Part shown: piece after piece, positions 1 to 49,526 of the stretch
How the letters are laid out: each line of letters begins with the position of its first letter
How positions within the stretch are numbered: the first letter of the stretch is position 1
Sequence record: NC_054894.1
Direction: 5' to 3' (one strand)
Origin: Escherichia phage Henu7
Length of the DNA stretch: 49,526 bases
Translations under genes and position numbers: made by a program
Notes under the pieces: generated by a model
Database searches by the model: none
What the model was told of the DNA's origin: nothing
Seen by the model: only the letters and a program-made list of their open reading frames with translations

Positions 1-610
1 GCTGCACAAAGCACGCAGCCAGTTTGTTAAGGTGAAGAAAGATCGCCAAAACACACACCTAAAAAACAAATACGCAACTCTTGACAGCGTTCTTGATGCA
101 ATCACGCCAGCATTGACAGAAAACAAACTTATGATCATGCAGGACGGCGAGCGTATCGAAAGCACAATGCGCGTTGAAACGACCGTGATCCACATTTCCG
201 GTCAATGGGCTAAATTTTACTTTGATATCCCAATAGTCAAAAACGACCCGCAAGGCGTAGGATCTGCTTTCACATACGGGCGACGTTATGCGCTTGCTGC
301 TGCTTTCGGATTGAGTCAGGCTGACGACGACGCGCAAATTGCCGTTAAGTCTGCGCAGGATTGGAAACGAGATCTCGACAAGTGCGAGACTGTAGACGAC
401 TTGCAAGGCGTGTTGCGTGATGCGTGGAAGTCAAGCGACAAAGCGAACCAGGTGATCATTAAAGAGCACTACGAGAAGCGAAAAGCAGAGATTGAGATAG
501 GAAGCGCTCGCGGTTTTAGCGCCGCAGCTCCAAAGCAAAACCTTGCCGCTAAGGTTGACGAGCCGCAAAAGCAAGCTGTAGAATCACAGCCAATCACCAG
601 CTTTGAATAA
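1..610 (+). CDS. ERF-family single-strand annealing recombinase, 5'-truncated by window edge
   Basis: Frame is open from nt 2; the track ORF starts at GTG 32 with no good RBS. N-terminal pattern [12 protein letters not shown] and GRRYAL motif resemble ERF. In a circular join an in-frame stop lies 11 codons upstream with no ATG, so the gene most likely continues beyond the window. Confidence 0.55.
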
Positions 611-652
611 TCACACGGGGCGCTAGCTGCCCCAATTTTACAGGAGAAAGCA

Positions 653-1075
653 ATGCACATTATCACCGGAGAAATTCGAAAAGAGCCTCGAATCAAACAG
701 ACCCAAAACGGCACACTATACGTAGTTGAATTATCCGAGCGATATAAGGATCGAGAAGGTAACGCTCAATACACGAACTACACATTTTTCTTTAACGCTC
801 GCGCCGGATCTGAGGGAATGAAAAACTGGTATGATGAAGCATTCCAGGTTGGCAAGGTGATCTCAGTTTCTTGCGAAGTGCTCAAAGCTGAATTGCGAGA
901 GTACGAGGGTAAAACGTATGTCACCATGCAAGCGGCAGACTTCCCGAAACTGCTGTTTAGCCAGCGCGGAGGCGCAGCGCCACAACAGCAAAGCCAGCCG
1001 CGACAGCAAGCGCAGAGCCAGCCACGGAAGAGCCAAGAGCCTCCGATTGACTTTGACGACGATATCCCATTCTAA
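653..1075 (+). CDS. ssb: single-stranded DNA-binding protein
   Basis: RBS CAGGAGA upstream of the ATG; Gln/Pro-rich linker; acidic C-terminal tail DFDDDIPF typical of SSB. Confidence 0.75.
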   Translation: MHIITGEIRKEPRIKQTQNGTLYVVELSERYKDREGNAQYTNYTFFFNARAGSEGMKNWYDEAFQVGKVISVSCEVLKAELREYEGKTYVTMQAADFPKLLFSQRGGAAPQQQSQPRQQAQSQPRKSQEPPIDFDDDIPF

Positions 1076-1077
1076 AA

Positions 1078-1108
1078 ATAAAGGAGCCTTTCGGCTCCTT
1101 TTTTTATT
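1078..1108. terminator. bidirectional intrinsic terminator between convergent ssb and tail fibre genes
   Basis: Hairpin AAGGAGCC-TTTCG-GGCTCCTT flanked by an A-run and a T-run. Confidence 0.7.
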
Positions 1109-2939
1109 TGGCAATCAATGCCGCAACCATAGCTTTCAACTCCTCAACCTCGCCCTCAAGTTTTGCGATCCTCTCCTTGTTCTCATCATCACGCGCACGC
1201 AATGCCTTAATGGCGGCCAGAGCATCCATCATCAGTGGGTTAAGGTCAAGCGTCACTTTCCCTACGCCCTCAGCAGAGTGAACATATTCCTTGTCGATTT
1301 GTTCGATCTGCTGAGCAATTACGCCACGGCGCTCTGTCTGTTCATCATCATCAAGATAGTAGAATCGCTTAAACTCCATTTGACAGATGTTTTCAAGAGA
1401 ATCAGCAACATCGAGATCGCCTTTGACGTGTTTAAAATTAATATCTGATGTTCCAACAGGCTGCATCTGTGTCCATGGAATGGTGGACGAAGGAGTATTC
1501 ATAGCAGCACTAGCCAGGTTCCGGACGAAAAGATTGCCGGATACTCCTGTAAATATTTGCTGTCGGCGCGCAGGGTCATACCCGCATACGATCCCTGATC
1601 CTGCTTGCGGAGCCCAGGCAGTACCAGAGTCGTCAACACCATAAAATCCTGATTCGGTACTTGCTAAAATATTAGTGCCTGGAGTTCCGAAACCAAAGTA
1701 TCCAACTCCTAAGACATTACCAATATTTGCGCCAACATCTTTGGTGGCGGCACTTCCCAAACCGAGGTTTGTGCGAGCGTCAGCAGCATTCTTTGCACCT
1801 GTACCGCCCTGATCAACGCCGAGAGGAATCCAACCAGACCCAAATCTATACAATCCCCAAGTGCTACCATTTGGAGTAATGAGAGCTTGCGCCCCGTCGG
1901 CTGACAATACCTTAGTTTCAGTTGTCGAATCTTGATTAAGTCTATCAACCTGTAGATTTGCTCTTGCGGTTGCCTTGTTCGCAACGTCTGACAGGTTATT
2001 AGCTTTCTTCAACTGGTTGTCAGGGTTAGCGCTAGCAGCTCTATCCGCCTCCGTTTTTGCCCGATCCGCTTGCTGAGTTGCCGTGGTAGCCGATGCCTCC
2101 GCAGCGGTTTTGCTTGATGCCGCATTAGTCTCTGACGTTTTGGCGTTAGTCTCTGACGTTTTTGCGTTAGTCTCTGACGTTTTGGCAGCAGTTGCAGATC
2201 CAGAAGCGGCGCTTGCAGAGTTAGCCGCCGCGCTTGCTGATGATGCCGCCGCCGTCTTGCTTGCATTTGCGTTTGTCTCGCTTGTTTTCGCAGCGCTGGC
2301 GCTAGCAGCCGCAGCATCCTTATGCTGGCTTGCGGTTGTCGCTGAGCTTGCCGCAGAACTAGCGGAGTTAGCCGCCGCCGTTTTGCTCGATGCCGCATTG
2401 TTCTCGCTGGTTTTTGCTGCACTTGCTGATGATGCCGCTGAGCTTGCTTGCTGGCTTGCGGTTGTTGCTGATGCAGCCGCCGCATTCTTGCTTGCGTTTG
2501 CGTTGCTTTCGCTTTGCGCCGCAGCTTTTGCGCTTGCGCCTGCTGCCAATTCGCTTGCCTTAGTATTTCGCTCAATTTCTTCAAGCTTTTGCCAATCAAA
2601 GCTTTTCAGGAAGTCAACAAACTCCTGATACATTGTTTCCTGACCCTGGTAATAACGCAGAGTTTCGGCAACATCTTGCGCCAGGCCGTCAACAGTGATT
2701 GAGTCATGAAGCAGGATCACGTAGTCTCCACGAGGAACTACCGCGCCGCCAGTAGACGTGGCACGCAGTGAGGTATCATTCACGATCTCGCTAATTGTTG
2801 CGTATGCAACCGGATTGGATGCAAACACGATTGTTGCACCTGGACGAATCAGCGTTAATGCTGTTTTCCACTTTGTTCCGTAACCAGTGATATAGCCGTT
2901 AGCGTCCATTGACGCTTGACCAGTGCGATAAATAGCCAT
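1104..2939 (-). CDS. tail fibre protein with C-terminal intramolecular chaperone (peptidase S74-like) domain
   Basis: Start chosen at ATG 2939 (MAIYRTGQ...) with GGGAG RBS; track start is an upstream GTG. Ala/Ser-rich repeat region (3x KTSETNA). C-terminal region FKHVKGDLDVADSLENICQMEFKRFYYLDDDEQ followed by a coiled coil resembles the endosialidase chaperone domain. Confidence 0.7.
   Translation of the reverse strand: MAIYRTGQASMDANGYITGYGTKWKTALTLIRPGATIVFASNPVAYATISEIVNDTSLRATSTGGAVVPRGDYVILLHDSITVDGLAQDVAETLRYYQGQETMYQEFVDFLKSFDWQKLEEIERNTKASELAAGASAKAAAQSESNANASKNAAAASATTASQQASSAASSASAAKTSENNAASSKTAAANSASSAASSATTASQHKDAAAASASAAKTSETNANASKTAAASSASAAANSASAASGSATAAKTSETNAKTSETNAKTSETNAASSKTAAEASATTATQQADRAKTEADRAASANPDNQLKKANNLSDVANKATARANLQVDRLNQDSTTETKVLSADGAQALITPNGSTWGLYRFGSGWIPLGVDQGGTGAKNAADARTNLGLGSAATKDVGANIGNVLGVGYFGFGTPGTNILASTESGFYGVDDSGTAWAPQAGSGIVCGYDPARRQQIFTGVSGNLFVRNLASAAMNTPSSTIPWTQMQPVGTSDINFKHVKGDLDVADSLENICQMEFKRFYYLDDDEQTERRGVIAQQIEQIDKEYVHSAEGVGKVTLDLNPLMMDALAAIKALRARDDENKERIAKLEGEVEELKAMVAALIAK
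2124..2188. repeat. 3 x 21-bp tandem repeat inside tail fibre gene (encodes KTSETNA repeats)
   Basis: CGTTAGTCTCTGACGTTTTG repeated three times head to tail; embedded in a wider low-complexity Ala/Ser-coding region about 2060..2530. Confidence 0.8.
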
Positions 2940-2956
2940 ATGTAAAATCTCCCAAA

Positions 2957-2973
2957 ATAGCACGTTTTGTTAA
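2957..2973 (+). promoter_or_regulatory. TAGCA-N5-TGTTA palindromic element upstream of tail fibre start
   Basis: ATAGCACGTTTTGTTAA, 18 nt from the tail fibre ATG on the opposite strand; member of the dispersed palindrome family. Confidence 0.4.
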
Positions 2974-3004
2974 TGACAAGTCGGATTATAGCATTGCGCA
3001 AGGC

Positions 3005-3031
3005 ATAAAAAAACCCCGCCGAAGCGGGGCA
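3005..3031 (-). terminator. intrinsic terminator after primase (minus strand)
   Basis: Minus strand reads GCCCCGCTTCGGCGGGG followed by TTTTTTT. Confidence 0.7.
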
Positions 3032-3044
3032 AGAAAGCAATGGT

Positions 3045-4001
3045 TTACCGTGTCGGGAGTAAAGTTTCCGGCTTGTAAAGCTTTCGCTCTATCCCTTGCC
3101 GGAAATTATCGTTAATAGGAAGCATCACGTCAAGTCCTCTCTCCTCAGCGGCAATTATTACATCCTGATCAGTTGACCTGCACACTACGCGCATCTTTCG
3201 ATCTCCTTTGTATCTGTGCGCAACAATCTCAACGTTATAACTTGAGAAGCAAGCCCACACCTCCTGGCCTGTAGAGAGGTGAATGTGTTGAGCGTCAACC
3301 CAATCAACGCACAGATAGATCGTGTTGTCAGTTTTACCAGTCACCGCAACGGAGCCGCGCGTATAGTCCTTTGCATAGAAACTTTTCTCGCCTAGCTCGT
3401 CAATCATGAGGATGTTACACATTTCATCATCTAAGCCATCGCCATGCACAAGGTAGCAAGGGATTGCATGAATAAGCGATTCTCCGCCGTTATCCAGCGA
3501 TTTTACGCCTACAGAGTACATTTCATCATCTGGCGTAGCGATGCCCTCAAAAACGCTTAGAGGCGTTTTTAGCACTCCTTTGGTTCTCTCCATTACTGCA
3601 ACGCAGTTTTCATGTGGAGCCTGGGATCCGAAAGAGTAACCTGATGCGCTGGAGGCTCGCTTGTTCGCCTTAACTATATACTCCTGAGGAACCTTTCCGA
3701 GAAAGCGCCCTAAGATGTTGATGCACTCGCTATATGATTCGCCAGTGAGCTTCATTAGCCAGCCAATACCGCTGTCGTTCCCACAACCGTTGCACACTGC
3801 GCCGCCGTCTCCGTCAGTGCTAAGTTTGTCAGTCCAGCGGAATCTGTCTTTACCTCCGCAGTGGGGGCAAGGTTGGTGTTTCTTGTTGAAAACGTCATTG
3901 CTCAATCCGCAAAGGCTTTGTAGCGCATCGCGCCACATCCCTTTCATGTACGGCAAAACGTCCTCTTTCTGAAACATCATGTTTGGGTGTACTTCTTGCA
4001 T
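3045..4001 (-). CDS. DNA primase (zinc-ribbon plus Toprim-like)
   Basis: Start at ATG 4001 (MQEVHP) with GGAG RBS; CPHCGG...CNGCG zinc-binding motif as in phage primases. Confidence 0.65.
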   Translation of the reverse strand: MQEVHPNMMFQKEDVLPYMKGMWRDALQSLCGLSNDVFNKKHQPCPHCGGKDRFRWTDKLSTDGDGGAVCNGCGNDSGIGWLMKLTGESYSECINILGRFLGKVPQEYIVKANKRASSASGYSFGSQAPHENCVAVMERTKGVLKTPLSVFEGIATPDDEMYSVGVKSLDNGGESLIHAIPCYLVHGDGLDDEMCNILMIDELGEKSFYAKDYTRGSVAVTGKTDNTIYLCVDWVDAQHIHLSTGQEVWACFSSYNVEIVAHRYKGDRKMRVVCRSTDQDVIIAAEERGLDVMLPINDNFRQGIERKLYKPETLLPTR

Positions 4002-4059
4002 GACTCGCTCCAATAAAAAAATCGCGTAGCCGGATGATACCAGATACGCGATCTTTGAT

Positions 4060-4500
4060 TTAGCTATTTGTGCTGTTTATGAAGTCCGACTCTTTCACTA
4101 CGCGCAGCATTTCGTATCGGTCACATTTCGTCGTTAGCGCTTTGCCGTTTGAGTCAAATCTCAGATCTGGACGGCAGAATGAAGCGCGATAGCCCTTGCA
4201 GCCGTTTCGCTTATAGTCGGCGTGAACCTTTTCGGCTCCAGAAACGGAAATCATTCCGCGCTTGCGCCACTGCTGGATAACCTGGTGAGTAACCTTTAAG
4301 CGCCTTGTCATTTCTGCCTGAGATCCGTAATATTCGCAAACGGCATCCAGACGAGCACGCAATCCGGCTTTGACTTCATCCTTTAGAACGTAGTAGCCTG
4401 TTTTTCGCTTGCGCTTTTTCTTGTCCTTACCGCGCTTTACACCGTTGTTGCCATTGATTGTGCGCTTGTCAATTTCGCCAGTTGATGCAGCAATTTTCAT
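4060..4500 (-). CDS. helix-turn-helix DNA-binding protein (candidate early regulator)
   Basis: Start at ATG 4500 with GGAGG RBS; basic region KDKKKRKRK; HTH-like segment SQAEMTRRLKVTHQVIQQWRKRG. Confidence 0.55.
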   Translation of the reverse strand: MKIAASTGEIDKRTINGNNGVKRGKDKKKRKRKTGYYVLKDEVKAGLRARLDAVCEYYGSQAEMTRRLKVTHQVIQQWRKRGMISVSGAEKVHADYKRNGCKGYRASFCRPDLRFDSNGKALTTKCDRYEMLRVVKESDFINSTNS

Positions 4501-4513
4501 ATTAAAACCTCCG

Positions 4514-4532
4514 ATAGCACTTTTTGCTAAAA
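4514..4532 (+). promoter_or_regulatory. palindromic element TAGCA-N5-TGCTA in divergent region between HTH gene and helicase
   Basis: ATAGCACTTTTTGCTAAAA; TATTAT hexamer 22 nt downstream at 4552..4557. Confidence 0.45.
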
Positions 4533-4589
4533 ACATTCAAAACGTATGCGCTATTATACATTCAATCGGTTAACGAATAAAGGTTAAAA

Positions 4590-6590
4590 ATGGCAATTCC
4601 AAACATTGATAAACAGCTTTCCGCCTTGGGTGAGGCGGTAATCAAGGCAATTCAAAATCGCTTTACGTTTGGCGAAATCACCCCATACCCTTACCAGTGC
4701 GTTGCTTACACTGAGATCGCAAAACGCATGAAAAATTACGAGCATCCTTTCTTTGTGAAAGCGTCCGTATCTGCTGGCAAAACCATGATTTTTGCAATGG
4801 TAGCGGCTCAGTGCCAGAGAATGGGGCTTAAAATGATGGTTCTTGCTCGCCAGGGTGAGATCGTAGATCAGGATTCAGAGGAGATCAGTAATTTCGGCGT
4901 GCCTAACTCCGTTTACTGCGCGGCGCTGAAACTCAAGGGAGTACACTTCCCCATCGTTGTTGGTTCCGAGGGAACCGTTTCAAATGGACTCTTTAAGGCG
5001 CTTGGTGACTACGTGCCACACGTTATCGGGATTGACGAATGCCACCAAGTAGATTGGGAGGATTTAGCGGAGGCAATCGAAAACGAGGAGCCGTGGGAGC
5101 AAATGACCACGAAAAAAGGCGAGATTGTCCTGAATGGTGACGGATCCCGCGCTCTAAACAATGACGGCGAACCAATGGAGGGAACCGGACGCACGCAGTA
5201 CACGCTTATCATTCGTGAAATGCAGCGCCGATGCAAAGAGACATACGGGCATGAGTTGCGCATTTTTGGAATGACCGGATCTGAGTTTCGCGGCGTGGTT
5301 CCAATCCTGGTGGAAGATAAGCGCCAGCGCGGATTCTGGCGCGAGCAGGTAACGAACATTGATACCAACTACCTGATCAAGTTCGGCTCCGTTGTGCCTA
5401 CAAACTTTGGCTGCGTAGATGGGTTGGGTTATGACCTTTCAGAGTTCACGGCATCCAGCGAGGACGGCGTAGCAGACTTTGACCAGAAAACCCTCAGGAA
5501 GATGGAGGAGAAGATCCATAAAGATGCAACCATGACGCAAAAAATCATGGCACGCGTTCATGAGATCTGCAAAGACCGCAACGGCGTGCTGGTAACTTGC
5601 GCGGGTGAGCGTCACTGTAAAGAGGCCGCCGCCGCACTTCCGCCAGGGGCAACATACAGGATCATCACTGGCAAGACCGGAGAGAAACAACGTAAGGAAT
5701 GGTTAAAAGAGGCATTCGAGGGAAAAGTAAAATACATTTTCCAGGTTCAAGCACTAACAACTGGCGTAAACGTTCCATATTGGGATACTTCCGTTATCCT
5801 GCGCAAAATAGGATCGCTTACACTGCTGATCCAGCTTTTGGGGCGCGGTATGCGACTGTTAAAGAAATGGCACATTGAGCAAGGATTTAAAAAAGACGAT
5901 CACCTTGTTCTCGACTTTGCCGGATGTATGGACGAGTTGGGGCAACTTTACTTTGATCCTATTCTGGAACAAGCGCAGTATCAGCGCCGTGGCGACAACG
6001 GAAAAGATCCTAAATTCTGCCCTGACTGCGGCACGGAAAACTCATTCTATGCACGCCGTTGCGTTCACGTTGACGAAAACGGAAATCGCTGTGAGTATTT
6101 CTGGAAGTATCGAGAGTGCGAGGATCAGGTAGACCCGCGAACGAAAAAGGTTGTCGTTAAAGGTTGCGGCACTAAAAACGACATATCAGCTAGAATTTGC
6201 CGTTGCTGTGACGTGTCGCTTATTGACCCTAACGAAAAGTTATCCGGCAAGCACTACACTAAAAACGATTGGTGTAATGTAAAATCATTCAGAGTTGACA
6301 TGACCAAAAACCAGCGCGGGATCGTGTTCTGTTATGAGCTTGAGTCTCACGGCGAAACGTTCAAAGCTTATGAGCGATTCTTCCCTGAGTCTGACAACCA
6401 GATCTGCAAGACGCTATGGAGGCAAACGGCGCTCAAGCATATTGCAGATCGCAGGATTGCAGGTGTTACTGCGAGCTATCGCAACGCTCGCAAGATTATG
6501 CAAAACGCGCATCACATTATGGCTCCGAAACGCGTTACGCATCGCAAAAACGCGAAAGGAGAGGACATTATTTATCATCGGGAGTTTTGA
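4590..6590 (+). CDS. SF2 DNA helicase (DExH-box) with C-terminal zinc ribbons
   Basis: Walker A SVSAGKT; DECH box (GIDECHQ); Cys-rich C-terminal clusters CPDCG...C..C. Confidence 0.75.
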   Translation: MAIPNIDKQLSALGEAVIKAIQNRFTFGEITPYPYQCVAYTEIAKRMKNYEHPFFVKASVSAGKTMIFAMVAAQCQRMGLKMMVLARQGEIVDQDSEEISNFGVPNSVYCAALKLKGVHFPIVVGSEGTVSNGLFKALGDYVPHVIGIDECHQVDWEDLAEAIENEEPWEQMTTKKGEIVLNGDGSRALNNDGEPMEGTGRTQYTLIIREMQRRCKETYGHELRIFGMTGSEFRGVVPILVEDKRQRGFWREQVTNIDTNYLIKFGSVVPTNFGCVDGLGYDLSEFTASSEDGVADFDQKTLRKMEEKIHKDATMTQKIMARVHEICKDRNGVLVTCAGERHCKEAAAALPPGATYRIITGKTGEKQRKEWLKEAFEGKVKYIFQVQALTTGVNVPYWDTSVILRKIGSLTLLIQLLGRGMRLLKKWHIEQGFKKDDHLVLDFAGCMDELGQLYFDPILEQAQYQRRGDNGKDPKFCPDCGTENSFYARRCVHVDENGNRCEYFWKYRECEDQVDPRTKKVVVKGCGTKNDISARICRCCDVSLIDPNEKLSGKHYTKNDWCNVKSFRVDMTKNQRGIVFCYELESHGETFKAYERFFPESDNQICKTLWRQTALKHIADRRIAGVTASYRNARKIMQNAHHIMAPKRVTHRKNAKGEDIIYHREF

Positions 6591-6592
6591 AT

Positions 6593-7009
6593 ATGGTTAC
6601 TGACAAAGGCGATTATCTGGAATATTACGAACGGGATCCGAGCGACACACGCAAGGAGGATTCACACCAGGTTGATTGTGTGGCGTGGTTGCGCCACCAT
6701 TACCCACACTTGCTCTTTTGGCACACTGTTAATGAGGGGAGCAAGACGATCACCACCGCGCTGCGTGACGAACAGGCCGGATTGCTAAAAGGAGTATCCG
6801 ACTTTGTTATCCTGATTGGTTCTGGTAAATACCCGTTTGCAGCAATAGAGCTAAAGCAAGCCAACAAATCAGGGAAGCGCAAAGCCTCACCAGTCAGCGA
6901 TAACCAGAAAGCTTTCTTGAGCAAGGTCAGAGCGCTTGGTGGATTTGCCGCTGTGTGTTATGGCGTTAAGCAATTCAAGATTGCGATCTCAGATCTTTTA
7001 TGTGAATAG
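6593..7009 (+). CDS. VRR-NUC domain nuclease
   Basis: Start ATG 6593 with GGAG RBS right after helicase stop; motifs GVSDFVIL and AAIELK are PD-(D/E)xK-like. Confidence 0.65.
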   Translation: MVTDKGDYLEYYERDPSDTRKEDSHQVDCVAWLRHHYPHLLFWHTVNEGSKTITTALRDEQAGLLKGVSDFVILIGSGKYPFAAIELKQANKSGKRKASPVSDNQKAFLSKVRALGGFAAVCYGVKQFKIAISDLLCE

Positions 7010-7024
7010 CACTTTTTGCTAAAA
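7006..7024 (+). promoter_or_regulatory. palindromic element plus hairpin upstream of lipoprotein gene
   Basis: ATAGCACTTTTTGCTAAAA, hairpin GGCGCAAAGGAATGCGCC, CATAAT at 7044..7049, leader CAACGAAACAAAC. Confidence 0.45.
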
Positions 7025-7081
7025 CAGGCGCAAAGGAATGCGCCATAATGCACCCAACGAAACAAACACGGAGAATTAACC

Positions 7082-7360
7082 ATGAAAAAGATGTTATCAG
7101 TAGTTGCTTTATCGCTTTCCATTGTCGGTTGCATGGATAAACCAAAAGCATATATTTGCGGAAATGAAGTGTTTGAGGTTACAAGCGAATACATGAAAGT
7201 TGTAAAAGGTAAAAACACAGGCGTTGTAATGGATAATATCAGCAAAAATAAATACAAGCTGTTTACGCCAATTGGAACAGCTTTTTACACTGTTAACGAT
7301 AGCACAATTGATGTTAGAGTCGGAATCTTTCAGCACACTTTAACTTGCGAGGTGAAATAA
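7082..7360 (+). CDS. small lipoprotein (moron; candidate superinfection-exclusion protein)
   Basis: Signal peptide with lipobox LSIVGC; AT-rich codon usage relative to neighbours; own upstream regulatory unit. Confidence 0.6.
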   Translation: MKKMLSVVALSLSIVGCMDKPKAYICGNEVFEVTSEYMKVVKGKNTGVVMDNISKNKYKLFTPIGTAFYTVNDSTIDVRVGIFQHTLTCEVK

Positions 7361-7361
7361 A

Positions 7362-7498
7362 ATGGCTAAAGACATTCTGGACAACTCAACAATTGATGGT
7401 ATCGAGCAGGTTGATGAAATGGACTTTCACGAATTGCAGCACGGCAAGTATTCAGACATAGCCCTGCGCTCAGGCGGTCATTACCAGGCCGTGAAACC
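7362..7498 (+). CDS. ORF upstream of methyltransferase, probably its N-terminal part separated by an 8-bp tandem duplication
   Basis: Strong RBS GAGGTG before ATG 7362; reading frame runs to 7703; deleting one copy of ACAAGGTT (7510..7525) fuses it in frame to the methyltransferase. Confidence 0.4.
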
Positions 7499-8116
7499 AT
7501 GCCAGTATTACAAGGTTACAAGGTTACAGGCAACCGTTACGCCGGAAGCAACACTCCAGATGTTGTCCGTGACCTTTGGGCTACTCCGCGCGATGTTGTC
7601 GCGTATATGGAAAGCCGCTACGGTAAATATGATCTTGATGCTGCGGCTAGCGAGGACAATAAAGTCTGTGAAAAATTCTACAGCAAGGAAACAAACTGCT
7701 TAAAGCGTTGGTGGGGTAGCAAGAAGCACGTATGGCTGAATCCTCCATATTCGAATCCAGATCCGTTTGTGCTCAAGGCCATTGAGCAAATGGAGCACGA
7801 AAACCAGATCGACATATTGCTTCCAGCCGATAACTCAACGGCATGGTTTAGCGATGCGCAGAAACATGCTGCGGAAATCATCTGGATTACTGGCGAAACC
7901 TGGAAAGATGAAGAAGGGCGCGAATATTCCCGAACCGGACGATTAGCGTTTATTTCCGGCCTGACAGGTGAGCCAGTTAGCGGCAACAACAAAGGCAGTG
8001 TGATCTTTGTGATGCGCAAATTGAAAGAGGGAGAAACGCAACAAACTCACTACGTGAAAATCAGCGATATTTGCCCGTCTGTAAAAAACAAGCGAGCCAA
8101 AGCAAGGAGTTTTTAA
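7499..8116 (+). CDS. DNA N6-adenine methyltransferase (phage Dam-like)
   Basis: Motifs DLWATPRDV, DLDAAAS and NPPYS typical of phage Dam-family amino-methyltransferases; weak RBS at 7499. Confidence 0.7.
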   Translation: MPVLQGYKVTGNRYAGSNTPDVVRDLWATPRDVVAYMESRYGKYDLDAAASEDNKVCEKFYSKETNCLKRWWGSKKHVWLNPPYSNPDPFVLKAIEQMEHENQIDILLPADNSTAWFSDAQKHAAEIIWITGETWKDEEGREYSRTGRLAFISGLTGEPVSGNNKGSVIFVMRKLKEGETQQTHYVKISDICPSVKNKRAKARSF

Positions 8117-8226
8117 TGAAAGATGATATTTCAGCACTTGGAATGCTTTGTGCATTCATGATCGGCGGCGGTTTTTGTTCTTACGCGCTCATTGCGCTAA
8201 TCATCAAAATAGTGGAGTTGATTTAA
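8116..8226 (+). CDS. 36-aa hydrophobic membrane peptide
   Basis: AAGGAG RBS; ATG overlaps the methyltransferase stop (TAATG); sequence MKDDISALGMLCAFMIGGGFCSYALIALIIKIVELI; not in ORF track because of length. Confidence 0.45.
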   Translation: MKDDISALGMLCAFMIGGGFCSYALIALIIKIVELI

Positions 8227-8474
8227 TGGGCGAGAGAAATGTAACACTAAACGAGACTGGTTTATTTCTGCTGTATCGCGCAATGGTGTGCCAGGCTATT
8301 GACCTAAATCCACACATCAAGGATGTGATAGGGGTTGACCCGTGGGAGTTTTCCAGCGCTCTTGACATGAGCTTTGAGGAAACCGCAAATCTACCTCTTG
8401 AGAAGTGGCACATCAAGATTGCTGATGATCTAGGTGAAATGTGGCAAGATCTTAAAAAGCGAGCGTCTCACTAA
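8226..8474 (+). CDS. hypothetical protein
   Basis: ATG 8226 overlaps upstream stop (TAATG), GGAG RBS; track ORF 8148..8474 trimmed to this start. Confidence 0.5.
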   Translation: MGERNVTLNETGLFLLYRAMVCQAIDLNPHIKDVIGVDPWEFSSALDMSFEETANLPLEKWHIKIADDLGEMWQDLKKRASH

Positions 8475-8493
8475 ATAGCACTTTTGGTTAAAA
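8475..8493 (+). promoter_or_regulatory. palindromic element (degenerate right half) plus hairpin
   Basis: ATAGCACTTTTGGTTAAAA, hairpin ATGCCCGACTAAAGTCGGGCAT, ATAAT, leader CCAACGAAAACC. Confidence 0.4.
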
Positions 8494-8550
8494 ATGCCCG
8501 ACTAAAGTCGGGCATAATCATTTCCAACGAAAACCACTGAGGAAAACGAA

Positions 8551-8760
8551 ATGAAAATCTACAGCAAAGCAGCCATGGAAATTGCACAGCAAGCAGCACG
8601 CGAGGCCGTTGAGTTGGGCGTTGTCGGCGGTGGCGACCTTGATTGGGCTGCGGCTATGATTTGGCTGAAAATCGCAACCGGACACGCGCCAGTTTTCAAG
8701 TATGAGGAGCGCGGAATTCGTTCAATCGTCGCGTCGATGGAGGGCAAAGATGAAGGTTGA
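8551..8760 (+). CDS. hypothetical protein
   Basis: ORF with RBS GAGGAAAACGAA immediately upstream; follows regulatory unit. Confidence 0.5.
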   Translation: MKIYSKAAMEIAQQAAREAVELGVVGGGDLDWAAAMIWLKIATGHAPVFKYEERGIRSIVASMEGKDEG

Positions 8761-8998
8761 GCAAGGCCGCGAGGCCGTTTGGAATCACGCCAAAGAAACC
8801 GGAATGGCAGACGATATAGCACGAATTGCTAAAATCTTTGATCTGGCTGATGTTAGCATTATCAGCAACGGGAAAATGACTTACTTGCACGAGAGGCCGC
8901 GCAAAATGCATCGCGTTCCAGCAATCCCGACAAAAATCGACTTCAAAGAAGCAATGGAAAAAATTAGAGAGCCGAAAAAGTATTACAAAGGAGAATAG
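8750..8998 (+). CDS. hypothetical protein
   Basis: ATG 8750 with GGAGGG RBS, overlapping the end of the upstream ORF. Confidence 0.45.
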   Translation: MKVEQGREAVWNHAKETGMADDIARIAKIFDLADVSIISNGKMTYLHERPRKMHRVPAIPTKIDFKEAMEKIREPKKYYKGE

Positions 8999-9092
8999 TT
9001 ATCATGTGGCGCTTGCTTGTTCTTCCAATGCCCGTTATCATTGCCGCCGTTGTTATGTACGCACTTGTTATGTGATTTAAGAGGAAAAATTA

Positions 9093-10211
9093 ATGATTCA
9101 GAAAATGACAGACCAGCAGTTTAAAGACGCACGAGCGGAGGGTAAAACCTACAAGCAGATCGCGGAGGAATTTGGCTTGAATGTTCGCACAGTTGAGCGA
9201 CGAGCGGCAAACCTTGCTCGCAAGGGTGAGACTGACGCGAAAGGCGCTCCAGGTTTTGCGGTTGTTCGCGAGTCAGTCCTTACGCGTGCGAACGGCGAGG
9301 AAGTTATGCGCTGGACTATCACCAACAAGGATAAAGAGCAGTTGGAGGCATTAATGCAAGCCGCTATGGAAGCATTCGCAGAGGAAGTGCCACGCCTTGA
9401 TCCTCAGCCTGAAAGCCGCAAAGACTACAGCGAGAGCCTAGCGCTATACCCAATCTTTGATATGCACATTGGCGCAATGGCTCACAAGCATGAGTGTGGT
9501 GAGAATTGGGATACGGCAACAGCCGAAAATGTCATGAATGACTTCTTTGATTATGCGGTTGAGTGTGCGCCAAATAGCGAGAAAGCCGTGCTCCTGATTG
9601 GTGGAGATATGCTTCACAGTGACGGCCTTGAGGCTGTAACACCTGCCAGCGGTCACGTTCTGGATCAGGATAGCCGCTACGCCAAACTTGTTTATGTCGC
9701 AATCCGAGCAACGCGCCGCGCTATCTCCTTGATGTTGACCAAGCACAAAGAGGTTGAAATTCAGGTGATCGAGGGCAATCATGACCAATCAGGCATGATC
9801 TGGCTACGCGCAGCAATGGCTGCGGCATACGAAAACGAGCCACGAGTTACGGTTGATGTTTCTCCCCGCGTGGTGCATCACACGCAGTACGGAAAAACCT
9901 TCCTCGCGTATCATCACGGTCACACCGTGCGCAAGCCTGAAACGTTATTGATGATGTGTGCGGCAGATTGGCGCGAGGATTTTGGCAAATCAAAATCAAT
10001 GTATGCTCATGTAGGCCATTGGCATCACCAGACCGTAACAGAAACCAGCCTGGGGATTGTTGAAGTTCACAGCACTATGGCGGCTAAAGATGCGTATGCG
10101 GCACGCGGCGGCTGGCGCTCTCGTCGTCGCGCGGCGGTTATCATCTACGACAAAGAGCACGGCGAGATCGGGAGATTTATGTTCTACCCTGAAATGATGG
10201 AGTCAAAATAA
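9093..10211 (+). CDS. HTH domain fused to calcineurin-like metallophosphoesterase
   Basis: N-terminal HTH YKQIAEEFGLNVRTVERR; metallophosphoesterase motifs DMHIG, GGDMLHSDG, GNHD, HHGH, GHWHH; RBS AAGAGGA. Confidence 0.6.
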   Translation: MIQKMTDQQFKDARAEGKTYKQIAEEFGLNVRTVERRAANLARKGETDAKGAPGFAVVRESVLTRANGEEVMRWTITNKDKEQLEALMQAAMEAFAEEVPRLDPQPESRKDYSESLALYPIFDMHIGAMAHKHECGENWDTATAENVMNDFFDYAVECAPNSEKAVLLIGGDMLHSDGLEAVTPASGHVLDQDSRYAKLVYVAIRATRRAISLMLTKHKEVEIQVIEGNHDQSGMIWLRAAMAAAYENEPRVTVDVSPRVVHHTQYGKTFLAYHHGHTVRKPETLLMMCAADWREDFGKSKSMYAHVGHWHHQTVTETSLGIVEVHSTMAAKDAYAARGGWRSRRRAAVIIYDKEHGEIGRFMFYPEMMESK

Positions 10212-10381
10212 TGAAAGTTAAATGCGTTGAGAATTCATCTAAAACACTGCCTTACTACGAGGGCTTTGTGTACGAGGCGGATACTTTACCTGGCGGGATG
10301 TATAAGATTAAAGATGAATCAGGGCAGCACATTATTGCGCCGCTAAAGGGGCATTATCTGGAGTTTTTACGGGTTGATTAA
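10211..10381 (+). CDS. small hypothetical protein
   Basis: ATG overlaps upstream stop (TAATG); followed directly by an intrinsic terminator. Confidence 0.4.
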   Translation: MKVKCVENSSKTLPYYEGFVYEADTLPGGMYKIKDESGQHIIAPLKGHYLEFLRVD

Positions 10382-10403
10382 CATTTAACTTCATGAGCTT
10401 ACA

Positions 10404-10434
10404 AAGGGTTAGCATTTGCTAGCCCTTTTTTTAT
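10404..10434 (+). terminator. intrinsic terminator
   Basis: Hairpin GGGTTAGCATTTGCTAGCCC followed by TTTTTTT; the stem itself contains a TAGCA...TGCTA palindrome. Confidence 0.75.
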
Positions 10435-10508
10435 TGTTTTGTTTTTACTCGTTGCTGGTTAACATACACACACTTGACTATTGACATTTAAAACAAGGAG
10501 ATCAGATT

Positions 10509-10724
10509 ATGAGAGAATTTTTAAACGCAGCTACCACCAGCACCGGAGGCGCGTCACTGGCTGGAGCGGCAACAGGTCAAATTACAATTGCGGTTGCTGG
10601 CCTTGTACTTATGGCTGCCTTTGGATTTTGGGGCGCTTACTTGCGCTGGAAAGATAGCAAGGCGCTGCGAGAGGCTTTGGATCGTGAAGATATCAAAGAG
10701 GCAATTCGAATCAGGGGGAAATAA
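10509..10724 (+). CDS. holin (probable pinholin)
   Basis: 71 aa with one strongly hydrophobic segment [21 protein letters not shown] and charged C-terminus; immediately upstream of endolysin; RBS AAGGAG. Confidence 0.6.
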
Positions 10725-10726
10725 TC

Positions 10727-11221
10727 ATGAGTTTACAGAGAAGCGCGGCATACGCTTTATTTGGCGCTGCGCTCTCGTTAACTTCTCCACTCCTGGAGGA
10801 GATCGAGGGCATCCGGTACAAGCCTTATAAAGATATTGCAGGAATCTGGACAGTCTGCGCGGGTATTACCGGATCTGACGTTGTGCTTGGTAAGACGTAC
10901 ACGCAGAGAGAATGTGACGCACTTCTTGCCAAGCATATCGGGATTGCAAAGGCAGAAGTCGATAAGCGCGTAAAGGTTGAGATACCGGACACTATGCGTG
11001 CGGCAATGTACTCCTTTACGTACAACGCTGGTACTGGAGCGTTTCGCAAGTCAACCATGCTCAAGAAGATCAACAATGGCGATCTTTATGGGGCGTGCGA
11101 CGAGCTTTGGAAATGGACGTATTACTACAATCCAAAAACGGGCAAGCGCGAGAAGTCCAAAGGTTTAAAAAACCGTCGCGCGGTTGAGTATAAATATTGC
11201 ACTAAGGATCTGAAAAAATGA
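10727..11221 (+). CDS. SAR endolysin (T4-lysozyme-type glycoside hydrolase with N-terminal signal-anchor-release domain)
   Basis: Gly/Ala-rich N-terminal hydrophobic domain; catalytic E-x8-D-x5-T pattern [22 protein letters not shown] like phage 21 R and T4 lysozyme. Confidence 0.8.
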
Positions 11222-11613
11222 AACGATTAGCTTTGGCGGTACTGGTTGCCGCCTCTCTTTCTGGTTGTTCAGCGTCAAGCGCTCTGAGCGGTTTAATCGG
11301 CAGCAAGCCGGAAATCACAGCACAGGCCGGAGCCGAAAACGTAAAGCAAACAGTAGGCGTGACGGCAAAGAATGACGAGAGCAGCAAGCAGGAAAGCACG
11401 ATCAAGGATTCGCAGGTTGGAAAGGTTGACTCCTCCAACAAAAAGAAGGTGAGCACTTCAAGCATCCAGGCTGAGACAATCACAGCCGACAAGATCGAGA
11501 TCAGAAACAGCGAGAGCGATTTGTATGTGATGTTCTTTGCGCTGGCTTGCTTATTTGTTGCTGGCTTTGCCGCTGGCGTTTTTTGGAAGGGCAGAAAAAA
11601 TAAAGGGGCATAA
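11218..11613 (+). CDS. unimolecular spanin (lipoprotein with C-terminal transmembrane domain)
   Basis: Lipobox LSGC at the N-terminus and C-terminal [24 protein letters not shown]; position after endolysin; architecture of the T1-type u-spanin. Confidence 0.7.
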
Positions 11614-11626
11614 TGCCCCTTTTTTC
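11595..11626. terminator. bidirectional intrinsic terminator
   Basis: GGGGCATAATGCCCC hairpin flanked by an A-run and a T-run; ends the lysis cassette (+) and the leftward early operon (-). Confidence 0.7.
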
Positions 11627-11745
11627 ATTCCAGTAGTCTGGCGTTGACTAATACAACTCCGTCCTCGTCGTGCAGGTTGTGCTCCTTTGCCGGATTAGCT
11701 CGCATATCGCTGTACAGGATCAGGAGCAGCGCCGCAATCATTTCG

Positions 11746-12138
11746 TCATGCGATACCGAATTTTTTGCGCAGTGCATCATAATCGCATCTATTAGATTTT
11801 GTGTTGAATAATTCATCGTCGCTTAACTCGTCAAGGTGAAACAGATCGTAAATGTATTTATTGCTCTCACCCTCCAGGCTATACAGTTCAAACCCAAACG
11901 GCCTCTTGTGCGAGCCGTGGCACGTCACCACGCCTTTATCTATCCCAAGATAGCCCAATGTAGCCATTCGCGGTATAAACTCAAGAGAGACGCTTGAGGC
12001 GAATTTGCGAGGCGTCATATTGGCGGCTCTTGCGAGCCGCTCACATTCTTTGTGCTGAAAAACAAATCTGGCTAAGTGCTGACGGTTAAACCAATCGTAA
12101 CTTTCGCAAAACTTATACAGATCCAGCAGAAACATCAT
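11746..12138 (-). CDS. hypothetical protein
   Basis: ATG follows the upstream stop by 3 nt (TGA TAA ATGATG), suggesting translational coupling. Confidence 0.5.
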   Translation of the reverse strand: MMFLLDLYKFCESYDWFNRQHLARFVFQHKECERLARAANMTPRKFASSVSLEFIPRMATLGYLGIDKGVVTCHGSHKRPFGFELYSLEGESNKYIYDLFHLDELSDDELFNTKSNRCDYDALRKKFGIA

Positions 12139-12141
12139 TTA

Positions 12142-13719
12142 TCACCCCATTAAAGCAGGATTAACAAACACGCGCCCATTCGTGAGGCATACGTAATTCA
12201 GATCTTCAAGGATTGGCAGCAAGTGCTCCTCAATTCGCTTCATCACGCCAGCCTGACCTAAGAACGGACGAACCTTTCGCACAGATTCGTAAATCGCTCG
12301 CGCAGTGATAGCGCCCTTATTGGCTTTTCCGAGTCTGGTTATCGTGTCGATAATCTTGATCAACTCTGCATCCTGACCAGCATGACCGGAGGCGTTTGCC
12401 GCGCTAATGTAGGTCTTGCTTAACTCCTGGAACATCAAGAGCGCCTCTTGCATTGTCTCAACGTCAATCTCTCGTGACTTTGTGGCGGTTCCGTTAACGT
12501 CCTGCCAGTTTCGGATCGTATGGATAACGGAGGCCAGGCGAATAACCTGCTTATCCATTTTACCCAACGCGCCGCGTAGCATGGTGTGAGAATATTCTCC
12601 TCCGTCTGCAAGCTTTGGCTCCATTTCCTGGCGTGCCATGTTGAGCACTCGCATAGCGGAGCGGCTAACCTTCAACGAAACGTATTGCTCCGTCATGATA
12701 TTGTGGATCAGCTTGTAATAATCCGCCTTAAGACCCGCATCAACTGGCGTGTAGGTTGTGTCTCCTTTGTCGTCAACAAACTTACGGCGGCCTAAGAATG
12801 ATTCCTCGCGCACCAGCAAGAAGCGCTCAGAAACACCGATACCACGAGCACCAGCCTCCATAATGCCGCTGATTGTTTCGTCCTGCGCAATCACAGCCAT
12901 GCAACCAAGAGCCGTAAAGCTCATGTTGTTCTCTGCGTTTGCACGAGCAATTGAAACGTGACCACTATCCCAAGCCTTTAACACCAATTCGCTGTTAGTC
13001 TTGCGCTCGCTATTGGCGTATGTTAGGCCGAGCAGTGAGTTGATACTTGTTGCCTCGTCCGAGATAACAGCAAAGTTACCCTGGCGGAAGTTGATTTTAG
13101 CCAAACCCTCTGGAGTGGTATCTGAAACAGGAAATACAACGTCGCACAGTTTAGCCAGCTTCTCCTCGTACTCCTCTTTTTCCTCGTAAAGAGCAGCATA
13201 CTCAGTGCCGGAGCGCTCGCTCTTTAATTCCTTTGCGATCCCGTTGAGTTTTGCCTGAATCTTTTTGCGCTCTTTCTTTCGTTGCTCGTTGATGCGCTCA
13301 ACCTCTGCAACAATCGGAGCAATAGCCATTGAGTTGATCGCGGATTTACCAGTAGACGGCGGCTGGCTGGTAACAACGTATAGCGCCGTTGGCTGATCGG
13401 TTCCGTGGTACTCCACGGTGAATCGTCCGAGCATTGCGGCAGACACGCAGCCTACAAAGTGCATATAGGCAGATGAAACAGGGAATTGCACAGACTCAGC
13501 CAGGCTGCGAGACAACTTGCCTACAACGTCGCAATCGTTGCCGAGGGAAATAACAGGGTATTTGTCGTTTCCGCTGTTAATGTCCTTCACGTCACCCCAA
13601 AAACCAGACGAGCGAGAGTATCCGTTTGCCTGGATTGCAACCTTAACGGCGCTCAAGCCTTGAGCCTCAGCCGTTGAAATGATTTGTTGTGGTGTCAGCG
13701 TGGATTGTTCAAAAAACAT
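12142..13719 (-). CDS. P-loop NTPase of unknown function (possibly DUF3987/YfjI-like replication-associated ATPase)
   Basis: Walker A SQPPSTGKS and Walker B FAVISDE; 525 aa; preceded by full regulatory unit with TATAAT; family assignment is from memory and unverified. Confidence 0.5.
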   Translation of the reverse strand: MFFEQSTLTPQQIISTAEAQGLSAVKVAIQANGYSRSSGFWGDVKDINSGNDKYPVISLGNDCDVVGKLSRSLAESVQFPVSSAYMHFVGCVSAAMLGRFTVEYHGTDQPTALYVVTSQPPSTGKSAINSMAIAPIVAEVERINEQRKKERKKIQAKLNGIAKELKSERSGTEYAALYEEKEEYEEKLAKLCDVVFPVSDTTPEGLAKINFRQGNFAVISDEATSINSLLGLTYANSERKTNSELVLKAWDSGHVSIARANAENNMSFTALGCMAVIAQDETISGIMEAGARGIGVSERFLLVREESFLGRRKFVDDKGDTTYTPVDAGLKADYYKLIHNIMTEQYVSLKVSRSAMRVLNMARQEMEPKLADGGEYSHTMLRGALGKMDKQVIRLASVIHTIRNWQDVNGTATKSREIDVETMQEALLMFQELSKTYISAANASGHAGQDAELIKIIDTITRLGKANKGAITARAIYESVRKVRPFLGQAGVMKRIEEHLLPILEDLNYVCLTNGRVFVNPALMG

Positions 13720-13774
13720 CTTAAAGTCTCCTTGTTGGTTGACCCGTATTATAGGTCAACCATCTTACAGCCTT

Positions 13775-13795
13775 TTGGCAATTCGTGCTATTTTA
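13775..13795 (-). promoter_or_regulatory. palindromic element plus hairpin plus TATAAT upstream of P-loop gene
   Basis: Minus strand reads AAAATAGCACGAATTGCCAAAA, hairpin GGTTGACC-TATAAT-ACGGGTCAACC, RBS AAGGAG. Confidence 0.45.
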
Positions 13796-14033
13796 AACGT
13801 TCAACTTTTGCGAGAAGTTTCGATCCGTCATGGCTCCAGCATTCGAGCGTCTCAGGATCAAAGTCTAAAGACCTGTGGAATGTGTGACCAATCAGCAGAT
13901 ATCCGCCACGTTGACGAATCTGATAAACCGTTTCGCCAACCGTGAATATTGAAATGTCGCTGTATGTCACCTTAAATCTGTTAGCCAGCATACTCTTTGG
14001 TATGTGGCGCGTGTATTCTACACCTTTAATCAT
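13788..14033 (-). CDS. hypothetical protein
   Basis: ATG overlaps the stop of the upstream gene (ATGA). Confidence 0.45.
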   Translation of the reverse strand: MIKGVEYTRHIPKSMLANRFKVTYSDISIFTVGETVYQIRQRGGYLLIGHTFHRSLDFDPETLECWSHDGSKLLAKVERLK

Positions 14034-14416
14034 GAGTATTTCGCCTCGAATAAGTAAGCACCACCAGCAGAGAAACCAACCTCCTCCCGATACAGAGTGA
14101 AGCGGTCGCCGTCCTCGTCAAACACGTAGCCAGCAACGCCGCCCAACACGCGCCCTTGTTCGATCTGGTAGCGATTGCCAGCCTTAAACGTTTTCTTGTG
14201 CTTCATGCTATGATCAACCCAAGTACATTTTATTGTTTTGGTCTTGATCTCGCGGAAATCATTAATGTTAGCCTCAGTCCACTTGCTACCTTTCGTCAGT
14301 TCTCGAACCTGGAAAACCTCCATTTCAACGAATTCACCACTGTCATTGACAGGAACCATTGCCGCTTTAAAGCGAGCTTTCATTAATTTGTTGTCAGAGT
14401 TACGGATAACTTTCAT
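14030..14416 (-). CDS. hypothetical protein
   Basis: Start ATG 14416 (MKVIRNSD) with RBS AAAGGGGA; preceded by palindromic unit with TATTAT. Confidence 0.5.
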   Translation of the reverse strand: MKVIRNSDNKLMKARFKAAMVPVNDSGEFVEMEVFQVRELTKGSKWTEANINDFREIKTKTIKCTWVDHSMKHKKTFKAGNRYQIEQGRVLGGVAGYVFDEDGDRFTLYREEVGFSAGGAYLFEAKYS

Positions 14417-14470
14417 GATTTTCCCCTTTCGTTTGATGTGGTTGCATAATAGCGGATCTAATAGACCCGC

Positions 14471-14492
14471 TTTTAACAAAAAGTGCTATTTT
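14471..14492 (-). promoter_or_regulatory. palindromic element plus hairpin
   Basis: Minus strand reads AAAATAGCACTTTTTGTTAAAA then GCGGGTCTATTAGATCCGC, TATTAT, leader CAAACGAAAGG. Confidence 0.45.
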
Positions 14493-15199
14493 GAGTTGGC
14501 AAGCCATACAGCAATAGCCAGGCCGCGAGGAGTGAGCGAGTGAATCAGTTTTGTTCGCGCTGATTTACCGCCTAATTTCTTCCAGCCTGGATTATCATTC
14601 CCAACCGGATCAACTGGCAAAGCCTCAGGCATCACAAAGCCGTTACCAGTCCAAAGGCAAGTTTGCTTATTGTAAGCGTCGCTCGCTGGGATGATATCAG
14701 GGAAAGCAGGGTGAGCTTCATCCTTGATATGGATGTAGCCGCCATAGTCGCACGGATGGAATTTGTGATCCGGCTTGCGCCATAGCGTTGACAGCTTGCC
14801 TACAGGGTTTTCGATCATGTACGGAGCGCCGAAATGATCAGCAATCTCCGCCGCAATCTTGCAGGTCGCCGCCGCCTTAACCTGGAAATCTGGATCAATC
14901 TCAGCTTTACGCTTCCAGTGGCGAGATCCGGAGTTTGCAAGGTCAGTACATGGAGGAAACGCCATAATGAAATCAGGCTTACCCCAAAGCAGGTTGCACG
15001 CGCTCGCCTTGAAATCCTCGTCAATCCAGGCGTTAACGTAGCGAATATTGGGATGCGTTACGCGCACTGACTGGTATGAGCCGTGATCACCTTCATCGGC
15101 ATTAAAACAGACAACTTCATAACCAGCTTTCGCCCACGGCATAGCCGCATAGCCGGAGCCGTCGAACATTGAGAAAACCAGGCCTTTACGTTCAAACAT
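14486..15199 (-). CDS. cytosine-C5 DNA methyltransferase-like protein
   Basis: Start ATG 15199 with GAGGTG RBS; motifs FDGSG (motif I-like), FPPCTD (PC catalytic motif IV-like) and IENPVG (ENV motif VI-like); short at 237 aa, so target-recognition domain is minimal. Confidence 0.5.
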   Translation of the reverse strand: MFERKGLVFSMFDGSGYAAMPWAKAGYEVVCFNADEGDHGSYQSVRVTHPNIRYVNAWIDEDFKASACNLLWGKPDFIMAFPPCTDLANSGSRHWKRKAEIDPDFQVKAAATCKIAAEIADHFGAPYMIENPVGKLSTLWRKPDHKFHPCDYGGYIHIKDEAHPAFPDIIPASDAYNKQTCLWTGNGFVMPEALPVDPVGNDNPGWKKLGGKSARTKLIHSLTPRGLAIAVWLANSK

Positions 15200-15209
15200 A
15201 TCTATCACC

Positions 15210-15494
15210 TCAGAACGGGAAGCAACGTTTGCAAGCCGGATCAAAATCACAGCCGCAGTCATTTACAATCATGGTTGGATCGGCAAACATCGCTCCGCTT
15301 TCCATATCCATATCCATATCGCCAAGCGCATCATCCAGCGTGCGCAGTTTATAAGCAACCTCAAGCGCAGCCTCTTTATTCAGTCCAGCCGCCTCCGCCT
15401 CTTGCAGACGGGCAAAGAAACCATCTTGTACCACAATTTTCTCCTCTAAACTGGCGGCGAAATTGCCGCCTTTAAACCAATCAGGACTTACCAA
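15210..15494 (-). CDS. hypothetical acidic protein
   Basis: ORF overlapping the upstream stop; no clear RBS; DMDMDMESG acidic repeat. Confidence 0.35.
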   Translation of the reverse strand: MVSPDWFKGGNFAASLEEKIVVQDGFFARLQEAEAAGLNKEAALEVAYKLRTLDDALGDMDMDMESGAMFADPTMIVNDCGCDFDPACKRCFPF

Positions 15495-15718
15495 GCTTTC
15501 CAGGTTTCGATATACATCGAATTTTTATCCAGGAAGTCGATCACATCTTGCTTGCTGTACTGGCGCAGAGTGCAGCGCGGCGACGTTCCAACGGTGTAGC
15601 AGCCTTTACCCTCGGTGATGGTCACTTGCTTGATTTTCTCGCCTGGAATGTCGCACTTGATGATTACGCGGTGATTGCTGTCCAGGGTTTTCATGATGTT
15701 TTGGGTTTTGAGCTTCAT
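15488..15718 (-). CDS. hypothetical protein
   Basis: Preceded by a full regulatory unit; RBS AAGGAG. Confidence 0.5.
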   Translation of the reverse strand: MKLKTQNIMKTLDSNHRVIIKCDIPGEKIKQVTITEGKGCYTVGTSPRCTLRQYSKQDVIDFLDKNSMYIETWKAW

Positions 15719-15774
15719 TCGTTTCTCCTTGTTCTTTGTTGATGGCGCTACTATACCAGGCCGCAGCGCCGGAG

Positions 15775-15795
15775 TTTTAACAAAAGGTGCTATCA
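15775..15795 (-). promoter_or_regulatory. palindromic element plus hairpin plus TATAGT
   Basis: Minus strand reads GATAGCACCTTTTGTTAAAA, hairpin GGCGCTGCGGCCTGGTATAGTAGCGCC, leader, RBS. Confidence 0.45.
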
Positions 15796-15871
15796 GTTCC
15801 AGAATGAGTGGCGGGGCGCACGTTTACCATCACCGCCGTAGTGGTCATTGGCAACTGCAATCATCCAGGCG

Positions 15872-16153
15872 TTAGCGAATATCAGCAGCCGCATAAATCA
15901 CTCCTTTAATCTTCTTGATCTCGTCAACTAGCTCTTGCTCGTCGTGAATCATGGCTGGCGAGCACTCCCAACAAGCGGAGGGAAGTTTCTTGTTCTTGCC
16001 CTTGATCAGAAATCCGCCCATCAACTCCCAATTGCAGATAAGGCGATCATCACGCATATCGTACAGGTTGAACAAGTTGCGGCGCTCGCCGCTAACATAA
16101 ATCTTCATGCCATTGTTGCGGCAGAATACGCGTAATTCTTTTGTCACTCGCAT
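15872..16153 (-). CDS. hypothetical protein
   Basis: GGAGAG RBS; ATG overlaps upstream stop. Confidence 0.45.
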   Translation of the reverse strand: MRVTKELRVFCRNNGMKIYVSGERRNLFNLYDMRDDRLICNWELMGGFLIKGKNKKLPSACWECSPAMIHDEQELVDEIKKIKGVIYAAADIR

Positions 16154-16347
16154 TATTCACTCTCCAGTACGGTTACAGGATCCAGACGCTCCAGCACAAC
16201 TTTGAAGTCGGCAAAGAATGTCGGCCTACGTTCGGTTAACTCTGTATAGGTGTCAGTCGCCAGCGTTGCGCATTCACCTTCATAGCACACCACACGCTTT
16301 CCGTTCTCGCGACTGATTGCCACCACGCGATAGGTATTCTTGACCAT
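16153..16347 (-). CDS. hypothetical protein
   Basis: GGAGG RBS; ATG overlaps upstream stop. Confidence 0.45.
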   Translation of the reverse strand: MVKNTYRVVAISRENGKRVVCYEGECATLATDTYTELTERRPTFFADFKVVLERLDPVTVLESE

Positions 16348-16547
16348 TAAATAACCTCCATCACAGTATGCTCGTCACCAGCAAGTGACCAGAGAGTGTT
16401 AGTAAGTTGCTTCACTTTCCAGGTTAGGCCGGAGTGATAGCAGACCATTTCCTCAAGGTCTATTGTGATCTCAACGCCTTTCTTGAAGATCCCACGCGTC
16501 AGCTCTGGATTGCGGCGAATAACTTTAACGTCGATCTGGTCTTGCAT
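16347..16547 (-). CDS. hypothetical protein
   Basis: Start ATG 16547 with RBS CTGAGGAA and leader AACGAAAC; the longer track ORF starts at a TTG inside the palindrome. Confidence 0.45.
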   Translation of the reverse strand: MQDQIDVKVIRRNPELTRGIFKKGVEITIDLEEMVCYHSGLTWKVKQLTNTLWSLAGDEHTVMEVI

Positions 16548-16604
16548 TTTTGATTCCTCAGTTTCGTTTTGTTGAGGCAATGATAGCGCATCGCCTCTGA
16601 TTGG

Positions 16605-16625
16605 TTTTAGCAAATCGTGCTATTC
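16605..16625 (-). promoter_or_regulatory. palindromic element
   Basis: Minus strand reads GAATAGCACGATTTGCTAAAA then TATCAT hexamer and CAACAAAACGAAAC leader. Confidence 0.45.
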
Positions 16626-16887
16626 AGTTCTTAACCTGGCTCATGCGATCCATTTCACGATACCAGATAACCAAATCTTCCAGCGCCAGGAACAAGTCAG
16701 CTTTCTTTGTCTCCCTGATGGTGTCACATACCAGGTTGATATCACATTCCAGCACGCCCAGGTACTCGCCATACTGACGGCAACCTTCAATGTTGTCTGC
16801 CTTGCTGGTGCGGCGATTGTTACGCTGCGCACGGCAAATCAGGCTGATGATGTTGCTGGTTTCTTTGCTGGTGATGTGATAGGTCAT
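16624..16887 (-). CDS. hypothetical protein (first gene of leftward early operon)
   Basis: Leader CGAAACGAACTGAGGAAAACGAAA-ATG, the same pattern as rightward early genes. Confidence 0.5.
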   Translation of the reverse strand: MTYHITSKETSNIISLICRAQRNNRRTSKADNIEGCRQYGEYLGVLECDINLVCDTIRETKKADLFLALEDLVIWYREMDRMSQVKN

Positions 16888-16944
16888 TTTCGTTTTCCTC
16901 AGTTCGTTTCGATGAATGCATTATGCCAAATCCAGATCACGGAG

Positions 16945-16965
16945 TTTTAGCAAAAAGTGCTATTC
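16945..16965 (-). promoter_or_regulatory. palindromic element plus CATAAT upstream of leftward early operon
   Basis: Minus strand reads GAATAGCACTTTTTGCTAAAA, then CATAAT, then leader. Confidence 0.45.
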
Positions 16966-17253
16966 AATCGGTAGTTAGATGATTTGGTGATTTTCTGACC
17001 TGCATTTTGATGGTTAGTTTGATGTGCGTCAGCTTTTGACGAGATTTGATGATTGTTGATTAGATTTGATTGAATTTGATTGTGGGAATCATCATGGTCT
17101 GACGATGCCGTTTTTGCGCTCTCGAAAACTCCGTTCTGTTATCTTCTGTTTACACTCGTTTCCTCTTGTTACCGAAAGTACGGTGGCGTAGTTTGTTCGC
17201 GTTTTTCGCGTGGCAGAAACAAAAAAAACTTTTAATCTCCCTATAAACAACTA

Positions 17254-17296
17254 ATAAAATCAATAGTTTATTTTATATATATTATATTTGTTTTCA
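17254..17296. repeat. AT-rich conserved element, copy 1 (second copy at 47770..47815)
   Basis: 17-bp identical core ATAAAATCAATAGTTTA followed by a TTTATAT(A/G)TAT-type tract. Confidence 0.7.
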
Positions 17297-17549
17297 CTAC
17301 GTTATACTTGTTCCATATGGTATGGGGTGGTTATGGGATTTTATTATTGGTGGTATTGGTTAATTTATAGGCATGTTCCGCTCAGGATGTGTGCGATTCA
17401 TCATTTCGTTGTGGTTGCTTTGGGTGACATATACATATCTATTATGGCCTCCGAAAAAACTGTAACACCGGTAACATGGAAAAAACACGTTTTGTGGTTA
17501 AGCAAATCAGCAACTTACGACAAATTTTGTTTTTCGGCTCAAAAAAAAC

Positions 17550-17578
17550 TTGTGGAAACCGATTGTAACATGCATAAT
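17550..17578 (+). promoter_or_regulatory. candidate sigma70-type promoter for rightward early operon
   Basis: TTGTGG, 17-nt spacer, CATAAT, preceded by an A8 tract; followed by CGAAACGAACAAATGGAGG leader and ATG 17611. Confidence 0.4.
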
Positions 17579-17610
17579 GCACCCCGAAACGAACAAATGG
17601 AGGTAAAACG

Positions 17611-18036
17611 ATGTCAGATCAATCATTTGGCGATCAGTTGCGTGCAGCAGCGCGAATGTTGGCGAGTGGTGAGCGTGATGAAATCATCATGACCGACTAC
17701 CAGTTACAGCAAGCGTCCGGCAGGGAGAAAATCAACCCAAGCCATATCCGTACAACTATGGCGCGAGAGGTTCGCACCCTGGGAGCTATCAGCGTGAAGC
17801 GAATCACGGATCCGATGGGGTACGTTTGCACATTCAACCCTGACCCGAAAAAGCGAGCGATTGCCAGCGACGAGCTACCAGCAATCAAGGCGCGTGCGGC
17901 TAACAAGGCACTGAAAGCAATTGCAGACGTGATGCCAAATCTCACAGACCTGGAGGGCGAGCAGTTGCAGGGCGCTATCATTGCAGTGCAGCGCTACCAG
18001 GATTTAATCAAGAAGCAAATCAAAGAGGAGGCTTAA
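17611..18036 (+). CDS. hypothetical early protein
   Basis: RBS AAATGGAGG; first ORF of the rightward early array. Confidence 0.55.
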   Translation: MSDQSFGDQLRAAARMLASGERDEIIMTDYQLQQASGREKINPSHIRTTMAREVRTLGAISVKRITDPMGYVCTFNPDPKKRAIASDELPAIKARAANKALKAIADVMPNLTDLEGEQLQGAIIAVQRYQDLIKKQIKEEA

Positions 18037-18038
18037 TT

Positions 18039-18299
18039 ATGAGCAACGAGAAAATCGATCAGCTTGTGGACGAAATCATTGAGACGCACGACTACGCCGG
18101 ATTCAACTCTATCTTTATGATATACCCTGACGAGTGCGGTGTGACAGAAAGCGAGCTTAAAGAAGCAGTTGAGCAGGTTGAGTCCGTACTCAGAACCGAT
18201 AACCCTGACGACGAAATCTTTTCATCCTTGACCGCTTGCGATGGTGGCGGAGTGTTTGCCCTGTCATTCATCAATGCGAATACGATCTTGACCGTCTGA
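18039..18299 (+). CDS. hypothetical acidic protein
   Basis: Starts 3 nt after upstream stop; acidic composition. Confidence 0.5.
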   Translation: MSNEKIDQLVDEIIETHDYAGFNSIFMIYPDECGVTESELKEAVEQVESVLRTDNPDDEIFSSLTACDGGGVFALSFINANTILTV

Positions 18300-18306
18300 T
18301 AGGTAA

Positions 18307-18325
18307 ATAGCACTTTTTGTTAAAA
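18307..18325 (+). promoter_or_regulatory. palindromic element plus hairpin plus ATAAT
   Basis: ATAGCACTTTTTGTTAAAA, hairpin TGCCCCGCGCGAGTGGGGCA, ATAAT, leader CTCAACGAAACGAA. Confidence 0.45.
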
Positions 18326-18383
18326 CTGCCCCGCGCGAGTGGGGCATAATAGCCTCAACGAAACGAATTGAGGAGATTGCAAA

Positions 18384-18539
18384 ATGGTTACACTGATTAC
18401 CTGGGAGCACGAGAGCAGCTACGCGGTAGTACGCGAGTTTGATTCAGTAGCAGCGTGCTACAGCCTGGCCGCTAACGGCGGTTTCTACAAAGCGCAGATT
18501 GTAAACGAGTTTGGGGTTGTTGATTATGAGTTTCATTAA
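18384..18539 (+). CDS. small hypothetical protein (51 aa)
   Basis: RBS GAGGAG; not in ORF track because of length. Confidence 0.4.
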   Translation: MVTLITWEHESSYAVVREFDSVAACYSLAANGGFYKAQIVNEFGVVDYEFH

Positions 18540-18735
18540 TGCAAGCGATGTTAAGACTGGCGCAGTGTACCGCTCAAAGTACACAGATCGGCTGTGGCGC
18601 TGGGATGGTGAAACCATGTGGACTAAAGGCGCTGGCGATGTGATTTGGCATCAAAGCGGCTGGCCTCACCCAACAATGACGCGCAAGGATATTGCTTATT
18701 ATCTGGCAGTTGGAGAATTCGAGGAGGTTAAATAA
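18526..18735 (+). CDS. hypothetical Trp-rich protein
   Basis: ATG 18526 overlapping the end of the preceding small ORF. Confidence 0.45.
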   Translation: MSFINASDVKTGAVYRSKYTDRLWRWDGETMWTKGAGDVIWHQSGWPHPTMTRKDIAYYLAVGEFEEVK

Positions 18736-18923
18736 TGGTCAAGACAGTACACCCTGACGCGTGCGGCGACGAAATGAGAATCTATGAGAGCCATAACAAG
18801 ATCTATATTGATGGATGCTTTGGCGGCGACAGAATCTCGTGGCGTGGCAGCTATACGCCAAAACAAGCGCGGGAGATTGCAAAGCGACTTAATGACCTGG
18901 CAGACATTATGGATGGCAAATAA
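18735..18923 (+). CDS. hypothetical protein
   Basis: RBS GAGGAGG; ATG overlaps upstream stop. Confidence 0.5.
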   Translation: MVKTVHPDACGDEMRIYESHNKIYIDGCFGGDRISWRGSYTPKQAREIAKRLNDLADIMDGK

Positions 18924-19273
18924 TGCAAATCACCGCACAAGCACGCAACTATGCACTCAAGCACGGCGTGCATATCTACGGCCTGACCAATGAGCAGAGC
19001 CGCGCCCTGGTTTTCTACGATATCGACAGCGGCACAAAGCTATGCACATACAAGAGCTACAGCGATGATAACCCATTGCAGAAGTCGCTCAACTACAAGA
19101 TGAAGCCGGAAACCTGGCAAGCGATGCCGGATTATATCCGCACGGCTCAGGGTGTGCAAAAGGCAATCGAGGCGATGGTTGCAACTGGCACGGCGCGACT
19201 GCTGGACGAGGACGAGCTAGCGGAAGCACGCAACAAGATCCTGGCGCGGTCAACGGGAGTTGAGATCCTATGA
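18923..19273 (+). CDS. hypothetical protein
   Basis: ATG overlaps upstream stop (TAATG). Confidence 0.5.
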   Translation: MQITAQARNYALKHGVHIYGLTNEQSRALVFYDIDSGTKLCTYKSYSDDNPLQKSLNYKMKPETWQAMPDYIRTAQGVQKAIEAMVATGTARLLDEDELAEARNKILARSTGVEIL

Positions 19274-19333
19274 GCAGTTGGCACAATGAGCACGTAATGC
19301 AATTCTACCGCCAAAGGATAAAGAAAATCCTCA

Positions 19334-19352
19334 ATAGCACGAATTGCTAAAA
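19334..19352 (+). promoter_or_regulatory. palindromic element plus hairpin containing TATAGT
   Basis: ATAGCACGAATTGCTAAAA, hairpin GGGGTTGCGC-TATAGT-AACCCC, leader ATCGAAACGAAAC. Confidence 0.45.
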
Positions 19353-19413
19353 CACCAGATCGGGGTTGCGCTATAGTAACCCCATCGAAACGAAACACGC
19401 TGAGGAGCACAAA

Positions 19414-19581
19414 ATGAAATCTCGCAAATACCGCAATATCTTCAACGGCCTGACCTACTGGCTGGAGAACGGAAAAGTTATGGTGCAGAAGAACTACGTG
19501 ATCAGGGAGTCGCTCCTCTCTGGAAGCGAGTTCTTTGTGGCGGTTGCCCGTGACATTCTGGTACTGATTGAGGAGGAATAA
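19414..19581 (+). CDS. hypothetical protein (55 aa)
   Basis: RBS GAGGAG after conserved leader. Confidence 0.45.
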   Translation: MKSRKYRNIFNGLTYWLENGKVMVQKNYVIRESLLSGSEFFVAVARDILVLIEEE

Positions 19582-19584
19582 TAA

Positions 19585-19827
19585 ATGCTGTCAATTCGAA
19601 ATTGGTTTATGCGCCTCATTGGGAAAGAGGTTGGGGCTTTCGGTTATAACATCCCTGCAAACTTCAAGCGTGCTTGCCCTGGCAACTCCAGCGGGGTTTA
19701 TTGGGAAATGCCAGACGGCACATTCTGGTTCACTGTAATTTCTGGAACGTCAATCCAGGTTAGTGAGCGCGGCTATGAGCGCGGAACGTGGCTTACAGCA
19801 ATGCTGGAAGTAGGGGAGGAATTTTAA
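19585..19827 (+). CDS. hypothetical protein
   Basis: RBS GAGGAGG. Confidence 0.5.
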   Translation: MLSIRNWFMRLIGKEVGAFGYNIPANFKRACPGNSSGVYWEMPDGTFWFTVISGTSIQVSERGYERGTWLTAMLEVGEEF

Positions 19828-20360
19828 TGATCAAGTTTGAGATTTGGGGTTATACATACTATCTGCGCGGCACTTACGGCGTTGCAATCGTTGACCTGGA
19901 CGGCACACTGAGCGACGGTTCGCACCGATTGCACCTGCTACCAACAAAGGACTTGCACCTCACCGAAAGCTGGAGCGAGTTTAACAAGGCGGCTATTGAC
20001 GACAAGCCGATCCAGAGCACGATTGATGTTGTGCGTAACCTTTGGCGTGCTGGGATGGGAGTAGTTATCCTGACTGGTCGCAGTGACGAGGTTGAAACAG
20101 ACACTATCCTTTGGCTAGACCGCCACAAGGTGAAATATGACTGGCTTATCATGCGCCGCGCGGAGGACAACCGCAAGGACACCGTTATCAAAGAGGAAGT
20201 GTTGCGTGCAATCGGCCTGCATCATATTACGTGCGCCTTTGATGATTCGCCAAATGTGATCAACCACTTCCGCAGCCTTGGAATCACAACCTATCAGGTG
20301 ACGGAATACGATAAGCCGCATTCTCATTTACAAAGTCACGGCGTGGAGGAGTTGAAATGA
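19827..20360 (+). CDS. HAD-superfamily phosphatase (nucleotidase or polynucleotide 3'-phosphatase-like)
   Basis: HAD motif I IVDLDGTLSDG; downstream ILTGR and FDDSPN resemble HAD motifs II to IV; start ATG 19827 overlaps upstream stop. Confidence 0.6.
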   Translation: MIKFEIWGYTYYLRGTYGVAIVDLDGTLSDGSHRLHLLPTKDLHLTESWSEFNKAAIDDKPIQSTIDVVRNLWRAGMGVVILTGRSDEVETDTILWLDRHKVKYDWLIMRRAEDNRKDTVIKEEVLRAIGLHHITCAFDDSPNVINHFRSLGITTYQVTEYDKPHSHLQSHGVEELK

Positions 20361-20512
20361 TTAGCGCATGGATTTTGGTATCGATCTCATATTACGGTGG
20401 GTTGCAGCCAATCGAATTTACCAGCCACAGTGCTTGCGTGGAGGCGCTAGAGGTTATCAAAAATAATACTCCTGGTAGCTGGTCTAACACTTATGTTTGC
20501 GTGAAGAAGTAA
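20357..20512 (+). CDS. small hypothetical protein with hydrophobic N-terminus (51 aa)
   Basis: ATG overlaps upstream stop (ATGA); N-terminus ISAWILVSISYYGGL. Confidence 0.4.
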   Translation: MISAWILVSISYYGGLQPIEFTSHSACVEALEVIKNNTPGSWSNTYVCVKK

Positions 20513-20524
20513 AGGGGCTGAGCA

Positions 20525-20740
20525 ATGATTATTTCACACAACGTTGAACCAAGCGCAAACACTGCGCGTGATATGATTGCCGGAATGCCGCCAAAATCTC
20601 ACAGAATTGTACGTGTACGCGGTTATAACTTCAACGTAAGCCAAACACTCAAGGAAATTTTAGCCTTGCCAGAGGTCGATACAGCGCTTGTGGGAGTGCA
20701 TACAAATGAGTATGTTTCTTTCCACATTGTGACGAAATAG
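20525..20740 (+). CDS. hypothetical protein
   Basis: RBS AAAGGGG; stop TAG lies inside the next palindromic element. Confidence 0.5.
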   Translation: MIISHNVEPSANTARDMIAGMPPKSHRIVRVRGYNFNVSQTLKEILALPEVDTALVGVHTNEYVSFHIVTK

Positions 20741-20755
20741 CACGAATTGCTAAAA
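20737..20755 (+). promoter_or_regulatory. palindromic element plus TATAAT
   Basis: ATAGCACGAATTGCTAAAA, GC-rich segment, TATAAT, leader CCAACCAACGAGGAG. Confidence 0.45.
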
Positions 20756-20812
20756 CGCGCTCCGACAGGGGCGCTATAATTCACCCATACCAACCAACGA
20801 GGAGCAATAAAA

Positions 20813-21058
20813 ATGGAACAAGTAAAAGTTAAGCTAATTTCCAACGGTGGCTATAATGGTTTGAAACACCTTTCATTCCCAATTGTAGTTGATGGATTTG
20901 TGCATCCGGTTCTTGGTTACGTTGATGTGACAATGCGCGAGCTTGAGCGAGTCGGTTATGACTTTGAAAAGGGGCAGATCGGAGAAATTGCAGACTGCGC
21001 GAAAGATAGTGACTCTCTTACATTCTTCCAGGGTGGCGAGTGCGAGGTGTTGAAATGA
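20813..21058 (+). CDS. hypothetical protein
   Basis: RBS GAGGAG. Confidence 0.5.
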   Translation: MEQVKVKLISNGGYNGLKHLSFPIVVDGFVHPVLGYVDVTMRELERVGYDFEKGQIGEIADCAKDSDSLTFFQGGECEVLK

Positions 21059-21285
21059 AATTCCAGATCTTCAAAGCTATTGACAAAATCGACGGCGAGC
21101 TTTCACTTTTCATGTTCGACGAGGAAAACAACTACACTGTTATTGACTACTCGCCGGAAATGATTGGGCGCATGATTCGTGATATCAAGGCTGGCGGGGG
21201 CTGCCACTGGAGCGATAGCGCAAACGAAACTCCGCGCCGTGACGACATGCTTGATGCAGTTTTAATGTGTGAGTTTGAAGCATGA
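21055..21285 (+). CDS. hypothetical protein
   Basis: ATG overlaps upstream stop (ATGA). Confidence 0.45.
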   Translation: MKFQIFKAIDKIDGELSLFMFDEENNYTVIDYSPEMIGRMIRDIKAGGGCHWSDSANETPRRDDMLDAVLMCEFEA

Positions 21286-21473
21286 AGTGCATCAGGTCAA
21301 CATACGATCTATTCAAGGCGGGTGAAAGTTACCCGCTAATTGAGAAAGGCCAGGCTGGGCGGTTCACGTTGTACGAATACACAGACGCGAAAGGCTGGGT
21401 TTACACGTTCGGCCTCGACGAGAACGGCGAGAACGAAACAGACGGCAATTTCATTAAATTTACAAAGGAGTAA
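21282..21473 (+). CDS. hypothetical protein
   Basis: ATG overlaps upstream stop (ATGA). Confidence 0.45.
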   Translation: MKCIRSTYDLFKAGESYPLIEKGQAGRFTLYEYTDAKGWVYTFGLDENGENETDGNFIKFTKE

Positions 21474-21477
21474 TAAG

Positions 21478-21708
21478 ATGATTGAGATCAAATTCGATGG
21501 CAACTCTAAGCCATTCAACGGCGTACAGATCCACAAAGATGCAACACACGCGGTAGCGGGTCGCAATTTCGGTACTTACTTTAAACTCAATGGCGAATGG
21601 TATTTCACAGTTTTCACTTGTCACGCGCTGAAAGTGGCGGTTATGTCTCATGACTTTGATATCAGCGATCACATCATGGACGGCGCAGAAATCACAGAGT
21701 TTAAATAG
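21478..21708 (+). CDS. hypothetical protein
   Basis: RBS AAAGGAG; stop TAG lies inside the next palindromic element. Confidence 0.5.
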   Translation: MIEIKFDGNSKPFNGVQIHKDATHAVAGRNFGTYFKLNGEWYFTVFTCHALKVAVMSHDFDISDHIMDGAEITEFK

Positions 21709-21723
21709 CACTTTTTGCTAAAG
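21705..21723 (+). promoter_or_regulatory. palindromic element plus hairpin containing TATAGT (module copy A)
   Basis: ATAGCACTTTTTGCTAAAG, hairpin GAGGCCATTGG-TATAGT-GGCCTC, leader TTGAAAGCAACCAA. Confidence 0.45.
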
Positions 21724-21786
21724 ACTTTCCGCGAGGCCATTGGTATAGTGGCCTCATTGAAAGCAACCAATCAAAAGGAAAACGAA

Positions 21787-22122
21787 ATGAAATTAGTTCG
21801 CAATGCGGTGTATGGCCTGGAAACAAGCGGCGGAATGATCCAGGTTTTTCATGTGGCAAACAACGGACACATTCAGATCGCGATGTATCGTGACGCTCGC
21901 GGCGCTTGCCAGCCTGGTTATAGTGGCGAAGTGCGAATGATGTTCAGCATGATTCAGCGGCAAGCTGATCACATCAATAACCACGATCACTGGATCGAAG
22001 ATCTCAAACGCAAAGGTGTGATGATAGCAAGTCACGTTATAGACCCGATGAAGCTCACCTCTCGCGACTATCGCGAAATGGCGAGAAAGGCAGCAAAGAA
22101 ACTGAATATCACGAATTGCTAA
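21787..22122 (+). CDS. hypothetical protein
   Basis: Start ATG 21787 with RBS AAAGGAAAACGAA; the longer track ORF reads through the regulatory unit. Confidence 0.5.
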   Translation: MKLVRNAVYGLETSGGMIQVFHVANNGHIQIAMYRDARGACQPGYSGEVRMMFSMIQRQADHINNHDHWIEDLKRKGVMIASHVIDPMKLTSRDYREMARKAAKKLNITNC

Positions 22123-22124
22123 AG
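22106..22124 (+). promoter_or_regulatory. palindromic element (degenerate left half) plus hairpin containing TATAGT (module copy B)
   Basis: ATATCACGAATTGCTAAAG followed by a near-identical copy of the 21724..21780 module. Confidence 0.4.
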
Positions 22125-22187
22125 ACTTTCCGCGAGGCCATTGCTATAGTGGCCTCATTGAAAGCAACCACGCAAACAGGAGATAAA

Positions 22188-22346
22188 ATGCGTAACTTTG
22201 AGAAAATCCGCACTAACAAAGACCGCCGCGCTGCTGGTGAGATTGTAGATTCACACCGTCGCCGCAAGAAAACACAAAAGCGCGGGAGTGCGGCAAAGCG
22301 CATGGATTTGGAACAGCTTCAAACTAACTACAAGGTAGGTCGATAA
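22188..22346 (+). CDS. small highly basic protein (52 aa)
   Basis: RBS CAGGAG; Arg/Lys-rich sequence KDRRAAGEIVDSHRRRKKTQKRGSAAKR. Confidence 0.45.
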   Translation: MRNFEKIRTNKDRRAAGEIVDSHRRRKKTQKRGSAAKRMDLEQLQTNYKVGR

Positions 22347-22915
22347 TGAAAAAGGTAATTATTCTCAACGCACCGCCAGGCGCTGGCAAGGACACAATCG
22401 GCAGCCTGATCTGCAAGCACGCTCCGCAATACGTTGTTAAGCGCTCATTCAAAGAGCCAATGTTTAAGATCGCAAAGGCTATGTTGGGCGATTATCGTTT
22501 CGGCCTGTTTATGCAAGCGTATGACGACAGGGGGCAGAAAGAAAGAGCGCAATCGTTCCTGAATGGTAAATCACCTCGCCAGTTTATGATCTGGATTAGC
22601 GAGGACGTGATAAAACCTCAGTTTGGGAATCAGTATTTTGGTTCGGTAATGGCTGAGGCGGTGAGAGATAGCCAAGTGCCAGTTGTCATTACTGACGGAG
22701 GTTTTCCAGATGAAGTTAAGCCACTGGTTAGTGCTGGCATTCAGGTAAACATTTGCCGATTGCACCGCACAGGATATGCGTTTGATGGTGACAGCCGCGA
22801 TTATCTAAACCTGGATGGCTACCATCACCGCATTGTTACGCGAGATTACATTCTTGTGCATGGTGATCCAATGCACACGGTAGACCAGATTTGCGAGGAT
22901 ATATTAAGTGATTAG
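22346..22915 (+). CDS. P-loop nucleotide kinase (dNMP-kinase-like)
   Basis: Walker A NAPPGAGKDT, resembling the GxGKDT P-loop of phage deoxynucleoside-monophosphate kinases (from memory; not confirmed by search); ATG overlaps upstream stop. Confidence 0.55.
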   Translation: MKKVIILNAPPGAGKDTIGSLICKHAPQYVVKRSFKEPMFKIAKAMLGDYRFGLFMQAYDDRGQKERAQSFLNGKSPRQFMIWISEDVIKPQFGNQYFGSVMAEAVRDSQVPVVITDGGFPDEVKPLVSAGIQVNICRLHRTGYAFDGDSRDYLNLDGYHHRIVTRDYILVHGDPMHTVDQICEDILSD

Positions 22916-23011
22916 CACACCGAACGATCCAAAAGAGCCGTTTGACTTCCACAAGGCAGCCGTTATCGGCCTTACAATCCTGACTGTCATTTACACTGCA
23001 AGAGGTATTTT

Positions 23012-23209
23012 ATGGCTTCTAACACACTAAAGCGAATCGGCGTTATCATGCTAATTATCGGAGGGTCATTGCTAACAGAGCCAGGTTTTGCAAACACGGC
23101 TGGAGGTATGGCGCTGTTAATAGGCGGTCTTATTGGTGGCTACATGGACGGCGTAAAGGCTGGTCGGCGCGAGGCGTTCGGAGGCGAAGATAAAAATCCG
23201 ATCAAATAG
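23012..23209 (+). CDS. small membrane protein (two predicted transmembrane segments)
   Basis: RBS AAGAGG; hydrophobic stretches IGVIMLIIGGSLL and GMALLIGGLIGGYM. Confidence 0.5.
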   Translation: MASNTLKRIGVIMLIIGGSLLTEPGFANTAGGMALLIGGLIGGYMDGVKAGRREAFGGEDKNPIK

Positions 23210-23224
23210 CACGAATTGCTAAAA
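23206..23224 (+). promoter_or_regulatory. palindromic element plus hairpin (module copy C)
   Basis: ATAGCACGAATTGCTAAAA followed by a sequence related to module copies A and B, with TAAAGT. Confidence 0.4.
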
Positions 23225-23290
23225 CTTCCGCGAGGGCATTTGGTAAAGTGTCCTCATTGAAGCAAAGCAACCAATCAAGGAGATAACGAA

Positions 23291-23569
23291 ATGGCTACTA
23301 TCCGCAAACACCTGGTAAACGCATTCGAGAACGTAGGCGAGCGCTACGGCTGGGATGATGGACTGAAAACACCGTACACGGCACGCCGTCAAGGTTTCAA
23401 CTCACTGCGCGAGTGGGCGCGTTGCATGGCAGCTAACTACATGCCGGAGAACTGGCAACTTATGCCTGACTCGCTGCGCGAAATGATCGAAGAAGCACAG
23501 GCGGCAGGTGTGCCACTCACTCAGCATGATTTTGACGACTACGCAGAGGAAGAAATTTTATGCTGGTGA
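23291..23569 (+). CDS. hypothetical protein
   Basis: RBS AAGGAG. Confidence 0.5.
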   Translation: MATIRKHLVNAFENVGERYGWDDGLKTPYTARRQGFNSLREWARCMAANYMPENWQLMPDSLREMIEEAQAAGVPLTQHDFDDYAEEEILCW

Positions 23570-23754
23570 AAATCCGCACGGATTATGACGACTCGCCGTG
23601 GATAGCGGCTGGTAAGATTTACGAGGCGGTATTGGTCAAAACAGGCCGCTACGCAGGAACGTATAAGTTTATTGGGGAGTTAGGCTCCCCGTGCTACACA
23701 AGACTTGAGCACTCTGTGCATATCAACGGAAAAGATTGGGAGATTGTAGAATGA
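23560..23754 (+). CDS. hypothetical protein
   Basis: Overlaps the upstream ORF by 10 nt. Confidence 0.45.
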   Translation: MLVKIRTDYDDSPWIAAGKIYEAVLVKTGRYAGTYKFIGELGSPCYTRLEHSVHINGKDWEIVE

Positions 23755-24206
23755 AATATTATGTACGCCCTACTGTGGACGGTGAAAACTTTACTGCTGG
23801 CAAGCTCTACGAGATCCAGCGTTGTTTCGGTGGCGGTCGCTTTGTCGTGCTAAACGATGCAAAGGAGGAAATCATTGTGCGGTGCGATGGTATCGCGTCG
23901 GCTCGCCTGAATTGGCGCGGGAGATTTGAGTGTGTGAGCATTCCAAGTGCGCAAGAAGCAGTTGGGTCGGCACAGCAAGCGGCGGCGCAAGCCTTTCGGG
24001 ATATGTGTAAGGGTAGCGGATGGCGCATTGAGAAAGGCGGGGTGTTTATCGCAAGCAGTAGTTTCAAGGCGGCAGATAAAGATCCAAATGTCGAAGTCCT
24101 GGAAAAGCTGCGTGAAATCCTGCGCGTACCGGATGGTGAGAACATCCTGACACATGCGAAAGTTGTGCGCGTGCTGGCTGACGGGTTAATCAACCTCCAA
24201 AAGTAA
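23751..24206 (+). CDS. hypothetical protein
   Basis: ATG 23751 overlaps upstream stop (ATGA). Confidence 0.5.
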   Translation: MKYYVRPTVDGENFTAGKLYEIQRCFGGGRFVVLNDAKEEIIVRCDGIASARLNWRGRFECVSIPSAQEAVGSAQQAAAQAFRDMCKGSGWRIEKGGVFIASSSFKAADKDPNVEVLEKLREILRVPDGENILTHAKVVRVLADGLINLQK

Positions 24207-24207
24207 A

Positions 24208-24226
24208 ATAGCACTTTTTGCTAAAA
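24208..24226 (+). promoter_or_regulatory. palindromic element plus hairpin containing TATAGT
   Basis: ATAGCACTTTTTGCTAAAA, hairpin GGGGTAGGCTGG-TATAGT-TACCCC, leader ATCGAAACGAAAC. Confidence 0.45.
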
Positions 24227-24282
24227 CTCCGATGGGGTAGGCTGGTATAGTTACCCCATCGAAACGAAACGGAGATATCAAA

Positions 24283-24501
24283 ATGTCAGTATTTACAGAA
24301 AGCTACTTTGAAGCCCGTCGCACTTACGGCGCAATCATGGCGGGTTGCCAGTATGAGCTTGTGGCAACCGATGATGGATATGGTCTCGTGATTGACGATT
24401 GCGGCACTTGCTACGAGGTGACTTTCGATAAGTATGATCCAGATGTGGCAATGCTGAAAAATGCACCACTGATTAAATTTGACCGTGTGGAGGAAGAATG
24501 A
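24283..24501 (+). CDS. hypothetical protein
   Basis: RBS ACGGAG after conserved leader. Confidence 0.5.
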   Translation: MSVFTESYFEARRTYGAIMAGCQYELVATDDGYGLVIDDCGTCYEVTFDKYDPDVAMLKNAPLIKFDRVEEE

Positions 24502-24758
24502 TCCAGATTAACCTTTCAGTAGAGCAAGCGCGAAAACTCCTTGAGTCCCTGGGGTGGCGCATCGACATTGGCAACATTTCCGCATGTCACATTGACGCTG
24601 ATGTTGCAAAGGAAATTTTTATGCAGCTTGAGCAAAAGATGATGCCAGCAGGAACCGAACAGGCAAATCTTGCGGCATGGCGTGCAGAAGCTGGTTACAC
24701 TGCAAAAGCTGTCGAGGATTGGAAGCGTAAAAATGAACTTATGGAGGGATTTGAATGA
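24498..24758 (+). CDS. hypothetical protein
   Basis: ATG overlaps upstream stop (ATGA). Confidence 0.5.
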   Translation: MIQINLSVEQARKLLESLGWRIDIGNISACHIDADVAKEIFMQLEQKMMPAGTEQANLAAWRAEAGYTAKAVEDWKRKNELMEGFE

Positions 24759-25075
24759 TTTTCGTACACACATACAAGATCGGAACCAACGAGAACAAGA
24801 AGGAGCGCCGCGCCATTTGGGATACCGAGGAGAAAGCGTTGGCGCAGCAGCGAGTTTTAGGTGGCGTTGTTCAGGCGTTCGAATCGGTGGAGAATCTCGC
24901 AGCAAACGAGTATTACAAAGACGTTATCATTGACGAGGTGGCAACAATAATCGACGAAATGAGCACAGACGCGCCAGGCTCGCCACGAGAGCTTGAGCCA
25001 GGTTCGGCGGCGTGGGATATCTACAAAGTTAAGACGCTGAATAACATTAGCGCTCTACTTGACGAAATTAATTAA
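24755..25075 (+). CDS. hypothetical acidic protein
   Basis: ATG overlaps upstream stop (ATGA). Confidence 0.5.
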   Translation: MIFVHTYKIGTNENKKERRAIWDTEEKALAQQRVLGGVVQAFESVENLAANEYYKDVIIDEVATIIDEMSTDAPGSPRELEPGSAAWDIYKVKTLNNISALLDEIN

Positions 25076-25141
25076 AATTAGATAGTGTTTAAAGCGCCTC
25101 AGAGCGATTATAAGAGGCGCAAAAATTGGAGGTGCGATTGC

Positions 25142-25270
25142 ATGGATAACTACGAAAAACCGTCTCAGTGGTGCGCACGCAAGCAGGAGGAGGCACTTGA
25201 GCGAGGAGACCAGAGAGCGTCTTTAAATTATTTTCAGATGTTCCAACTTTGGCAGAGCAGAGGACTATAA
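25142..25270 (+). CDS. small hypothetical protein (42 aa)
   Basis: RBS GGAGGTG before ATG 25142; track ORF 25085 has no RBS. Confidence 0.4.
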   Translation: MDNYEKPSQWCARKQEEALERGDQRASLNYFQMFQLWQSRGL

Positions 25271-25271
25271 A

Positions 25272-25502
25272 ATGTTCGGATTGAATGAGGCAGAATTCAA
25301 CATCGTCAAGCGTGCGGCAAAAGATTGCGTAAACGAGATCGCTGATCGCATTGAGCAGAAGGACGAGAAATATGATCGCATTGCTGCGGGTATTATCTGC
25401 AAACACTATCAGCCGATTAGCACTCTTCTGACGAAAACGCAGTTTATATGGCTCGCCGGATATCTGCGCGGAAGGTGGGGAAAGAATTTTGACCGCGAAT
25501 GA
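25272..25502 (+). CDS. hypothetical protein
   Basis: Starts 2 nt after the upstream stop. Confidence 0.45.
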   Translation: MFGLNEAEFNIVKRAAKDCVNEIADRIEQKDEKYDRIAAGIICKHYQPISTLLTKTQFIWLAGYLRGRWGKNFDRE

Positions 25503-25644
25503 TTGACGTCACGGCTCTGATTGGTTAACCTAAGCCCCGTAAACATAAGAGGCTAAAACGAGCAACGCGCCAGGCGATACTGGCAACTACAGCGCCGCGC
25601 TGGTTATTCAACCGTAAGACGCGGCGTTTTAACAGGAGAAAGCA

Positions 25645-25812
25645 ATGAAACGATATCCAGAAGAAACAGCCAAAGTGACCATCATCGTAGAGCGAAACGG
25701 CGTTAAGACTCGCTACAAGAAACGATTCAAGAAAGGCGAGGCGATGTTAGGCCGAATCTCTGACTTCATGATCAAGATCCAAGAGGATAAGCCAGATGAA
25801 GTGGAAAGTTAA
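25645..25812 (+). CDS. small basic hypothetical protein (55 aa)
   Basis: RBS CAGGAGA; not in ORF track. Confidence 0.4.
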   Translation: MKRYPEETAKVTIIVERNGVKTRYKKRFKKGEAMLGRISDFMIKIQEDKPDEVES

Positions 25813-25981
25813 GCTGACCATCCGGCGAATGGGGCGACAATGCCGCTCATGCAAGCAAGTTTTTGAATGCGAGGTTTCAGCCTCAAACGAGGTAGAGGCG
25901 GCGCAGTTTGCAAAGGAGCTTTCTGGCGCAGATCCAGAAACACATAAATTTTCAATCGAGTATTTAAGGAGCTTATCATGA
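25796..25981 (+). CDS. hypothetical Cys-containing protein
   Basis: ORF overlapping the previous small ORF; CRSC...FEC motif. Confidence 0.4.
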   Translation: MKWKVKLTIRRMGRQCRSCKQVFECEVSASNEVEAAQFAKELSGADPETHKFSIEYLRSLS

Positions 25982-26211
25982 TCTTAGGTTTTGTAATTGG
26001 ATTCATTGCCGCTATCGTTATGGTTATGGTTATCGGCGGAGCAGCGCAGAAATACGCAATCAAAAAAGGCTGGTTTGCCTCCGCTATCTGGATCGAGAAA
26101 GAGAAGCGCTGGAAGGTGCGCGGTCGATTCCTCAGCGTGGCATCAAAGATTCATACTGGCATCCTGGAAGAGTACCGCTCAGGACGTAAAACCGTCAAAT
26201 ACGTAGATTAA
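25978..26211 (+). CDS. small membrane protein
   Basis: N-terminal TMD ILGFVIGFIAAIVMVMVIGG; ATG overlaps upstream stop. Confidence 0.5.
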   Translation: MILGFVIGFIAAIVMVMVIGGAAQKYAIKKGWFASAIWIEKEKRWKVRGRFLSVASKIHTGILEEYRSGRKTVKYVD

Positions 26212-26215
26212 CCTA

Positions 26216-26241
26216 AGCCCCGCGTTTGCGGGGTTTTTTTG
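26216..26241 (+). terminator. intrinsic terminator ending rightward early operon
   Basis: Hairpin CCCCGCGTTTGCGGGG followed by TTTTTTT. Confidence 0.75.
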
Positions 26242-26245
26242 TGCC

Positions 26246-26254
26246 TGTTATAAT
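26246..26254 (+). promoter_or_regulatory. extended -10-like element TGTTATAAT upstream of terminase genes
   Basis: TGnTATAAT match 27 nt upstream of terS ATG; the downstream GCCTCC...GGAGGC inverted repeat could sequester the RBS. Confidence 0.35.
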
Positions 26255-26280
26255 TGGCCTCCAACAAGAGGAGGCTAACC

Positions 26281-26811
26281 ATGAGCAGAGAAGAAAAGCA
26301 AAAGCCATTCACGGCTTACAATTTCAAGAAGCTATATAACAAGCAATATGGCGACATTGCCACGTTAGGCAAGCAACACCGATACACGCCGGAGCAGGTT
26401 TTCAATCTTGCGGTCAAATACTTTGAATGGGCGGAATCCAATGCACTAAAGGCGGCTGAATCTTCATCGTTCCAGGGTCGCACGTACCAGGATGAAGTAA
26501 ACAAGCCACGCGTTTTCACGTTCAACGGTCTGCGCCTGTTTTGCGGCTGGTCGCGCTGTGCTATGGAGAAATGGAAGAAAGAGCCTGGCTTCTCTGAGGT
26601 CATGGAGTTTATCGAATCTGTGATCTATGAGCAGAAATTCCAGCTTGCGGCTAACGGCGTGATTAACGCTGCATTCATCGCCAAAGACTTGGGGGTTGAT
26701 CAGCCGACGCAAATCAACGTTAGCGCAAACTCCGAGTCAAGCGCTGCAATCGCAGAGGTTGGGGCTGATGAAGTGCGCGAGGCGGTTCGTGATATCCTGG
26801 CGGAGATCTGA
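26281..26811 (+). CDS. terminase small subunit
   Basis: Position directly before the large terminase; RBS GAGGAGG; ORF trimmed to ATG 26281; N-terminal DNA-binding-like region. Confidence 0.55.
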   Translation: MSREEKQKPFTAYNFKKLYNKQYGDIATLGKQHRYTPEQVFNLAVKYFEWAESNALKAAESSSFQGRTYQDEVNKPRVFTFNGLRLFCGWSRCAMEKWKKEPGFSEVMEFIESVIYEQKFQLAANGVINAAFIAKDLGVDQPTQINVSANSESSAAIAEVGADEVREAVRDILAEI

Positions 26812-26813
26812 TT

Positions 26814-28385
26814 ATGCTTATATGGGAAGATTTAACAGTGGCGCAGAAACGCGCCATTAAAGAAATGAGTGAATACTCTTTTGAGAAGATGATCCGAATC
26901 TGGTTCCAGTTGCTACAGGGTCAGAAATTCCTGGGTAACTGGCATTTCAGTTATTTGTGTCACGAGGTGGAGAAAATCATTTCCGGCGAGTCGCAAAACG
27001 TGATCTTTAACATCACGCCAGGCTCAGGCAAAACTGAGGTTTTCTCGATCCATATGTCGCCCTATGCGTCACTGAAAAGCAGGAAGGTGCGAAACCTCAA
27101 CCTGTCATTCTCTGATGGGCTTGTCCAGCAGAACAGCAACCGGATAAAAGAAATTATAGGCTCTCCAGAGTGGCAAGAGTTATGGCCTGGCAAGCTGGCA
27201 AAAGCAAGCGCAAAAGATCTGATTGTTCAGGACGGCAACGGCAAGGTTAAATTGCAGGTCAACTCTCGCTCCATCGGCGGCCAGGTAACGGGTTTGCGTG
27301 GCGGCTATATGGATGATGGATTTACCGGAATGTTGGTACTTGACGATCCAGATAAACCTGACGACATGTTTTCAAAGGTGCGGCGCGAAGCGATTCACAA
27401 CCGCCTAAAAAACACCGTCCGATCTCGTCGAATGAAGGACACAACGCCTATCGTGATGGTTCAGCAGCGGCTACACGTCAACGATTCGACGTGGTTTATG
27501 ACGAGCGGCGGCATGGGCGGCATTGAGTTTAAAGTTGTGAGCATTCCGGCGCTGGTCACGAAAGAGTATGGCGATTCGCTCCCTGATTGGTTAAAACCAG
27601 AGTTTGAGCGTGACGTGCTGAATAGCGATCCAGTTTACATTGACGGCGTGGCGCACTACTCATTCTGGCCTGCAAAGGAGAGTGCAAAGGACTTGCTCTC
27701 GCTACGCGAAGCTGATCCATATACTTTTGCGTCTCAGTACCAGCAGCAGCCAATAGCGCTGGGTGGCAACGTATTCAAGGTGGATTGGTTCCAGTTTTAC
27801 GGCGACGGCGAGAAATGCACGCTGCCTAAACCGGATCGCTTTGAATATACGTTTATCACTGGCGATACTGCGCAGAAAGCCGGAGAGCTTAACGACTACT
27901 CTGTTTTCTGTTATTGGGGCATGTTCAAGAATCGCGTTTACTTCATTGACGGCATCCGTGGAAAGTGGGAGGCTCCAGAACTTGAAACCAACTTCAAGGC
28001 GTTTGTCAATCAATGCTGGAAGCGTAATAAAGAGTGCGGAAGCTTGCGACGGATCCACATAGAGGACAAAGCGAGCGGTACGGGTCTGATTCAGGGGGCG
28101 CAAAAGAGCTTACCTATTGATATAAATCCCGTTCAGCGAAGCACGGACAAAGTTACCCGCGCAATGGATGCCGCGCCAGTTATGCGAGCAGGACGCGTTG
28201 CGCTGCCAGAGAGTCACCCGATGTTAAACGAGATTCTCGCAGAGGTAGCAGCTTTCACTTTCGACGACTCGCACCCGAACGACGATATCGTAGATAACAT
28301 CGTTGATGCTGTTAACGTTGAAATGAACCTGGCAGACGATCCAGTAGCGCGAATGAAAAAGCTTGCTGGGCTACGGAAGAAATAG
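26814..28385 (+). CDS. terminase large subunit
   Basis: 523 aa; P-loop-like ITPGSGKTE; acidic nuclease-type C-terminal half; followed by portal gene. Confidence 0.75.
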   Translation: MLIWEDLTVAQKRAIKEMSEYSFEKMIRIWFQLLQGQKFLGNWHFSYLCHEVEKIISGESQNVIFNITPGSGKTEVFSIHMSPYASLKSRKVRNLNLSFSDGLVQQNSNRIKEIIGSPEWQELWPGKLAKASAKDLIVQDGNGKVKLQVNSRSIGGQVTGLRGGYMDDGFTGMLVLDDPDKPDDMFSKVRREAIHNRLKNTVRSRRMKDTTPIVMVQQRLHVNDSTWFMTSGGMGGIEFKVVSIPALVTKEYGDSLPDWLKPEFERDVLNSDPVYIDGVAHYSFWPAKESAKDLLSLREADPYTFASQYQQQPIALGGNVFKVDWFQFYGDGEKCTLPKPDRFEYTFITGDTAQKAGELNDYSVFCYWGMFKNRVYFIDGIRGKWEAPELETNFKAFVNQCWKRNKECGSLRRIHIEDKASGTGLIQGAQKSLPIDINPVQRSTDKVTRAMDAAPVMRAGRVALPESHPMLNEILAEVAAFTFDDSHPNDDIVDNIVDAVNVEMNLADDPVARMKKLAGLRKK

Positions 28386-28400
28386 CACGAATTGCTAAAA
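28382..28400 (+). promoter_or_regulatory. palindromic element between terminase and portal genes
   Basis: ATAGCACGAATTGCTAAAA, then terminator-like hairpin GGCTGGACTTTTCCAGCC plus T-run at 28413..28440. Confidence 0.4.
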
Positions 28401-28456
28401 GCGTGTACAATGAAGGCTGGACTTTTCCAGCCTTTTTTATTATGGGAGATCAGATA

Positions 28457-29737
28457 ATGACCGAGAAAACAAAACTCGTTAAGGCTGACGGCTACAACGA
28501 GATCTTTAAGGGAGAGCAGCGAGTAGAAACGCCATTTTATATGCAGGGCGGCGTTGCAAAACAAAGTCTTGCAACATTCTACGAGCGTGACGGTATGGCA
28601 AAGAGAATCATCGACGTGATCCCTGAGGACATGGTTACGCCAGGCTTTAACGTTGACGGCGTGAAAGACGAGGCAGCATTCCGCTCTTTGTGGGATGAAA
28701 AGAAGCTAAACGCTAAAATCATTGACGCGCTTTGCTGGTCGCGCTTGTTTGGCGGCTCCGCTATTGTCGCAGTTATCAACGATGGGCGCATGTTGAAATC
28801 TCCAGTTAAAGAGGGAGCGCCACTTGAAGATATTCGCGTTTATGACCGATTCCAGATCCGAGTTGAGAAGCGAGAAACAAACGCGCGTAGCGTGCGCTAC
28901 GGCGAGCCTGTTTTGTACACCATCATGCCAGGCGGCGAGATTCCAGAGTATCAGGTGCATTACACGCGAATCTGCATTATTGACGGAGAGCGCTTGCCTA
29001 ACGAGCAGCGCCGGAAAAATGATGGTTGGGGTGCGTCAGTCCTCAACAAGAAGCTGATCGAAGCAATCCACGATTACAACTATTGTGAGGAGTTAGCAAC
29101 TCAGCTTTTACGACGCAAGCAGCAAGCAGTTTGGAAAGCCAAAGGACTCGCTGATTTGTGCGACGATGAAGAAGGTATGTCGGCGGCGCGGCTGCGATTG
29201 GCTCAAGTTGACGACGAGGGCGGCGTTGGTAAGGCAATCGGCATTGACGCAAATGACGAGGAATACGAGGTGCTTAACTCTGATATTTCCGGCGTAGACG
29301 CTTTCCTTGAGAAGAAAATGGATCGCATCGTTTCGCTTACTGGCATCCATGAAATCATCTTGAAGAACAAAAACACCGGAGGCGTTAGCGCAAGCCAAAA
29401 CACCGCGCTTGATACATACCACAAGCTAATTGAGCGCAAGCGCAAAGAGGACTACAAGCCGATCCTGGAGTTCCTCTTGCCATTCATGATCGCAGAGCAA
29501 GAATGGTCTATTTCGTTTGATCCGCTTTCGGTTCCAAGTAGCAAAGACCAGGCTGAGATCTTGAATAAAAACATTGAATCGATCAGTAAGGCGATTGAAG
29601 GTCAGTTTATGGATGTTGAGGAAGGACGCGACACATTGAGATCTATCGCTCCATCTCTTAAACTGAAAGACGGCAACAAAATCAAGCTACCGGAGCCGGA
29701 GCAGGAACCGGAGCCGGAGCCAGGAACGGAGGTCTAA
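28457..29737 (+). CDS. portal protein
   Basis: About 427 aa directly after terminase; RBS GGGAG before ATG 28457; acidic C-terminus with EPEPEP repeats. Confidence 0.65.
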   Translation: MTEKTKLVKADGYNEIFKGEQRVETPFYMQGGVAKQSLATFYERDGMAKRIIDVIPEDMVTPGFNVDGVKDEAAFRSLWDEKKLNAKIIDALCWSRLFGGSAIVAVINDGRMLKSPVKEGAPLEDIRVYDRFQIRVEKRETNARSVRYGEPVLYTIMPGGEIPEYQVHYTRICIIDGERLPNEQRRKNDGWGASVLNKKLIEAIHDYNYCEELATQLLRRKQQAVWKAKGLADLCDDEEGMSAARLRLAQVDDEGGVGKAIGIDANDEEYEVLNSDISGVDAFLEKKMDRIVSLTGIHEIILKNKNTGGVSASQNTALDTYHKLIERKRKEDYKPILEFLLPFMIAEQEWSISFDPLSVPSSKDQAEILNKNIESISKAIEGQFMDVEEGRDTLRSIAPSLKLKDGNKIKLPEPEQEPEPEPGTEV

Positions 29738-29740
29738 TCC

Positions 29741-30490
29741 ATGAAGGTAAAAGGAATCGTTAAACAGTGGCGATTCCCCGAAGCCAGCGAGCGGCAATTA
29801 AGCCGCTCCATTAAAGAGGCTGTAAGGGATCTTGTTGTGTTTATGCGCAGCAAAACAAAGGCGATGAAGTTTGATGCTACAGATCAGGAGATCAGCAGCG
29901 CAGAGGACGAGATCAAGGAGTTCGCAAAAGATCTTGCTCTCTCCCTGATTGGTCTGCTTCCCGCGCTCGCGTCGGCTGTTTACAAGTTCAACTCAAAGCA
30001 GTGGGTTAATGTTGCGAAGTCAACCGGAGGGGCTAACAATCCAGTTATCATCCTGCTAATCGCAGTCGGAGCCAATCAGGGCGAGGATTGGTATAAAACA
30101 CTTTACGGAGAGTGGTACAACATGAGCGCCGCCTCGTTTGACAAGCTTTTCACCAACATAATTAACGACTGGTCTGCTAACATACGCCAGGCCAATTTCA
30201 CCGGAAAGAAAGCGGATCAGGTGAACGAGATCGCGGAACGTCGTTTCATGGTCTACTCGTCTTGGGCTGGAAACCGCGCAACGGGAATCATTGGATCGTG
30301 GAATAGCCGACTCATGCGCCAGAGGTTGCTAGATGCTGGGGTGAATTCTTATTACTGGCATGGTATGCTAGACGAGCGCGAGCGACTCAAGCACTTACAA
30401 TGGGAGGGAAAGGAGATCGGGATTGACGAGATTCACCCGTTCCCTGGTGAGGAGTACGGTTGCAGATGTTGGGCGATTCCAAAATGGTAG
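29741..30490 (+). CDS. head morphogenesis / minor capsid protein
   Basis: Position after portal; size 249 aa; assignment by synteny only. Confidence 0.45.
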   Translation: MKVKGIVKQWRFPEASERQLSRSIKEAVRDLVVFMRSKTKAMKFDATDQEISSAEDEIKEFAKDLALSLIGLLPALASAVYKFNSKQWVNVAKSTGGANNPVIILLIAVGANQGEDWYKTLYGEWYNMSAASFDKLFTNIINDWSANIRQANFTGKKADQVNEIAERRFMVYSSWAGNRATGIIGSWNSRLMRQRLLDAGVNSYYWHGMLDERERLKHLQWEGKEIGIDEIHPFPGEEYGCRCWAIPKW

Positions 30491-30501
30491 AGGAGAATTG
30501 A

Positions 30502-31617
30502 ATGAAAAAGGTACAGCGTTTTGATAGCGTTCAGGTGAAAGCAAAGATTGACGAGCACGGTTTTCTTGTAGACCGTCCGATTGTTGCCCGTATCGGATTG
30601 CAGGTTTACAAGACTCCGTTTGGAGAGCGTCGAGAGTTTCGCCCAGCCTCCGAGGTTTTCAAGGCTGACTCATTGGCTACGTTCTCAGGGAAGCCGATCA
30701 CAATCGGTCACGTAACAGTTACGCCGGAGAATGCAAAAGAGGTTGTAGTTGGTGCGTGTGCTGGCGCTGGCGTGCCAAACGGGATCGGCGTTGAGGTTCC
30801 GTTGAGCATTTACGACAAGCGAGCCATTCAGAGCGCGAAGGAAAAACAGACGGCGGAGTTATCGGTTGGTTACACCTCCGTTGATATTGATAAACCAGGT
30901 TGGGGTAATAATGCCACTGGTGAGTATTTCTTTGATGAAGATATGCCTGAGGGCTGGAAAGCTGACTCGGATGATTGGGTGCGATTCGATGCGGTTCAAA
31001 CGAATATCAGCGTGAATCATATCGCTATGGTGTTCAAAGGCCGCGCAGGTATCGCAAAATTAAATCTTGATAGCGAGCAGGAATTCCCGTATCATGACGA
31101 GGAATTTTCAAACAAAGAGGATGAAGTTATGACCGTAAAAATCAAACTGGACGGCGCTGTAGAGTTTGACGTGCCAAAAGAGGTGGCAGCTCACATCAAC
31201 GAGATCACCGCAAAAGCAGATGAAGCAACCGCAAAAGCTGACGGACTGGAAGCGGAGCGTGATGCACTGCAAGCGAAAGTAGACGGCATTCCGGCACAAA
31301 TCGAGGCTGCGGTTGCTCAGGCAAAAGCTGACGCAGAGGCGCACGCCGAACTGGTTGCGGTTGCTGGTGAGGCAGGCGTTAAGTGCGACGGCCTGGACGC
31401 AAAAGCGATCAAAGTTGCCTACGTCAAAGAGGTTACTGGCGCTGACATTGCAGAGAAAACCGACGCTTATATTGATGCGGCGTTTGATCTGGCGAAAAAC
31501 TCTGATAAAATGGCAGCACAGCGCAAAGCCATTAAAGGCGATGCAGAGAAGCAAGAGAAGCAAGACGGCGAAGATAAACCGCTGAATCCTGCGGCTCGTT
31601 TGGCTAAAGTACAGTAA
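30502..31617 (+). CDS. capsid scaffolding protein (possible protease-scaffold)
   Basis: Ala/Lys/Glu-rich coiled-coil C-terminal half, position before capsid genes. Confidence 0.45.
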   Translation: MKKVQRFDSVQVKAKIDEHGFLVDRPIVARIGLQVYKTPFGERREFRPASEVFKADSLATFSGKPITIGHVTVTPENAKEVVVGACAGAGVPNGIGVEVPLSIYDKRAIQSAKEKQTAELSVGYTSVDIDKPGWGNNATGEYFFDEDMPEGWKADSDDWVRFDAVQTNISVNHIAMVFKGRAGIAKLNLDSEQEFPYHDEEFSNKEDEVMTVKIKLDGAVEFDVPKEVAAHINEITAKADEATAKADGLEAERDALQAKVDGIPAQIEAAVAQAKADAEAHAELVAVAGEAGVKCDGLDAKAIKVAYVKEVTGADIAEKTDAYIDAAFDLAKNSDKMAAQRKAIKGDAEKQEKQDGEDKPLNPAARLAKVQ

Positions 31618-31629
31618 GGAGAAATAAAC

Positions 31630-32109
31630 ATGGCAATTCCAGCAACTTATCAAGCTACAATGGCACGCGCACTGCCTGGCCAGGTATCCGACACCTCAGC
31701 TTATAACATCGACGGCGCTTGCGTTCTTGACGGCAGCGCGAATGTGTTCGTTGGCGTAGCGGTTCAGAATGGCGGCGTTGATTCTATGGGTAACAAGCTG
31801 ATCAAGCCTATGGCATCCGGCGGCGCAGCTTACGGCGTGGCGATTCGCTCCCACTTCCAGACAACTTCCGCTGATGGTCGAATGGTTTACGTGCCTGGCG
31901 GCGGGATCAACGTAATGAACGAGGGTCGCGTTTGGATGCTGGCTGTAGATGGTCAGACTCAACAGCCATATGGCACTGCGATCAAGGTTGACGAATCTAC
32001 TGGTAAAGTAGATACCACTTCCGGCACTGTAGAGCCGAACTGGATCGCAACTGGCGACTTCACTGAGTTTGACGGCCTCAAGCTGATCGAGGTACAGGTT
32101 AAACCGTAA
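31630..32109 (+). CDS. capsid-associated structural protein, paralog A
   Basis: Shares motifs GRVWM and ATGDF with the next ORF; RBS AAGGAGA. Confidence 0.4.
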   Translation: MAIPATYQATMARALPGQVSDTSAYNIDGACVLDGSANVFVGVAVQNGGVDSMGNKLIKPMASGGAAYGVAIRSHFQTTSADGRMVYVPGGGINVMNEGRVWMLAVDGQTQQPYGTAIKVDESTGKVDTTSGTVEPNWIATGDFTEFDGLKLIEVQVKP

Positions 32110-32113
32110 TAAA

Positions 32114-32141
32114 CAGGGCGCTCATTGAGCGCCTTTTTTTA
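32114..32141 (+). terminator. intrinsic terminator
   Basis: Hairpin GGCGCTCATTGAGCGCC followed by TTTTTTT. Confidence 0.7.
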
Positions 32142-32153
32142 TGGAGGTGTTAA

Positions 32154-32615
32154 ATGATTGATTACGGAGTCATTTCTGGATGCGCAAATCCTGGGTATCT
32201 CGTTGATTCTACGATAAGCGTTATAAACGGCGGCGGCGTTGTATATGGCGATGCTGTTTTCCCTGGGTTTGCCGTGTCTCACTACGGGATTATTGATAGC
32301 TGTCACACATACGGTCAATTTGATGGTGATCGAGCCGCTTGCGGTATTGTGATCGCAGGTAATGAAATTTGCGTTGAGGATGGAATACCTAACGGGGAAG
32401 CTTTGAGCGTTTTAGTTAAGGGCAGAGTTTGGGCTGTAATGCTTTCAGATGAAGGAGCGCCGAGAGAGGGCGATAGCGTCATGATCTCAGATGGTGGCGT
32501 GATAACTTCACTCGCTGAGCGGTTCATTCAAGCCCCTAGAGGCTGGGTATTTACCGGAGACTACGAGAAATTTTCTCATGATCTATCACTAGTTGGCGTG
32601 TGGATTACCCAATAA
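32154..32615 (+). CDS. capsid-associated structural protein, paralog B
   Basis: Motifs GRVWA and FTGDYE parallel the preceding ORF. Confidence 0.4.
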   Translation: MIDYGVISGCANPGYLVDSTISVINGGGVVYGDAVFPGFAVSHYGIIDSCHTYGQFDGDRAACGIVIAGNEICVEDGIPNGEALSVLVKGRVWAVMLSDEGAPREGDSVMISDGGVITSLAERFIQAPRGWVFTGDYEKFSHDLSLVGVWITQ

Positions 32616-32634
32616 CATAAAAACATATTGCACG

Positions 32635-32654
32635 TTTAGCAAAAAGTGCTATCA
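32635..32654 (-). promoter_or_regulatory. palindromic element (inverted orientation) plus hairpin upstream of major capsid gene
   Basis: Plus strand reads TTTAGCAAAAAGTGCTATCA, then hairpin GGCTGTTAATCGCTAACAGCC, RBS AAGGAGA. Confidence 0.4.
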
Positions 32655-32696
32655 TTGAGGCTGTTAATCGCTAACAGCCTTTAAGGAGAAAGAAAC

Positions 32697-33659
32697 ATGA
32701 CTAAAAAGTATGACGAATTTGACGCTAGCGTAGTTACCGCTCACCTGCAAATGCAGGGCGTTAAGGCTGACGCTTCCGACATGGGTATCTGGACTGCGCA
32801 GGAGCTTCACAAGATCCGCTCCTCTGCATACGAAAAAGAATACCCTGTAGGCTCCGCACTGCGTGTGTTCCCTGTCACCAACGAACTGAGCGACACGGAT
32901 AAGACTTTCGAATACCAGACTTTCGATAAAGTTGGCTACGCGAAAATCATCGCAGACTACACCGACGACCTGCCAACCGTTGACGCGCTTATGTCTACTG
33001 AGTTTGGTAAGGTGTTCCGCCTGGGTAACGCGTTCCTGATCTCCATTGACGAAATCAAAGCGGGTCAACGTACTGGTAAGAGCCTGAGCGCTCGCAAGGC
33101 AAACGCCGCGCAGAATGCTCACGATCAGCTTGTTAACTTCCTGGTGTTCAAGGGTTCCAATCCGCACAAAATTCTGAGCGTGTTTGATCACCCTAACCTC
33201 ACCAAGATTGTTGCGGCTAAACAGTGGTACGACTCAAGCACCAAGACGAAAGAGCCAGAGCAAGCTTTCGACGATCTGACTGCGGCAATCGAAGCGCTGG
33301 AAACTCAGACCAATGGGCAGCACCGCGCAACCCACATTCTGATCCCTCCAAGCGTGCGCAAAGTCCTGACGGTTCGCATGGAAAACACTACTGAGAGCTA
33401 CCTGGAATACTTCCAGAAGCAAAACGGCGGTATCACCATTGAAGCAATCGCAGAGCTTGAAGATATCGACGGCTCAGGCGGCAAGGGCGTACTGGTGTAC
33501 GAAAAAGATCCAATGAATATGTCCATTGAGATCCCTGAGGCATTCAATATGCTACCAGCGCAGCCTAAAGACCTGCATTTCAAAGTGCCTTGCACCTCTA
33601 AATGCACTGGCCTGACAATCTATCGCCCGTTAACTCTTGTGTTAATCACTGGCGTGTAA
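32697..33659 (+). CDS. major capsid protein
   Basis: 320 aa, strong RBS, dedicated upstream unit and strong downstream terminator; position in head module. Confidence 0.55.
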   Translation: MTKKYDEFDASVVTAHLQMQGVKADASDMGIWTAQELHKIRSSAYEKEYPVGSALRVFPVTNELSDTDKTFEYQTFDKVGYAKIIADYTDDLPTVDALMSTEFGKVFRLGNAFLISIDEIKAGQRTGKSLSARKANAAQNAHDQLVNFLVFKGSNPHKILSVFDHPNLTKIVAAKQWYDSSTKTKEPEQAFDDLTAAIEALETQTNGQHRATHILIPPSVRKVLTVRMENTTESYLEYFQKQNGGITIEAIAELEDIDGSGGKGVLVYEKDPMNMSIEIPEAFNMLPAQPKDLHFKVPCTSKCTGLTIYRPLTLVLITGV

Positions 33660-33664
33660 TATCA

Positions 33665-33700
33665 TGGGAGCCTCTTTGGAGGTTCCCTTTTTTTTTATTC
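33665..33700 (+). terminator. intrinsic terminator
   Basis: Hairpin GGGAGCCTCTTTGGAGGTTCCC followed by T10. Confidence 0.7.
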
Positions 33701-33713
33701 AGGAGATAAAGTA

Positions 33714-33986
33714 ATGGCTAAAGAAAAAAATGTAACACTTGTAAACTCTGGCGTTTGCTCAATTTTCATCAAAGGTGATCGCTATGTTCCAGGTGATGAA
33801 ATTGAAGTCCTTGAGTCGGATCTGGAAACTTCCGGCATTGAAATGTTGATCGCTCGCGGCGATCTGAAAGTTAAGAACGACGAAGAAAAGACCGAAGAAG
33901 TAAGGGAGCGCGTTACCAAGCGCAAGAAAGCAAGCCCAACCGAGGGCAAGACGAAAAACGAGCTTGAGGACGGCGGCGAGTTTTAA
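33714..33986 (+). CDS. hypothetical Lys/Glu-rich protein flanked by two terminators
   Basis: RBS AGGAGA; terminators on both sides. Confidence 0.5.
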   Translation: MAKEKNVTLVNSGVCSIFIKGDRYVPGDEIEVLESDLETSGIEMLIARGDLKVKNDEEKTEEVRERVTKRKKASPTEGKTKNELEDGGEF

Positions 33987-33991
33987 TAACA

Positions 33992-34018
33992 AGGGAGCCT
34001 ATGCTCCCTTTTCTTTTA
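33992..34018 (+). terminator. intrinsic terminator
   Basis: Hairpin GGGAGCCTATGCTCCC followed by TTTTCTTTT. Confidence 0.65.
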
Positions 34019-34028
34019 GGGGGAAATC

Positions 34029-34427
34029 ATGAATCAAGATGTTATTGACCAGATCGTAAAAATTGCGCCTCCTTTCGCTGGTGTTGATCCAGCTTTACTA
34101 CAGGCGTGGGTTGAGCTAGCAGAGGAGTTTGTTTGTAAGAAGCGTTTCAAGGACTCATACACCAAAGCGGTTGCGCTCTACACTTTGCACCTCATGACTC
34201 TTGACGGAGCCATGAAGCAAGAAGGGGAAAGCGTAGAATCATACTCTCAGCGCGTCGCGTCATTCTCCCTGACTGGTGAGTTTTCGCAGACGTTTGATCG
34301 CGTCTCCTCAGATTCCTCAGGCAAGGAGATCCGACAAACTCCGTGGGGGAAAATGTATGAGGCTTTAAACCGCAAGAGAGGCGGAGGGTTTGGGCTTGTA
34401 ACTGGATTGCGCCGGAGGTCTTGCTGA
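34029..34427 (+). CDS. head-tail connector / head completion protein
   Basis: Synteny after capsid genes; size 132 aa. Confidence 0.4.
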
Positions 34428-34798
34428 TGAATTACGCTAACATTGCACGAATGGCTAAATCTGGAATCGCGTTTTTCAGTGATCGTAATGGGGTGTTTAA
34501 GCTTATCACTAGCGGAGGCGGCGTTGAGATTGTCGGCGGAGTTGAGGTTGAAAAGCCGGAGCAATCCACAACAATTAAGGGGCTTATTCGAGCGCCAAAA
34601 GTCCGAGAGGTTGACGGAGAAACAATCCGTGTGACGGACAAGCTGGGAGTGTTTGACGCAGACATTGAGATCAAGAACGGAAACCAGATCGAGGTTGACG
34701 GCGAGCGGTATGTTGTCGTTGAGGCAAGACCAATCAGACCGACAGGGCTAACGGTTGCTTATCGCCCGATACTGCGGAGGGTTGCGGTTCATGGCTAA
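34421..34798 (+). CDS. head-tail adaptor-like protein
   Basis: Synteny; overlaps neighbouring genes. Confidence 0.35.
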
Positions 34799-35231
34799 CT
34801 ATTCGATCCGAGAGTTTCAGGGTAATATTGACAAGTGGATAAGCGCGGTTGAGAGCGGACTAACTGATTGCATTGATATTTTCGGCGGTAAAGTTCAGGA
34901 AGCGCTCGTTAATGGATCGCCAGTTGATACTGGAAGATTCCGAGGAAACTGGCAGGTAACAGCAAACGAGCCTCCGCTATACGCGCTCAACCAGTACGAC
35001 AAGGACGGAAGCAAAACAATCGCATACGGAGAGCGAGCCATTCGCGCCATAATGCGCGGCGGCGGTGCGGTTCGCGCTATCTACTTTTCAAATATGCTTA
35101 TCTACGCCAACGCGCTAGAATACGGACACTCAAAACAGGCTCCCGCTGGCGTTGTTGGTATCGTTGCAATTCGCTTACGCTCATTCATGGCGGAGGCTAT
35201 TAGAGAGTCGAGGGCTAAAAATGGATTATGA
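34791..35231 (+). CDS. neck / tail component protein
   Basis: ATG 34791 with GGAGGG RBS; synteny. Confidence 0.35.
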   Translation: MANYSIREFQGNIDKWISAVESGLTDCIDIFGGKVQEALVNGSPVDTGRFRGNWQVTANEPPLYALNQYDKDGSKTIAYGERAIRAIMRGGGAVRAIYFSNMLIYANALEYGHSKQAPAGVVGIVAIRLRSFMAEAIRESRAKNGL

Positions 35232-35622
35232 TCTCATGCTGGCGGCACGCAAGGCATTCGCCGCCGAATACGAAAACAGATACGCAATCGCCTATGAAAA
35301 CGTTGAGTTTACGCCTCCTGGCGATGGCTCTATGTGGTTGGCGTTTCACTACGTTGAATCTGAGCCGTTGAGGTTGTCGCTTGATCGCAAATGCGTTTCT
35401 TATATGGGGATGGTTCAGATCAATGTCACGTTTGCGCCTGGCACTGGAACAGAGAAGCCGCGCAAGCTGGCAAAAGAGATTGCTGATTTTTTCAAAGATG
35501 GTAAAATGCTTGACGTGGGCTACATCTACGAGGGCGCTAGCGTCCGGTCAGTCCAGAAATCAGAAACGGGCTGGATTGTTCCGATCCGGTTTGTTGTAAG
35601 AGTTGACACAAAAGGAGAATAA
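35221..35622 (+). CDS. tail completion / terminator protein
   Basis: ATG 35221 with GAGGG RBS; synteny. Confidence 0.35.
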   Translation: MDYDLMLAARKAFAAEYENRYAIAYENVEFTPPGDGSMWLAFHYVESEPLRLSLDRKCVSYMGMVQINVTFAPGTGTEKPRKLAKEIADFFKDGKMLDVGYIYEGASVRSVQKSETGWIVPIRFVVRVDTKGE

Positions 35623-35623
35623 C

Positions 35624-36283
35624 ATGCATCTTCCAAACGGTTCACAGATTTTTATCGAAGCGTCTCGCGGCTCAGAGCTTTCCGCTAGCGCAATCAGCAA
35701 CGCAGAAAAGCCAGTTTTCACAATGGCTGATACTGGCGATCTCGAAAAGGGTAATTACGTCATTGTAACTGAGTCCTCGTGGGGTAAACTGCTTGATCGC
35801 GTACTGCGCGTTAGCGAGGTTTCCAGCAACTCAAGCGCAACGCTTGAAGGTATCGACACCACTGATACCAACGTGTTCCCTGCCGGAGCAACAGCGAAGA
35901 TCGCAAAGATTAACGCGTGGTCTGAAATCCCTTGCGTTCAGGATCTTGCGCAGGACGGCGGCGAGCAGCAGTATTATACTTATCAGTGCTTGTCCGACGA
36001 TCAAGAGCAGCAGCTACCTACCTATAAGAGCGCTGTTTCCCTGACGTACACCTTTGCGCACGAGTACGACAACTTGATCTATCCTCTGCTGCGTAAAGCA
36101 GATGAAAGCGGCGAAGTCACAGCAATGCGTATGTACGTACCGAAAGCGAAGGAAATGCGTTGCTGGGCTGGCGTGCTGTCATTCAACGAGATCCCGCAAA
36201 CTGCGGTTAACGAAATGGAAACTGTTTCCCTTTCTTGCTCGCTGAAAGGCCGATACACATTCCTTCCTGTATCACAGGATTAA
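35624..36283 (+). CDS. major tail protein
   Basis: RBS AAGGAG before ATG 35624; followed by strong terminator and then chaperone and tape-measure genes. Confidence 0.5.
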   Translation: MHLPNGSQIFIEASRGSELSASAISNAEKPVFTMADTGDLEKGNYVIVTESSWGKLLDRVLRVSEVSSNSSATLEGIDTTDTNVFPAGATAKIAKINAWSEIPCVQDLAQDGGEQQYYTYQCLSDDQEQQLPTYKSAVSLTYTFAHEYDNLIYPLLRKADESGEVTAMRMYVPKAKEMRCWAGVLSFNEIPQTAVNEMETVSLSCSLKGRYTFLPVSQD

Positions 36284-36287
36284 TCAC

Positions 36288-36312
36288 AAGGGGCGTTGCG
36301 CCCCTTTTTTAT
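36288..36312 (+). terminator. intrinsic terminator
   Basis: Hairpin GGGGCGTTGCGCCCC followed by TTTTTT. Confidence 0.75.
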
Positions 36313-36358
36313 TTGATGTAATATTACCCCAACATTTAACCACTAAGGAGAAACACCA

Positions 36359-36673
36359 ATGGCTAAAATGAAATTGACTCTTGCCCCGCTTCCAGACTTC
36401 AAACTTCCAGTTAAATTTGTGTTGCCGGATGGTAACGAGCAAAAAATTGTGTTTACAGTTAAGCATAAAAAGGCAAGCGAGATTCAAGCACTTTACCAGA
36501 AAGAAGGCATTAAAGATCCAGAATTCATCATGAATGTTGCGTCAGGTTGGGATCTGGAAGAAGAATTCAACGAAGAAAACGCGCAACTGTTAGTTGATTA
36601 TTACCCTAGCGCGGCGCTGGCACTAATGGGATCTTATTTAAGCGCTCTGGCAGGGCAGCGAGTAAAAAACTAA
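36359..36673 (+). CDS. tail assembly chaperone (G-like)
   Basis: Position between major tail and tape-measure genes; ends just after slippery heptamer A_AAA_AAC. Confidence 0.65.
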   Translation: MAKMKLTLAPLPDFKLPVKFVLPDGNEQKIVFTVKHKKASEIQALYQKEGIKDPEFIMNVASGWDLEEEFNEENAQLLVDYYPSAALALMGSYLSALAGQRVKN

Positions 36674-36987
36674 AACGGGCGGTTTATCTGTACTACCAGA
36701 AGCCGCCCACAGATGCAGAGCTTGAGGCCGTAGGTTTAACCCGCGCAGACTATGAAGGCGAGGAGCCGCCGGAAGTTATATTTGATGAATCAATGATGCA
36801 GTCATGGGATGTATTCTGCGCAATGCAGACTCAATGGCGATCTGCTGGTGGCGGCGCTTATGGCCTTGATTACAATGTTTTGCCTATGTTGTTCAAAATC
36901 TATAAAATAGACGATGAAGAAATGGCATTGAACGACTTGCGGATCATGGAAAGTAAAGCGCTCGAAATGATGCACGCAGGAAAATAA
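36359..36987 (+). CDS. tail assembly chaperone GT-like fusion via programmed -1 frameshift
   Basis: Slippery heptamer A AAA AAC at 36664..36670; the -1 frame is open from 36610 to the stop at 36987; this matches the conserved G/GT arrangement upstream of the tape measure. Confidence 0.6.
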
Positions 36988-36988
36988 A

Positions 36989-37015
36989 CGAGCGCCTTTT
37001 GGCGCTCTTTTCTTA
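36989..37015 (+). terminator. intrinsic terminator
   Basis: Hairpin AGCGCCTTTTGGCGCT followed by a T-rich run. Confidence 0.6.
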
Positions 37016-37029
37016 TCTGGAGGTACTTA

Positions 37030-40000
37030 ATGGCGGAACAATACGCAGGCTTGACGTTAGGCGTTGACGTTCAGCAGGTAAACAACGCAGTTAAATCCCT
37101 GAGGGATTTTAAGACCGCTTCCGAGGGTGCGGCTGATGGTCTTGAGTCTTTCGTCAATGAGGAGCAGATTGCCAGACAGAGAGCCAAAGATTTGGCCTCA
37201 GAGCTTGCAAAGCAGAGAAAGGAATTTCAGAGCGTACAGGCCGCAATAGATCCGACTGCGGCAAAAATGGAGCGACTAAAGGTTGCTGCGGCTGACCTTG
37301 ATAAGCTTTGGAAAAATGGAGTGGTTCCAGACGAGACATTTTTCCAGCTTGGAGAAATGATTGAGGCTCAGACAAACAAGCTTGCAGCAAACAGAAAAGC
37401 GTTAACGGCTGAGGGCATGGCGGCAATCGAGGAGTCAAAGCAGAAAGCTAAAGCGGCGGCTGAGGCTCAGAAATTCATTGCGGCTCTTGAGGCGCAAGCT
37501 GCTGCTGCTGGCAAGACGCAATCCGAACTGATGGAAATGAAAGCGGCTCAACTTGGTGTTACAGCGCAAGCGGCTCCATTCATTGAGAGAATGCGCCAGC
37601 AAGAGCAAGCGACACAGAAACTTGGAATCTCAATGGGTCAGTATAACCAAGCTATGCGAATGCTTCCGGCTCAGATCACTGACGTTGTAACGTCGCTTGC
37701 TTCCGGTATGCCTGTTTGGATGGTTGCAATTCAGCAGGGCGGTCAGATTAAGGACTCTTTCGGCAGCATAGGGAATGCATTTCAGGGGCTGAAAGATTTA
37801 ATCCTTGGTGCGGGCGTAGATATTAATGAATCTCTGGATGAAACCAGCGAAAACGCCAACGATCTTGCTGAGGGTTTTAATAATATAGCCGATGCTGGCG
37901 GTAGGGTTGGCGGTCTCGCTAGGTTCATTAACCCAGTAACCATCGGTGCGGTTGCCCTTGTTGGTGCTATCGCAGCAATTGCAAAAGCTGGTTTCGATGC
38001 GTGGAAGTCACAAAGGGATCTGGCTAATGCTTTGGTAATTACTGGTGGATATGCTGCCACTACCACAGGGCAGATTGACGATCTGGCGAATGAATTGAGC
38101 GAGACTTCAAGCGCAACTTCCGGAAGAATCAAGGATATCGCGTCAACTTTGGCATCCTCTGGGAAATACACTGTTAGCCAGATTAAGACCATTACCAAGA
38201 CTACTGCGGAATGGGAAGCGCAAACAGGAGAGAGCAGCGATAAAATCAAAGGGTACTTTGACATGATTTTAAAAGATCCTGTCAAGGGTCTTGTCGAACT
38301 TAACGATAAATTCAACTTCCTGAATGAAGGGCAGCTAACCTATATTGATACACTGAGCAAAACCAAGGGCGAGGTAGCAGCAGCAGATGAAGCGACAAAA
38401 CTATTTGCTGAAACGATGGATAAGCGACTGAAAGATGTGGCTGACAGCGCAACACCTCTTGAAGATATGTGGATGGATATCAAGAAGTGGGCGTCAGATG
38501 CATGGGATTGGGTTGGGGATCACACGATGGCGGCGCTTAACCTGATCATTGACGTTGTAGCCGGAACGGTTGAGCAGGTTCGTTATTTGCTTAATCAGGG
38601 TGATATTCTCATTGGTGAATTTATTATATCTGCAACAAATGCTATGCAAAAAATACCTGGTCTTGATGGTGTTGGTGACTCAGTAATTGCAAAGCAACAG
38701 AATATTATAAATAACGCTAAGGAGAACAACAAGGAGCTATTAAAATCAATTGCCGAACGTAACGAGCGAGTCAAAAAAGGCGAGCAGGGTTACATTGACA
38801 TGATGAAAAATCGTGCAGCGGTTGAACAGCAATATGCGACAAAAACAAAAGAGAATATCAGGAAGGAAGCCGAGGAATTAGCTAAGCGCAACAAAAAGCA
38901 AAAGGCTGAAAAAGCTAAGGTATCGGCTGGCGATAAGCTGGAAGAACAATATCAGCGTGATATCCTTGCGCTAGAAACTCAATTAAGAGTTTTGAAAGAG
39001 CACAAGACGATCACAGATACAATAAGCCAGCAACGTAAATCTTTATGGGCTGAACAAGCTAAAATTCAGATTTTGCAAGAAGCCTCAACAAAACGGCAAC
39101 TTACTGATGAAGAAAAAAGCATTTTAGCAAACAAAGATAAGATCCTGGCGATGGCTGAACAAAAAGCTATTTTGGGCGATCAGATTGTTGCGCAAACGCG
39201 CCTTAATCAGTTGCAAGATAGCTCAATCAAGTTTATCCAGCAGCAGAAAGCAGCAACGGAAGCACTAGCCAAAACCAGAGGGTTAAGTGAACGTGAAGCA
39301 GCAAGAGCGGAGGAACGTGCAAAGGTTGAGGCTGATTATCTTGCCAAAGGAGGCAAGGAAGGAGATCCGCAACTCACCGCAATGATGGATGAATTAGACA
39401 ATCGCTATAAAGAGGAAGATGCTAAACGTGCTGATTGGTTGGCTGGCGCTAAAAATGCCTTTGCGGAGTACGGCGAGGAAGCAATGAACATGTATGATAA
39501 TATCGGCAACATTGCGAGCCAGGCGCTAAACGGCCTATCGCAACAAATGTCTGATTTTTTGACTACTGGACAAGCCAGCTTCAAAGACTTTGCAAAATCG
39601 ATCATTAGCATGATTGTTCAGATGATCACAAAGATGGTTATCTTCAATAGCATTTCCGGCATGATGGGCGGCTCAACCTGGACAATGGGATCGCTAATGA
39701 GCGGCTTCTCGTCTGGTGGGTACACTGGCGACGGCGGAAAGTATGATCCGGCTGGCATTGTTCACAAAGGCGAGTTTGTTTTCACTAAGGAAGCAACGCA
39801 GCGAATCGGCGCTCGTAACCTTTACCGCCTGATGCGTGGATATGCAAACGGCGGCAGCGTTGGCGGCTCAGGTTACAGCAGGGCTTCAACTGGCGGCGCT
39901 GGACTTGCTTACTCGTTCGGTGATATCAACGTTGATATCAACAACGGGAGCGATCCAAAAGGTCTTGAAACTGGTGTTAGAATGCTTGTTGCTGATATGC

Positions 40001-40059
40001 TCAAGCGTGAAATGGGTCAAGGCGGCAGCATTTATAATTTCGTTATGGAAAGGAGGTAA
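37030..40059 (+). CDS. tail tape measure protein
   Basis: 1009 aa, coiled-coil-rich, Gly-rich C-terminal region; canonical position. Confidence 0.85.
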
Positions 40060-40061
40060 TT

Positions 40062-40415
40062 TTGGCTAACCTGGAGATGTTTAAATGGTGTACCCAAACG
40101 CAGGGAGGCGGAGGGAGCATGACGACTGAGGACACCGTGAGGGAGGTTGTTTTTGGGAATGGATACACGCAAGTTGCGTCGTCTGGTTTAAACATGACGA
40201 AGCGCAGCTTTAGTGTTATCTACGCTGGTGCTGATTACATGGATGTGATCAGCTTCATGCAAAGGCATCTTGTTAAACCTTTCGCGTGGATTGCGCCTGA
40301 TGGAAAGGCTGGATTGTTCAGGGTTAAATCTGGAACTATCGCAGCCAAGCCAATCTCCCCAACCGCTCAGGAGGTAGCGGCGACTTTCGTTGAGCAATTT
40401 ACCAGCATGGAATAA
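40062..40415 (+). CDS. minor tail protein (lambda M-like)
   Basis: 117 aa immediately after the tape measure. Confidence 0.55.
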   Translation: MANLEMFKWCTQTQGGGGSMTTEDTVREVVFGNGYTQVASSGLNMTKRSFSVIYAGADYMDVISFMQRHLVKPFAWIAPDGKAGLFRVKSGTIAAKPISPTAQEVAATFVEQFTSME

Positions 40416-40418
40416 TCA

Positions 40419-40443
40419 AAGCCGCCTTTGTGCGGCTTTTTTA
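40419..40443 (+). terminator. intrinsic terminator
   Basis: Hairpin AGCCGCCTTTGTGCGGCT followed by TTTTTT. Confidence 0.7.
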
Positions 40444-40485
40444 TTGGTGCTACAATATGCAATTATCACAAAAGGAGGTCTATCA

Positions 40486-41238
40486 ATGGCTACAGGTAAA
40501 GAAGAATTTGAGAACTGCTTACAGAGCCTTTACCCTGGCGAGATCATGACACTGGTAGAGGTTGACGGTACAAAGTTTGGCGCTGGCGTTTACCGATTCC
40601 ATAATGAGAATGTGCAATACACGCCGGAGGAGATCATGAAAGCGGTTGAGAGCGGCACGCTACCGCCAAAGGAGATTATCTTCCAGGGTGAGGCATACGG
40701 AGCGCGTCCTTTCGGAATTACTGGTATCAGCTTTACAAGTGACGGCAAAGCCGGAAAGCCGGAACTAACACTGTCAAACATTGACAGCCAGGTATCGGCA
40801 TTGATTCGTGCTTACAACGGCATGATGCAAGCAAAGGTCACAATATGGGTCACGTCAAAAGAAATGATTCAGAGTGACGGCAGCGTAAAAGACGGCGCTT
40901 ATCGCAAGCTTGTCTACTACGTCGAGCGCCCTAGCTACTGCAATAAGAGCATAGCCAGATTCGAGCTAACCTCTCCATATGATATGGATGGAATAATGAT
41001 CCCGCCACGAATCACTCAAAGCGTTTGCTATTGGGCGCAACGTGGATGGTATCGAAGCGGAAAGGGTTGCAGCTACAACGGATCGCGAATGTTCGACAAG
41101 GACAATAACCCTGTAACAGATCCGAGCCTTGACCAATGCGCGGGAACAGTAACGGCCTGTAAGTTGCGTTTTGGCGCGGATCAAGAGTTAGATTTTGGCG
41201 GCTGCGCAGTCGCATCACTTTTAAGGAGCTACCAATGA
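40486..41238 (+). CDS. minor tail protein (lambda L-like)
   Basis: RBS AAGGAGG before ATG 40486; C-terminal Cys cluster (possible Fe-S site as in lambda L). Confidence 0.6.
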   Translation: MATGKEEFENCLQSLYPGEIMTLVEVDGTKFGAGVYRFHNENVQYTPEEIMKAVESGTLPPKEIIFQGEAYGARPFGITGISFTSDGKAGKPELTLSNIDSQVSALIRAYNGMMQAKVTIWVTSKEMIQSDGSVKDGAYRKLVYYVERPSYCNKSIARFELTSPYDMDGIMIPPRITQSVCYWAQRGWYRSGKGCSYNGSRMFDKDNNPVTDPSLDQCAGTVTACKLRFGADQELDFGGCAVASLLRSYQ

Positions 41239-41951
41239 TTAGCGCAAAAATTAAACTGGAAATAATGCGCCACGCGCAGGACGTATACCCCGCTGAGTGT
41301 TGCGGGGTTGTAACCCAAAAGTCACGCGTCCAGCGATATCACCGAATCAATAACGTGCATGATGATCCAGAAAATCATTTCTTGATGGATGCAGACGAGT
41401 ACGCAGAGATTGAGGGAGGGGATCATGAGATTATCGCAATCGTTCACAGTCACACCGGAGACGGCGCAACAACGCTACCGAGCGCACACGATACTTGCAT
41501 GTGTGACGAAATGGGCGTGACTTGGGTTATCGTATCGCTTCCAGAGGGTGATATGAGAATGATTGAACCTGCAACGCGTCCTCTGATTGGTCGCCCGTGG
41601 TCGCTAGGATCGTATGATTGCTGGGGCTTGATTATGGCGTGGCACAAAGAGCAGGGCGTGATCCTTAATGACTTCCGCAAGCCTTACGAGTGGTGGAAGC
41701 CTGAATATGGCGAAAATCTATATCAGGAGAACTATCTGAAAGAGGGTTTCATTCCAACAGGTAAGGAGCCGGAGCCTGGCGATATGATCATAATGCAGCT
41801 TCAAGCGCCAGTATGGAACCATGCCGGAATCTACTTAGGCAATAATCAAATCCTGCATCATGCTTTTGGCAAGCTGTCAAGATCTGATATCTATTCTGGA
41901 TGGTATCAGGAGCACACGGTAATGATTTGCAGACATAAGGAGCTAAAGTAA
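41235..41951 (+). CDS. tail assembly protein (lambda K-like; JAB/MPN plus NlpC/P60)
   Basis: JAMM-like motif HSHTGDGATTLPSAHD; Cys/His pair DCWGL...HAGIY of NlpC/P60 type. Confidence 0.7.
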   Translation: MISAKIKLEIMRHAQDVYPAECCGVVTQKSRVQRYHRINNVHDDPENHFLMDADEYAEIEGGDHEIIAIVHSHTGDGATTLPSAHDTCMCDEMGVTWVIVSLPEGDMRMIEPATRPLIGRPWSLGSYDCWGLIMAWHKEQGVILNDFRKPYEWWKPEYGENLYQENYLKEGFIPTGKEPEPGDMIIMQLQAPVWNHAGIYLGNNQILHHAFGKLSRSDIYSGWYQEHTVMICRHKELK

Positions 41952-42550
41952 TGCAGACACTAAAGAGAATTAAGCTTTCCGGCTCGCTGGGGCGGCGTTT
42001 CGGCGTTTTTCATGAATTAGCCGTTGAATCATACCCCGAAGCGATTCGTGCTCTCTCTGTGGCGCTGGATGGCTTTAAAGACTATATGCAAAGTGAAGTT
42101 GGTTCGCGTATGCACTACGCCGTTTTTGTTGACGGGAAAAATGTAGGGCAGTATGACGAAAAGGCGTGGAAGTGCGGAAAGGAAATTCGAATCATCCCGA
42201 TCCCGTCCGGCTCAAAATCTGGCGGATTGTTCCAGGTTGTTTTAGGAGCAGCAATCATGGCTACGGCGTTCTTTACTGGCGGCGCATCACTTGCCGCAAT
42301 GGGCGCTCTATCCTCCTCAGCGTTCATGATGGGTGGCGCTATGGTTTTGGGTGGTGTTATGCAGATGATATCACCACAGCGCGGCGGTATGCAGATGGAA
42401 GTGAAGAGTACGGAAAACAAGCCGTCATATGCGTTCGGCGGCGCTGTAAATACCACGGCGGCTGGTTATCCATTACCCCTTCCATATGGCTATCGAACCG
42501 TTGGAGGAGCCATCTGGAGTTCAGGAAGCTATGCAGAGGACAAAGTATAA
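41951..42550 (+). CDS. tail assembly protein (lambda I-like)
   Basis: Position between K-like and J-like genes; Gly/Ala-rich hydrophobic C-terminal half. Confidence 0.55.
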   Translation: MQTLKRIKLSGSLGRRFGVFHELAVESYPEAIRALSVALDGFKDYMQSEVGSRMHYAVFVDGKNVGQYDEKAWKCGKEIRIIPIPSGSKSGGLFQVVLGAAIMATAFFTGGASLAAMGALSSSAFMMGGAMVLGGVMQMISPQRGGMQMEVKSTENKPSYAFGGAVNTTAAGYPLPLPYGYRTVGGAIWSSGSYAEDKV

Positions 42551-42554
42551 AACA

Positions 42555-42579
42555 AACCCCGCATTGCGGGGTTTTTTAT
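42555..42579 (+). terminator. intrinsic terminator
   Basis: Hairpin CCCCGCATTGCGGGG followed by TTTTTT. Confidence 0.75.
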
Positions 42580-42603
42580 TGGTTGCTATAATGCAACCTC
42601 AAA

Positions 42604-42622
42604 ACAGCACAAATTGTTAAAA
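42604..42622 (+). promoter_or_regulatory. degenerate palindromic element upstream of J-like gene
   Basis: ACAGCACAAATTGTTAAAA, preceded by hairpin GGTTGC-TATAAT-GCAACC at 42581..42598. Confidence 0.35.
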
Positions 42623-42637
42623 CTGGAGGCCAAAACT

Positions 42638-45600
42638 ATGATAAGCGGCAATAAGGGCGGCTCCTCTAAGCCGTATACGCCAAAGGAGATGGAGGATAAC
42701 CTGATCTCCATCAACAAAATCAAGATCCTCCTGGCGGTTTCAGACGGAGAGGTAGACGGCGAGTTTTCGCTAAAAAATCTCTACCTTGACGACGTGCCAG
42801 TGCAAAACGCAGACGGCTCGCTTAACTATAGCGGTGTTAGTGCTGAGTTCCGGCCAGGCACTCAAACGCAGGACTACATCAAGGGATTTTCAGACACGTC
42901 AAGCGAAGTAACAATTCAGCGAGATCTGGCGCAGAATAACCCTTACAGCATTGCGGTAACAAACAAATCACTATCTGCTATCAGGATCAAAATCCTGATG
43001 CCTCAGGGATACAAGCAGGAGGATAACGGCGATCTGGTTGGTGTATCAGTGCAATACGCGGTTGATATGGCTGTAGACGGCGGCTCATTCAAGCGAGTTC
43101 TGACTGATACGATCACTGGCAAGACAAAAAGCGGCTACGACCGCAGCCAGCGAATCGACCTGCCAGCATTCAACGAGCAGGTGATTTTGCGCGTTAGCCG
43201 AATCACGCCGGACTCTAACACAGGACGAGTTGTTGACGCGATCAGATTGCAGAGCTATGCGGAGGTTGTTGATGCAAAATTCCGTTACCCTCTGACTGGT
43301 CTTGTTTATGTTGAGTTTGATAGCGAGCTTTTCCCGACTCAGCTACCGAACATTTCTATCAAGAAGAAATGGAAGCTGATCAAGGTTCCTGTTAACTACG
43401 ATCCAGATTCGCGCACCTATAGCGGATCATGGAATGGTTTATTCAAGACTGCGTGGAGCAATAACCCTGCCTGGGTTCTGTATGACCTGATCACCAATCA
43501 GCGCTACGGACTCGACCAAAGGGAGCTTGGGATTGAGATCGACAAGTGGAGCATCTACGAGGCTGCGCAATATTGCGATCAGATGGTTCCAGATGGCAAG
43601 GGAGGTTTAGAGCCTCGCTATCTTTGTGATGTGGTTATCCAGAGCCAGATTGAGGCGTTTAACCTTATCCGCGATATTTGCTCAATCTTCCGTGGTATGA
43701 GCTTTTGGAACGGCGAGAGCCTTTCTATCGTGGTGGATAAGCCGCGCGATCCGTCTTACATTTTCAGCAATGACAACGTGGTAAACGGCGATTTTCAGTA
43801 CACATTTGCTAGCGAGAAAAGCATGTATACGCAGTGCAACGTGACTTTCGACGACGAGCAAAACATGTACAGCCAGGATATTGAGGGCGTTTTCGACACT
43901 GAGGCCGCTTTGCGTTTTGGTCACAATCCGACAAGTATCACAGCAATCGGATGCACACGACGCAGCGAGGCGAACCGACGAGGGCGCTGGATTCTCAAGA
44001 CTAACCTGCGCAGCACTACGGTAAACTTTGCAACAGGTCTTGAGGGTATGATCCCGACAATCGGAGACGTGATCGCAATCGCGGATAACTTCTGGTCAAG
44101 TAACTTGACGCTGAATCTTTCGGGGCGCGTCATGGAGGTTTCAGGGCTGCAAGTTTTCCTCCCGTTCCGAGTTGATGCGCGGCCTGGTGATTTTATCCTG
44201 ATAAACAAGCCGGACGGAAAGCCAGTTAAGCGCACTATCTCACGAGTTAGCGCAGACGGGAAAACTATTGAGTTAAACGTTGGCTTTGGTTTCGACGTTA
44301 AGCCGGACACGGTTTTCGCAATCGACAGGACTGATCTTGCGTTGCAGCAGTACGTTGTTACCGGAATAACAAGGGGCGACGATACGGAGCAATTCACGTA
44401 CTCAATAACGGCGGTCGAATACGATCCAAACAAGTACGACGAGATTGATTACGGAGTGAACATTGACGACAGGCCAACAAGCATTGTAAACCCTGGAGTG
44501 ATGAGAGCGCCTGAAAATGTGCAGGTGTCCTCTTACTCTCGCATTGTTCAGGGGCAGAGCGTAGAAACGATGGTTGTTAGCTGGGATAAAGTCGAATACG
44601 CAAGCTTGTACGATGTGCAATGGAGAAAGGACAATAGCAACTGGCTAAACGTTCCTCAGACTGCAAACAAAGAGGTTAGCGTTGAGGGTATTTACTCAGG
44701 CAACTACTTTGTAAGGGTTCGATCAGTATCCGCTTCTGGAAGCACATCGCCTTGGTCTGGCGTTGTTTCCGCCGCATTAACTGGCAAGGTTGGAGAGCCT
44801 AAAATGCCTATTAACTTGACAGCCTCAGATAATGAGATATTTGGGATCCGCGTCAAGTGGGGTATGCCGGAGGGTGCTGGAGATACTGCTTACATAGAGC
44901 TACAGCAAGCGCCGGACGTAGACGGAATGGCTAGCGAAGAAAACGCAACACTGCTAACTCTCGTTCCGTATCCTCAAATGGAGTATTGGCACGCAACGTT
45001 ACCACCTGGATATATCAACTGGTATCGAGTGCGAAGTGTTGACAGGATCGGAAACGTTTCTGCATGGACTGACTTTGTGCGCGGTATGTCGTCAACTAAC
45101 GTTGATGATGTTTTAGGCGACATTCTTGATGATATTTTAAACTCTGCTGGGTTTGAGGAGTTCAAAGAGAATGCCGTAGATACTGCAAACAAGGTTAAAG
45201 ACCAGGCGCAAAGCGTGATCCAGAATGCGCTAGCTATTGATACTAATCTACGCTGGAACCGAGTAGAAAACGGGAAGCGTAAAGCGGAGCACGGACAGGC
45301 GCTGGAGCTTATCGCTAACGAGACTGAGGCGCGAATTCAGGCGGTTGATGTTCTGCGCACTGAGTTTGACGAGGGTATCTCCTCTAACATTACAGAGGTT
45401 AAAACCCTTATCTCTAACGAGGCGGAGACGCGAGCGAGCCAGGTTCAGCAGCTTGAATCTACGTTCACAACAGAGATCGGAAAGACAAACGCAAACGTGA
45501 GTAGCGCACAGCAAGCGATTGCAAAAGAGACTGAGGCAAGGACTCAAGCGGTTAGCTCTCTTGACTCCAAGTTTACAGGGCAGATCAATGGCGTTAAGCA

Positions 45601-46174
45601 GGATTTATCCTCAAACGTCACGAGGTTGGATCAGTCTATCGCGAGCGAGACTCAAGCGAGATCCAGTGCTGACACTGCGTTGTCAACTCGTGTTGGTAAA
45701 ACTGAATCGGCAATTACTCAGAAGCTTGACTCTTGGGTAGACAACGGATCTATAGGTGCTCAGTACGCTCTCAAGCTTGGGATTAAACGTGCTGGTGTTG
45801 AGTACACGGCTGGAGTTTCGCTATCGCTAATCCAGTCAGGTAGCGAGATAAAATCTCAATTCCTGGTTGATGCGGCGAGGTTCGGGGTAATGACTAGGCA
45901 GGGAGGAAGCTACACATTGCCGTTTGTAGTTGATAATGGAACGGTTATCATGAATACGGCGCTAATTAAAAACGGCTCTATAACCAACGCAATGATTGGT
46001 AACGTGATTCAGTCAAATAATTATGTTGCTGGCAAGTCCGGTTGGAGGCTGGACAAAAACGGAAACCTTGAGATCAATGGCAGCGCCGGAAATGGCAGAC
46101 TGACCATTAACAATAACATTATCGCGGTTTACGATGGTAATGGTGTCTTGAGGGTTCGAATGGGGTTGTTCTAA
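42638..46174 (+). CDS. tail tip / central tail fibre protein (lambda J-like host specificity protein)
   Basis: About 1178 aa after M/L/K/I; RBS GGAGG; C-terminal region with ETEAR-type repeats. Confidence 0.8.
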   Translation: MISGNKGGSSKPYTPKEMEDNLISINKIKILLAVSDGEVDGEFSLKNLYLDDVPVQNADGSLNYSGVSAEFRPGTQTQDYIKGFSDTSSEVTIQRDLAQNNPYSIAVTNKSLSAIRIKILMPQGYKQEDNGDLVGVSVQYAVDMAVDGGSFKRVLTDTITGKTKSGYDRSQRIDLPAFNEQVILRVSRITPDSNTGRVVDAIRLQSYAEVVDAKFRYPLTGLVYVEFDSELFPTQLPNISIKKKWKLIKVPVNYDPDSRTYSGSWNGLFKTAWSNNPAWVLYDLITNQRYGLDQRELGIEIDKWSIYEAAQYCDQMVPDGKGGLEPRYLCDVVIQSQIEAFNLIRDICSIFRGMSFWNGESLSIVVDKPRDPSYIFSNDNVVNGDFQYTFASEKSMYTQCNVTFDDEQNMYSQDIEGVFDTEAALRFGHNPTSITAIGCTRRSEANRRGRWILKTNLRSTTVNFATGLEGMIPTIGDVIAIADNFWSSNLTLNLSGRVMEVSGLQVFLPFRVDARPGDFILINKPDGKPVKRTISRVSADGKTIELNVGFGFDVKPDTVFAIDRTDLALQQYVVTGITRGDDTEQFTYSITAVEYDPNKYDEIDYGVNIDDRPTSIVNPGVMRAPENVQVSSYSRIVQGQSVETMVVSWDKVEYASLYDVQWRKDNSNWLNVPQTANKEVSVEGIYSGNYFVRVRSVSASGSTSPWSGVVSAALTGKVGEPKMPINLTASDNEIFGIRVKWGMPEGAGDTAYIELQQAPDVDGMASEENATLLTLVPYPQMEYWHATLPPGYINWYRVRSVDRIGNVSAWTDFVRGMSSTNVDDVLGDILDDILNSAGFEEFKENAVDTANKVKDQAQSVIQNALAIDTNLRWNRVENGKRKAEHGQALELIANETEARIQAVDVLRTEFDEGISSNITEVKTLISNEAETRASQVQQLESTFTTEIGKTNANVSSAQQAIAKETEARTQAVSSLDSKFTGQINGVKQDLSSNVTRLDQSIASETQARSSADTALSTRVGKTESAITQKLDSWVDNGSIGAQYALKLGIKRAGVEYTAGVSLSLIQSGSEIKSQFLVDAARFGVMTRQGGSYTLPFVVDNGTVIMNTALIKNGSITNAMIGNVIQSNNYVAGKSGWRLDKNGNLEINGSAGNGRLTINNNIIAVYDGNGVLRVRMGLF

Positions 46175-46179
46175 CAGAA

Positions 46180-46209
46180 AAGGGAGCCTTGCGGCTCCCT
46201 CTTTTTTTA
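46180..46209. terminator. intrinsic terminator between convergent J-like gene and leftward gene
   Basis: Hairpin GGGAGCCTTGCGGCTCCC followed by TCTTTTTTT. Confidence 0.7.
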
Positions 46210-46539
46210 CATCAATTTGTTGTGGTCAACAGGGATTCTGTTTGTTTGCTTGGTGATCATATCAAGCTTGTATTCATCGCCGCGCTTCCACTCGAATCGA
46301 AGGGTATACGTGTTAGCGTCACCGTAGCACATTACGTGCTTGAATTTTCGCAAGTGCTTATCAAAGATCGCGTTTGTGCTCTCCTCAATCTTCAACGTCC
46401 GATCTGAGCAGTTTACAACGGCGACGGTTGAGCCAGTAAGAGACATTCTGGAAGCTTCAACCGGATAGCCGATATTAACGTTCAAAGCCATAGCGTTTAA
46501 GGGAGCTACAAGAGCCATAGCGAGCATGATTTTTTTCAT
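46207..46539 (-). CDS. secreted/periplasmic small protein (candidate superinfection-exclusion or receptor-masking factor)
   Basis: Start ATG 46539 (MKKIMLAMALVAPLNAMA...) with signal peptide; own regulatory unit upstream on minus strand. Confidence 0.55.
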   Translation of the reverse strand: MKKIMLAMALVAPLNAMALNVNIGYPVEASRMSLTGSTVAVVNCSDRTLKIEESTNAIFDKHLRKFKHVMCYGDANTYTLRFEWKRGDEYKLDMITKQTNRIPVDHNKLM

Positions 46540-46596
46540 TTGCATTTCCTCGTTTCGTTAAGTTGAAATGAGTATAGCCCCATTTGCGTGGCTTGT

Positions 46597-46614
46597 TTTA
46601 GCAATTTGTGCGGT
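46597..46614 (-). promoter_or_regulatory. palindromic element plus TATACT
   Basis: Minus strand reads CCGCACAAATTGCTAAAA, then TATACT and leader AACGAAACGAGGA. Confidence 0.4.
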
Positions 46615-47267
46615 TAGTTGTAACCCTGGAATTTTGCGTATGGTATTTTGAGGTTTCCGCGCCCGTTAAATATTTCAGAGAAAGATCGCTGGTTTCTTCT
46701 GATCCAGTATGTCTGCAACTGCGAACCAGTCCAGCGCATGAGGTTTCCTGAATAACCCTGCGTTTCTCCGTCGTCGCTCCATTCGCCGTAGCAGGCATCC
46801 CAGAGAAAGAATGGGTTAAAACCTGGAGTCACTGAGGCAACGTTAGCCTCAAGGTTGAATGAAGCCGGAACGTCAAGGAATCCCATTATTCGAGGCATTG
46901 TTGCGGCGCTAGCGGCAGTCCAAACAAGATTACCGGAAGCGTCGAATACGTCGAGATAGCCTGACGTAAGCGCCTTGTTTCTCGAAGTCCTGATTATCCT
47001 GATTGCGTTAGTGCTGAACATATCCGCGCCAGGGTAGCCCCACTGGTTATTACCTGTAAACTGAATCCAGGTTAGAAAGCCATCCTTGCGCTTATCACCA
47101 TCGCGAAGATTGCCAAGGGCTTTAACGTTGCCAAATGGCGTGCTTAGGCTGTAAGCCCCAACGTCAATTAGCGGTTGCGGAGTGTAGATAGAATCAAAGA
47201 TCGTATGCTTTTGATCTGAGTTGATCAGGACAACACCCGCGTTATTACGTACCTCAAAGCCTGACAT
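46614..47267 (-). CDS. hypothetical protein, paralog of next gene (possible tail-fibre-associated)
   Basis: Shares DASGNLV motif with 47276..47581. Confidence 0.45.
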   Translation of the reverse strand: MSGFEVRNNAGVVLINSDQKHTIFDSIYTPQPLIDVGAYSLSTPFGNVKALGNLRDGDKRKDGFLTWIQFTGNNQWGYPGADMFSTNAIRIIRTSRNKALTSGYLDVFDASGNLVWTAASAATMPRIMGFLDVPASFNLEANVASVTPGFNPFFLWDACYGEWSDDGETQGYSGNLMRWTGSQLQTYWIRRNQRSFSEIFNGRGNLKIPYAKFQGYN

Positions 47268-47275
47268 AAAGCCTC

Positions 47276-47581
47276 CTAGTTAAACATGTAAACTTCAATG
47301 GTAAGAGTCTGATCAACAAGCGGATTGCTTGTTGGCAGGTAAAGAACATCAACGCCGCCGTTTCTCGTCACGGCTGCATAGCTTGGTTTATACACAGCGC
47401 CAGCAGATGCCGCCATGACAACCGCGAACGAGTTGGAACCAGTCAGCCCAGCTACGTTGAAAGAAACCGCGCGAGTAGTTCGCGGGAATGAAATGTTTTG
47501 CCGGACAACAAAGCGCGTACTGAAATCGCCAAGATCGACAACCAGGTTTCCGCTTGCATCCCAGGCTTGAAGACCAGGCAT
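47276..47581 (-). CDS. hypothetical protein (DASGNLV motif)
   Basis: Motif WDASGNLVVD; first gene of a leftward unit transcribed out of the AT-rich control region. Confidence 0.45.
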   Translation of the reverse strand: MPGLQAWDASGNLVVDLGDFSTRFVVRQNISFPRTTRAVSFNVAGLTGSNSFAVVMAASAGAVYKPSYAAVTRNGGVDVLYLPTSNPLVDQTLTIEVYMFN

Positions 47582-47769
47582 AATGCCACCTCTCTAGTTT
47601 GCTTATTAAGTGCATTTAATATACAGGCGCGGCGTAATCATTTCAATGGCAAATGCAAAACCTTACCTTGATTGTTCTTTTTGTTTCTCGATGTTCTCTA
47701 TTGCGCCCACCGCAGAATCGCACAACGTTTCAGAACAGAAAAAACAAAATAAATCATCTATAATATATA

Positions 47770-47815
47770 ATAAAATCAATAGTTTAGTTTATATGTATTT
47801 GTATATTGTTATTTA
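47770..47815. repeat. AT-rich conserved element, copy 2
   Basis: ATAAAATCAATAGTTTA identical to 17254..17270, followed by a similar TTTATATGTATTTGTATATTGTT tract. Confidence 0.7.
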
Positions 47816-48030
47816 TTGTTTCCAGTGTTTCAGTGTTAATTGATGTACTGGCTTTCTTTAGTCTTGATATCTCTATTATCCATTTGATGTGTGTATTTAT
47901 ATAAACCCCACCGCAAATCCGTGAACAATGAAACAAAAAATAACGACGTTTAAAATCATTCACTTAAGAGCTGATTTTGTTATCGAGGTTGAAAGATGTG
48001 TTTCGAGAACAGAAAAAACAATTGAAGGTA

Positions 48031-48058
48031 TTGACTAAACGCCACAAATGGCTACAAT
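48031..48058 (+). promoter_or_regulatory. candidate sigma70 promoter for recombination operon
   Basis: TTGACT, 16-nt spacer, TACAAT, about 30 nt upstream of RBS CAGGAG and ATG 48089. Confidence 0.5.
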
Positions 48059-48088
48059 GCACGTATACCAACACACAGGAGCGAAAGA

Positions 48089-49147
48089 ATGAGTGAGTTT
48101 AAAGTTTTCACTAGCGCAGAAATGCCGAACGAGGTTTATCACGATCCGAATAGCTGGACGGCTGAGTACACAAGCGGATCGAATCTGGCTGAGGTTTTCC
48201 AGTCCTCCCCCGCATCCTGGAAATTTAAGGAGCGAGACGAAAACGCAAAGCCGCTAATTTTCGGCACTCAGTCGCATACAAACTTTGAGAGCAAGGCACT
48301 GTTTGAGGCTCAATATCGCAGAGCGCCAGCGCCGGAGGACTTCAAAGATCTTATTACCAGCCAAACGGCTCTCGCTGCGAAATTGAAATCTTTCGGCCTG
48401 AAAGGTACAAGCGGGAAGCAGTATCCAGATCTGATTAAGATGATGGTTGATTGTGGTGAGGATTTGCAGGTTCAATGGCTGATTGAAATGATCGCAGAAT
48501 CCGAAGCGCGTGCGGCTGGGGTTGAGCTTGTAAACGCAAAAGATTATGACGCTTGCGTAGCCATGCGCCAGGTTCTTGAGTCGATACCAGAGCACAATGC
48601 GTGCATGAATAGCCCAACAGCACAGCGCGAGCTTTCGATTTTCGGTGTTATCAATGGCGTTAAGGTTAAAGTACGACTTGATCACATTGACGAATGCGAA
48701 AACGTAGAGTTTACGCTAATCACTGGATATGACGACAAAGGACAGCCGATTTGCGAGGACGTTATTTATCCTGAGGCTATTGTGATCACGGACTATAAAA
48801 CCACAATGAGCGCCAATCCTCTTGAATTTGAGCGCCTGGCATTCAATCACGGCTACTATTTAAAAATGGCCTTGCAGCATGATTTATTCCGCAAGGCTTA
48901 CCCGAACGAAACGCGCCCCGTAGTGGTTCGACTTCTGGCGCAGGAGAAGAAAAAGCCTTACTTGCCGCTGGCGTACCGAATGAACAGCGAGCAACTCAAG
49001 ATCGGGCGCATTCAGTACATGAGCGTAATCAATCAGTTTGCAATGTGCCAGGCGCATAACATCTGGCCTTCATACGCAAACGGAGCGCCGGAGGTTTCGC
49101 TTACTACTCCTGATTGGGTTCGCCGCCAATACAAAGAATTTCTGTAA
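48089..49147 (+). CDS. PD-(D/E)xK family exonuclease (recombination exonuclease partner of ERF)
   Basis: Motif ITDYKT followed by YY..Q, typical of RecB/Cas4-like nuclease motif III; located upstream of ERF and SSB. Confidence 0.55.
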   Translation: MSEFKVFTSAEMPNEVYHDPNSWTAEYTSGSNLAEVFQSSPASWKFKERDENAKPLIFGTQSHTNFESKALFEAQYRRAPAPEDFKDLITSQTALAAKLKSFGLKGTSGKQYPDLIKMMVDCGEDLQVQWLIEMIAESEARAAGVELVNAKDYDACVAMRQVLESIPEHNACMNSPTAQRELSIFGVINGVKVKVRLDHIDECENVEFTLITGYDDKGQPICEDVIYPEAIVITDYKTTMSANPLEFERLAFNHGYYLKMALQHDLFRKAYPNETRPVVVRLLAQEKKKPYLPLAYRMNSEQLKIGRIQYMSVINQFAMCQAHNIWPSYANGAPEVSLTTPDWVRRQYKEFL

Positions 49148-49188
49148 ACAGCACAAATAGCTAAACAAGTGAAAATGGAGGTGTTATA

Positions 49189-49518
49189 ATGCCTCCATCA
49201 AGTCAACAAAGAGAGGATATCAAAATGGAAAACATCACCAATGAAGAAATGATTAGCGCGGCATGCGAAGCTCATATGAGTATTTTTGTACACCGCATCA
49301 CTTTCGCCATGAAGGACTTTGTTAAGCCGCTCAATCCGGCAGACGGCGAAGAAGAAATGAAATACATCCGTGATGTGATGGAGGCGGTTTACAACGTTGT
49401 GGCGACTGCGCTGATGGTCAAAGAGGATCCCGAAGCAATCAAGATGATGAAGGAATCCACCGACAAGCTTATCAATCAGCTTATCGAGATCCATAACGGC
49501 GGCGAAGTTAAGCACTAA
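49189..49518 (+). CDS. hypothetical acidic protein
   Basis: RBS GGAGGTG before ATG 49189; an alternative start at 49225 is possible. Confidence 0.45.
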   Translation: MPPSSQQREDIKMENITNEEMISAACEAHMSIFVHRITFAMKDFVKPLNPADGEEEMKYIRDVMEAVYNVVATALMVKEDPEAIKMMKESTDKLINQLIEIHNGGEVKH

Positions 49519-49526
49519 TCAATAAC

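Follow-up and report, generated by a model that had tools for sequence, protein, structure and literature searches.

A probable G/GT-type programmed -1 frameshift in the tail assembly chaperone cassette of Escherichia phage Henu7

The tail module of Escherichia phage Henu7 (NC_054894.1; the window referred to below is the whole analysed stretch of 49,526 nt) very probably encodes an extended tail assembly chaperone, produced by a programmed -1 frameshift of the G/GT type at the heptamer A_AAA_AAC. Frameshifting of this ordinary type serves long-tailed phages to produce such an extended protein in small quantity. Judged from sequence comparison, this reading is assigned a probability of roughly 90%. 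It had been put forward in the initial annotation of the region and is supported by the protein families of both parts, the gene order of the tail module, the coding pattern of the shifted frame, the absence of a Shine-Dalgarno (SD) sequence before the downstream ORF and the conservation of the slip site. Frameshifting at this place is already known in T1-like phages, being annotated in phage U136B and described for phage Skenny; what is reported here is a gap in annotation and not a discovery.

Reading frames, protein families and tail module

The G-like ORF ends with ...GTA AAA AAC TAA, by which AAAAAAC is placed in the X_XXY_YYZ phase needed for tandem -1 slippage (Table 1). The heptamer was initially reported in this ORF three codons before the stop. 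Its presence and phase were confirmed, and its first base does lie three codons ahead of the stop, in GTA, but the TAA directly abuts the heptamer and AAC is the last sense codon of G. The -1 frame is free of stop codons from 36610 to the TAA at 36985..36987, and the ATG at 36793, located 41 codons after the slip site, is the earliest ATG, GTG or TTG in this frame. Since the frame is stop-free from 36610 and contains none of these start codons before 36793, the separately listed ORF 36793..36987 is the tail of the open -1 frame, which agrees with the initial annotation both in the extent of the frame to 36987 and in the nature of the short ORF. The second reading frame overlaps the first without a start and ribosome binding site of its own. 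The predicted GT fusion (36359..36670 joined to 36670..36987) comprises 209 amino acids (23.7 kDa) with the junction ...AGQRVKN-LKRAVYLYYQKPP..., and the predicted sequence around it reads ...QRVKN-LKRAVYLYYQ.... Among the first codons after the slip (36670-36681) are AAA and two rare ones, CUA for Leu (rare in E. coli) and CGG for Arg, the latter replaced by AGG in some relatives.

Both parts were assigned to protein families. The G-like ORF belongs to PF08748 (Phage_TAC_4, tail assembly chaperone; E = 1.5e-36, 125.8 bits against a gathering cut-off of 21.1), with residues 1-104 aligned to profile positions 1-124 of 124, and the T1 homologue of G also matches this family. The -1 extension was identified as PF08809 (DUF1799; E = 2.8e-13, 50.3 bits against a gathering cut-off of 26) by residues 22-101 on profile positions 2-80 of 80. 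This match begins at 36733, 20 codons upstream of the earliest start codon. The family phrog_17368 (213 positions) covers both parts as one protein, G at positions 1-107 and the -1 part at positions 109-210, and fused proteins of exactly this type are therefore already present in phage databases. A sequence search against solved structures gave no meaningful match.

Henu7 is a T1-like siphovirus (Drexlerviridae, Tempevirinae, Henuseptimavirus). The records nearest to the region are those of Enterobacter phage vB_EclS_AS5 (99.5% identity) and Escherichia phage IsaakIselin (96.5%), which are both classed in the same genus. According to the Pfam and PHROG assignments (Table 1), the gene order of the tail module is the V-G-T-H-M-L-K-I-J order of phage lambda. 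Both chaperone ORFs are flanked by the tube and tape measure genes, as in the arrangement of Xu et al. 2004 for G/GT cassettes, and the conserved layout upstream of the tape measure gene that had been pointed out initially was found in Henu7 as well.

Table 1. Features of the chaperone cassette and of the surrounding tail module of Henu7 (positions refer to the window)
Feature	Position	Strand	Basis
Tail terminator gene	upstream in module		PF13554
Major tail (tube) protein gene, 5' neighbour of the chaperone cassette	35624..36283	+	PF08813 Phage_tail_3, E = 3.6e-62; phrog_584 major tail protein
Terminator-like hairpin followed by T-run, interval between tube gene and G	36288..36306	+	hairpin scan; equivalent T1 site annotated as rho-independent terminator
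Shine-Dalgarno AAGGAG, 8 nt upstream of the ATG of the G-like gene	36345..36350	+	read from sequence; anti-SD duplex -9.1 kcal/mol
ORF of the G-like tail assembly chaperone (104 aa, 11.7 kDa by standard decoding)	36359..36673	+	ORF coordinates; PF08748 over full length
Slippery heptamer A_AAA_AAC in 0-frame phase; AAA AAC are the last two sense codons of G	36664..36670	+	sequence and relatives
0-frame stop TAA of G, abutting the heptamer	36671..36673	+	sequence; position kept in relatives as TAA, TGA or TAG
T-like extension, 105 aa and stop codon, predicted to be read in the -1 frame	36670..36987	+	open frame; PF08809; phrog_17368; substitution pattern
Predicted RNA hairpin, 8 + 4 bp, candidate frameshift stimulator	36677..36708	+	folding prediction; 6-nt spacer to the heptamer
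64-aa ORF annotated in the nearest records, Met-containing tail of the -1 frame	36793..36987	+	same frame; no Shine-Dalgarno
Terminator-like hairpin followed by T-run, interval between T stop and tape measure gene	36990..37007	+	hairpin scan; equivalent T1 site annotated
Tape measure protein gene, 1009 aa, 3' neighbour	37030..40059	+	PF06791 TMP_2, E = 1.8e-52; PF09718 Tape_meas_lam_C, E = 2.6e-22; phrog_24
M-like gene	downstream of tape measure		PF05939
L-like gene	downstream of tape measure		PF05100
K-like gene	downstream of tape measure		JAB + NlpC/P60
I-like gene	downstream of tape measure		PF06805
J-like gene	downstream of tape measure		PF24801 + PF13550 + PF09327 (lambda J-type domains)

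The G-T cassette is bracketed by two strong terminator-like hairpins, the second of which precedes the SD sequence of the tape measure gene. This suggests that transcription is attenuated after the gene of the abundant tube protein. An Rfam scan of 36200..37200 recovered no known frameshift element; its sole hits were sRNA matches below threshold, located at the two terminator-like hairpins.

The slip site in Henu7 and its relatives

The heptamer by itself is no rarer than chance, AAAAAAC being present 16 times in the window compared to 15.1 expected occurrences. In-frame motifs of the type X_XXY_YYZ are found about once per 320 codons (51 in 16,394 codons of ORFs of at least 100 aa), and the chance of one such motif in the 21-codon G/T overlap is approximately 6-7%. 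It is the context and the conservation of the site, and not the heptamer alone, that exceed chance.

A second in-frame A_AAA_AAC (8083-8089) precedes the stop of a methyltransferase-like ORF (7499..8116, containing an NPPY motif) by 10 codons, and the -1 frame there is open for 47 codons. It was judged to be a chance occurrence and is probably a coincidence; the downstream ORF possesses its own ATG (MKDD...) and resembles a separate small membrane protein.

For the relatives, 80 distinct G-T DNA sequences were collected from IMG/VR and GenBank, in which the identity of the G protein goes down to about 40%; a close set of 27 distinct sequences has G proteins at least 69% identical. In the close set, GTA AAA AAC TAA is invariant (27/27), and the five preceding codons are all variable at third positions. 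In the wide set, A_AAA_AAC is found at the equivalent site in 59 of the 80 sequences, including T1 itself, and G_GGA_AAC in 12, which form the most distant, GC-rich group. The remaining sequences carry A_AAG_GTC (five, tetramer A_AAG), A_AAA_GCC (one, tetramer A_AAA) or A5 in place of A6 (three). A slippery heptamer stands directly before the G stop, be it TAA, TGA or TAG, in 71 of the 80 distinct relatives, with an A_AAG or A_AAA tetramer in six more. Throughout the wide set, the base preceding the heptamer codons is always matched to the heptamer (GTA, GCA or CGG). Judging by these comparisons, the site is conserved by its slipperiness and not by its sequence.

Some of the relatives deserve separate mention. 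In the GC-rich contigs (G about 41% identical), the same position is occupied by G_GGA_AAC with TAG behind it. A T1-like lineage of ~47 kb reads GCA AAG GTC TAA at the G stop (locus position ~1500-1515), and one contig reads GCA AAA GCC TAA there. Only the tetramers A_AAG or A_AAA are available in these sequences, yet the same -1 T frame (LKRAV...) is present, which implies slippage of a single tRNA-Lys in those relatives. Three IMG/VR contigs (L059, L067 and L088) contain GTAAAAACTAAA at locus position ~1505, with A5 instead of A6, by which T is moved to the +1 frame of G. Homopolymer sequencing errors are the probable cause, because two of the three (L059 and L088) carry further indels; L067 differs by A5 alone.

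Probable decoding of the -1 frame and candidate stimulators

The stretch of 41 codons without any start that separates the slip site from the ATG at 36793 was compared in the 27 relatives of the close set. Of the 41 sites at each codon position, 12 vary at position 1, 8 at position 2 and 37 at position 3. Among the codon differences, a fraction of 0.79 is synonymous in the -1 frame, as opposed to 0.04 in the G frame and 0.13 in the third frame. The substitution pattern is of the coding type solely in the -1 frame, so that this stretch appears to be translated in the -1 frame though nothing can initiate there; no start codon upstream of the heptamer was found in the -1 frame of any relative in the close set. 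The slippery site is conserved and the shifted frame is under coding selection. This pattern, together with the Pfam and PHROG matches reaching into the same 41 codons, argues against the absence of any recoding, in which case the downstream ORF would be an independent 64-aa gene starting from the ATG at 36793, as given in the records of AS5, IsaakIselin and T1. Several database records do annotate the downstream ORF separately, and the ATG exists and is kept as Met in relatives. It is not, however, preceded by an SD sequence: its anti-SD pairing (-0.1 kcal/mol) is worse than that of about 80% of random positions, compared to -8.4 to -12.9 kcal/mol at the starts of seven neighbouring tail genes. 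An independent ribosome binding site and start in relatives, named in the initial annotation as evidence that would speak against a frameshift, was looked for and was not found. The records also differ in the start codon chosen, which is the ATG equivalent to 36793 in AS5 and IsaakIselin, an ATG 30 nt later in Samwise and a TTG 72 nt earlier in Devorator and W011D; the latter is a mere synonymous Leu variant, absent in Henu7. An independent downstream gene is therefore regarded as extremely improbable.

The two-frame product could also arise at the level of transcription, if the RNA polymerase added one A in the A6 run (36664..36669), which would put T in frame and yield ...VKK-LKRAV.... A homopolymeric A6 is present, and the three related contigs with A5 indicate that the run is prone to indels, either in replication or in sequencing. 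Known productive cases in bacteria involve runs of about 9 A or T (PMC5009743), compared to which six is short, and the relatives with G_GGA_AAC, A_AAG_GTC or A_AAA_GCC have no long homopolymer, yet have kept ribosomal slip motifs and the two-frame layout; slippage of the polymerase is accordingly held to be very improbable. A further possibility concerns the same product formed by another ribosomal slip, in which AAC occupies the P site and the slowly decoded UAA the A site, so that a single-tRNA -1 slippage competes with termination and the stop is part of the signal. The 0-frame stop abuts the heptamer in 71 of the 71 heptamer-bearing relatives, it varies between TAA, TGA and TAG, its position being kept but not its sequence, and the rare Leu codon CTA, which creates the TAA, is strongly preferred; in one plant virus, a nearby stop codon influences -1 frameshifting (PMC5009743). 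Conservation of the stop should be weakly informative, though, because a conserved Leu-Lys in the T frame would give a stop in the G frame for four of the six Leu codons. In the A_AAG_GTC group, moreover, the shift-prone tetramer and the stop are separated by one codon, and re-pairing of tRNA-Asn alone is expected to be poor, which leaves a stop-coupled slip unlikely.

In the preferred reading, a tandem -1 slip at A_AAA_AAC, most ribosomes translating 36359..36673 would stop at the TAA at 36671 and release the 104-aa G-like chaperone. A small fraction would slip back by one base with AAA (Lys) in the P site and AAC (Asn) in the A site, tRNA-Lys and tRNA-Asn would re-pair with AAA AAA, and decoding would restart in the -1 frame at CUA (36670..36672) and continue to 36987, giving the 209-aa GT-type fusion. 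By analogy with gpG and gpGT of lambda, and going by position and family names, coating of the tape measure protein would be the task of the G part, and the T part (DUF1799) would bring in the tail tube protein. We infer the synthesis of the fusion and its efficiency, as well as the role of the hairpin and these binding partners; in the literature searched, no experimental report of the fusion protein was found for any member of the Drexlerviridae.

E. coli ribosomes shift poorly at A_AAA_AAC, far less than at A_AAA_AAG (PMC5009743, PMC4066793), and do so at >0.1% without stimulators (PMC5009743, PMC4066793). In this host, -1 shifting does make use of both A_AA.A_AA.C and G_GG.A_AA.C, albeit with low efficiency (PMC4066793). 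Lambda requires a low GT:G ratio of ~1:30 (PMC5009743). A motif of low yield fits a chaperone system of this kind, because about 30 G are needed per GT in lambda. The weak heptamer may set a fixed low GT:G ratio in Henu7, possibly boosted by the hairpin at 36677..36708 and the adjacent stop.

This hairpin was predicted with a dG of -18.7 kcal/mol (z = -5.1), and none of 200 shuffled sequences was equally stable. A hairpin of the same type was obtained in approximately 45 of the 80 related loci, T1 included. Prediction of secondary structure downstream of the heptamer, suggested initially as a check, thus provided a stable hairpin after a 6-nt spacer, but covariation was not seen and the structure is missing in some lineages. 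Counting of pairs in the relatives revealed none altered on both sides, RNAalifold run on the relatives chose a different weak helix instead of 36677..36708, and the hairpin is lost in lineages which encode the same R-A-V...K-P-P residues by other codons. A role of the hairpin as stimulator of the frameshift is plausible on the basis of the folding model. Its 5' arm is made up of rare Arg and Ala codons, which hints at selection on RNA structure and not on codon usage. In the GC-rich contigs, a different GC-rich hairpin is located 7 nt downstream (-15 to -18.5 kcal/mol), which is no better than shuffled sequences.

An upstream SD-like stimulator was considered in AGGG (36652..36655, 8 nt before the heptamer) and rejected; the motif results from Ala-Gly codons and is replaced by GGC or GGT in relatives. 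That the adjacent stop contributes to the slip signal is a conjecture, though it could do so. Beyond this, the signal of the Drexlerviridae might consist of the weak heptamer, the abutting 0-frame stop and, in many lineages, a stable hairpin 6-7 nt further on, which together would set the GT:G ratio by a termination-coupled -1 slip. The hairpins in this combination are built from rare Arg codons (CGG/AGG). We consider such a combined signal unlikely; if true, its mechanism would be distinct from that at the G_GGA_AAG site of lambda, whose stop sits several codons downstream.

Gene models and comparison with known systems

The correct gene model of the cassette would consist of G (36359..36673) and a joined GT coding sequence (36359..36670, 36670..36987). 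Two separate ORFs are annotated in the records of AS5, IsaakIselin, Samwise and T1, and a joined frameshift coding sequence is present in only some Drexlerviridae records, e.g. MW598258. The second chaperone ORF is annotated inconsistently among OR753409, MZ501077, OY639337, NC_005833, OL539461 and MK778457, with three different start codons, and across Drexlerviridae records its product is called anything from 'hypothetical protein' to 'tail length tape measure protein'. The value of the present analysis lies in the correction of the annotation for Henu7 and for vB_EclS_AS5, IsaakIselin, Samwise and T1, in which a 'hypothetical protein' or two genes with an arbitrary second start are listed. 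Nothing new is added to the biology of tail assembly or of recoding.

Two other recoding systems share parts of the signal. The dnaX gene of E. coli (A_AAA_AAG flanked by an SD upstream and a hairpin downstream) has in common with Henu7 the A-rich heptamer, the shift-prone tRNA-Lys and a hairpin a few nucleotides on. The last base of the heptamer is C in Henu7 and G in dnaX, C being far less shift-prone in E. coli (PMC5009743), and a conserved upstream SD-like element is absent from Henu7, unlike in signals of the dnaX or IS911 type. The shift lengthens the product in Henu7, whereas it shortens that of dnaX. The weak heptamer A_AAA_AAC itself is shared with insA-insB' of IS1, for which a -1 frameshift without an established stimulator, yielding a small amount of fusion protein, is proven (PMC4066793). 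IS1 encodes a transposase and not a chaperone, so that the biology is unrelated, and Henu7 has the predicted hairpin and the adjacent stop in addition.

With G/GT of phage lambda, where the -1 frameshift takes place at G_GGA_AAG (PMC5009743, reviewing Levin 1993 and Xu 2004/2013), the cassette of Henu7 shares two overlapping ORFs between the tube and tape measure genes, a second ORF in the -1 frame without its own start, a slippery heptamer close to the end of the first ORF and the order of the remaining tail module (M, L, K, I and J homologues). The protein families are different, PF08748 and PF08809 in Henu7 versus PF06894 (Phage_TAC_2) and PF06223 (Phage_tail_T) in lambda. Neither the G nor the T part of Henu7 matches PF06894 or PF06223, while lambda's own G and T do, and a direct comparison by hhalign, covering the G part alone (its alignment versus lambda G), gave a probability of 0.1%. 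Because neither part matches the Pfam families of lambda, the roles are assigned by analogy of position and by Pfam naming; by this analogy, the cassette works like G/GT of lambda but lies outside its sequence families. The signals differ as well: the heptamer of Henu7 is A_AAA_AAC, weak in E. coli, instead of G_GGA_AAG; its stop abuts the heptamer, whereas, by the coordinates of the record, the annotated T frame of lambda starts 18 nt before G ends; and, unlike in lambda, a stable hairpin is predicted 6 nt downstream.

The closest counterparts are found among the T1-like phages. Escherichia phage U136B (MW598258) has the same site with an identical GTAAAAAACTAAAAC and a G protein 97% identical to that of Henu7, and its record contains a joined coding sequence with the note 'frameshift product'. 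Klebsiella phage Skenny, also T1-like, carries the same gene family, and its authors state that a frameshift analogous to G/GT of lambda occurs within the tail assembly chaperones (PMC6763657). Between Henu7 and these two phages there is no difference of substance.

Follow-up and report, generated by a model that had tools for sequence, protein, structure and literature searches.

A TonB C-terminal-domain-like protein of Escherichia phage Henu7, encoded with PqqU-type receptor-binding proteins, is a predicted periplasmic superinfection-exclusion factor

Introduction

Llp of phage T5, Cor of phages T1, phi80, N15 and HK022, and Rtp45 of phage Rtp are small exported proteins encoded beside a receptor-binding protein (RBP). 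All are lipoproteins of about 6-7 kDa. Llp and Cor act on FhuA and are demonstrated exclusion proteins at other alleles of the locus described here, and cassettes of the FhuA and BtuB types combine unrelated RBP families with Cor/Llp-type lipoproteins. At the allele of this locus that is directed at LptD the accessory lipoprotein is Rtp45; by cryo-EM it sits on the periplasmic side of LptD and reshapes the extracellular loops, so that the RBP can no longer bind (bioRxiv 10.1101/2025.07.07.663478).

The terminal receptor of phage IsaakIselin is YncD, now called PqqU, as established by knock-out and complementation (PMC8594841). A study published in Sci Adv in 2025 named the IsaakIselin protein QXV80559 SIP-1 and predicted it to be a periplasmic, TonB-C-terminal-domain-like superinfection-exclusion factor, proposed by its authors as an analogue of T5 Llp (PMC12124388). 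The prediction was made only from AlphaFold2-multimer, from SignalP and from a Foldseek similarity to the C-terminal part of TonB: a confident AF2-multimer complex places SIP-1 on the periplasmic side of PqqU, and the modelled proteins QXV80560 (RBP-1) and QXV80561 (RBP-2) dock on its extracellular face (PMC12124388). We searched the literature and found no experiment showing that a SIP family member excludes phages, blocks adsorption or binds PqqU, and nothing relevant in virion proteomics or in the literature on Henu7.

We analysed the 49,526-nucleotide sequence of Escherichia phage Henu7 (NC_054894.1), and this whole stretch is called the window below. An original prediction, made from the letters of the window, had proposed that a small secreted protein encoded next to the J-like gene acts in receptor blocking or exclusion. 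Both the function and the fold of this protein have thus already been published, as a computational prediction for a protein 97% identical to it. Here we add lipoprotein and long-form relatives, three gene orders, prophage loci, the shuffling of modules, and evidence for reading the gene as part of an operon rather than under a private promoter.

Results

Henu7 belongs to the Drexlerviridae (Henuseptimavirus). Over most of its length the near-complete genome shares about 94-95% identity with those of IsaakIselin/Bas10, JohannLBurckhardt, Samwise and Enterobacter phage AS5. The SIP gene stands at the end of the tail module (Table 1). It had been described as convergent with the J-like gene, correctly so. 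A strong terminator lies between the two stop codons.

Table 1. Features of the tail module and the receptor-binding cassette in the window
Feature	Positions	Strand	Remarks
Tape measure	37030-40059		
Minor tail and tail-tip assembly genes, M/L/K/I-like	40062-42550		Assigned from their position and from the annotation of IsaakIselin and AS5
J-like central tail fibre / tail tip gene	42614..46174	+	Convergent with the RBP-2/RBP-1/SIP cassette
Bidirectional intrinsic terminator	46181..46200	both	Serves both the J-like gene (+) and the SIP gene (-); z of -3.7 (+) and -4.9 (-)
SIP-1-like gene, 110-aa precursor	46207..46539 (including stop codon)	-	Ortholog of IsaakIselin bas10_0024 / QXV80559
Mature 92-aa periplasmic domain, TonB-C-terminal-domain-like fold (predicted)	46210..46485	-	
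Signal-peptide coding part, residues 1-18 = MKKIMLAMALVAPLNAMA	46486..46539	-	Signal peptidase I predicted to cleave after A-M-A; lipobox absent
Shine-Dalgarno GAGGA	46547..46551	-	7 nt upstream of ATG 46539; conserved in relatives
Hairpin between the RBP-1 and SIP genes	46577..46594	-	One mismatch in Henu7; TATACT (46571-46576) directly after it
RBP-1, 217 aa, predicted PqqU/YncD-binding protein	46614..47267	-	Ortholog of QXV80560
RBP-2, 101 aa, predicted partner of RBP-1	47276..47581	-	Ortholog of QXV80561
Candidate sigma-70 promoter TTGAAA-17-TATATT, 10/12	47618..47646	-	Upstream of RBP-2, within cassette-specific DNA

The SIP gene is a real gene. Its longest open reading frame on the minus strand, 46207..46545, gives 112 aa from the first ATG. 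The start at 46539 that had been chosen originally (110 aa, MKKIM...) is to be preferred, because only 1 nt separates the Shine-Dalgarno sequence from the ATG at 46545; the IsaakIselin ortholog is likewise annotated with 110 aa, matching the ATG at 46539. The protein is 97.3% identical to QXV80559 and shares a 90% cluster with it and with the Henu7 entry QEA09717.1 (112 aa). It also matches phrog_25729 at E 4e-29, for which PHROG gives no function. Residues 1-48 are identical in Henu7 and IsaakIselin, and the two proteins differ by L49V, Y72H and K85N. At the second of these positions bas10_0024 (6408-6740 of the compared stretch) has His72, in the sequence CHGD where Henu7 has CYGD. Position 72 is Tyr in Henu7 SIP and in all 21 other aligned members, and TonB has a Tyr at the aligned position (RY).

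The N-terminus has the pattern of a signal peptidase I signal, with the n-region MKK, the h-region IMLAMALVAPL and the c-region NAMA|LNV, which places A-x-A at -3/-1. SignalP 6.0 was reported positive for QXV80559 (PMC12124388), whose N-terminus is identical, in line with the cleavable signal peptide of the original prediction. The absence of a lipobox was also seen correctly, and none is present in the Drexlerviridae relatives either. By eye, neither RBP-1 (MSGFEV...) nor RBP-2 (MPGLQAW...) has an N-terminal signal-like sequence.

SIP homologues occur in 42 phage records (tblastn), in 5 clusters of a set of 5.8 billion proteins, and as 19 representatives in a set of 1.84 billion. The family is small and confined to phages of Enterobacterales, with homologues reaching down to about 25-30% identity. 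Five residues are invariant (P26, A29, R31, C44 and C71), and the most conserved stretch is residues 20-36, N-V-N-I-G-Y-P-V-[DE]-A-[SA]-R-[ML]-S-L-x-G. The two cysteines would fit a disulfide formed in the periplasm.

Every homologue keeps an export signal, and the family does so in three ways: through a signal for signal peptidase I, through a lipobox, or, in a long form, through a hydrophobic segment inside the protein. All 13 homologues examined from temperate phages and prophages, namely HK639, LMessi and 11 prophage loci, carry a lipobox or lipobox-like signal. It takes the form LVAGC, LLAGC, LISGC or similar, with LLVAGC in HK639 and the less canonical ATSAC in Franconibacter, and is joined to the YP motif by a linker of about 12-15 residues. 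The residue after the lipobox cysteine is not Asp in the sequences examined. Under the +2 rule of E. coli a residue other than Asp at this position predicts sorting to the outer membrane, and these homologues are accordingly predicted to be outer-membrane lipoproteins.

In the long forms (196-271 aa) an N-terminal extension is followed by a hydrophobic segment and an A-x-A-like site; they are found in KLB22-type phages and in the metagenomic proteins P0016-P0019. In Klebsiella phage KLB22 (MVRL022; 3521-4291 of the compared stretch) the SIP-like domain is the C-terminal third of the open reading frame. The extension of the long forms matches no annotated family, and the A-x-A-like site stands directly before the YP motif. 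These forms may be anchored in the membrane in the manner of TonB, or their translation may start internally.

From the sequences, what the family conserves throughout appears to be the delivery of the domain to the periplasm, and the missing lipobox is a variant of the virulent Drexlerviridae lineage and no trait of the family as a whole. The original prediction had set the protein apart from Cor-type lipoproteins. This distinction holds for the virulent Drexlerviridae lineage to which Henu7 belongs, but the relatives in temperate phages and prophages (13 loci) are lipoproteins, in this respect like Llp, Cor and Rtp45.

The gene had also been credited with its own regulatory unit. The elements named, TATACT, the hairpin and the leader AACGAAACGAGGA, are indeed present, and the regulatory unit is supported in part, but a promoter of the gene's own is not supported. 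A promoter scan upstream of the SIP gene called nothing at TATACT. There is no -35 element at 16-19 nt from it, the nearest candidate (TTGCTA) lying 22 nt off, too far away. In PHB17 and BananaBelafonte the 64-nt spacer is absent altogether and the SIP gene is coupled directly to RBP-1 (TAA-GGAG-5 nt-ATG). On these grounds we reject a private promoter as the main reading; hairpin and TATACT together are not convincing as a promoter.

The hairpin has a z of -1.5 in Henu7, against -4.0 in IsaakIselin and -3.6 in IME347. A C-to-A change breaks one stem pair in Henu7, giving GCCAC...GGGGC where the relatives have AGCCCC...GGGGCT, and IME347 has a perfect stem with a different loop (GAAA). The hairpin has no U-tract and is weak in Henu7; it might terminate transcription in part or act on the stability of the RNA.

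It is more likely that the SIP gene is the last of a three-gene RBP-2/RBP-1/SIP operon that stops at the bidirectional terminator. The candidate sigma-70 promoter upstream of RBP-2 is likely to be the promoter of this operon. If SIP is transcribed together with the RBP genes, its expression may come late, and this would be less typical for exclusion. In HK639 there is a weak promoter match upstream of the SIP gene.

Beyond the cassette, between it and the exonuclease VIII gene, lies an AT-rich non-coding region of about 420 bp (47670-48088). It is very highly conserved, even in AS5, and a 542-column alignment that includes the divergent edge of the cassette has a mean column identity of 93%. 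The region holds two copies each of CCCACCGCA(G/A)AATC and AACAGAAAAAACAA, and TTGACT-16-TACAAT at 48031-48058 is a strong match to a promoter on the plus strand. The region may have a regulatory or origin-like function.

SIP is strictly linked to PqqU-type RBP genes. All 42 phage records with a SIP homologue fall among the 57 that have an RBP-1 homologue, out of 50,697 records (hypergeometric P 8e-134, uncorrected for relatedness), and no SIP homologue was found in any record lacking RBP-1. A scan of one genome per bacterial species gave 11 SIP loci, and J, RBP-2 and RBP-1 were immediately adjacent in each of the 11. The hosts of these prophages are Enterobacter, Franconibacter, Siccibacter, Pseudescherichia and one unclassified bacterial isolate.

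This linkage is kept over three gene orders. In Henu7 and at least 20 virulent Drexlerviridae the forward J gene is followed by SIP, RBP-1 and RBP-2, all three on the opposite strand and transcribed towards J. In the lambdoid phages HK639 and LMessi and in the prophages, J, RBP-2 and RBP-1 follow one another in the forward direction and SIP comes next, on the strand opposite to the RBP genes. In KLB22-type phages J, RBP-2 and RBP-1 are followed by a tail fibre gene, and the SIP domain is encoded after repA in the early region, at a distance of about 16 kb.

These arrangements bear on the possibility that SIP is a tail-tip assembly factor or a minor virion component, for example a chaperone of RBP-1/RBP-2. 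SIP does lie directly downstream of RBP-1, probably in the same operon, it is translationally coupled in PHB17 and BananaBelafonte, and PHROG has no function to set against such a role. However, tail assembly is cytoplasmic and SIP homologues carry export signals without exception, with a lipobox or lipobox-like signal at 13 loci. The opposite-strand position of SIP in lambdoid phages and prophages and its place among early genes 16 kb away in KLB22 also argue against a part in assembly, which we consider highly improbable.

The three genes also go missing together. Enterobacter phage AS5 is about 94% identical to Henu7 genome-wide, yet lacks RBP-1, RBP-2 and SIP. Its J protein has 1312 aa, against 1186 aa in Henu7 (OR753409; 1365-5570 of the compared stretch). 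The next gene after J lies on the minus strand and encodes a lipoprotein of 78 aa (lipobox VVGC), probably one that serves exclusion at an allele for another receptor.

The partnership of SIP and RBP-1 is not obligatory, as distant relatives of RBP-1 occur with no SIP nearby. Beside RBP-1 relatives below about 45% identity (JVSB2, ATCEA23, SG01 and TacPo2) an HMM search of six-frame open reading frames found no SIP. The idea that a diverged SIP lies beside these distant relatives was rejected when this search of the four phages came up blank. In Pantoea phage TacPo2 (65 kb), 11 tRNA genes (1768-2685 of the compared stretch) lie immediately upstream of the RBP-2-like and RBP-1-like genes, and no J-like gene is adjacent to the RBP-like genes within the stretch examined.

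Within the family the identities of SIP and RBP-1 do not always agree. Henu7 RBP-1 is 98% identical to that of NBD2 and KLB19 and 97% to that of HazelMika, and the SIP proteins of these phages are only about 52-53% identical to that of Henu7. Conversely, Henu7 SIP is 95.5% identical to that of JohannLBurckhardt, with an RBP-1 pair at 60%. The Spearman rho of SIP identity against RBP-1 identity is 0.61, and some cases are clearly discordant. The co-variation with J C-terminal domains that had been suggested as a check thus stands as co-occurrence with RBP genes at the level of the family; there is no fine co-variation, and the modules are shuffled. Fine co-variation of SIP with either the J C-terminus or RBP-1 was rejected on this rho and these discordant pairs.

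The megablast matches break near 46454, at about codon 29 of the SIP gene, in the conserved N-terminal coding part. From 46454 to about 47577, across RBP-1 and RBP-2, Henu7 is 95% identical to NBD2, HazelMika and KLB19; downstream of 46454 in the SIP gene the identity is about 52% (protein). Position 46454 looks like a recombination junction, judged from these alignments, within the stretch that encodes the signal peptide and the YP motif.

The similarity of SIP to TonB was approached through structure and through sequence. The first AF2 model, built on 6 sequences, was of middling quality (pLDDT 64.5). The top three Foldseek matches of this poorer model were TonB C-terminal domains, at a non-significant E of 0.27-0.8. 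A second model from 21 homologues reached a pLDDT of 74.2 overall and of 81-93 for residues 21-90. With this better model TonB was not among the top 50 Foldseek matches, a result inconsistent with that of the first. The topology of the SIP model is a helix (27-31), two strands (36-43 and 48-54), a second helix (57-70) and two further strands (77-86 and 94-98). It therefore contains, as predicted, the elements of the TonB C-terminal-domain fold: a short helix, a beta-hairpin, a helix and a third strand in one sheet.

As a single sequence or a shallow profile the Henu7 protein matched nothing in Pfam, NCBIfam or the PDB sequences beyond an antibody chain at E 0.03, and no annotated exclusion family was detected with Pfam, PHROG or NCBIfam profiles. 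Three homologues gave E 0.13-0.17 (12.8-13.2 bits) against Pfam TonB_C (PF03544), below the cut-off of 24.6 bits, and the HK639 homologue gave E 0.029 against the NCBIfam TonB equivalog, far under its cut-off. A profile of 22 SIP sequences compared with all PDB sequences (E<=10) returned six, all of them TonB (E 0.07-0.66), in an alignment that spans the YP motif through to the CY opposite the RY of TonB. An hhalign comparison with a profile of enterobacterial TonB C-terminal domains gave P 0.0019 over 71 columns, with a probability of only 14.6%.

The motif Y25-P26-x-x-A29-x-R31-x-x-x-x-G36 has the spacing of TonB (Y163-P164...G174 in E. coli), with Y25 and G36 each kept in at least 90% of the 22 homologues. 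HMMER and hhalign both place this YP motif on YPARAQALRIEG of TonB. The hhalign alignment also sets SIP strand 77-86 opposite the TonB segment GIVVNILFKI, which we take to be the strand that pairs with the TonB box (PDB 2GSK, 2GRX). Judged by the predicted model the relation to the TonB C-terminal domain is well supported structurally, and the sequence comparisons are suggestive.

SIP is a mimic of the TonB C-terminal domain rather than a TonB, as the precursor consists of only a cleavable signal peptide and this domain. Compared with TonB (PF03544; E. coli residues about 150-239; PDB 1XX3, 2GRX, 2GSK), the 110-aa precursor has no inner-membrane anchor, no Pro-rich linker and no ExbB/ExbD-interacting motif. 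Without anchor, spacer and coupling part it cannot transduce energy. The SIP family further differs from the TonB C-terminal domain in its two invariant cysteines and a conserved C-terminal Q..R tail, both missing from TonB, and SIP is predicted to be released into the periplasm, or lipid-anchored in relatives, in place of the inner-membrane tether of TonB.

If the TonB likeness were convergent or uninformative, SIP might have some other role in the periplasm, such as in lysis, envelope integrity or as a defence decoy. An export signal together with linkage specific for one receptor type speaks against this reading and the remaining rivals, and we give it only a small chance.

Discussion

SIP resembles Llp, Cor and Rtp45 in its position at the RBP locus, downstream of a gpJ homologue and together with a cognate RBP, and in its export to the periplasm, as indicated by its sequence signals. 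Unlike these proteins, Henu7 SIP is not a lipoprotein; it has a TonB-C-terminal-domain-like fold and a mature mass of about 10.7 kDa, and its predicted receptor is PqqU/YncD. The proposed role in receptor blocking or exclusion, by a protein that is periplasmic and not lipid-anchored, finds indirect support in the position within the RBP cassette, the linkage to RBP-1, the export signal and the published SIP-1 prediction.

The C-terminal domain of TonB docks on the periplasmic face and the TonB box of TonB-dependent outer-membrane transporters. It seems probable that mature SIP does something similar, binding the periplasmic face or the TonB box of PqqU and making the receptor unavailable to phages with RBP-1/RBP-2. 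In the infected cell the Sec pathway would export SIP to the periplasm, where signal peptidase I would cleave it to the mature 92-residue domain. This domain would then bind the periplasmic side of PqqU (YncD), the transporter recognised from outside by the co-encoded RBP-1/RBP-2. PqqU bound in this way would be unusable for adsorption or DNA entry, and the result would be superinfection exclusion. Progeny would also be spared from loss on cell debris. The closest analogues of such an action would be Llp on FhuA and Rtp45 on LptD. The binding to PqqU is a prediction from the published AF2-multimer model, and the phenotype of exclusion, the mode of action (allosteric or competitive) and the time at which SIP is expressed are likewise inferred.

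How SIP would make the receptor unavailable can be pictured in more than one way. One option, by analogy with Llp and Rtp45, is reverse allostery. SIP would not be blocking a TonB-dependent step of infection, as IsaakIselin plates equally well on tonB mutants and its infection is TonB-independent.

A second picture starts from PQQ, which protects from IsaakIselin about 1000-fold better in tonB mutants than in the wild type, and from the closed state of PqqU, which clashes with the RBP model (PMC12124388). Both results would fit ligand trapping. SIP would out-compete TonB at the TonB box of PqqU; the un-energised transporter would keep its PQQ, mimicking a tonB mutation for a single receptor, and would stay locked with PQQ bound and loops 7 and 8 shut, a state to which the RBPs cannot bind. 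We regard this version as rather unlikely.

A protein with the TonB fold could also act more widely. TonB boxes are short and similar across transporters, and they are bound largely through backbone beta-augmentation, as in the complexes of TonB with BtuB and FhuA. SIP might therefore occupy the TonB boxes of many transporters, not specifically that of PqqU. Such a general antagonist of the TonB system would stop TonB-dependent uptake, guard against T1/phi80 and colicins, or reprogramme nutrient import. Its TonB-like fold and the lack of tight co-variation between SIP and RBP-1 fit this idea. However, the homologues occur only with PqqU-type RBP-1, in all 42 phage records and all 11 prophage loci, the cassettes described for FhuA and BtuB have unrelated RBPs and Cor/Llp-type lipoproteins instead, and the infection that SIP would guard against does not need TonB in IsaakIselin. 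We therefore think a general antagonist improbable, and binding to PqqU remains the reading that we prefer.

If SIP does bind PqqU in this way, a phage would have turned a copy of a host energy-coupling domain into an exclusion protein, and SIP would be a non-lipoprotein counterpart of Llp, Cor and Rtp45. Should ligand trapping prove correct, a host TonB domain would have been captured by phages and put to use in soluble form, in lipid-anchored form, and in a long form that adds an N-terminal extension and a hydrophobic segment. A soluble mimic of the TonB C-terminal domain directed at one transporter could serve as a tool for switching off a single TonB-dependent transporter, and SIP could mark the use of PqqU/YncD as receptor in the genome sequences of phages.

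Follow-up and report, generated by a model that had tools for sequence, protein, structure and literature searches.

Two short neighbouring genes beside the gene for a J-like tail-tip protein in Escherichia phage Henu7 (NC_054894.1) raise the question of what their products do and whether they are paralogues. The window, i.e. the whole stretch of DNA that was analysed, comprises 49,526 nucleotides. A first-pass annotation had described the open reading frames 47276..47581 and 46614..47267 as a paralogous pair with a common DASGNLV motif that is transcribed leftward out of an AT-rich control region and may code for tail-fibre-associated or host-range accessory proteins. Both reading frames are present on the minus strand with exactly these coordinates. 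We consider it reasonably probable that the two proteins, RBP-2 and RBP-1, are subunits of a PqqU-binding complex at the tail tip and that the hairpin they share stems from an old duplication and has a role in assembly. The features of the locus are as follows:

47618..47646, minus strand: sigma-70-like promoter candidate (TTGAAA-17-TATATT), 37 nt upstream of the RBP-2 start codon
47276..47581, minus strand: RBP-2, 101 aa, begins MPGLQAWDASGNLVVDLGDF...; corresponds to bas10_0026 / QXV80561
47531..47575, minus strand: RBP-2 hairpin, aa 3-17 GLQAWDASGNLVVDL, contains DASGNLV
46614..47267, minus strand: RBP-1, 217 aa, includes ...YLDVFDASGNLVWTAASAA...; corresponds to bas10_0025 / QXV80560
47217..47261, minus strand: RBP-1 N-terminal hairpin, aa 3-17 GFEVRNNAGVVLINS
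46914..46958, minus strand: RBP-1 internal hairpin, aa 104-118 YLDVFDASGNLVWTA, contains DASGNLV and begins the RBP-2-like C-terminal half
46207..46545, minus strand: SIP-1, 112 aa, with N-terminal signal peptide; corresponds to bas10_0024 / QXV80559; PHROG 25729
46181..46200: GC-rich hairpin (stem of 8 bp) where the J and SIP-1 genes converge
42614..46174, plus strand: J-like tail-tip protein gene
45992..46174, plus strand: C-terminal 60 aa of J, ending ...GWRLDKNGNLEING...IIAVYDGNGVLRVRMGLF; proposed docking end for the RBP pair

Three consecutive minus-strand reading frames (RBP-2, RBP-1 and SIP-1) converge on the plus-strand J-like gene, with the SIP-1 gene as the final one of the leftward unit. 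The stop codon of RBP-2 is separated from the start of RBP-1 by 8 nt, and both genes have good Shine-Dalgarno sequences (GAGGTGG and AGGAGG, respectively); SIP-1 is also equipped with one. The proposed leftward transcription out of the AT-rich region is consistent with a GC content of 28-32% at 47600-48000 and with the minus-strand promoter candidate at 47646-47618, which is a consensus match only, promoter-like sites in the region being no more numerous than in shuffled sequences. A divergent sigma-70-like site, again a consensus match only, is located in the AT-rich stretch and faces the recE-like exonuclease gene. The hairpin at 46181-46200 is likely a terminator common to the J and SIP-1 units.

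The identity of the locus follows from comparison with Escherichia phage IsaakIselin (Bas10; Drexlerviridae, Tempevirinae). Over positions 46100-48100 the DNA is 97.7% identical, and protein identity amounts to 98.6% for RBP-1 (QXV80560) and 95% for RBP-2 (QXV80561). Gene order and the position between the J-like and recE-like genes are identical, and RBP-1, RBP-2 and SIP-1 show no difference of substance. In IsaakIselin, bas10_0026, bas10_0025 and bas10_0024 are every one annotated as hypothetical protein. Dependence of this phage on YncD has been shown genetically (Maffei et al. 2021, PMC8594841), and receptor specificity of small siphoviruses has been assigned to 'bona fide RBP loci' adjoining gpJ (PMC8594841). 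YncD is now termed PqqU, and the names RBP-1, RBP-2 and SIP-1 were introduced in Sci Adv 2025 (PMC12124388). In that study, AlphaFold2-multimer predicted that open PqqU is contacted at its extracellular face by a dimer of RBP-1 and RBP-2; SIP-1, a protein similar to the C-terminal domain of TonB, was predicted on the periplasmic side of PqqU and considered a putative superinfection-exclusion factor acting on this protein (PMC12124388). Just as in the YncD/PqqU-type RBP locus, the genes of the window directly adjoin a gpJ homologue and a signal-peptide exclusion gene. Given the near-identity to the IsaakIselin locus, the function guessed in the first-pass annotation had thus already been assigned: the role of the pair as PqqU binder is already known, derived from receptor genetics and structure prediction only. 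The idea of a tail-fibre or host-range function holds in that the genes form an RBP locus beside gpJ, as identity with IsaakIselin indicates, but the word 'accessory' does not fit because the proteins would be the receptor-binding proteins themselves. The IsaakIselin papers (PMC8594841, PMC12124388) mention neither the repeated hairpin nor the resemblance of RBP-2 to the C-terminal half of RBP-1 nor a link to Pseudomonas podovirus DEV, which are the points pursued here.

DASGNLV occurs exactly in both proteins, at aa 8-14 of RBP-2 (nt 47540-47560) and at aa 109-115 of RBP-1 (nt 46923-46943); when the small protein was shuffled 20,000 times, an exact shared 7-mer turned up once. Synonymous differences separate the two genes in six of the seven codons; neither gene conversion nor a recent duplication of the DNA therefore explains the motif, and conservation acts at the peptide level. 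In the AlphaFold2 models, the motif forms the turn of a beta-hairpin with strands at residues 5-7/13-16 in RBP-2 and 106-108/114-117 in RBP-1. A further hairpin lies at the N-terminus of RBP-1, and one pattern, h-x-h-aromatic-D/N-x-x-G-x-h-x-h, fits all three blocks. These blocks are what the two families conserve best. Across 17 close and 52 more distant relatives, the conserved signature of RBP-2 is the N-terminal GLQcWDasGxLvvDlgDy; G3, Q5, W7, G11, D16 and D19 are almost invariant in the 52 relatives, which reach down to 25% identity, and outside the N-terminal block the protein drops to 25-40% identity among relatives. The two best-conserved blocks among RBP-1 relatives are the N-terminal MSGFEVxNxxG and the internal SGYLDVFDxxGxLxWSAxSAxxMPR, with G3, F4, E5 and N8 invariant in the former and G103, D106, V107, F108, G112 and A118 in the latter. 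pLDDT values of the N-terminal hairpins in the monomer models are 51-61 for RBP-1 and about 74 for RBP-2, as expected for segments that depend on a partner. The small/large hairpin layout is also found in lambdoid HK639, Acinetobacter podovirus Presley and Pseudomonas podovirus DEV, and hairpins lie at equivalent positions in three lineages, i.e. at residues 3-4 of the small protein and at residues 3-4 and 104-115 of the large one.

Could adjacent unrelated genes simply share DASGNLV by chance? Pairwise BLASTP of RBP-2 against RBP-1 returns a single segment of 11 residues with 8/11 identities and an E-value of 0.036, which applies to one comparison, and many ORF pairs in the window had been open to choice when the pair was singled out. 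Coincidence nevertheless appears hardly credible to us in view of the rarity of a shared 7-mer in shuffles, the location of the motif within the best-conserved block of both families and the recurrence of the same arrangement in Presley and DEV despite otherwise highly diverged sequences. A strict version of the hairpin pattern has three matches in the six-frame ORFs of the whole window (48,714 aa), namely the J end, RBP-1 and RBP-2, with 0.25 matches expected for a pattern that was composed after these sequences were known. When a short hairpin HMM was run against all ORFs of the window, the internal RBP-1 motif was the best non-self match, though not significant by itself (E = 0.15), and the J end was missed.

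Whether the likeness extends beyond the motif was assessed on the level of family profiles built from deeper alignments of 69 and 123 sequences. Here, hhalign aligned RBP-2 with the N-terminal half of RBP-1, N-terminus on N-terminus, with E = 1.8e-5, a probability of 78% and a score of 31.1. In the register of the first-pass annotation, RBP-2 aa 3-86 matched RBP-1 aa 104-193 with E = 1.2e-3, a probability of 19.5% and a score of 23.0. The scores of 31.1 and 23.0 exceeded the reversed control and all 60 column-shuffled controls (maxima 16.0 and 19.1), with alignment confidence residing mostly within the first ~25 residues. Permissive realignment placed RBP-2 aa 2-100 end to end on RBP-1 aa 102-213. 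DSSP states from the two independent AlphaFold models agree at 67/93 positions (72%) of this end-to-end alignment, compared with at most 56 in each of 107 circular shifts, and the invariant residues R23/P33 of RBP-2 align with the invariant R126/P134 of RBP-1. For RBP-2 and the N-terminal half of RBP-1, agreement in secondary structure was not above that of circular shifts. The suggested paralogy thus stands in part: pairwise BLASTP yields nothing significant past the motif, but a weak, reproducible and collinear similarity of family profiles exists.

The models point in the same direction. In that of RBP-2, a hairpin at the N-terminus leads into a lectin-like beta-sandwich; both models match the same solved RBP, and matches to H-type/galactose-binding lectin-like sandwich domains were found. 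Two broader searches speak against paralogy. With the RBP-2 profile, 53 matches at E <= 0.001 were obtained among 1.84 billion representatives, nearly all of ~100 aa with a few shorter fragments, and zero came from the RBP-1 family. Foldseek with the RBP-2 model against BFVD retrieved small phage proteins and fibre tips, and no clear RBP-1-like match was among them. Pfam and NCBIfam scans of RBP-1 and RBP-2 gave no match, the scanned Pfam version apparently being one without PF28254, and PF28254.1 is annotated on every RBP-1 relative. PHROGs assigns the pair to families of 'unknown function' only. A sequence search of the PDB gave no match for the RBP-1 profile and insignificant antibody VH matches only for that of RBP-2, and a literature search for the close relative NBD2 returned no usable virion proteomics.

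On these grounds, a single hairpin-plus-sandwich module probably underlies both RBP-2 and the C-terminal half of RBP-1 (aa 102-217), the two copies having diverged, and a further copy of the hairpin is probably carried at the N-terminus of RBP-1. A C-terminal half that is a diverged second copy of an RBP-2-type module points to an ancient duplication, and an ancient paralogy of the pair is weakly supported. Any duplication is ancient, the three-hairpin layout being present also in Acinetobacter and Pseudomonas podoviruses. We do not claim that RBP-1 consists of two complete modules in tandem: its N-terminal and C-terminal halves match weakly (hhalign E = 0.011, probability 3.9%) and agreement in secondary structure is absent for the N-terminal half. 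Our claim is therefore limited to the likeness of the C-terminal half to RBP-2 plus an N-terminal hairpin. It is also conceivable that common ancestry is not involved and that the hairpins are convergent or constrained docking peptides fitting the same partner surface, be it the end of the J trimer or each other. The restriction of high alignment confidence to ~25 residues and the invisibility of the remainder of the pair to BLAST would agree with such an origin, as would the presence of a similar hairpin at the end of J, which is not itself a paralogue of the sandwich domains. We consider convergence unlikely, since the collinear profile alignment reaching through RBP-1 aa 102-213 with its secondary-structure agreement above all circular shifts, the match of both models to the same solved RBP and the coincidence of R23/P33 with R126/P134 all argue against it.

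The end of J provides further hints at what the hairpins are for. It forms a hairpin of the same pattern (IIAVYDGNGVLRV), onto which hhalign places RBP-2 aa 3-19 with E = 0.002, barely above shuffles, and RBP-1 aa 38-116 aligns with the last 60 residues of J at E = 6e-4 and a score of 26.6, compared with a shuffled maximum of 18.5. Among evaluable viral loci, an RBP-2-like ORF lies immediately upstream of the RBP-1 relative in 78/79 cases. An ORF ending ...YDxNN[VR]LRVRMGL[WF] was present in 76/79 pair-bearing loci as opposed to 0/80 LptD-type loci, the latter ending in ...GGGRVVVGRW. Because most of the ~80 pair loci stem from close HK639-like relatives, these co-occurrence counts are not independent. 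They agree with a 2026 preprint reporting that the C-terminal tip of GpJ tracks the RBP type. Orientation of the pair varies. In other Drexlerviridae the small-then-large pair is kept and inverted relative to J; in HK639 and many prophage-like contigs it is co-directional with J, and start/stop codons overlap those of J. Cronobacter phage ENT39118 has kept the pair, the small gene being unannotated. In the Acinetobacter N4-like podovirus Presley, the pair is co-directional and directly follows the gene for the large tail protein Presley_60 (>2,100 aa), which ends ...LITVYDDNNVLRVRMGLW, so that a J-type end occurs there as well.

Taken together, we propose that J would form a trimeric central fibre, the C-terminal end of which is capped by RBP-2 and RBP-1 as a 1:1 heterodimer. 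This heterodimer would bind the extracellular face of the open TonB-dependent transporter YncD/PqqU, with RBP-1 as the main receptor-binding subunit, and after infection SIP-1 may block PqqU from the periplasm. The DASGNLV hairpin would head a ~100-aa beta-sandwich module, with RBP-2 equalling one module, and variable loops of the sandwiches would carry receptor specificity. RBP-2 would contribute one hairpin and RBP-1 two, and these three may meet the three chain ends of J. Apart from the hairpins and the J end (...VYDGNGVLRVRMGLF), no block persists from coliphages through to the podoviruses of Acinetobacter and Pseudomonas, and we therefore infer that these parts constitute the assembly interface. 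Most likely, it is through the hairpins that the 1:1 heterodimer attaches to the J trimer, and three hairpins facing three J chains in a pseudo-threefold match would explain how an asymmetric head is carried on a trimer. Gene identity, conservation, synteny, co-occurrence, profile similarity and fold matches come from the present analysis, and the YncD/PqqU receptor, the predicted heterodimer and the DEV genetics with the 3:1:1 model have been taken from the literature. A more far-reaching version is possible, if somewhat doubtful: the heterodimer may be a pseudo-trimer that continues the three hairpins of J, built from a duplicated hairpin-plus-sandwich unit that is itself partly J-like, and the whole may constitute a mobile cassette that has been retargeted. 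Threefold symmetry would then be converted into a single asymmetric receptor-binding head, and a cassette of J end, small gene and large gene would have moved between siphoviruses and N4-like podoviruses and between PqqU and LptD as targets.

Small genes beside fibre genes often encode chaperones (tail-fibre assembly proteins). RBP-2 may accordingly reside outside the virion as an assembly chaperone of RBP-1, the hairpin being a transient recognition element. The mass-spectrometry identification of gp55, the small protein of Pseudomonas podovirus DEV, in virions is uncertain (PMC12892993), which would suit a chaperone. On the other hand, gp55 orthologues were reported as structural in the related phage LIT1, and thermosensitivity was seen on a loop-9 mutant of LptD, the site lying beside gp55 in the DEV model (PMC12892993). 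AlphaFold models furthermore put RBP-2 and gp55 in a receptor-facing complex (PMC12124388, PMC12892993), and a lectin-like sandwich as in RBP-2 is typical of receptor-binding tips. A chaperone function consequently appears quite improbable to us, and we retain RBP-2 as a subunit of the tip complex.

These genes determine which outer-membrane protein this phage family uses, and the locus is hence relevant to host-range prediction and engineering. What we add is modest: a conserved hairpin that recurs, RBP-2 and the C-terminal half of RBP-1 as probable ancient paralogues, a J end that co-occurs with the pair and would be specific to its partner, and a putative kinship with DEV. If correct, the assembly interface, which has to be kept when receptor binders are swapped between phages, would be separated from the variable receptor-contacting parts, and a coliphage locus known only from predictions would be linked to the DEV system with its genetic data. 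These additions may be useful for phage engineering and for carrying experimental knowledge across systems, with weak sequence statistics and monomer models underneath.

The receptor-binding fibre of DEV is among the closest known systems (PMC12892993). A short J-like fibre of 429 aa and two proteins of 99 aa and 223 aa are the products of its operon gp56-gp55-gp54, and genetics showed each of the three to be essential. Suppressor mutations in gp54 mark this protein as the LptD-binding one, gp55 is the proposed adaptor, and in an AlphaFold3 model, fitted into a map of 8.5 A, the gp56 trimer bears a single copy each of gp55 and gp54 at its C-terminal end. The consulted sections of the DEV study liken gp56 to J of Drexlerviridae and do not link gp55/gp54 to the PqqU-type pair. 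Both loci combine a J-like gene with a ~100-aa and then a ~220-aa gene (99/223 aa in DEV, 101/217 aa here), but the DEV receptor is LptD instead of PqqU, the virion is that of a podovirus and the genes are co-directional and overlapping, whereas the pair studied here is inverted relative to J. DEV gp55 begins MSYGFRFYDANGNVTVD, and gp54 carries YGIKLTNENSDICID at its N-terminus and GMQVFDADGNGVFD at aa 115, i.e. two hairpins at positions matching those of RBP-1; within DEV, the small and the large protein are alike at the hairpins. Homology of RBP-2 and gp55 is apparent from an HH probability of 91.5% (E = 8e-7) with the RBP-2 profile and from BLASTP (E = 3e-5). The match between gp54 and RBP-1 is not significant (hhalign E = 0.032, probability 1.6%; BLASTP 12-aa hairpin only, E = 0.15), and the end of gp56 aligns with the J end while being more diverged. 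RBP-2 is likely the counterpart of DEV gp55 and would be an adaptor and co-receptor-binding subunit.

A different solution is realized in LptD-type phages. The LptD-binding RBP of Oekolampad/Rtp44 (PDB 9RPT; PMC12685063) is one chain of 321 aa, compared with two chains totalling 318 aa in our case, and its gene in Oekolampad occupies the same slot beside gpJ. The tail-proximal part of the Oekolampad RBP is disordered (PMC12685063), and related LptD-type RBPs have been described as two lectin-like sandwiches (PMC13035648), the fold class thus being common to the LptD-type RBP and the pair described here. LptD-type loci differ from ours in the end of J (...GGGRVVVGRW) and in a superinfection-exclusion protein that is a small lipoprotein. 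Membership in the Oekolampad/Rtp44 LptD-RBP family was rejected with hhalign E-values of 0.04-0.17 in every combination. With fold class and slot in common and no detectable relation in sequence, the RBPs therefore do not belong to the same family. T5 pb5 with Llp is analogous to the arrangement proposed for Henu7, in that a monomeric or asymmetric binder is combined with a trimeric central fibre, a TonB-dependent transporter as receptor and a cognate periplasmic exclusion protein.

The last 60 residues of J, the J-like tail-tip protein (45992-46174 (+)), align with residues 38-116 of RBP-1 (46920-47156 (-)), the larger protein of the two-protein receptor binder, with an hhalign E of 6e-4 and a score above those of 100 shuffles. 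The aligned segments read GWRLDKNGNLEING...GRLTINNN...IIAVYDGNGVLRV in J and GFLTWIQFTGNNQWGYPG...IRIIRTSRN...YLDVFDASGNLVW in RBP-1. The alignment hints that the terminal repeat of the fibre is the source of, or is mimicked by, part of RBP-1. A precomputed match to Pfam family PF28254.1 is found on every RBP-1 relative (P0018-P0192); RBP-1 of the window gave 0 matches in a scan against Pfam-A, in a copy apparently lacking the PF28254 model.

Three loci containing an RBP-1 relative, L102, L119 and L150, have no ORF ending in ...LRVRMGLW within 3 kb, and L150 is also devoid of a recognisable RBP-2-like ORF. These are possibly exceptions to the rule that the J end, RBP-2 and RBP-1 occur together, or else truncated or rearranged contigs. 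On the 92,470-bp viral contig IMGVR_UViG_2791355284_000001 (L136 and L141) the module of J end, RBP-2 and RBP-1 is present twice, at 37107-43742 and 48729-55364 in opposite orientations, an arrangement that could be an artefact of assembly, or else come from an inverted duplication or from the presence of two prophages.

The receptor-binding genes of the window are flanked by the following features:

46181-46200: GC-rich stem-loop with an 8-bp stem, AGGGAGCCTTGCGGCTCCCT, followed by a T-run
46207-46545 (-): SIP-1 ORF, 112 aa, with signal peptide MQMKKIMLAMALVAPLNAMA
48089-49147 (+): RecE-like exonuclease VIII gene (PHROG 412, E 5e-96; Pfam DUF3799)

The stem-loop is located exactly between the stop of J (46174) and the convergent stop of SIP-1 (46207) and is probably a bidirectional terminator common to both genes. 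The SIP-1 ORF matches PHROG 25729, has no match in Pfam or NCBIfam and encodes the equivalent of IsaakIselin QXV80559 (SIP-1), for which the annotation in that near-identical phage places the start two codons further in. Mimicry of the TonB C-terminal domain and a block of PqqU from the periplasmic side have been proposed for SIP-1 (PMC12124388). Transcription of the RecE-like gene diverges from that of the RBP unit out of the same AT-rich region, in which a promoter-like site for this gene lies at 48031-48058.

A structurally characterized receptor-binding protein is available for comparison from phage Oekolampad:

L007 8655-9620 (-): LptD-type RBP, structure solved

With a likeness that is not significant (hhalign E 0.17), its hairpin-like N-terminal start, GILIDYNDGRPRMEI, and an internal segment, FARWDDGNVSVGFDG, both recall the DASGNLV-type motif of the RBPs in the window.

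Follow-up and report, generated by a model that had tools for sequence, protein, structure and literature searches.

What is the roughly 500-bp gap in front of the recombination genes of Escherichia phage Henu7, and what does it have in common with a second AT-rich region near 17 kb? The window, that is, the whole 49,526-nt stretch of DNA analysed (NC_054894.1), belongs to a T1-like phage (Drexlerviridae, Henuseptimavirus) with 97.8% identity to IsaakIselin/Bas10. T1-like phages are abundant, are notorious laboratory contaminants, and are present in therapy collections. Recent genome papers on Drexlerviridae report no origin and predict just three host-type promoters (PMC11447400, PMC7718038). 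Our search of the literature on promoters, IHF, origin, transcriptomes, and DNA binding or bending in T1-like phages returned nothing beyond the papers on TLS, SU57, and LL5.

A first-pass annotation described the gap (47582-48088) as non-coding, and this is borne out. The gap is flanked by a leftward gene with its start codon at 47581 and by recE (48089-49147, plus strand), and none of its seven small ORFs is frame-conserved in relatives, with stops or frameshifts even in close ones. The small leftward genes adjoining the gap have no Pfam match. The product of recE is exonuclease VIII-like (Pfam PDDEXK-like DUF3799), and its homologues in relatives are annotated as exodeoxyribonuclease VIII. 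It is the first gene of an operon that crosses the end of the window and continues at the window start, with ERF next across that end. The operon had been assigned as exonuclease-ERF-SSB; Pfam confirms recE and ERF, whereas SSB is named in the IsaakIselin annotation alone.

ORFs of 30-40 codons are annotated in the gap by some depositors (BubbaBully, AS5, N5822), and TATAAT at 47759 and ATGAAA-17-TAAAAT at 47928-47956 are possible transcript starts. Nevertheless, we hold a small protein or non-coding RNA product of the gap to be very improbable: all its ORFs are broken in close relatives, the promoter and terminator scan of 47582-48088 finds no terminator, and the gap has no Rfam match at gathering score. 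The RNA-fold z-scores against shuffles are -1.48 and -0.83, and a structured RNA or known RNA family was rejected on these results and the lack of an Rfam match.

Comparison with relatives divides the gap into two parts. One, a conserved non-coding cassette that precedes recE and is termed the 'R2 cassette', spans 47664-48088 on the plus strand, as defined by homology, an HMM, and the lack of a conserved ORF. Homology restarts at ~47664-47672 in relatives whose left-hand genes differ, and an HMM trained on recE-upstream sequences alone spans 47670-48085. The cassette is kept whatever its left neighbours, and 185 phage records match it. The alignment covers nine relatives. As a test of constraint, identity of the cassette was compared with the four-fold degenerate sites of recE; the test is informative for close relatives alone (95, 90, 88, and 77% for the cassette, 87, 81, 88, and 56% for the sites). 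Shuffled sequences already align at 62%, and identity comparisons with distant clades were therefore discarded.

The remaining segment (47582-47663, minus strand) lies outside the conserved cassette. The promoter scan places a sigma70-like promoter in it, TTGAAA-17-TATATT, running from 47646 down to 47618, and the segment also holds the ribosome-binding site of the leftward gene whose start is at 47581. Only relatives with the same leftward genes keep the segment (IsaakIselin, JohannLBurckhardt, Samwise, and partly N5822); it is replaced by other DNA in BubbaBully, AS5, P-K7R, TLS, and atuna. This 80-bp module with the leftward promoter of the gap is separate and non-homologous. The analysis marks the left edge of the cassette (47664-47672) as a boundary of recombination for the exchange of left-hand genes, useful in phage engineering.

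The gap and the 17-kb region had been proposed to be homologous, partly from a shared 17-mer. The relationship extends well beyond that word in silico, by HMM and by colinear alignment. The HMM trained on recE-upstream sequences alone matches the window at 17155-17560 (E=7.7e-23) and at no further locus in the genome; in swan01, it matches exactly one further locus (E=1e-43). The paralogous cassette spans 17155-17610 (plus strand) and is colinear in the alignment. From left to right, this copy contains an A-rich box (17217-17235), the shared box (17252-17283, with an IHF consensus at 17258-17270), TAACA pentamers at 17463 and 17472, an IHF-like site AATCAGCAACTTA at ~17505-17517, an A-tract, and a promoter with a weak -35 element, TTGTGG-17-CATAAT (17550-17578), in front of the first rightward gene at 17611. 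The two-copy arrangement recurs in swan01, TLS, and Samwise; in T1 its detection is weak, and a joint HMM picks out two equivalent regions without a third. In the first three phages, the 17-kb-type copy likewise ends in an outward promoter, TTGACA or TTGACG with TATAAT, GATAAT, or CACAAT. The 87-aa leftward gene, used as a query for further 17-kb regions, retrieved three close relatives only.

An imperfect inverted repeat brackets the conserved block. Its 28-nt arms (47664-47691 and 48003-48030) are 71% complementary and 311 nt apart in the repeat search. Such arms could be the terminal inverted repeats of a MITE-like mobile element inserted twice, and the copy in the 17-kb region of Samwise is more like the recE-upstream cassette. 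We consider this origin of the pair highly doubtful. Each genus examined has exactly two syntenic copies and no others, and empty sites with non-syntenic copies are absent across more than 180 genomes. In addition, we see neither a target-site duplication nor a nearby transposase, and the cassette shows no similarity to plasmid sequences, including plasmid origins. Moreover, functional-looking boxes fall on the arms, the right one of which directly adjoins the -35 element of the recE promoter.

The 17-mer itself, ATAAAATCAATAGTTTA, occurs exactly where it had been reported, at 47770-47786 and 17254-17270. The window has no third copy, even with two mismatches allowed, and none is expected in 100 shuffles. 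The 17-mer is part of a 32-nt box (47768-47799, plus strand) that is identical to 17252-17283 at 30 of 32 positions. In IMG/VR, the exact 17-mer has at least 119 matches, of which 5 are related phages and the rest chance AT-rich sequence; it is therefore not diagnostic outside the lineage. A canonical promoter within the box can be excluded, with no conserved -35/-10 pair on either strand, and the minus-strand GTGAAA-16-TAAAAT at 17297-17270 has no counterpart at 47.8 kb.

The box contains a perfect match to the IHF consensus WATCAANNNNTTR. This predicted site 1, AATCAATAGTTTA (47774-47786, plus strand), sits ~285 bp before the predicted start of recE transcription and has an A/T-rich 5' flank, TATAATATATAATAA. 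A scan of the window with the IHF consensus gives four matches, two of which are the shared boxes (47774-47786 and 17258-17270). The match is perfect at the equivalent position in three Tempevirinae clades, with variation limited to the N positions. Site 1 is absent from the recE cassettes of T1-type and TLS-type phages and is therefore dispensable to the cassette design.

This uneven distribution bears on another explanation, in which the 32-nt box would have no function of its own and would be a gene-conversion tract between old, diverged paralogous promoter regions, with the spacer serving solely as upstream A/T-rich (UP-like or curved) promoter context. An island of 30/32 identity within paralogs that are ~60% identical is the product expected of conversion, and outside the 32 nt the two regions of the window are not alignable by BLAST. 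In swan01, Samwise, and TLS, a single cassette of the pair has the consensus core; in T1, neither has it. The chance occurrence of the 17-mer in many unrelated IMG/VR contigs points the same way. However, between genera the core is identical at 17 of 17 positions whereas the surrounding DNA is ~69% identical (atuna and swan01 compared with the window), and the core varies at the IHF N positions only. This pattern is one of purifying selection acting on the site, not of drift, and we regard conversion without function as improbable.

A second IHF-like site, AATCATTCACTTA (47954-47966, plus strand), is predicted with one mismatch, at position 6. Its centre lies ~105 bp upstream of the inferred recE start, and its 5' flank CGACGTTTAA has a less clear A/T-rich tract than that of site 1. 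Of 45 recE-upstream sequences, 41 have site 2, with no more than one mismatch, at 133-146 nt before the ATG. Many relatives carry a perfect version, as do T1-type phages on the opposite strand; the distance of site 2 to the gene is constant even where the strand is flipped. Three sets of IHF-type sites were compared, with 11, 21, and 6 distinct sequences; WATCA(A) and TTR are the columns that never vary, and 2-4 alleles are seen at the N positions and in the flanks. The footprint deviates at position 6, which is A, T, or G in Tempevirinae site 2. The pattern indicates that selection acts on the specified consensus positions only.

In a Keio screen of the T1-like phage LL5, ihfA, ihfB, arcA, ompR, and fis were not among the genes needed for plating. 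IHF would therefore be at most modulatory in LL5. In LL5-type phages, the recE cassette lacks site 1 and has site 2 with one mismatch. Searches of the recE-upstream cassette for CRP, LexA, and ArcA-type direct repeats found none.

Downstream of site 2, the promoter TTGACT-16-TACAAT that had been proposed at 48031-48058 is recovered by the promoter scan with 10 of 12 consensus matches. This sigma70-type promoter of the recE operon (plus strand; -35 TTGACT at 48031-48036, -10 TACAAT at 48053-48058) is followed by an inferred start at ~48065, a Shine-Dalgarno sequence AGGAG (48077-48081), and the ATG at 48089. The strict pattern TTGACT (at most one mismatch)-15..18-TA[ACT]AAT is present in 39 of 44 distinct recE-upstream sequences, and the others keep TTGACT with a variant -10 element. 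In TLS, only three sigma70-type promoters are predicted, among them 'P51' before recE and 'P01' at the 17-kb-equivalent region (PMC11447400). P51 (ttgactacatgaaacaaagacataataat) is the counterpart of 48031-48058, and P01 ends the 17-kb-type cassette of TLS. The TLS paper describes the hexamers alone; the ~400-bp cassette, its duplication, the IHF-type sites, and the pentamer arrays are absent from that description (PMC11447400).

Between and around the IHF-type sites, TGTTC/GAACA pentamers form five helically phased clusters (8-10 bp), almost exclusive to the two cassettes. Array L (47673-47697, plus strand) has TGTTC, TGTTT, and TGTTC at 47673, 47682, and 47692, phased by 9-10 bp; it reads TTGTTCTTTTTGTTTC in Tempevirinae, and T1-type phages have GTGTAACA...TGTAAC at that spot. 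The pentamers of box A (47732-47747, minus strand; GAACA at 47733 and AAACA at 47742) are oriented opposite to array L. Array M (47807-47838, plus strand) has TGTTA, TGTTT, TGTTT, and TGTTA at 47807, 47817, 47826, and 47834, phased by 8-10 bp, and T1 has GTGTAACA...TGTATA...GTGTAACA at this position. Box B, GTGAACAATGAAACAAAAAAT (47921-47941, minus strand; pentamers at 47923 and 47931), is preceded by a GC island at 47906-47921. Box C (48006-48021, minus strand) lies 9 nt upstream of the -35 element, at approximately -59 to -44.

Boxes A and C are the two copies of one direct repeat. The first-pass annotation had noted this repeat, which is real (0.06 expected by chance), and had placed it one base off: the quoted 14-mer GAACAGAAAAAACA is at 47733-47746 and 48007-48020, one base to the right, and the complete repeat is the 16-mer AGAACAGAAAAAACAA at 47732-47747 and 48006-48021. 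Box A is almost invariant in Henuseptimavirus and recognisable in the remaining aligned Tempevirinae, and box C is kept in all Tempevirinae sequences aligned. An UP element is an A/T-rich sequence at -40 to -60. Box C has an A6 tract at approximately -52 to -47, within this zone, where T1-type phages have TTACA words without an A-tract.

Pentamer density reaches its genome maximum at the recE cassette (15 in 367 nt against a mean of 2.7, z=6.5), and the second-highest density is the 17-kb copy. All four occurrences of GAAAAAAC are in the two cassette regions, and all six occurrences of TGTAACA in T1 are in the two regions of T1. Such exclusivity fits the expectation for a common sequence-specific binder. 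The earlier suggestion of a common regulator or architectural element at both regions thus gains in silico support from the IHF-consensus footprint and the exclusive words. Another pentamer-rich stretch, 6946-7345, was rejected as a third cassette, its matches being unphased and mostly coding. Nothing ties the Cro/YdaS-like HTH protein (4060-4536, minus strand) to the boxes as the pentamer binder; it is 57% identical to a T1 protein, and its putative recognition helix differs.

A further word claimed as a shared signal, the TTTGATG-type TTTGATGTG (47883-47891 and 17018-17026), does not rise above chance level. This 9-mer also occurs at 14432 within a gene, and TTTGATG is found 16 times in the window. 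In close relatives, the position reads TTTTATGTG, TTTGATATG, or TTTGGTGTG, and the word is not conserved. At 17 kb, TTTGATGTG is part of pac-proximal GATTTGAT repeats outside the shared cassette; these repeats match the physical end of the TLS record.

The reading that we favour, with our confidence evenly balanced, is that 47664-48088 is one of two paralogous ~400-bp cis-regulatory cassettes that would place early host-RNAP promoters under IHF-bent, multi-site control. The cassette upstream of recE would serve the recE-erf-ssb recombination operon, and its paralog would serve the small-gene operon of the left end, at 17 kb. E. coli RNA polymerase would start at ~48065 from TTGACT-16-TACAAT. 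Bending by host IHF would occur at site 2 (~-105), joined in this lineage by site 1 in the AT-rich core (~-285), and the bends would fold the upstream DNA, such that proteins on the pentamer clusters L, A, M, B, and C meet over the promoter. The pentamer binder would most likely be phage-encoded. Both early operons would be switched together, being either boosted at the start of infection or shut off later. The analysis establishes the anatomy of the cassettes, their paralogy, their conservation, and the consensus footprints, whereas binding by IHF, a protein on the pentamers, the sense in which the operons are regulated, and their 'early' timing are inferences from the sequence.

The AT-rich core (47740-47839) raises a different possibility. 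In a linear nearest-neighbour scan of duplex stability, this DUE-like segment is the least stable of the genome; the core and its 17-kb twin take ranks 1 and 2 at 40-, 60-, and 100-nt windows (z=4.9-5.5), while the next segment has z=3.4. The top strand of the core switches from A-rich to T-rich at site 1. Under cis-regulatory control, the very unstable core may double as a supercoil-sensitive element. However, ~370 bp of dense sites with a melting core 250-285 bp from the promoter exceeds the needs of a simple promoter and also fits an origin.

The cassettes could accordingly be replication origins of Drexlerviridae (two, or an origin and an auxiliary site) or dual promoter-origin modules, the main alternative, which we hold to be possible but rather unlikely. 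On this view, a phage initiator or helicase loader would recognise the pentamer arrays as iteron-like sites, with the AT-rich core as DNA-unwinding element and IHF as bending cofactor. Transcription from the early promoter, or from the TATAAT at 47759-47764, which would fire into the core, could activate or prime initiation. In T4 and T7 origins, transcription from an adjacent promoter opens or primes the origin. Several features of the cassette agree with this picture. In addition to the exceptional instability of both cores, an IHF consensus lies inside the AT-rich core, and short repeats lie in opposite orientations on both sides of it, such that the HMM matches the cassette's own reverse strand (E=2e-7). 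The repeat word is lineage-specific and exclusive to two loci, as in iteron/initiator pairs. Among the phage proteins are a primase, a DUF3987 helicase, an SF2 helicase, and SSB, with no recognised initiator. Genome papers on T1-like phages report that no origin was located (PMC11447400, PMC7718038), and for TLS, German et al. (2024) report no iterons anywhere and an unknown origin (PMC11447400).

Other features do not suit an origin. An origin alone has no need of an outward sigma70 promoter, yet one lies at a fixed distance at the end of both copies. The repeats are 5-7 bp long and dispersed in small clusters rather than tandem iterons of 17-22 bp. Neither DnaA boxes (TTWTNCACA, at most one mismatch) nor GATC occur in 47582-48088, similarity to plasmid sequences is lacking, and the primase and helicase genes are not adjacent to the cassette.

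Well-studied origins offer both likenesses and differences. The SaPI ori, SPP1 oriL/oriR, P4 ori/crr, and pSC101 have short repeats around an AT-rich region. The cassette resembles them in its AT-rich core, its predicted IHF site, and its short repeats, which are lineage-specific and lie in both orientations. The pair of related cis elements in each genome recalls SPP1 oriL/oriR and P4 ori/crr, and a promoter that abuts the last repeat recalls pSC101, in which an AT-rich region, an IHF site, and iterons lie by a promoter. Unlike these origins, the cassette has no adjacent initiator gene, loose 5-7-bp clusters, and no DnaA boxes.

Control of an early promoter through IHF-bent DNA, the reading that we favour, also has precedents. 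Lambda pL uses IHF and a distant UP element, and in Mu Pe, IHF acts between operators O1 and O2; through the bend, upstream A/T-rich DNA or a protein bound at an operator reaches the promoter. The recE cassette is similar in that a putative early promoter for the host polymerase has an IHF site, predicted here, ~80-110 bp upstream. However, it has no sequence homology to either system, it has two IHF-type sites, five pentamer clusters, and a core ~285 bp upstream, and the phage is virulent with no repressor known, unlike lambda and Mu. At ilvPG UAS1, IHF in a supercoiling-destabilised (SIDD) upstream element activates the downstream promoter. The cassette likewise has an IHF site, again predicted, in the most meltable A/T-rich DNA upstream of a sigma70 promoter, but the distance is ~285 bp compared with ~92 bp in ilvPG, and the cassette was scored by linear nearest-neighbour stability.

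The analysis resolves an anonymous 500-bp gap into a cis-element whose parts are defined and numbered; every T1-like genome examined for both copies has the element twice. The definition gives experimental handles on the binding proteins, on possible tuning of early expression by IHF, and on a possible replication start in the AT-rich core.

The cassette is distinct from the other repeated non-coding element of T1-like genomes, the T1-family 21-nt intergenic direct repeat aaATAGCACnnnTTGnTAAAA, which has ~22 copies genome-wide, each just upstream of a gene. With at most three mismatches, this repeat (ATAGCACnnnTTGnTAAAA) has 26 matches in the window and none in 47582-48088; one copy is in the 17-kb region at 16945-16963 (minus strand).

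Three smaller features complete the anatomy of the recE cassette. A GC island read from the sequence, CCCACCGCAGAATCGC (47706-47721, plus strand), is a direct repeat of the island before box B (47906-47921, CCCCACCGCAAATCCG), and the islands are kept as CCGCAGAAT and GGCGTAAAT in alignments of relatives. A perfect TATAAT without a -35 consensus (47759-47764, plus strand) lies directly upstream of the AT-rich core and may be a candidate -10 element; the site is kept as CTATAAT or CTATATAAT in several clades, reads TATATAC in others, and also occurs in the former two versions in the 17-kb-type cassettes of swan01 and TLS. Finally, the word AAAATCA is found four times in the cassette (47749-47757, 47772-47778, 47951-47957, and inverted at 47972-47978); a protein other than IHF could recognise it.

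The 49.5-kb window is an essentially complete genome of a T1-like siphophage (Drexlerviridae, Tempevirinae, Henuseptimavirus). Around the gap at 47582-48088 it shares 97.8% identity with Escherichia phage IsaakIselin (Bas10), and the gene order agrees. Small leftward genes lie to the left of the gap, downstream of a J-like tail-tip gene. To the right lies recE (exonuclease VIII-like; 48089-49147), followed by ERF, which crosses the window end. The window start falls within erf, with 32-610 matching Pfam ERF from profile position 16. Since the window opens inside erf (1-610; other end 49189-49526), the recE operon continues across the junction of the window ends, and the genome is deposited in permuted form. 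All seven small ORFs of the gap are broken by stops or frameshifts in relatives, often close ones, in agreement with its first-pass annotation as non-coding, and it is highly improbable that the locus represents a small RNA or peptide.

In BubbaBully, AS5, P-K7R, TLS, and atuna, the left-hand genes are quite different, and homology returns at 47664-47672 and persists to recE. Therefore, the gap has two parts. The left 80 bp belongs with the leftward genes and has a promoter-like site of its own, TTGAAA-17-TATATT, on the minus strand. The remaining ~425 bp form a conserved cassette that precedes recE in 185 phage records and 44 IMG/VR loci. Its left edge (47664-47672) and the end of the J-like gene probably form a recombination boundary for swapping the leftward module. 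The genes at 46207-47581 (minus strand), left of the cassette, have no Pfam match and vary between relatives.

The cassette begins with three TGTTC/TGTTT pentamers (47673-47697) spaced 9-10 bp. A GC island (CCCACCGCAGAATCGC) separates them from box A (AGAACAGAAAAAACAA), which comprises two pentamers in the orientation opposite to the first array. A perfect TATAAT without a -35 element lies between box A and an AT core (83-90% A+T), which holds a 32-nt box shared with the 17-kb region. To the right of the core, another four TGTT pentamers, again phased, occupy 47807-47838. A variable stretch rich in G and T separates this array from the second GC island (CCCCACCGCAAATCCG), after which come box B (GTGAACAATGAAACAAAAAAT) and the conserved word AAAATCATTCACTTA. 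The last box, C, repeats the sequence of box A, and 9 nt separate it from the -35 hexamer. The promoter TTGACT-16-TACAAT is found at 48031-48058, as previously proposed, and is the counterpart of P51, the predicted recE promoter of TLS (PMC11447400). The proposed internal direct repeat is real, but the 14-mer starts at 47733 and 48007, one base further right than reported. The outer boxes make a 28-nt imperfect inverted repeat, and an HMM of the cassette also hits the cassette's reverse strand (E=2e-7), showing the whole to be dyad-symmetric around the AT core.

The other large non-coding region, at 16888-17610, has a leftward operon on its left and a long rightward operon of small genes, leading to the terminase genes, on its right. 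The second leftward gene from it (16347-16613, minus strand) matches Pfam PF25180, "phage antiviral trigger protein Gp54". The deposited T1 and TLS records begin at the pac end, within their 17-kb-type region. At 16990-17090, GATTTGAT/TTTGATG words form a run that corresponds to the initial 45 nt of the TLS record (AGATTTTGTGATTGAAATTGATTTGATTTGATTAG) and to the starting point of the T1 record; this stretch is probably the pac, or packaging-initiation, region and lies outside the shared cassette.

The first-pass annotation called the two regions homologous on account of a shared 17-mer, ATAAAATCAATAGTTTA. This word occurs at 47770 and 17254 only; with up to two mismatches allowed, no other site is found in the window, and shuffles give an expectation of 0. 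The identical stretch is larger, 30 of 32 nt (47768-47799 vs 17252-17283), and beyond it BLAST aligns nothing else between the two regions of this genome. A profile trained solely on Tempevirinae recE-upstream sequences matches 17155-17560 over most of its length (E=7.7e-23), so that the homology is far stronger than the 17-mer implied. The same profile matches the corresponding region of swan01 (E=1e-43). It finds no third locus, and we give hardly any credence to the cassette being a MITE-like element. In swan01 and TLS, the two regions of each genome are colinearly similar in pairwise comparison. When eight cassettes from four phages are aligned jointly, the block order is constant, with a sigma70 promoter at the end every time. 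A profile made from this alignment, with T1 left out of training, matches exactly the two equivalent regions of T1 (239-436, E=1e-4; 30008-30368, E=2e-3). As judged from these comparisons, the two regions are paralogs, family-wide. A second proposed shared signal, TTTGATGTG, fails a chance test: it is also present at 14432, TTTGATG occurs 16 times in the window, and relatives do not conserve the word at its gap position. Apart from this chance word and the off-by-one coordinate, the earlier observation is largely right, and its interpretation, a common regulator or architectural element, is supported in silico.

In Samwise (OY639337.1 13500-16500, about 1270-1742 of that segment), the 17-kb-type region has, in place of its right half, a copy that is much nearer the recE-upstream cassette, and the first downstream gene differs, indicating that cassette and gene were replaced together by recombination. 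In Enterobacter phage N5822 (MW032452.1; 78,128 bp, "circular"; ~1.6 genome lengths), the recE-upstream region is present twice, most likely as a concatemeric assembly artefact.

Within the shared box, site 1 (AATCAATAGTTTA; 47774-47786, twin 17258-17270) is a perfect fit to the IHF consensus WATCAANNNNTTR, with A/T-rich DNA on its 5' side. Of the four matches to this consensus in the window, two are the shared boxes. Among 45 recE-upstream sequences, three Tempevirinae clades have a perfect site 1 in the same position, 312-349 nt before the ATG, and its variants (TAGT, TGGT, TAAG, TGAG) differ only at N positions. Site 2 (AATCATTCACTTA; 47954-47966) is much more widespread: 41 of the 45 sequences have it, with one mismatch allowed, 133-146 nt before the ATG. 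It is on the plus strand in the window, as in Tempevirinae; in T1-type phages it is perfect on the minus strand, and only two of its four N positions vary (11 distinct sequences). In all three sequence sets, the invariant columns are the specified consensus positions and the flanks vary. The shared core is thus, by its sequence, an IHF-type site. As the AAAATCA word is present four times in the gap, a protein other than IHF with overlapping specificity is conceivable. At 17337-17350, the start of the shared box (TAATAAAATC) recurs in inverted orientation within GGGATTTTATTATTGG, ~85 nt right of the box; the 47.8-kb cassette has no equivalent inverted TAATAAAATC copy at ~85 nt, the nearest being TGATTTTGTTAT at 47972-47983.

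The near identity of the AT-core box in both copies is peculiar to the lineage of the window, whereas swan01, Samwise, and TLS have the consensus core in one copy only. A recent conversion between the copies may be the cause, or selection may have favoured the site in each of them. That the 32-nt identity is a conversion tract without function is doubtful, as 17 of 17 positions are conserved between genera whose surrounding DNA is ~69% identical, and variation is restricted to N positions.

TGTT[ACT]/[AGT]AACA pentamers number 15 in 367 nt at the cassette, compared with 2.7 on average in the genome (z=6.5). Second in density is the 17-kb copy, and swan01 ranks its two regions likewise. Within a cluster, neighbours are 8-10 bp apart. 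The 8-mer GAAAAAAC has four copies in the window, all in the two regions. T1 has other words at equivalent places, with 6 of 6 genome copies of TGTAACA and 4 of 4 of GTGTAACA within its two regions. Words that are specific to a lineage and restricted to two loci suggest a sequence-specific binder, which is probably phage-encoded. In a Keio screen with the T1-like phage LL5, no non-essential host regulator was required. The Cro/YdaS-like HTH protein encoded at 4060-4536 is no more than a candidate for this binder. The T1 left-end cassette also has three tandem CGATTAACA units (cgattaacacgattaacacgattaacc; 395-425 of the T1 sequence) without a counterpart in the window.

We favour, at about an even chance, the reading that the cassette is an early-promoter control cassette, because both copies always end in an outward host-type promoter, the distance of the IHF-type site is constant and typical of promoters, and the last box adjoins the -35 hexamer. 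In TLS, only three host-type promoters are predicted, two of them at these two cassettes (PMC11447400). Counting from the inferred start (~48065), the centre of site 2 falls near -105 and that of site 1 near -285. Putative IHF bends would fold the upstream DNA so that proteins bound at the pentamer clusters could reach the polymerase and influence the two early operons in concert. IHF-assisted phage early promoters include lambda pL, with a distant UP element, and Mu Pe; at ilvPG, IHF activates from within a SIDD element. The proposed action of the cassette would resemble these.

The duplexes around both boxes are less stable than any other segment of the genome by nearest-neighbour energies (40, 60, and 100-nt windows; z-scores 4.9-5.5, next segment 3.4), and in both copies the top strand switches from A-rich to T-rich at site 1. 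The main rival, possible though unlikely, is a replication origin or combined promoter-origin, which would make the finding of greater interest. An unwinding-prone core with an IHF-type site, flanking inverted repeat clusters, lineage-specific repeats exclusive to two loci, and two related elements per genome are consistent with it, and the origin of T1-like phages was reported as not found (PMC11447400, PMC7718038). However, no recognised initiator is encoded, the gap has neither DnaA boxes nor GATC clusters, the repeats are very short and dispersed, and the promoter is obligatory. Repeats flanking an AT-rich core are known from the SaPI ori, SPP1 oriL/oriR, P4 ori/crr, and pSC101, whose layout the cassette may be said to resemble. 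None of these origins, nor lambda pL, Mu Pe, or ilvPG, is a sequence relative of the cassette, and plasmid sequences give no match to it. The searchable literature yielded no account of the cassette, its duplication, or its IHF-type sites; known element types are combined here in a previously undescribed, duplicated, family-wide arrangement.

The cassette is distinct from the known 21-nt repeat of the T1 family, ATAGCACnnnTTGnTAAAA, which has about 22 copies window-wide (e.g. 4514-4532, 7006-7024, 16945-16963 on the minus strand, 18307-18325, and 24208-24226) and none in the gap. After each intergenic copy come a short GC-rich inverted repeat, a CATAAT/TATAAT/TATAGT hexamer ~19-22 nt downstream, and then an RBS. 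The repeat looks like a phage-specific promoter class; its function is an open question according to the TLS authors (PMC11447400). A 372-aa protein (9093-10211, plus strand) has a weak N-terminal match to sigma70 region-4-like/HTH domains.
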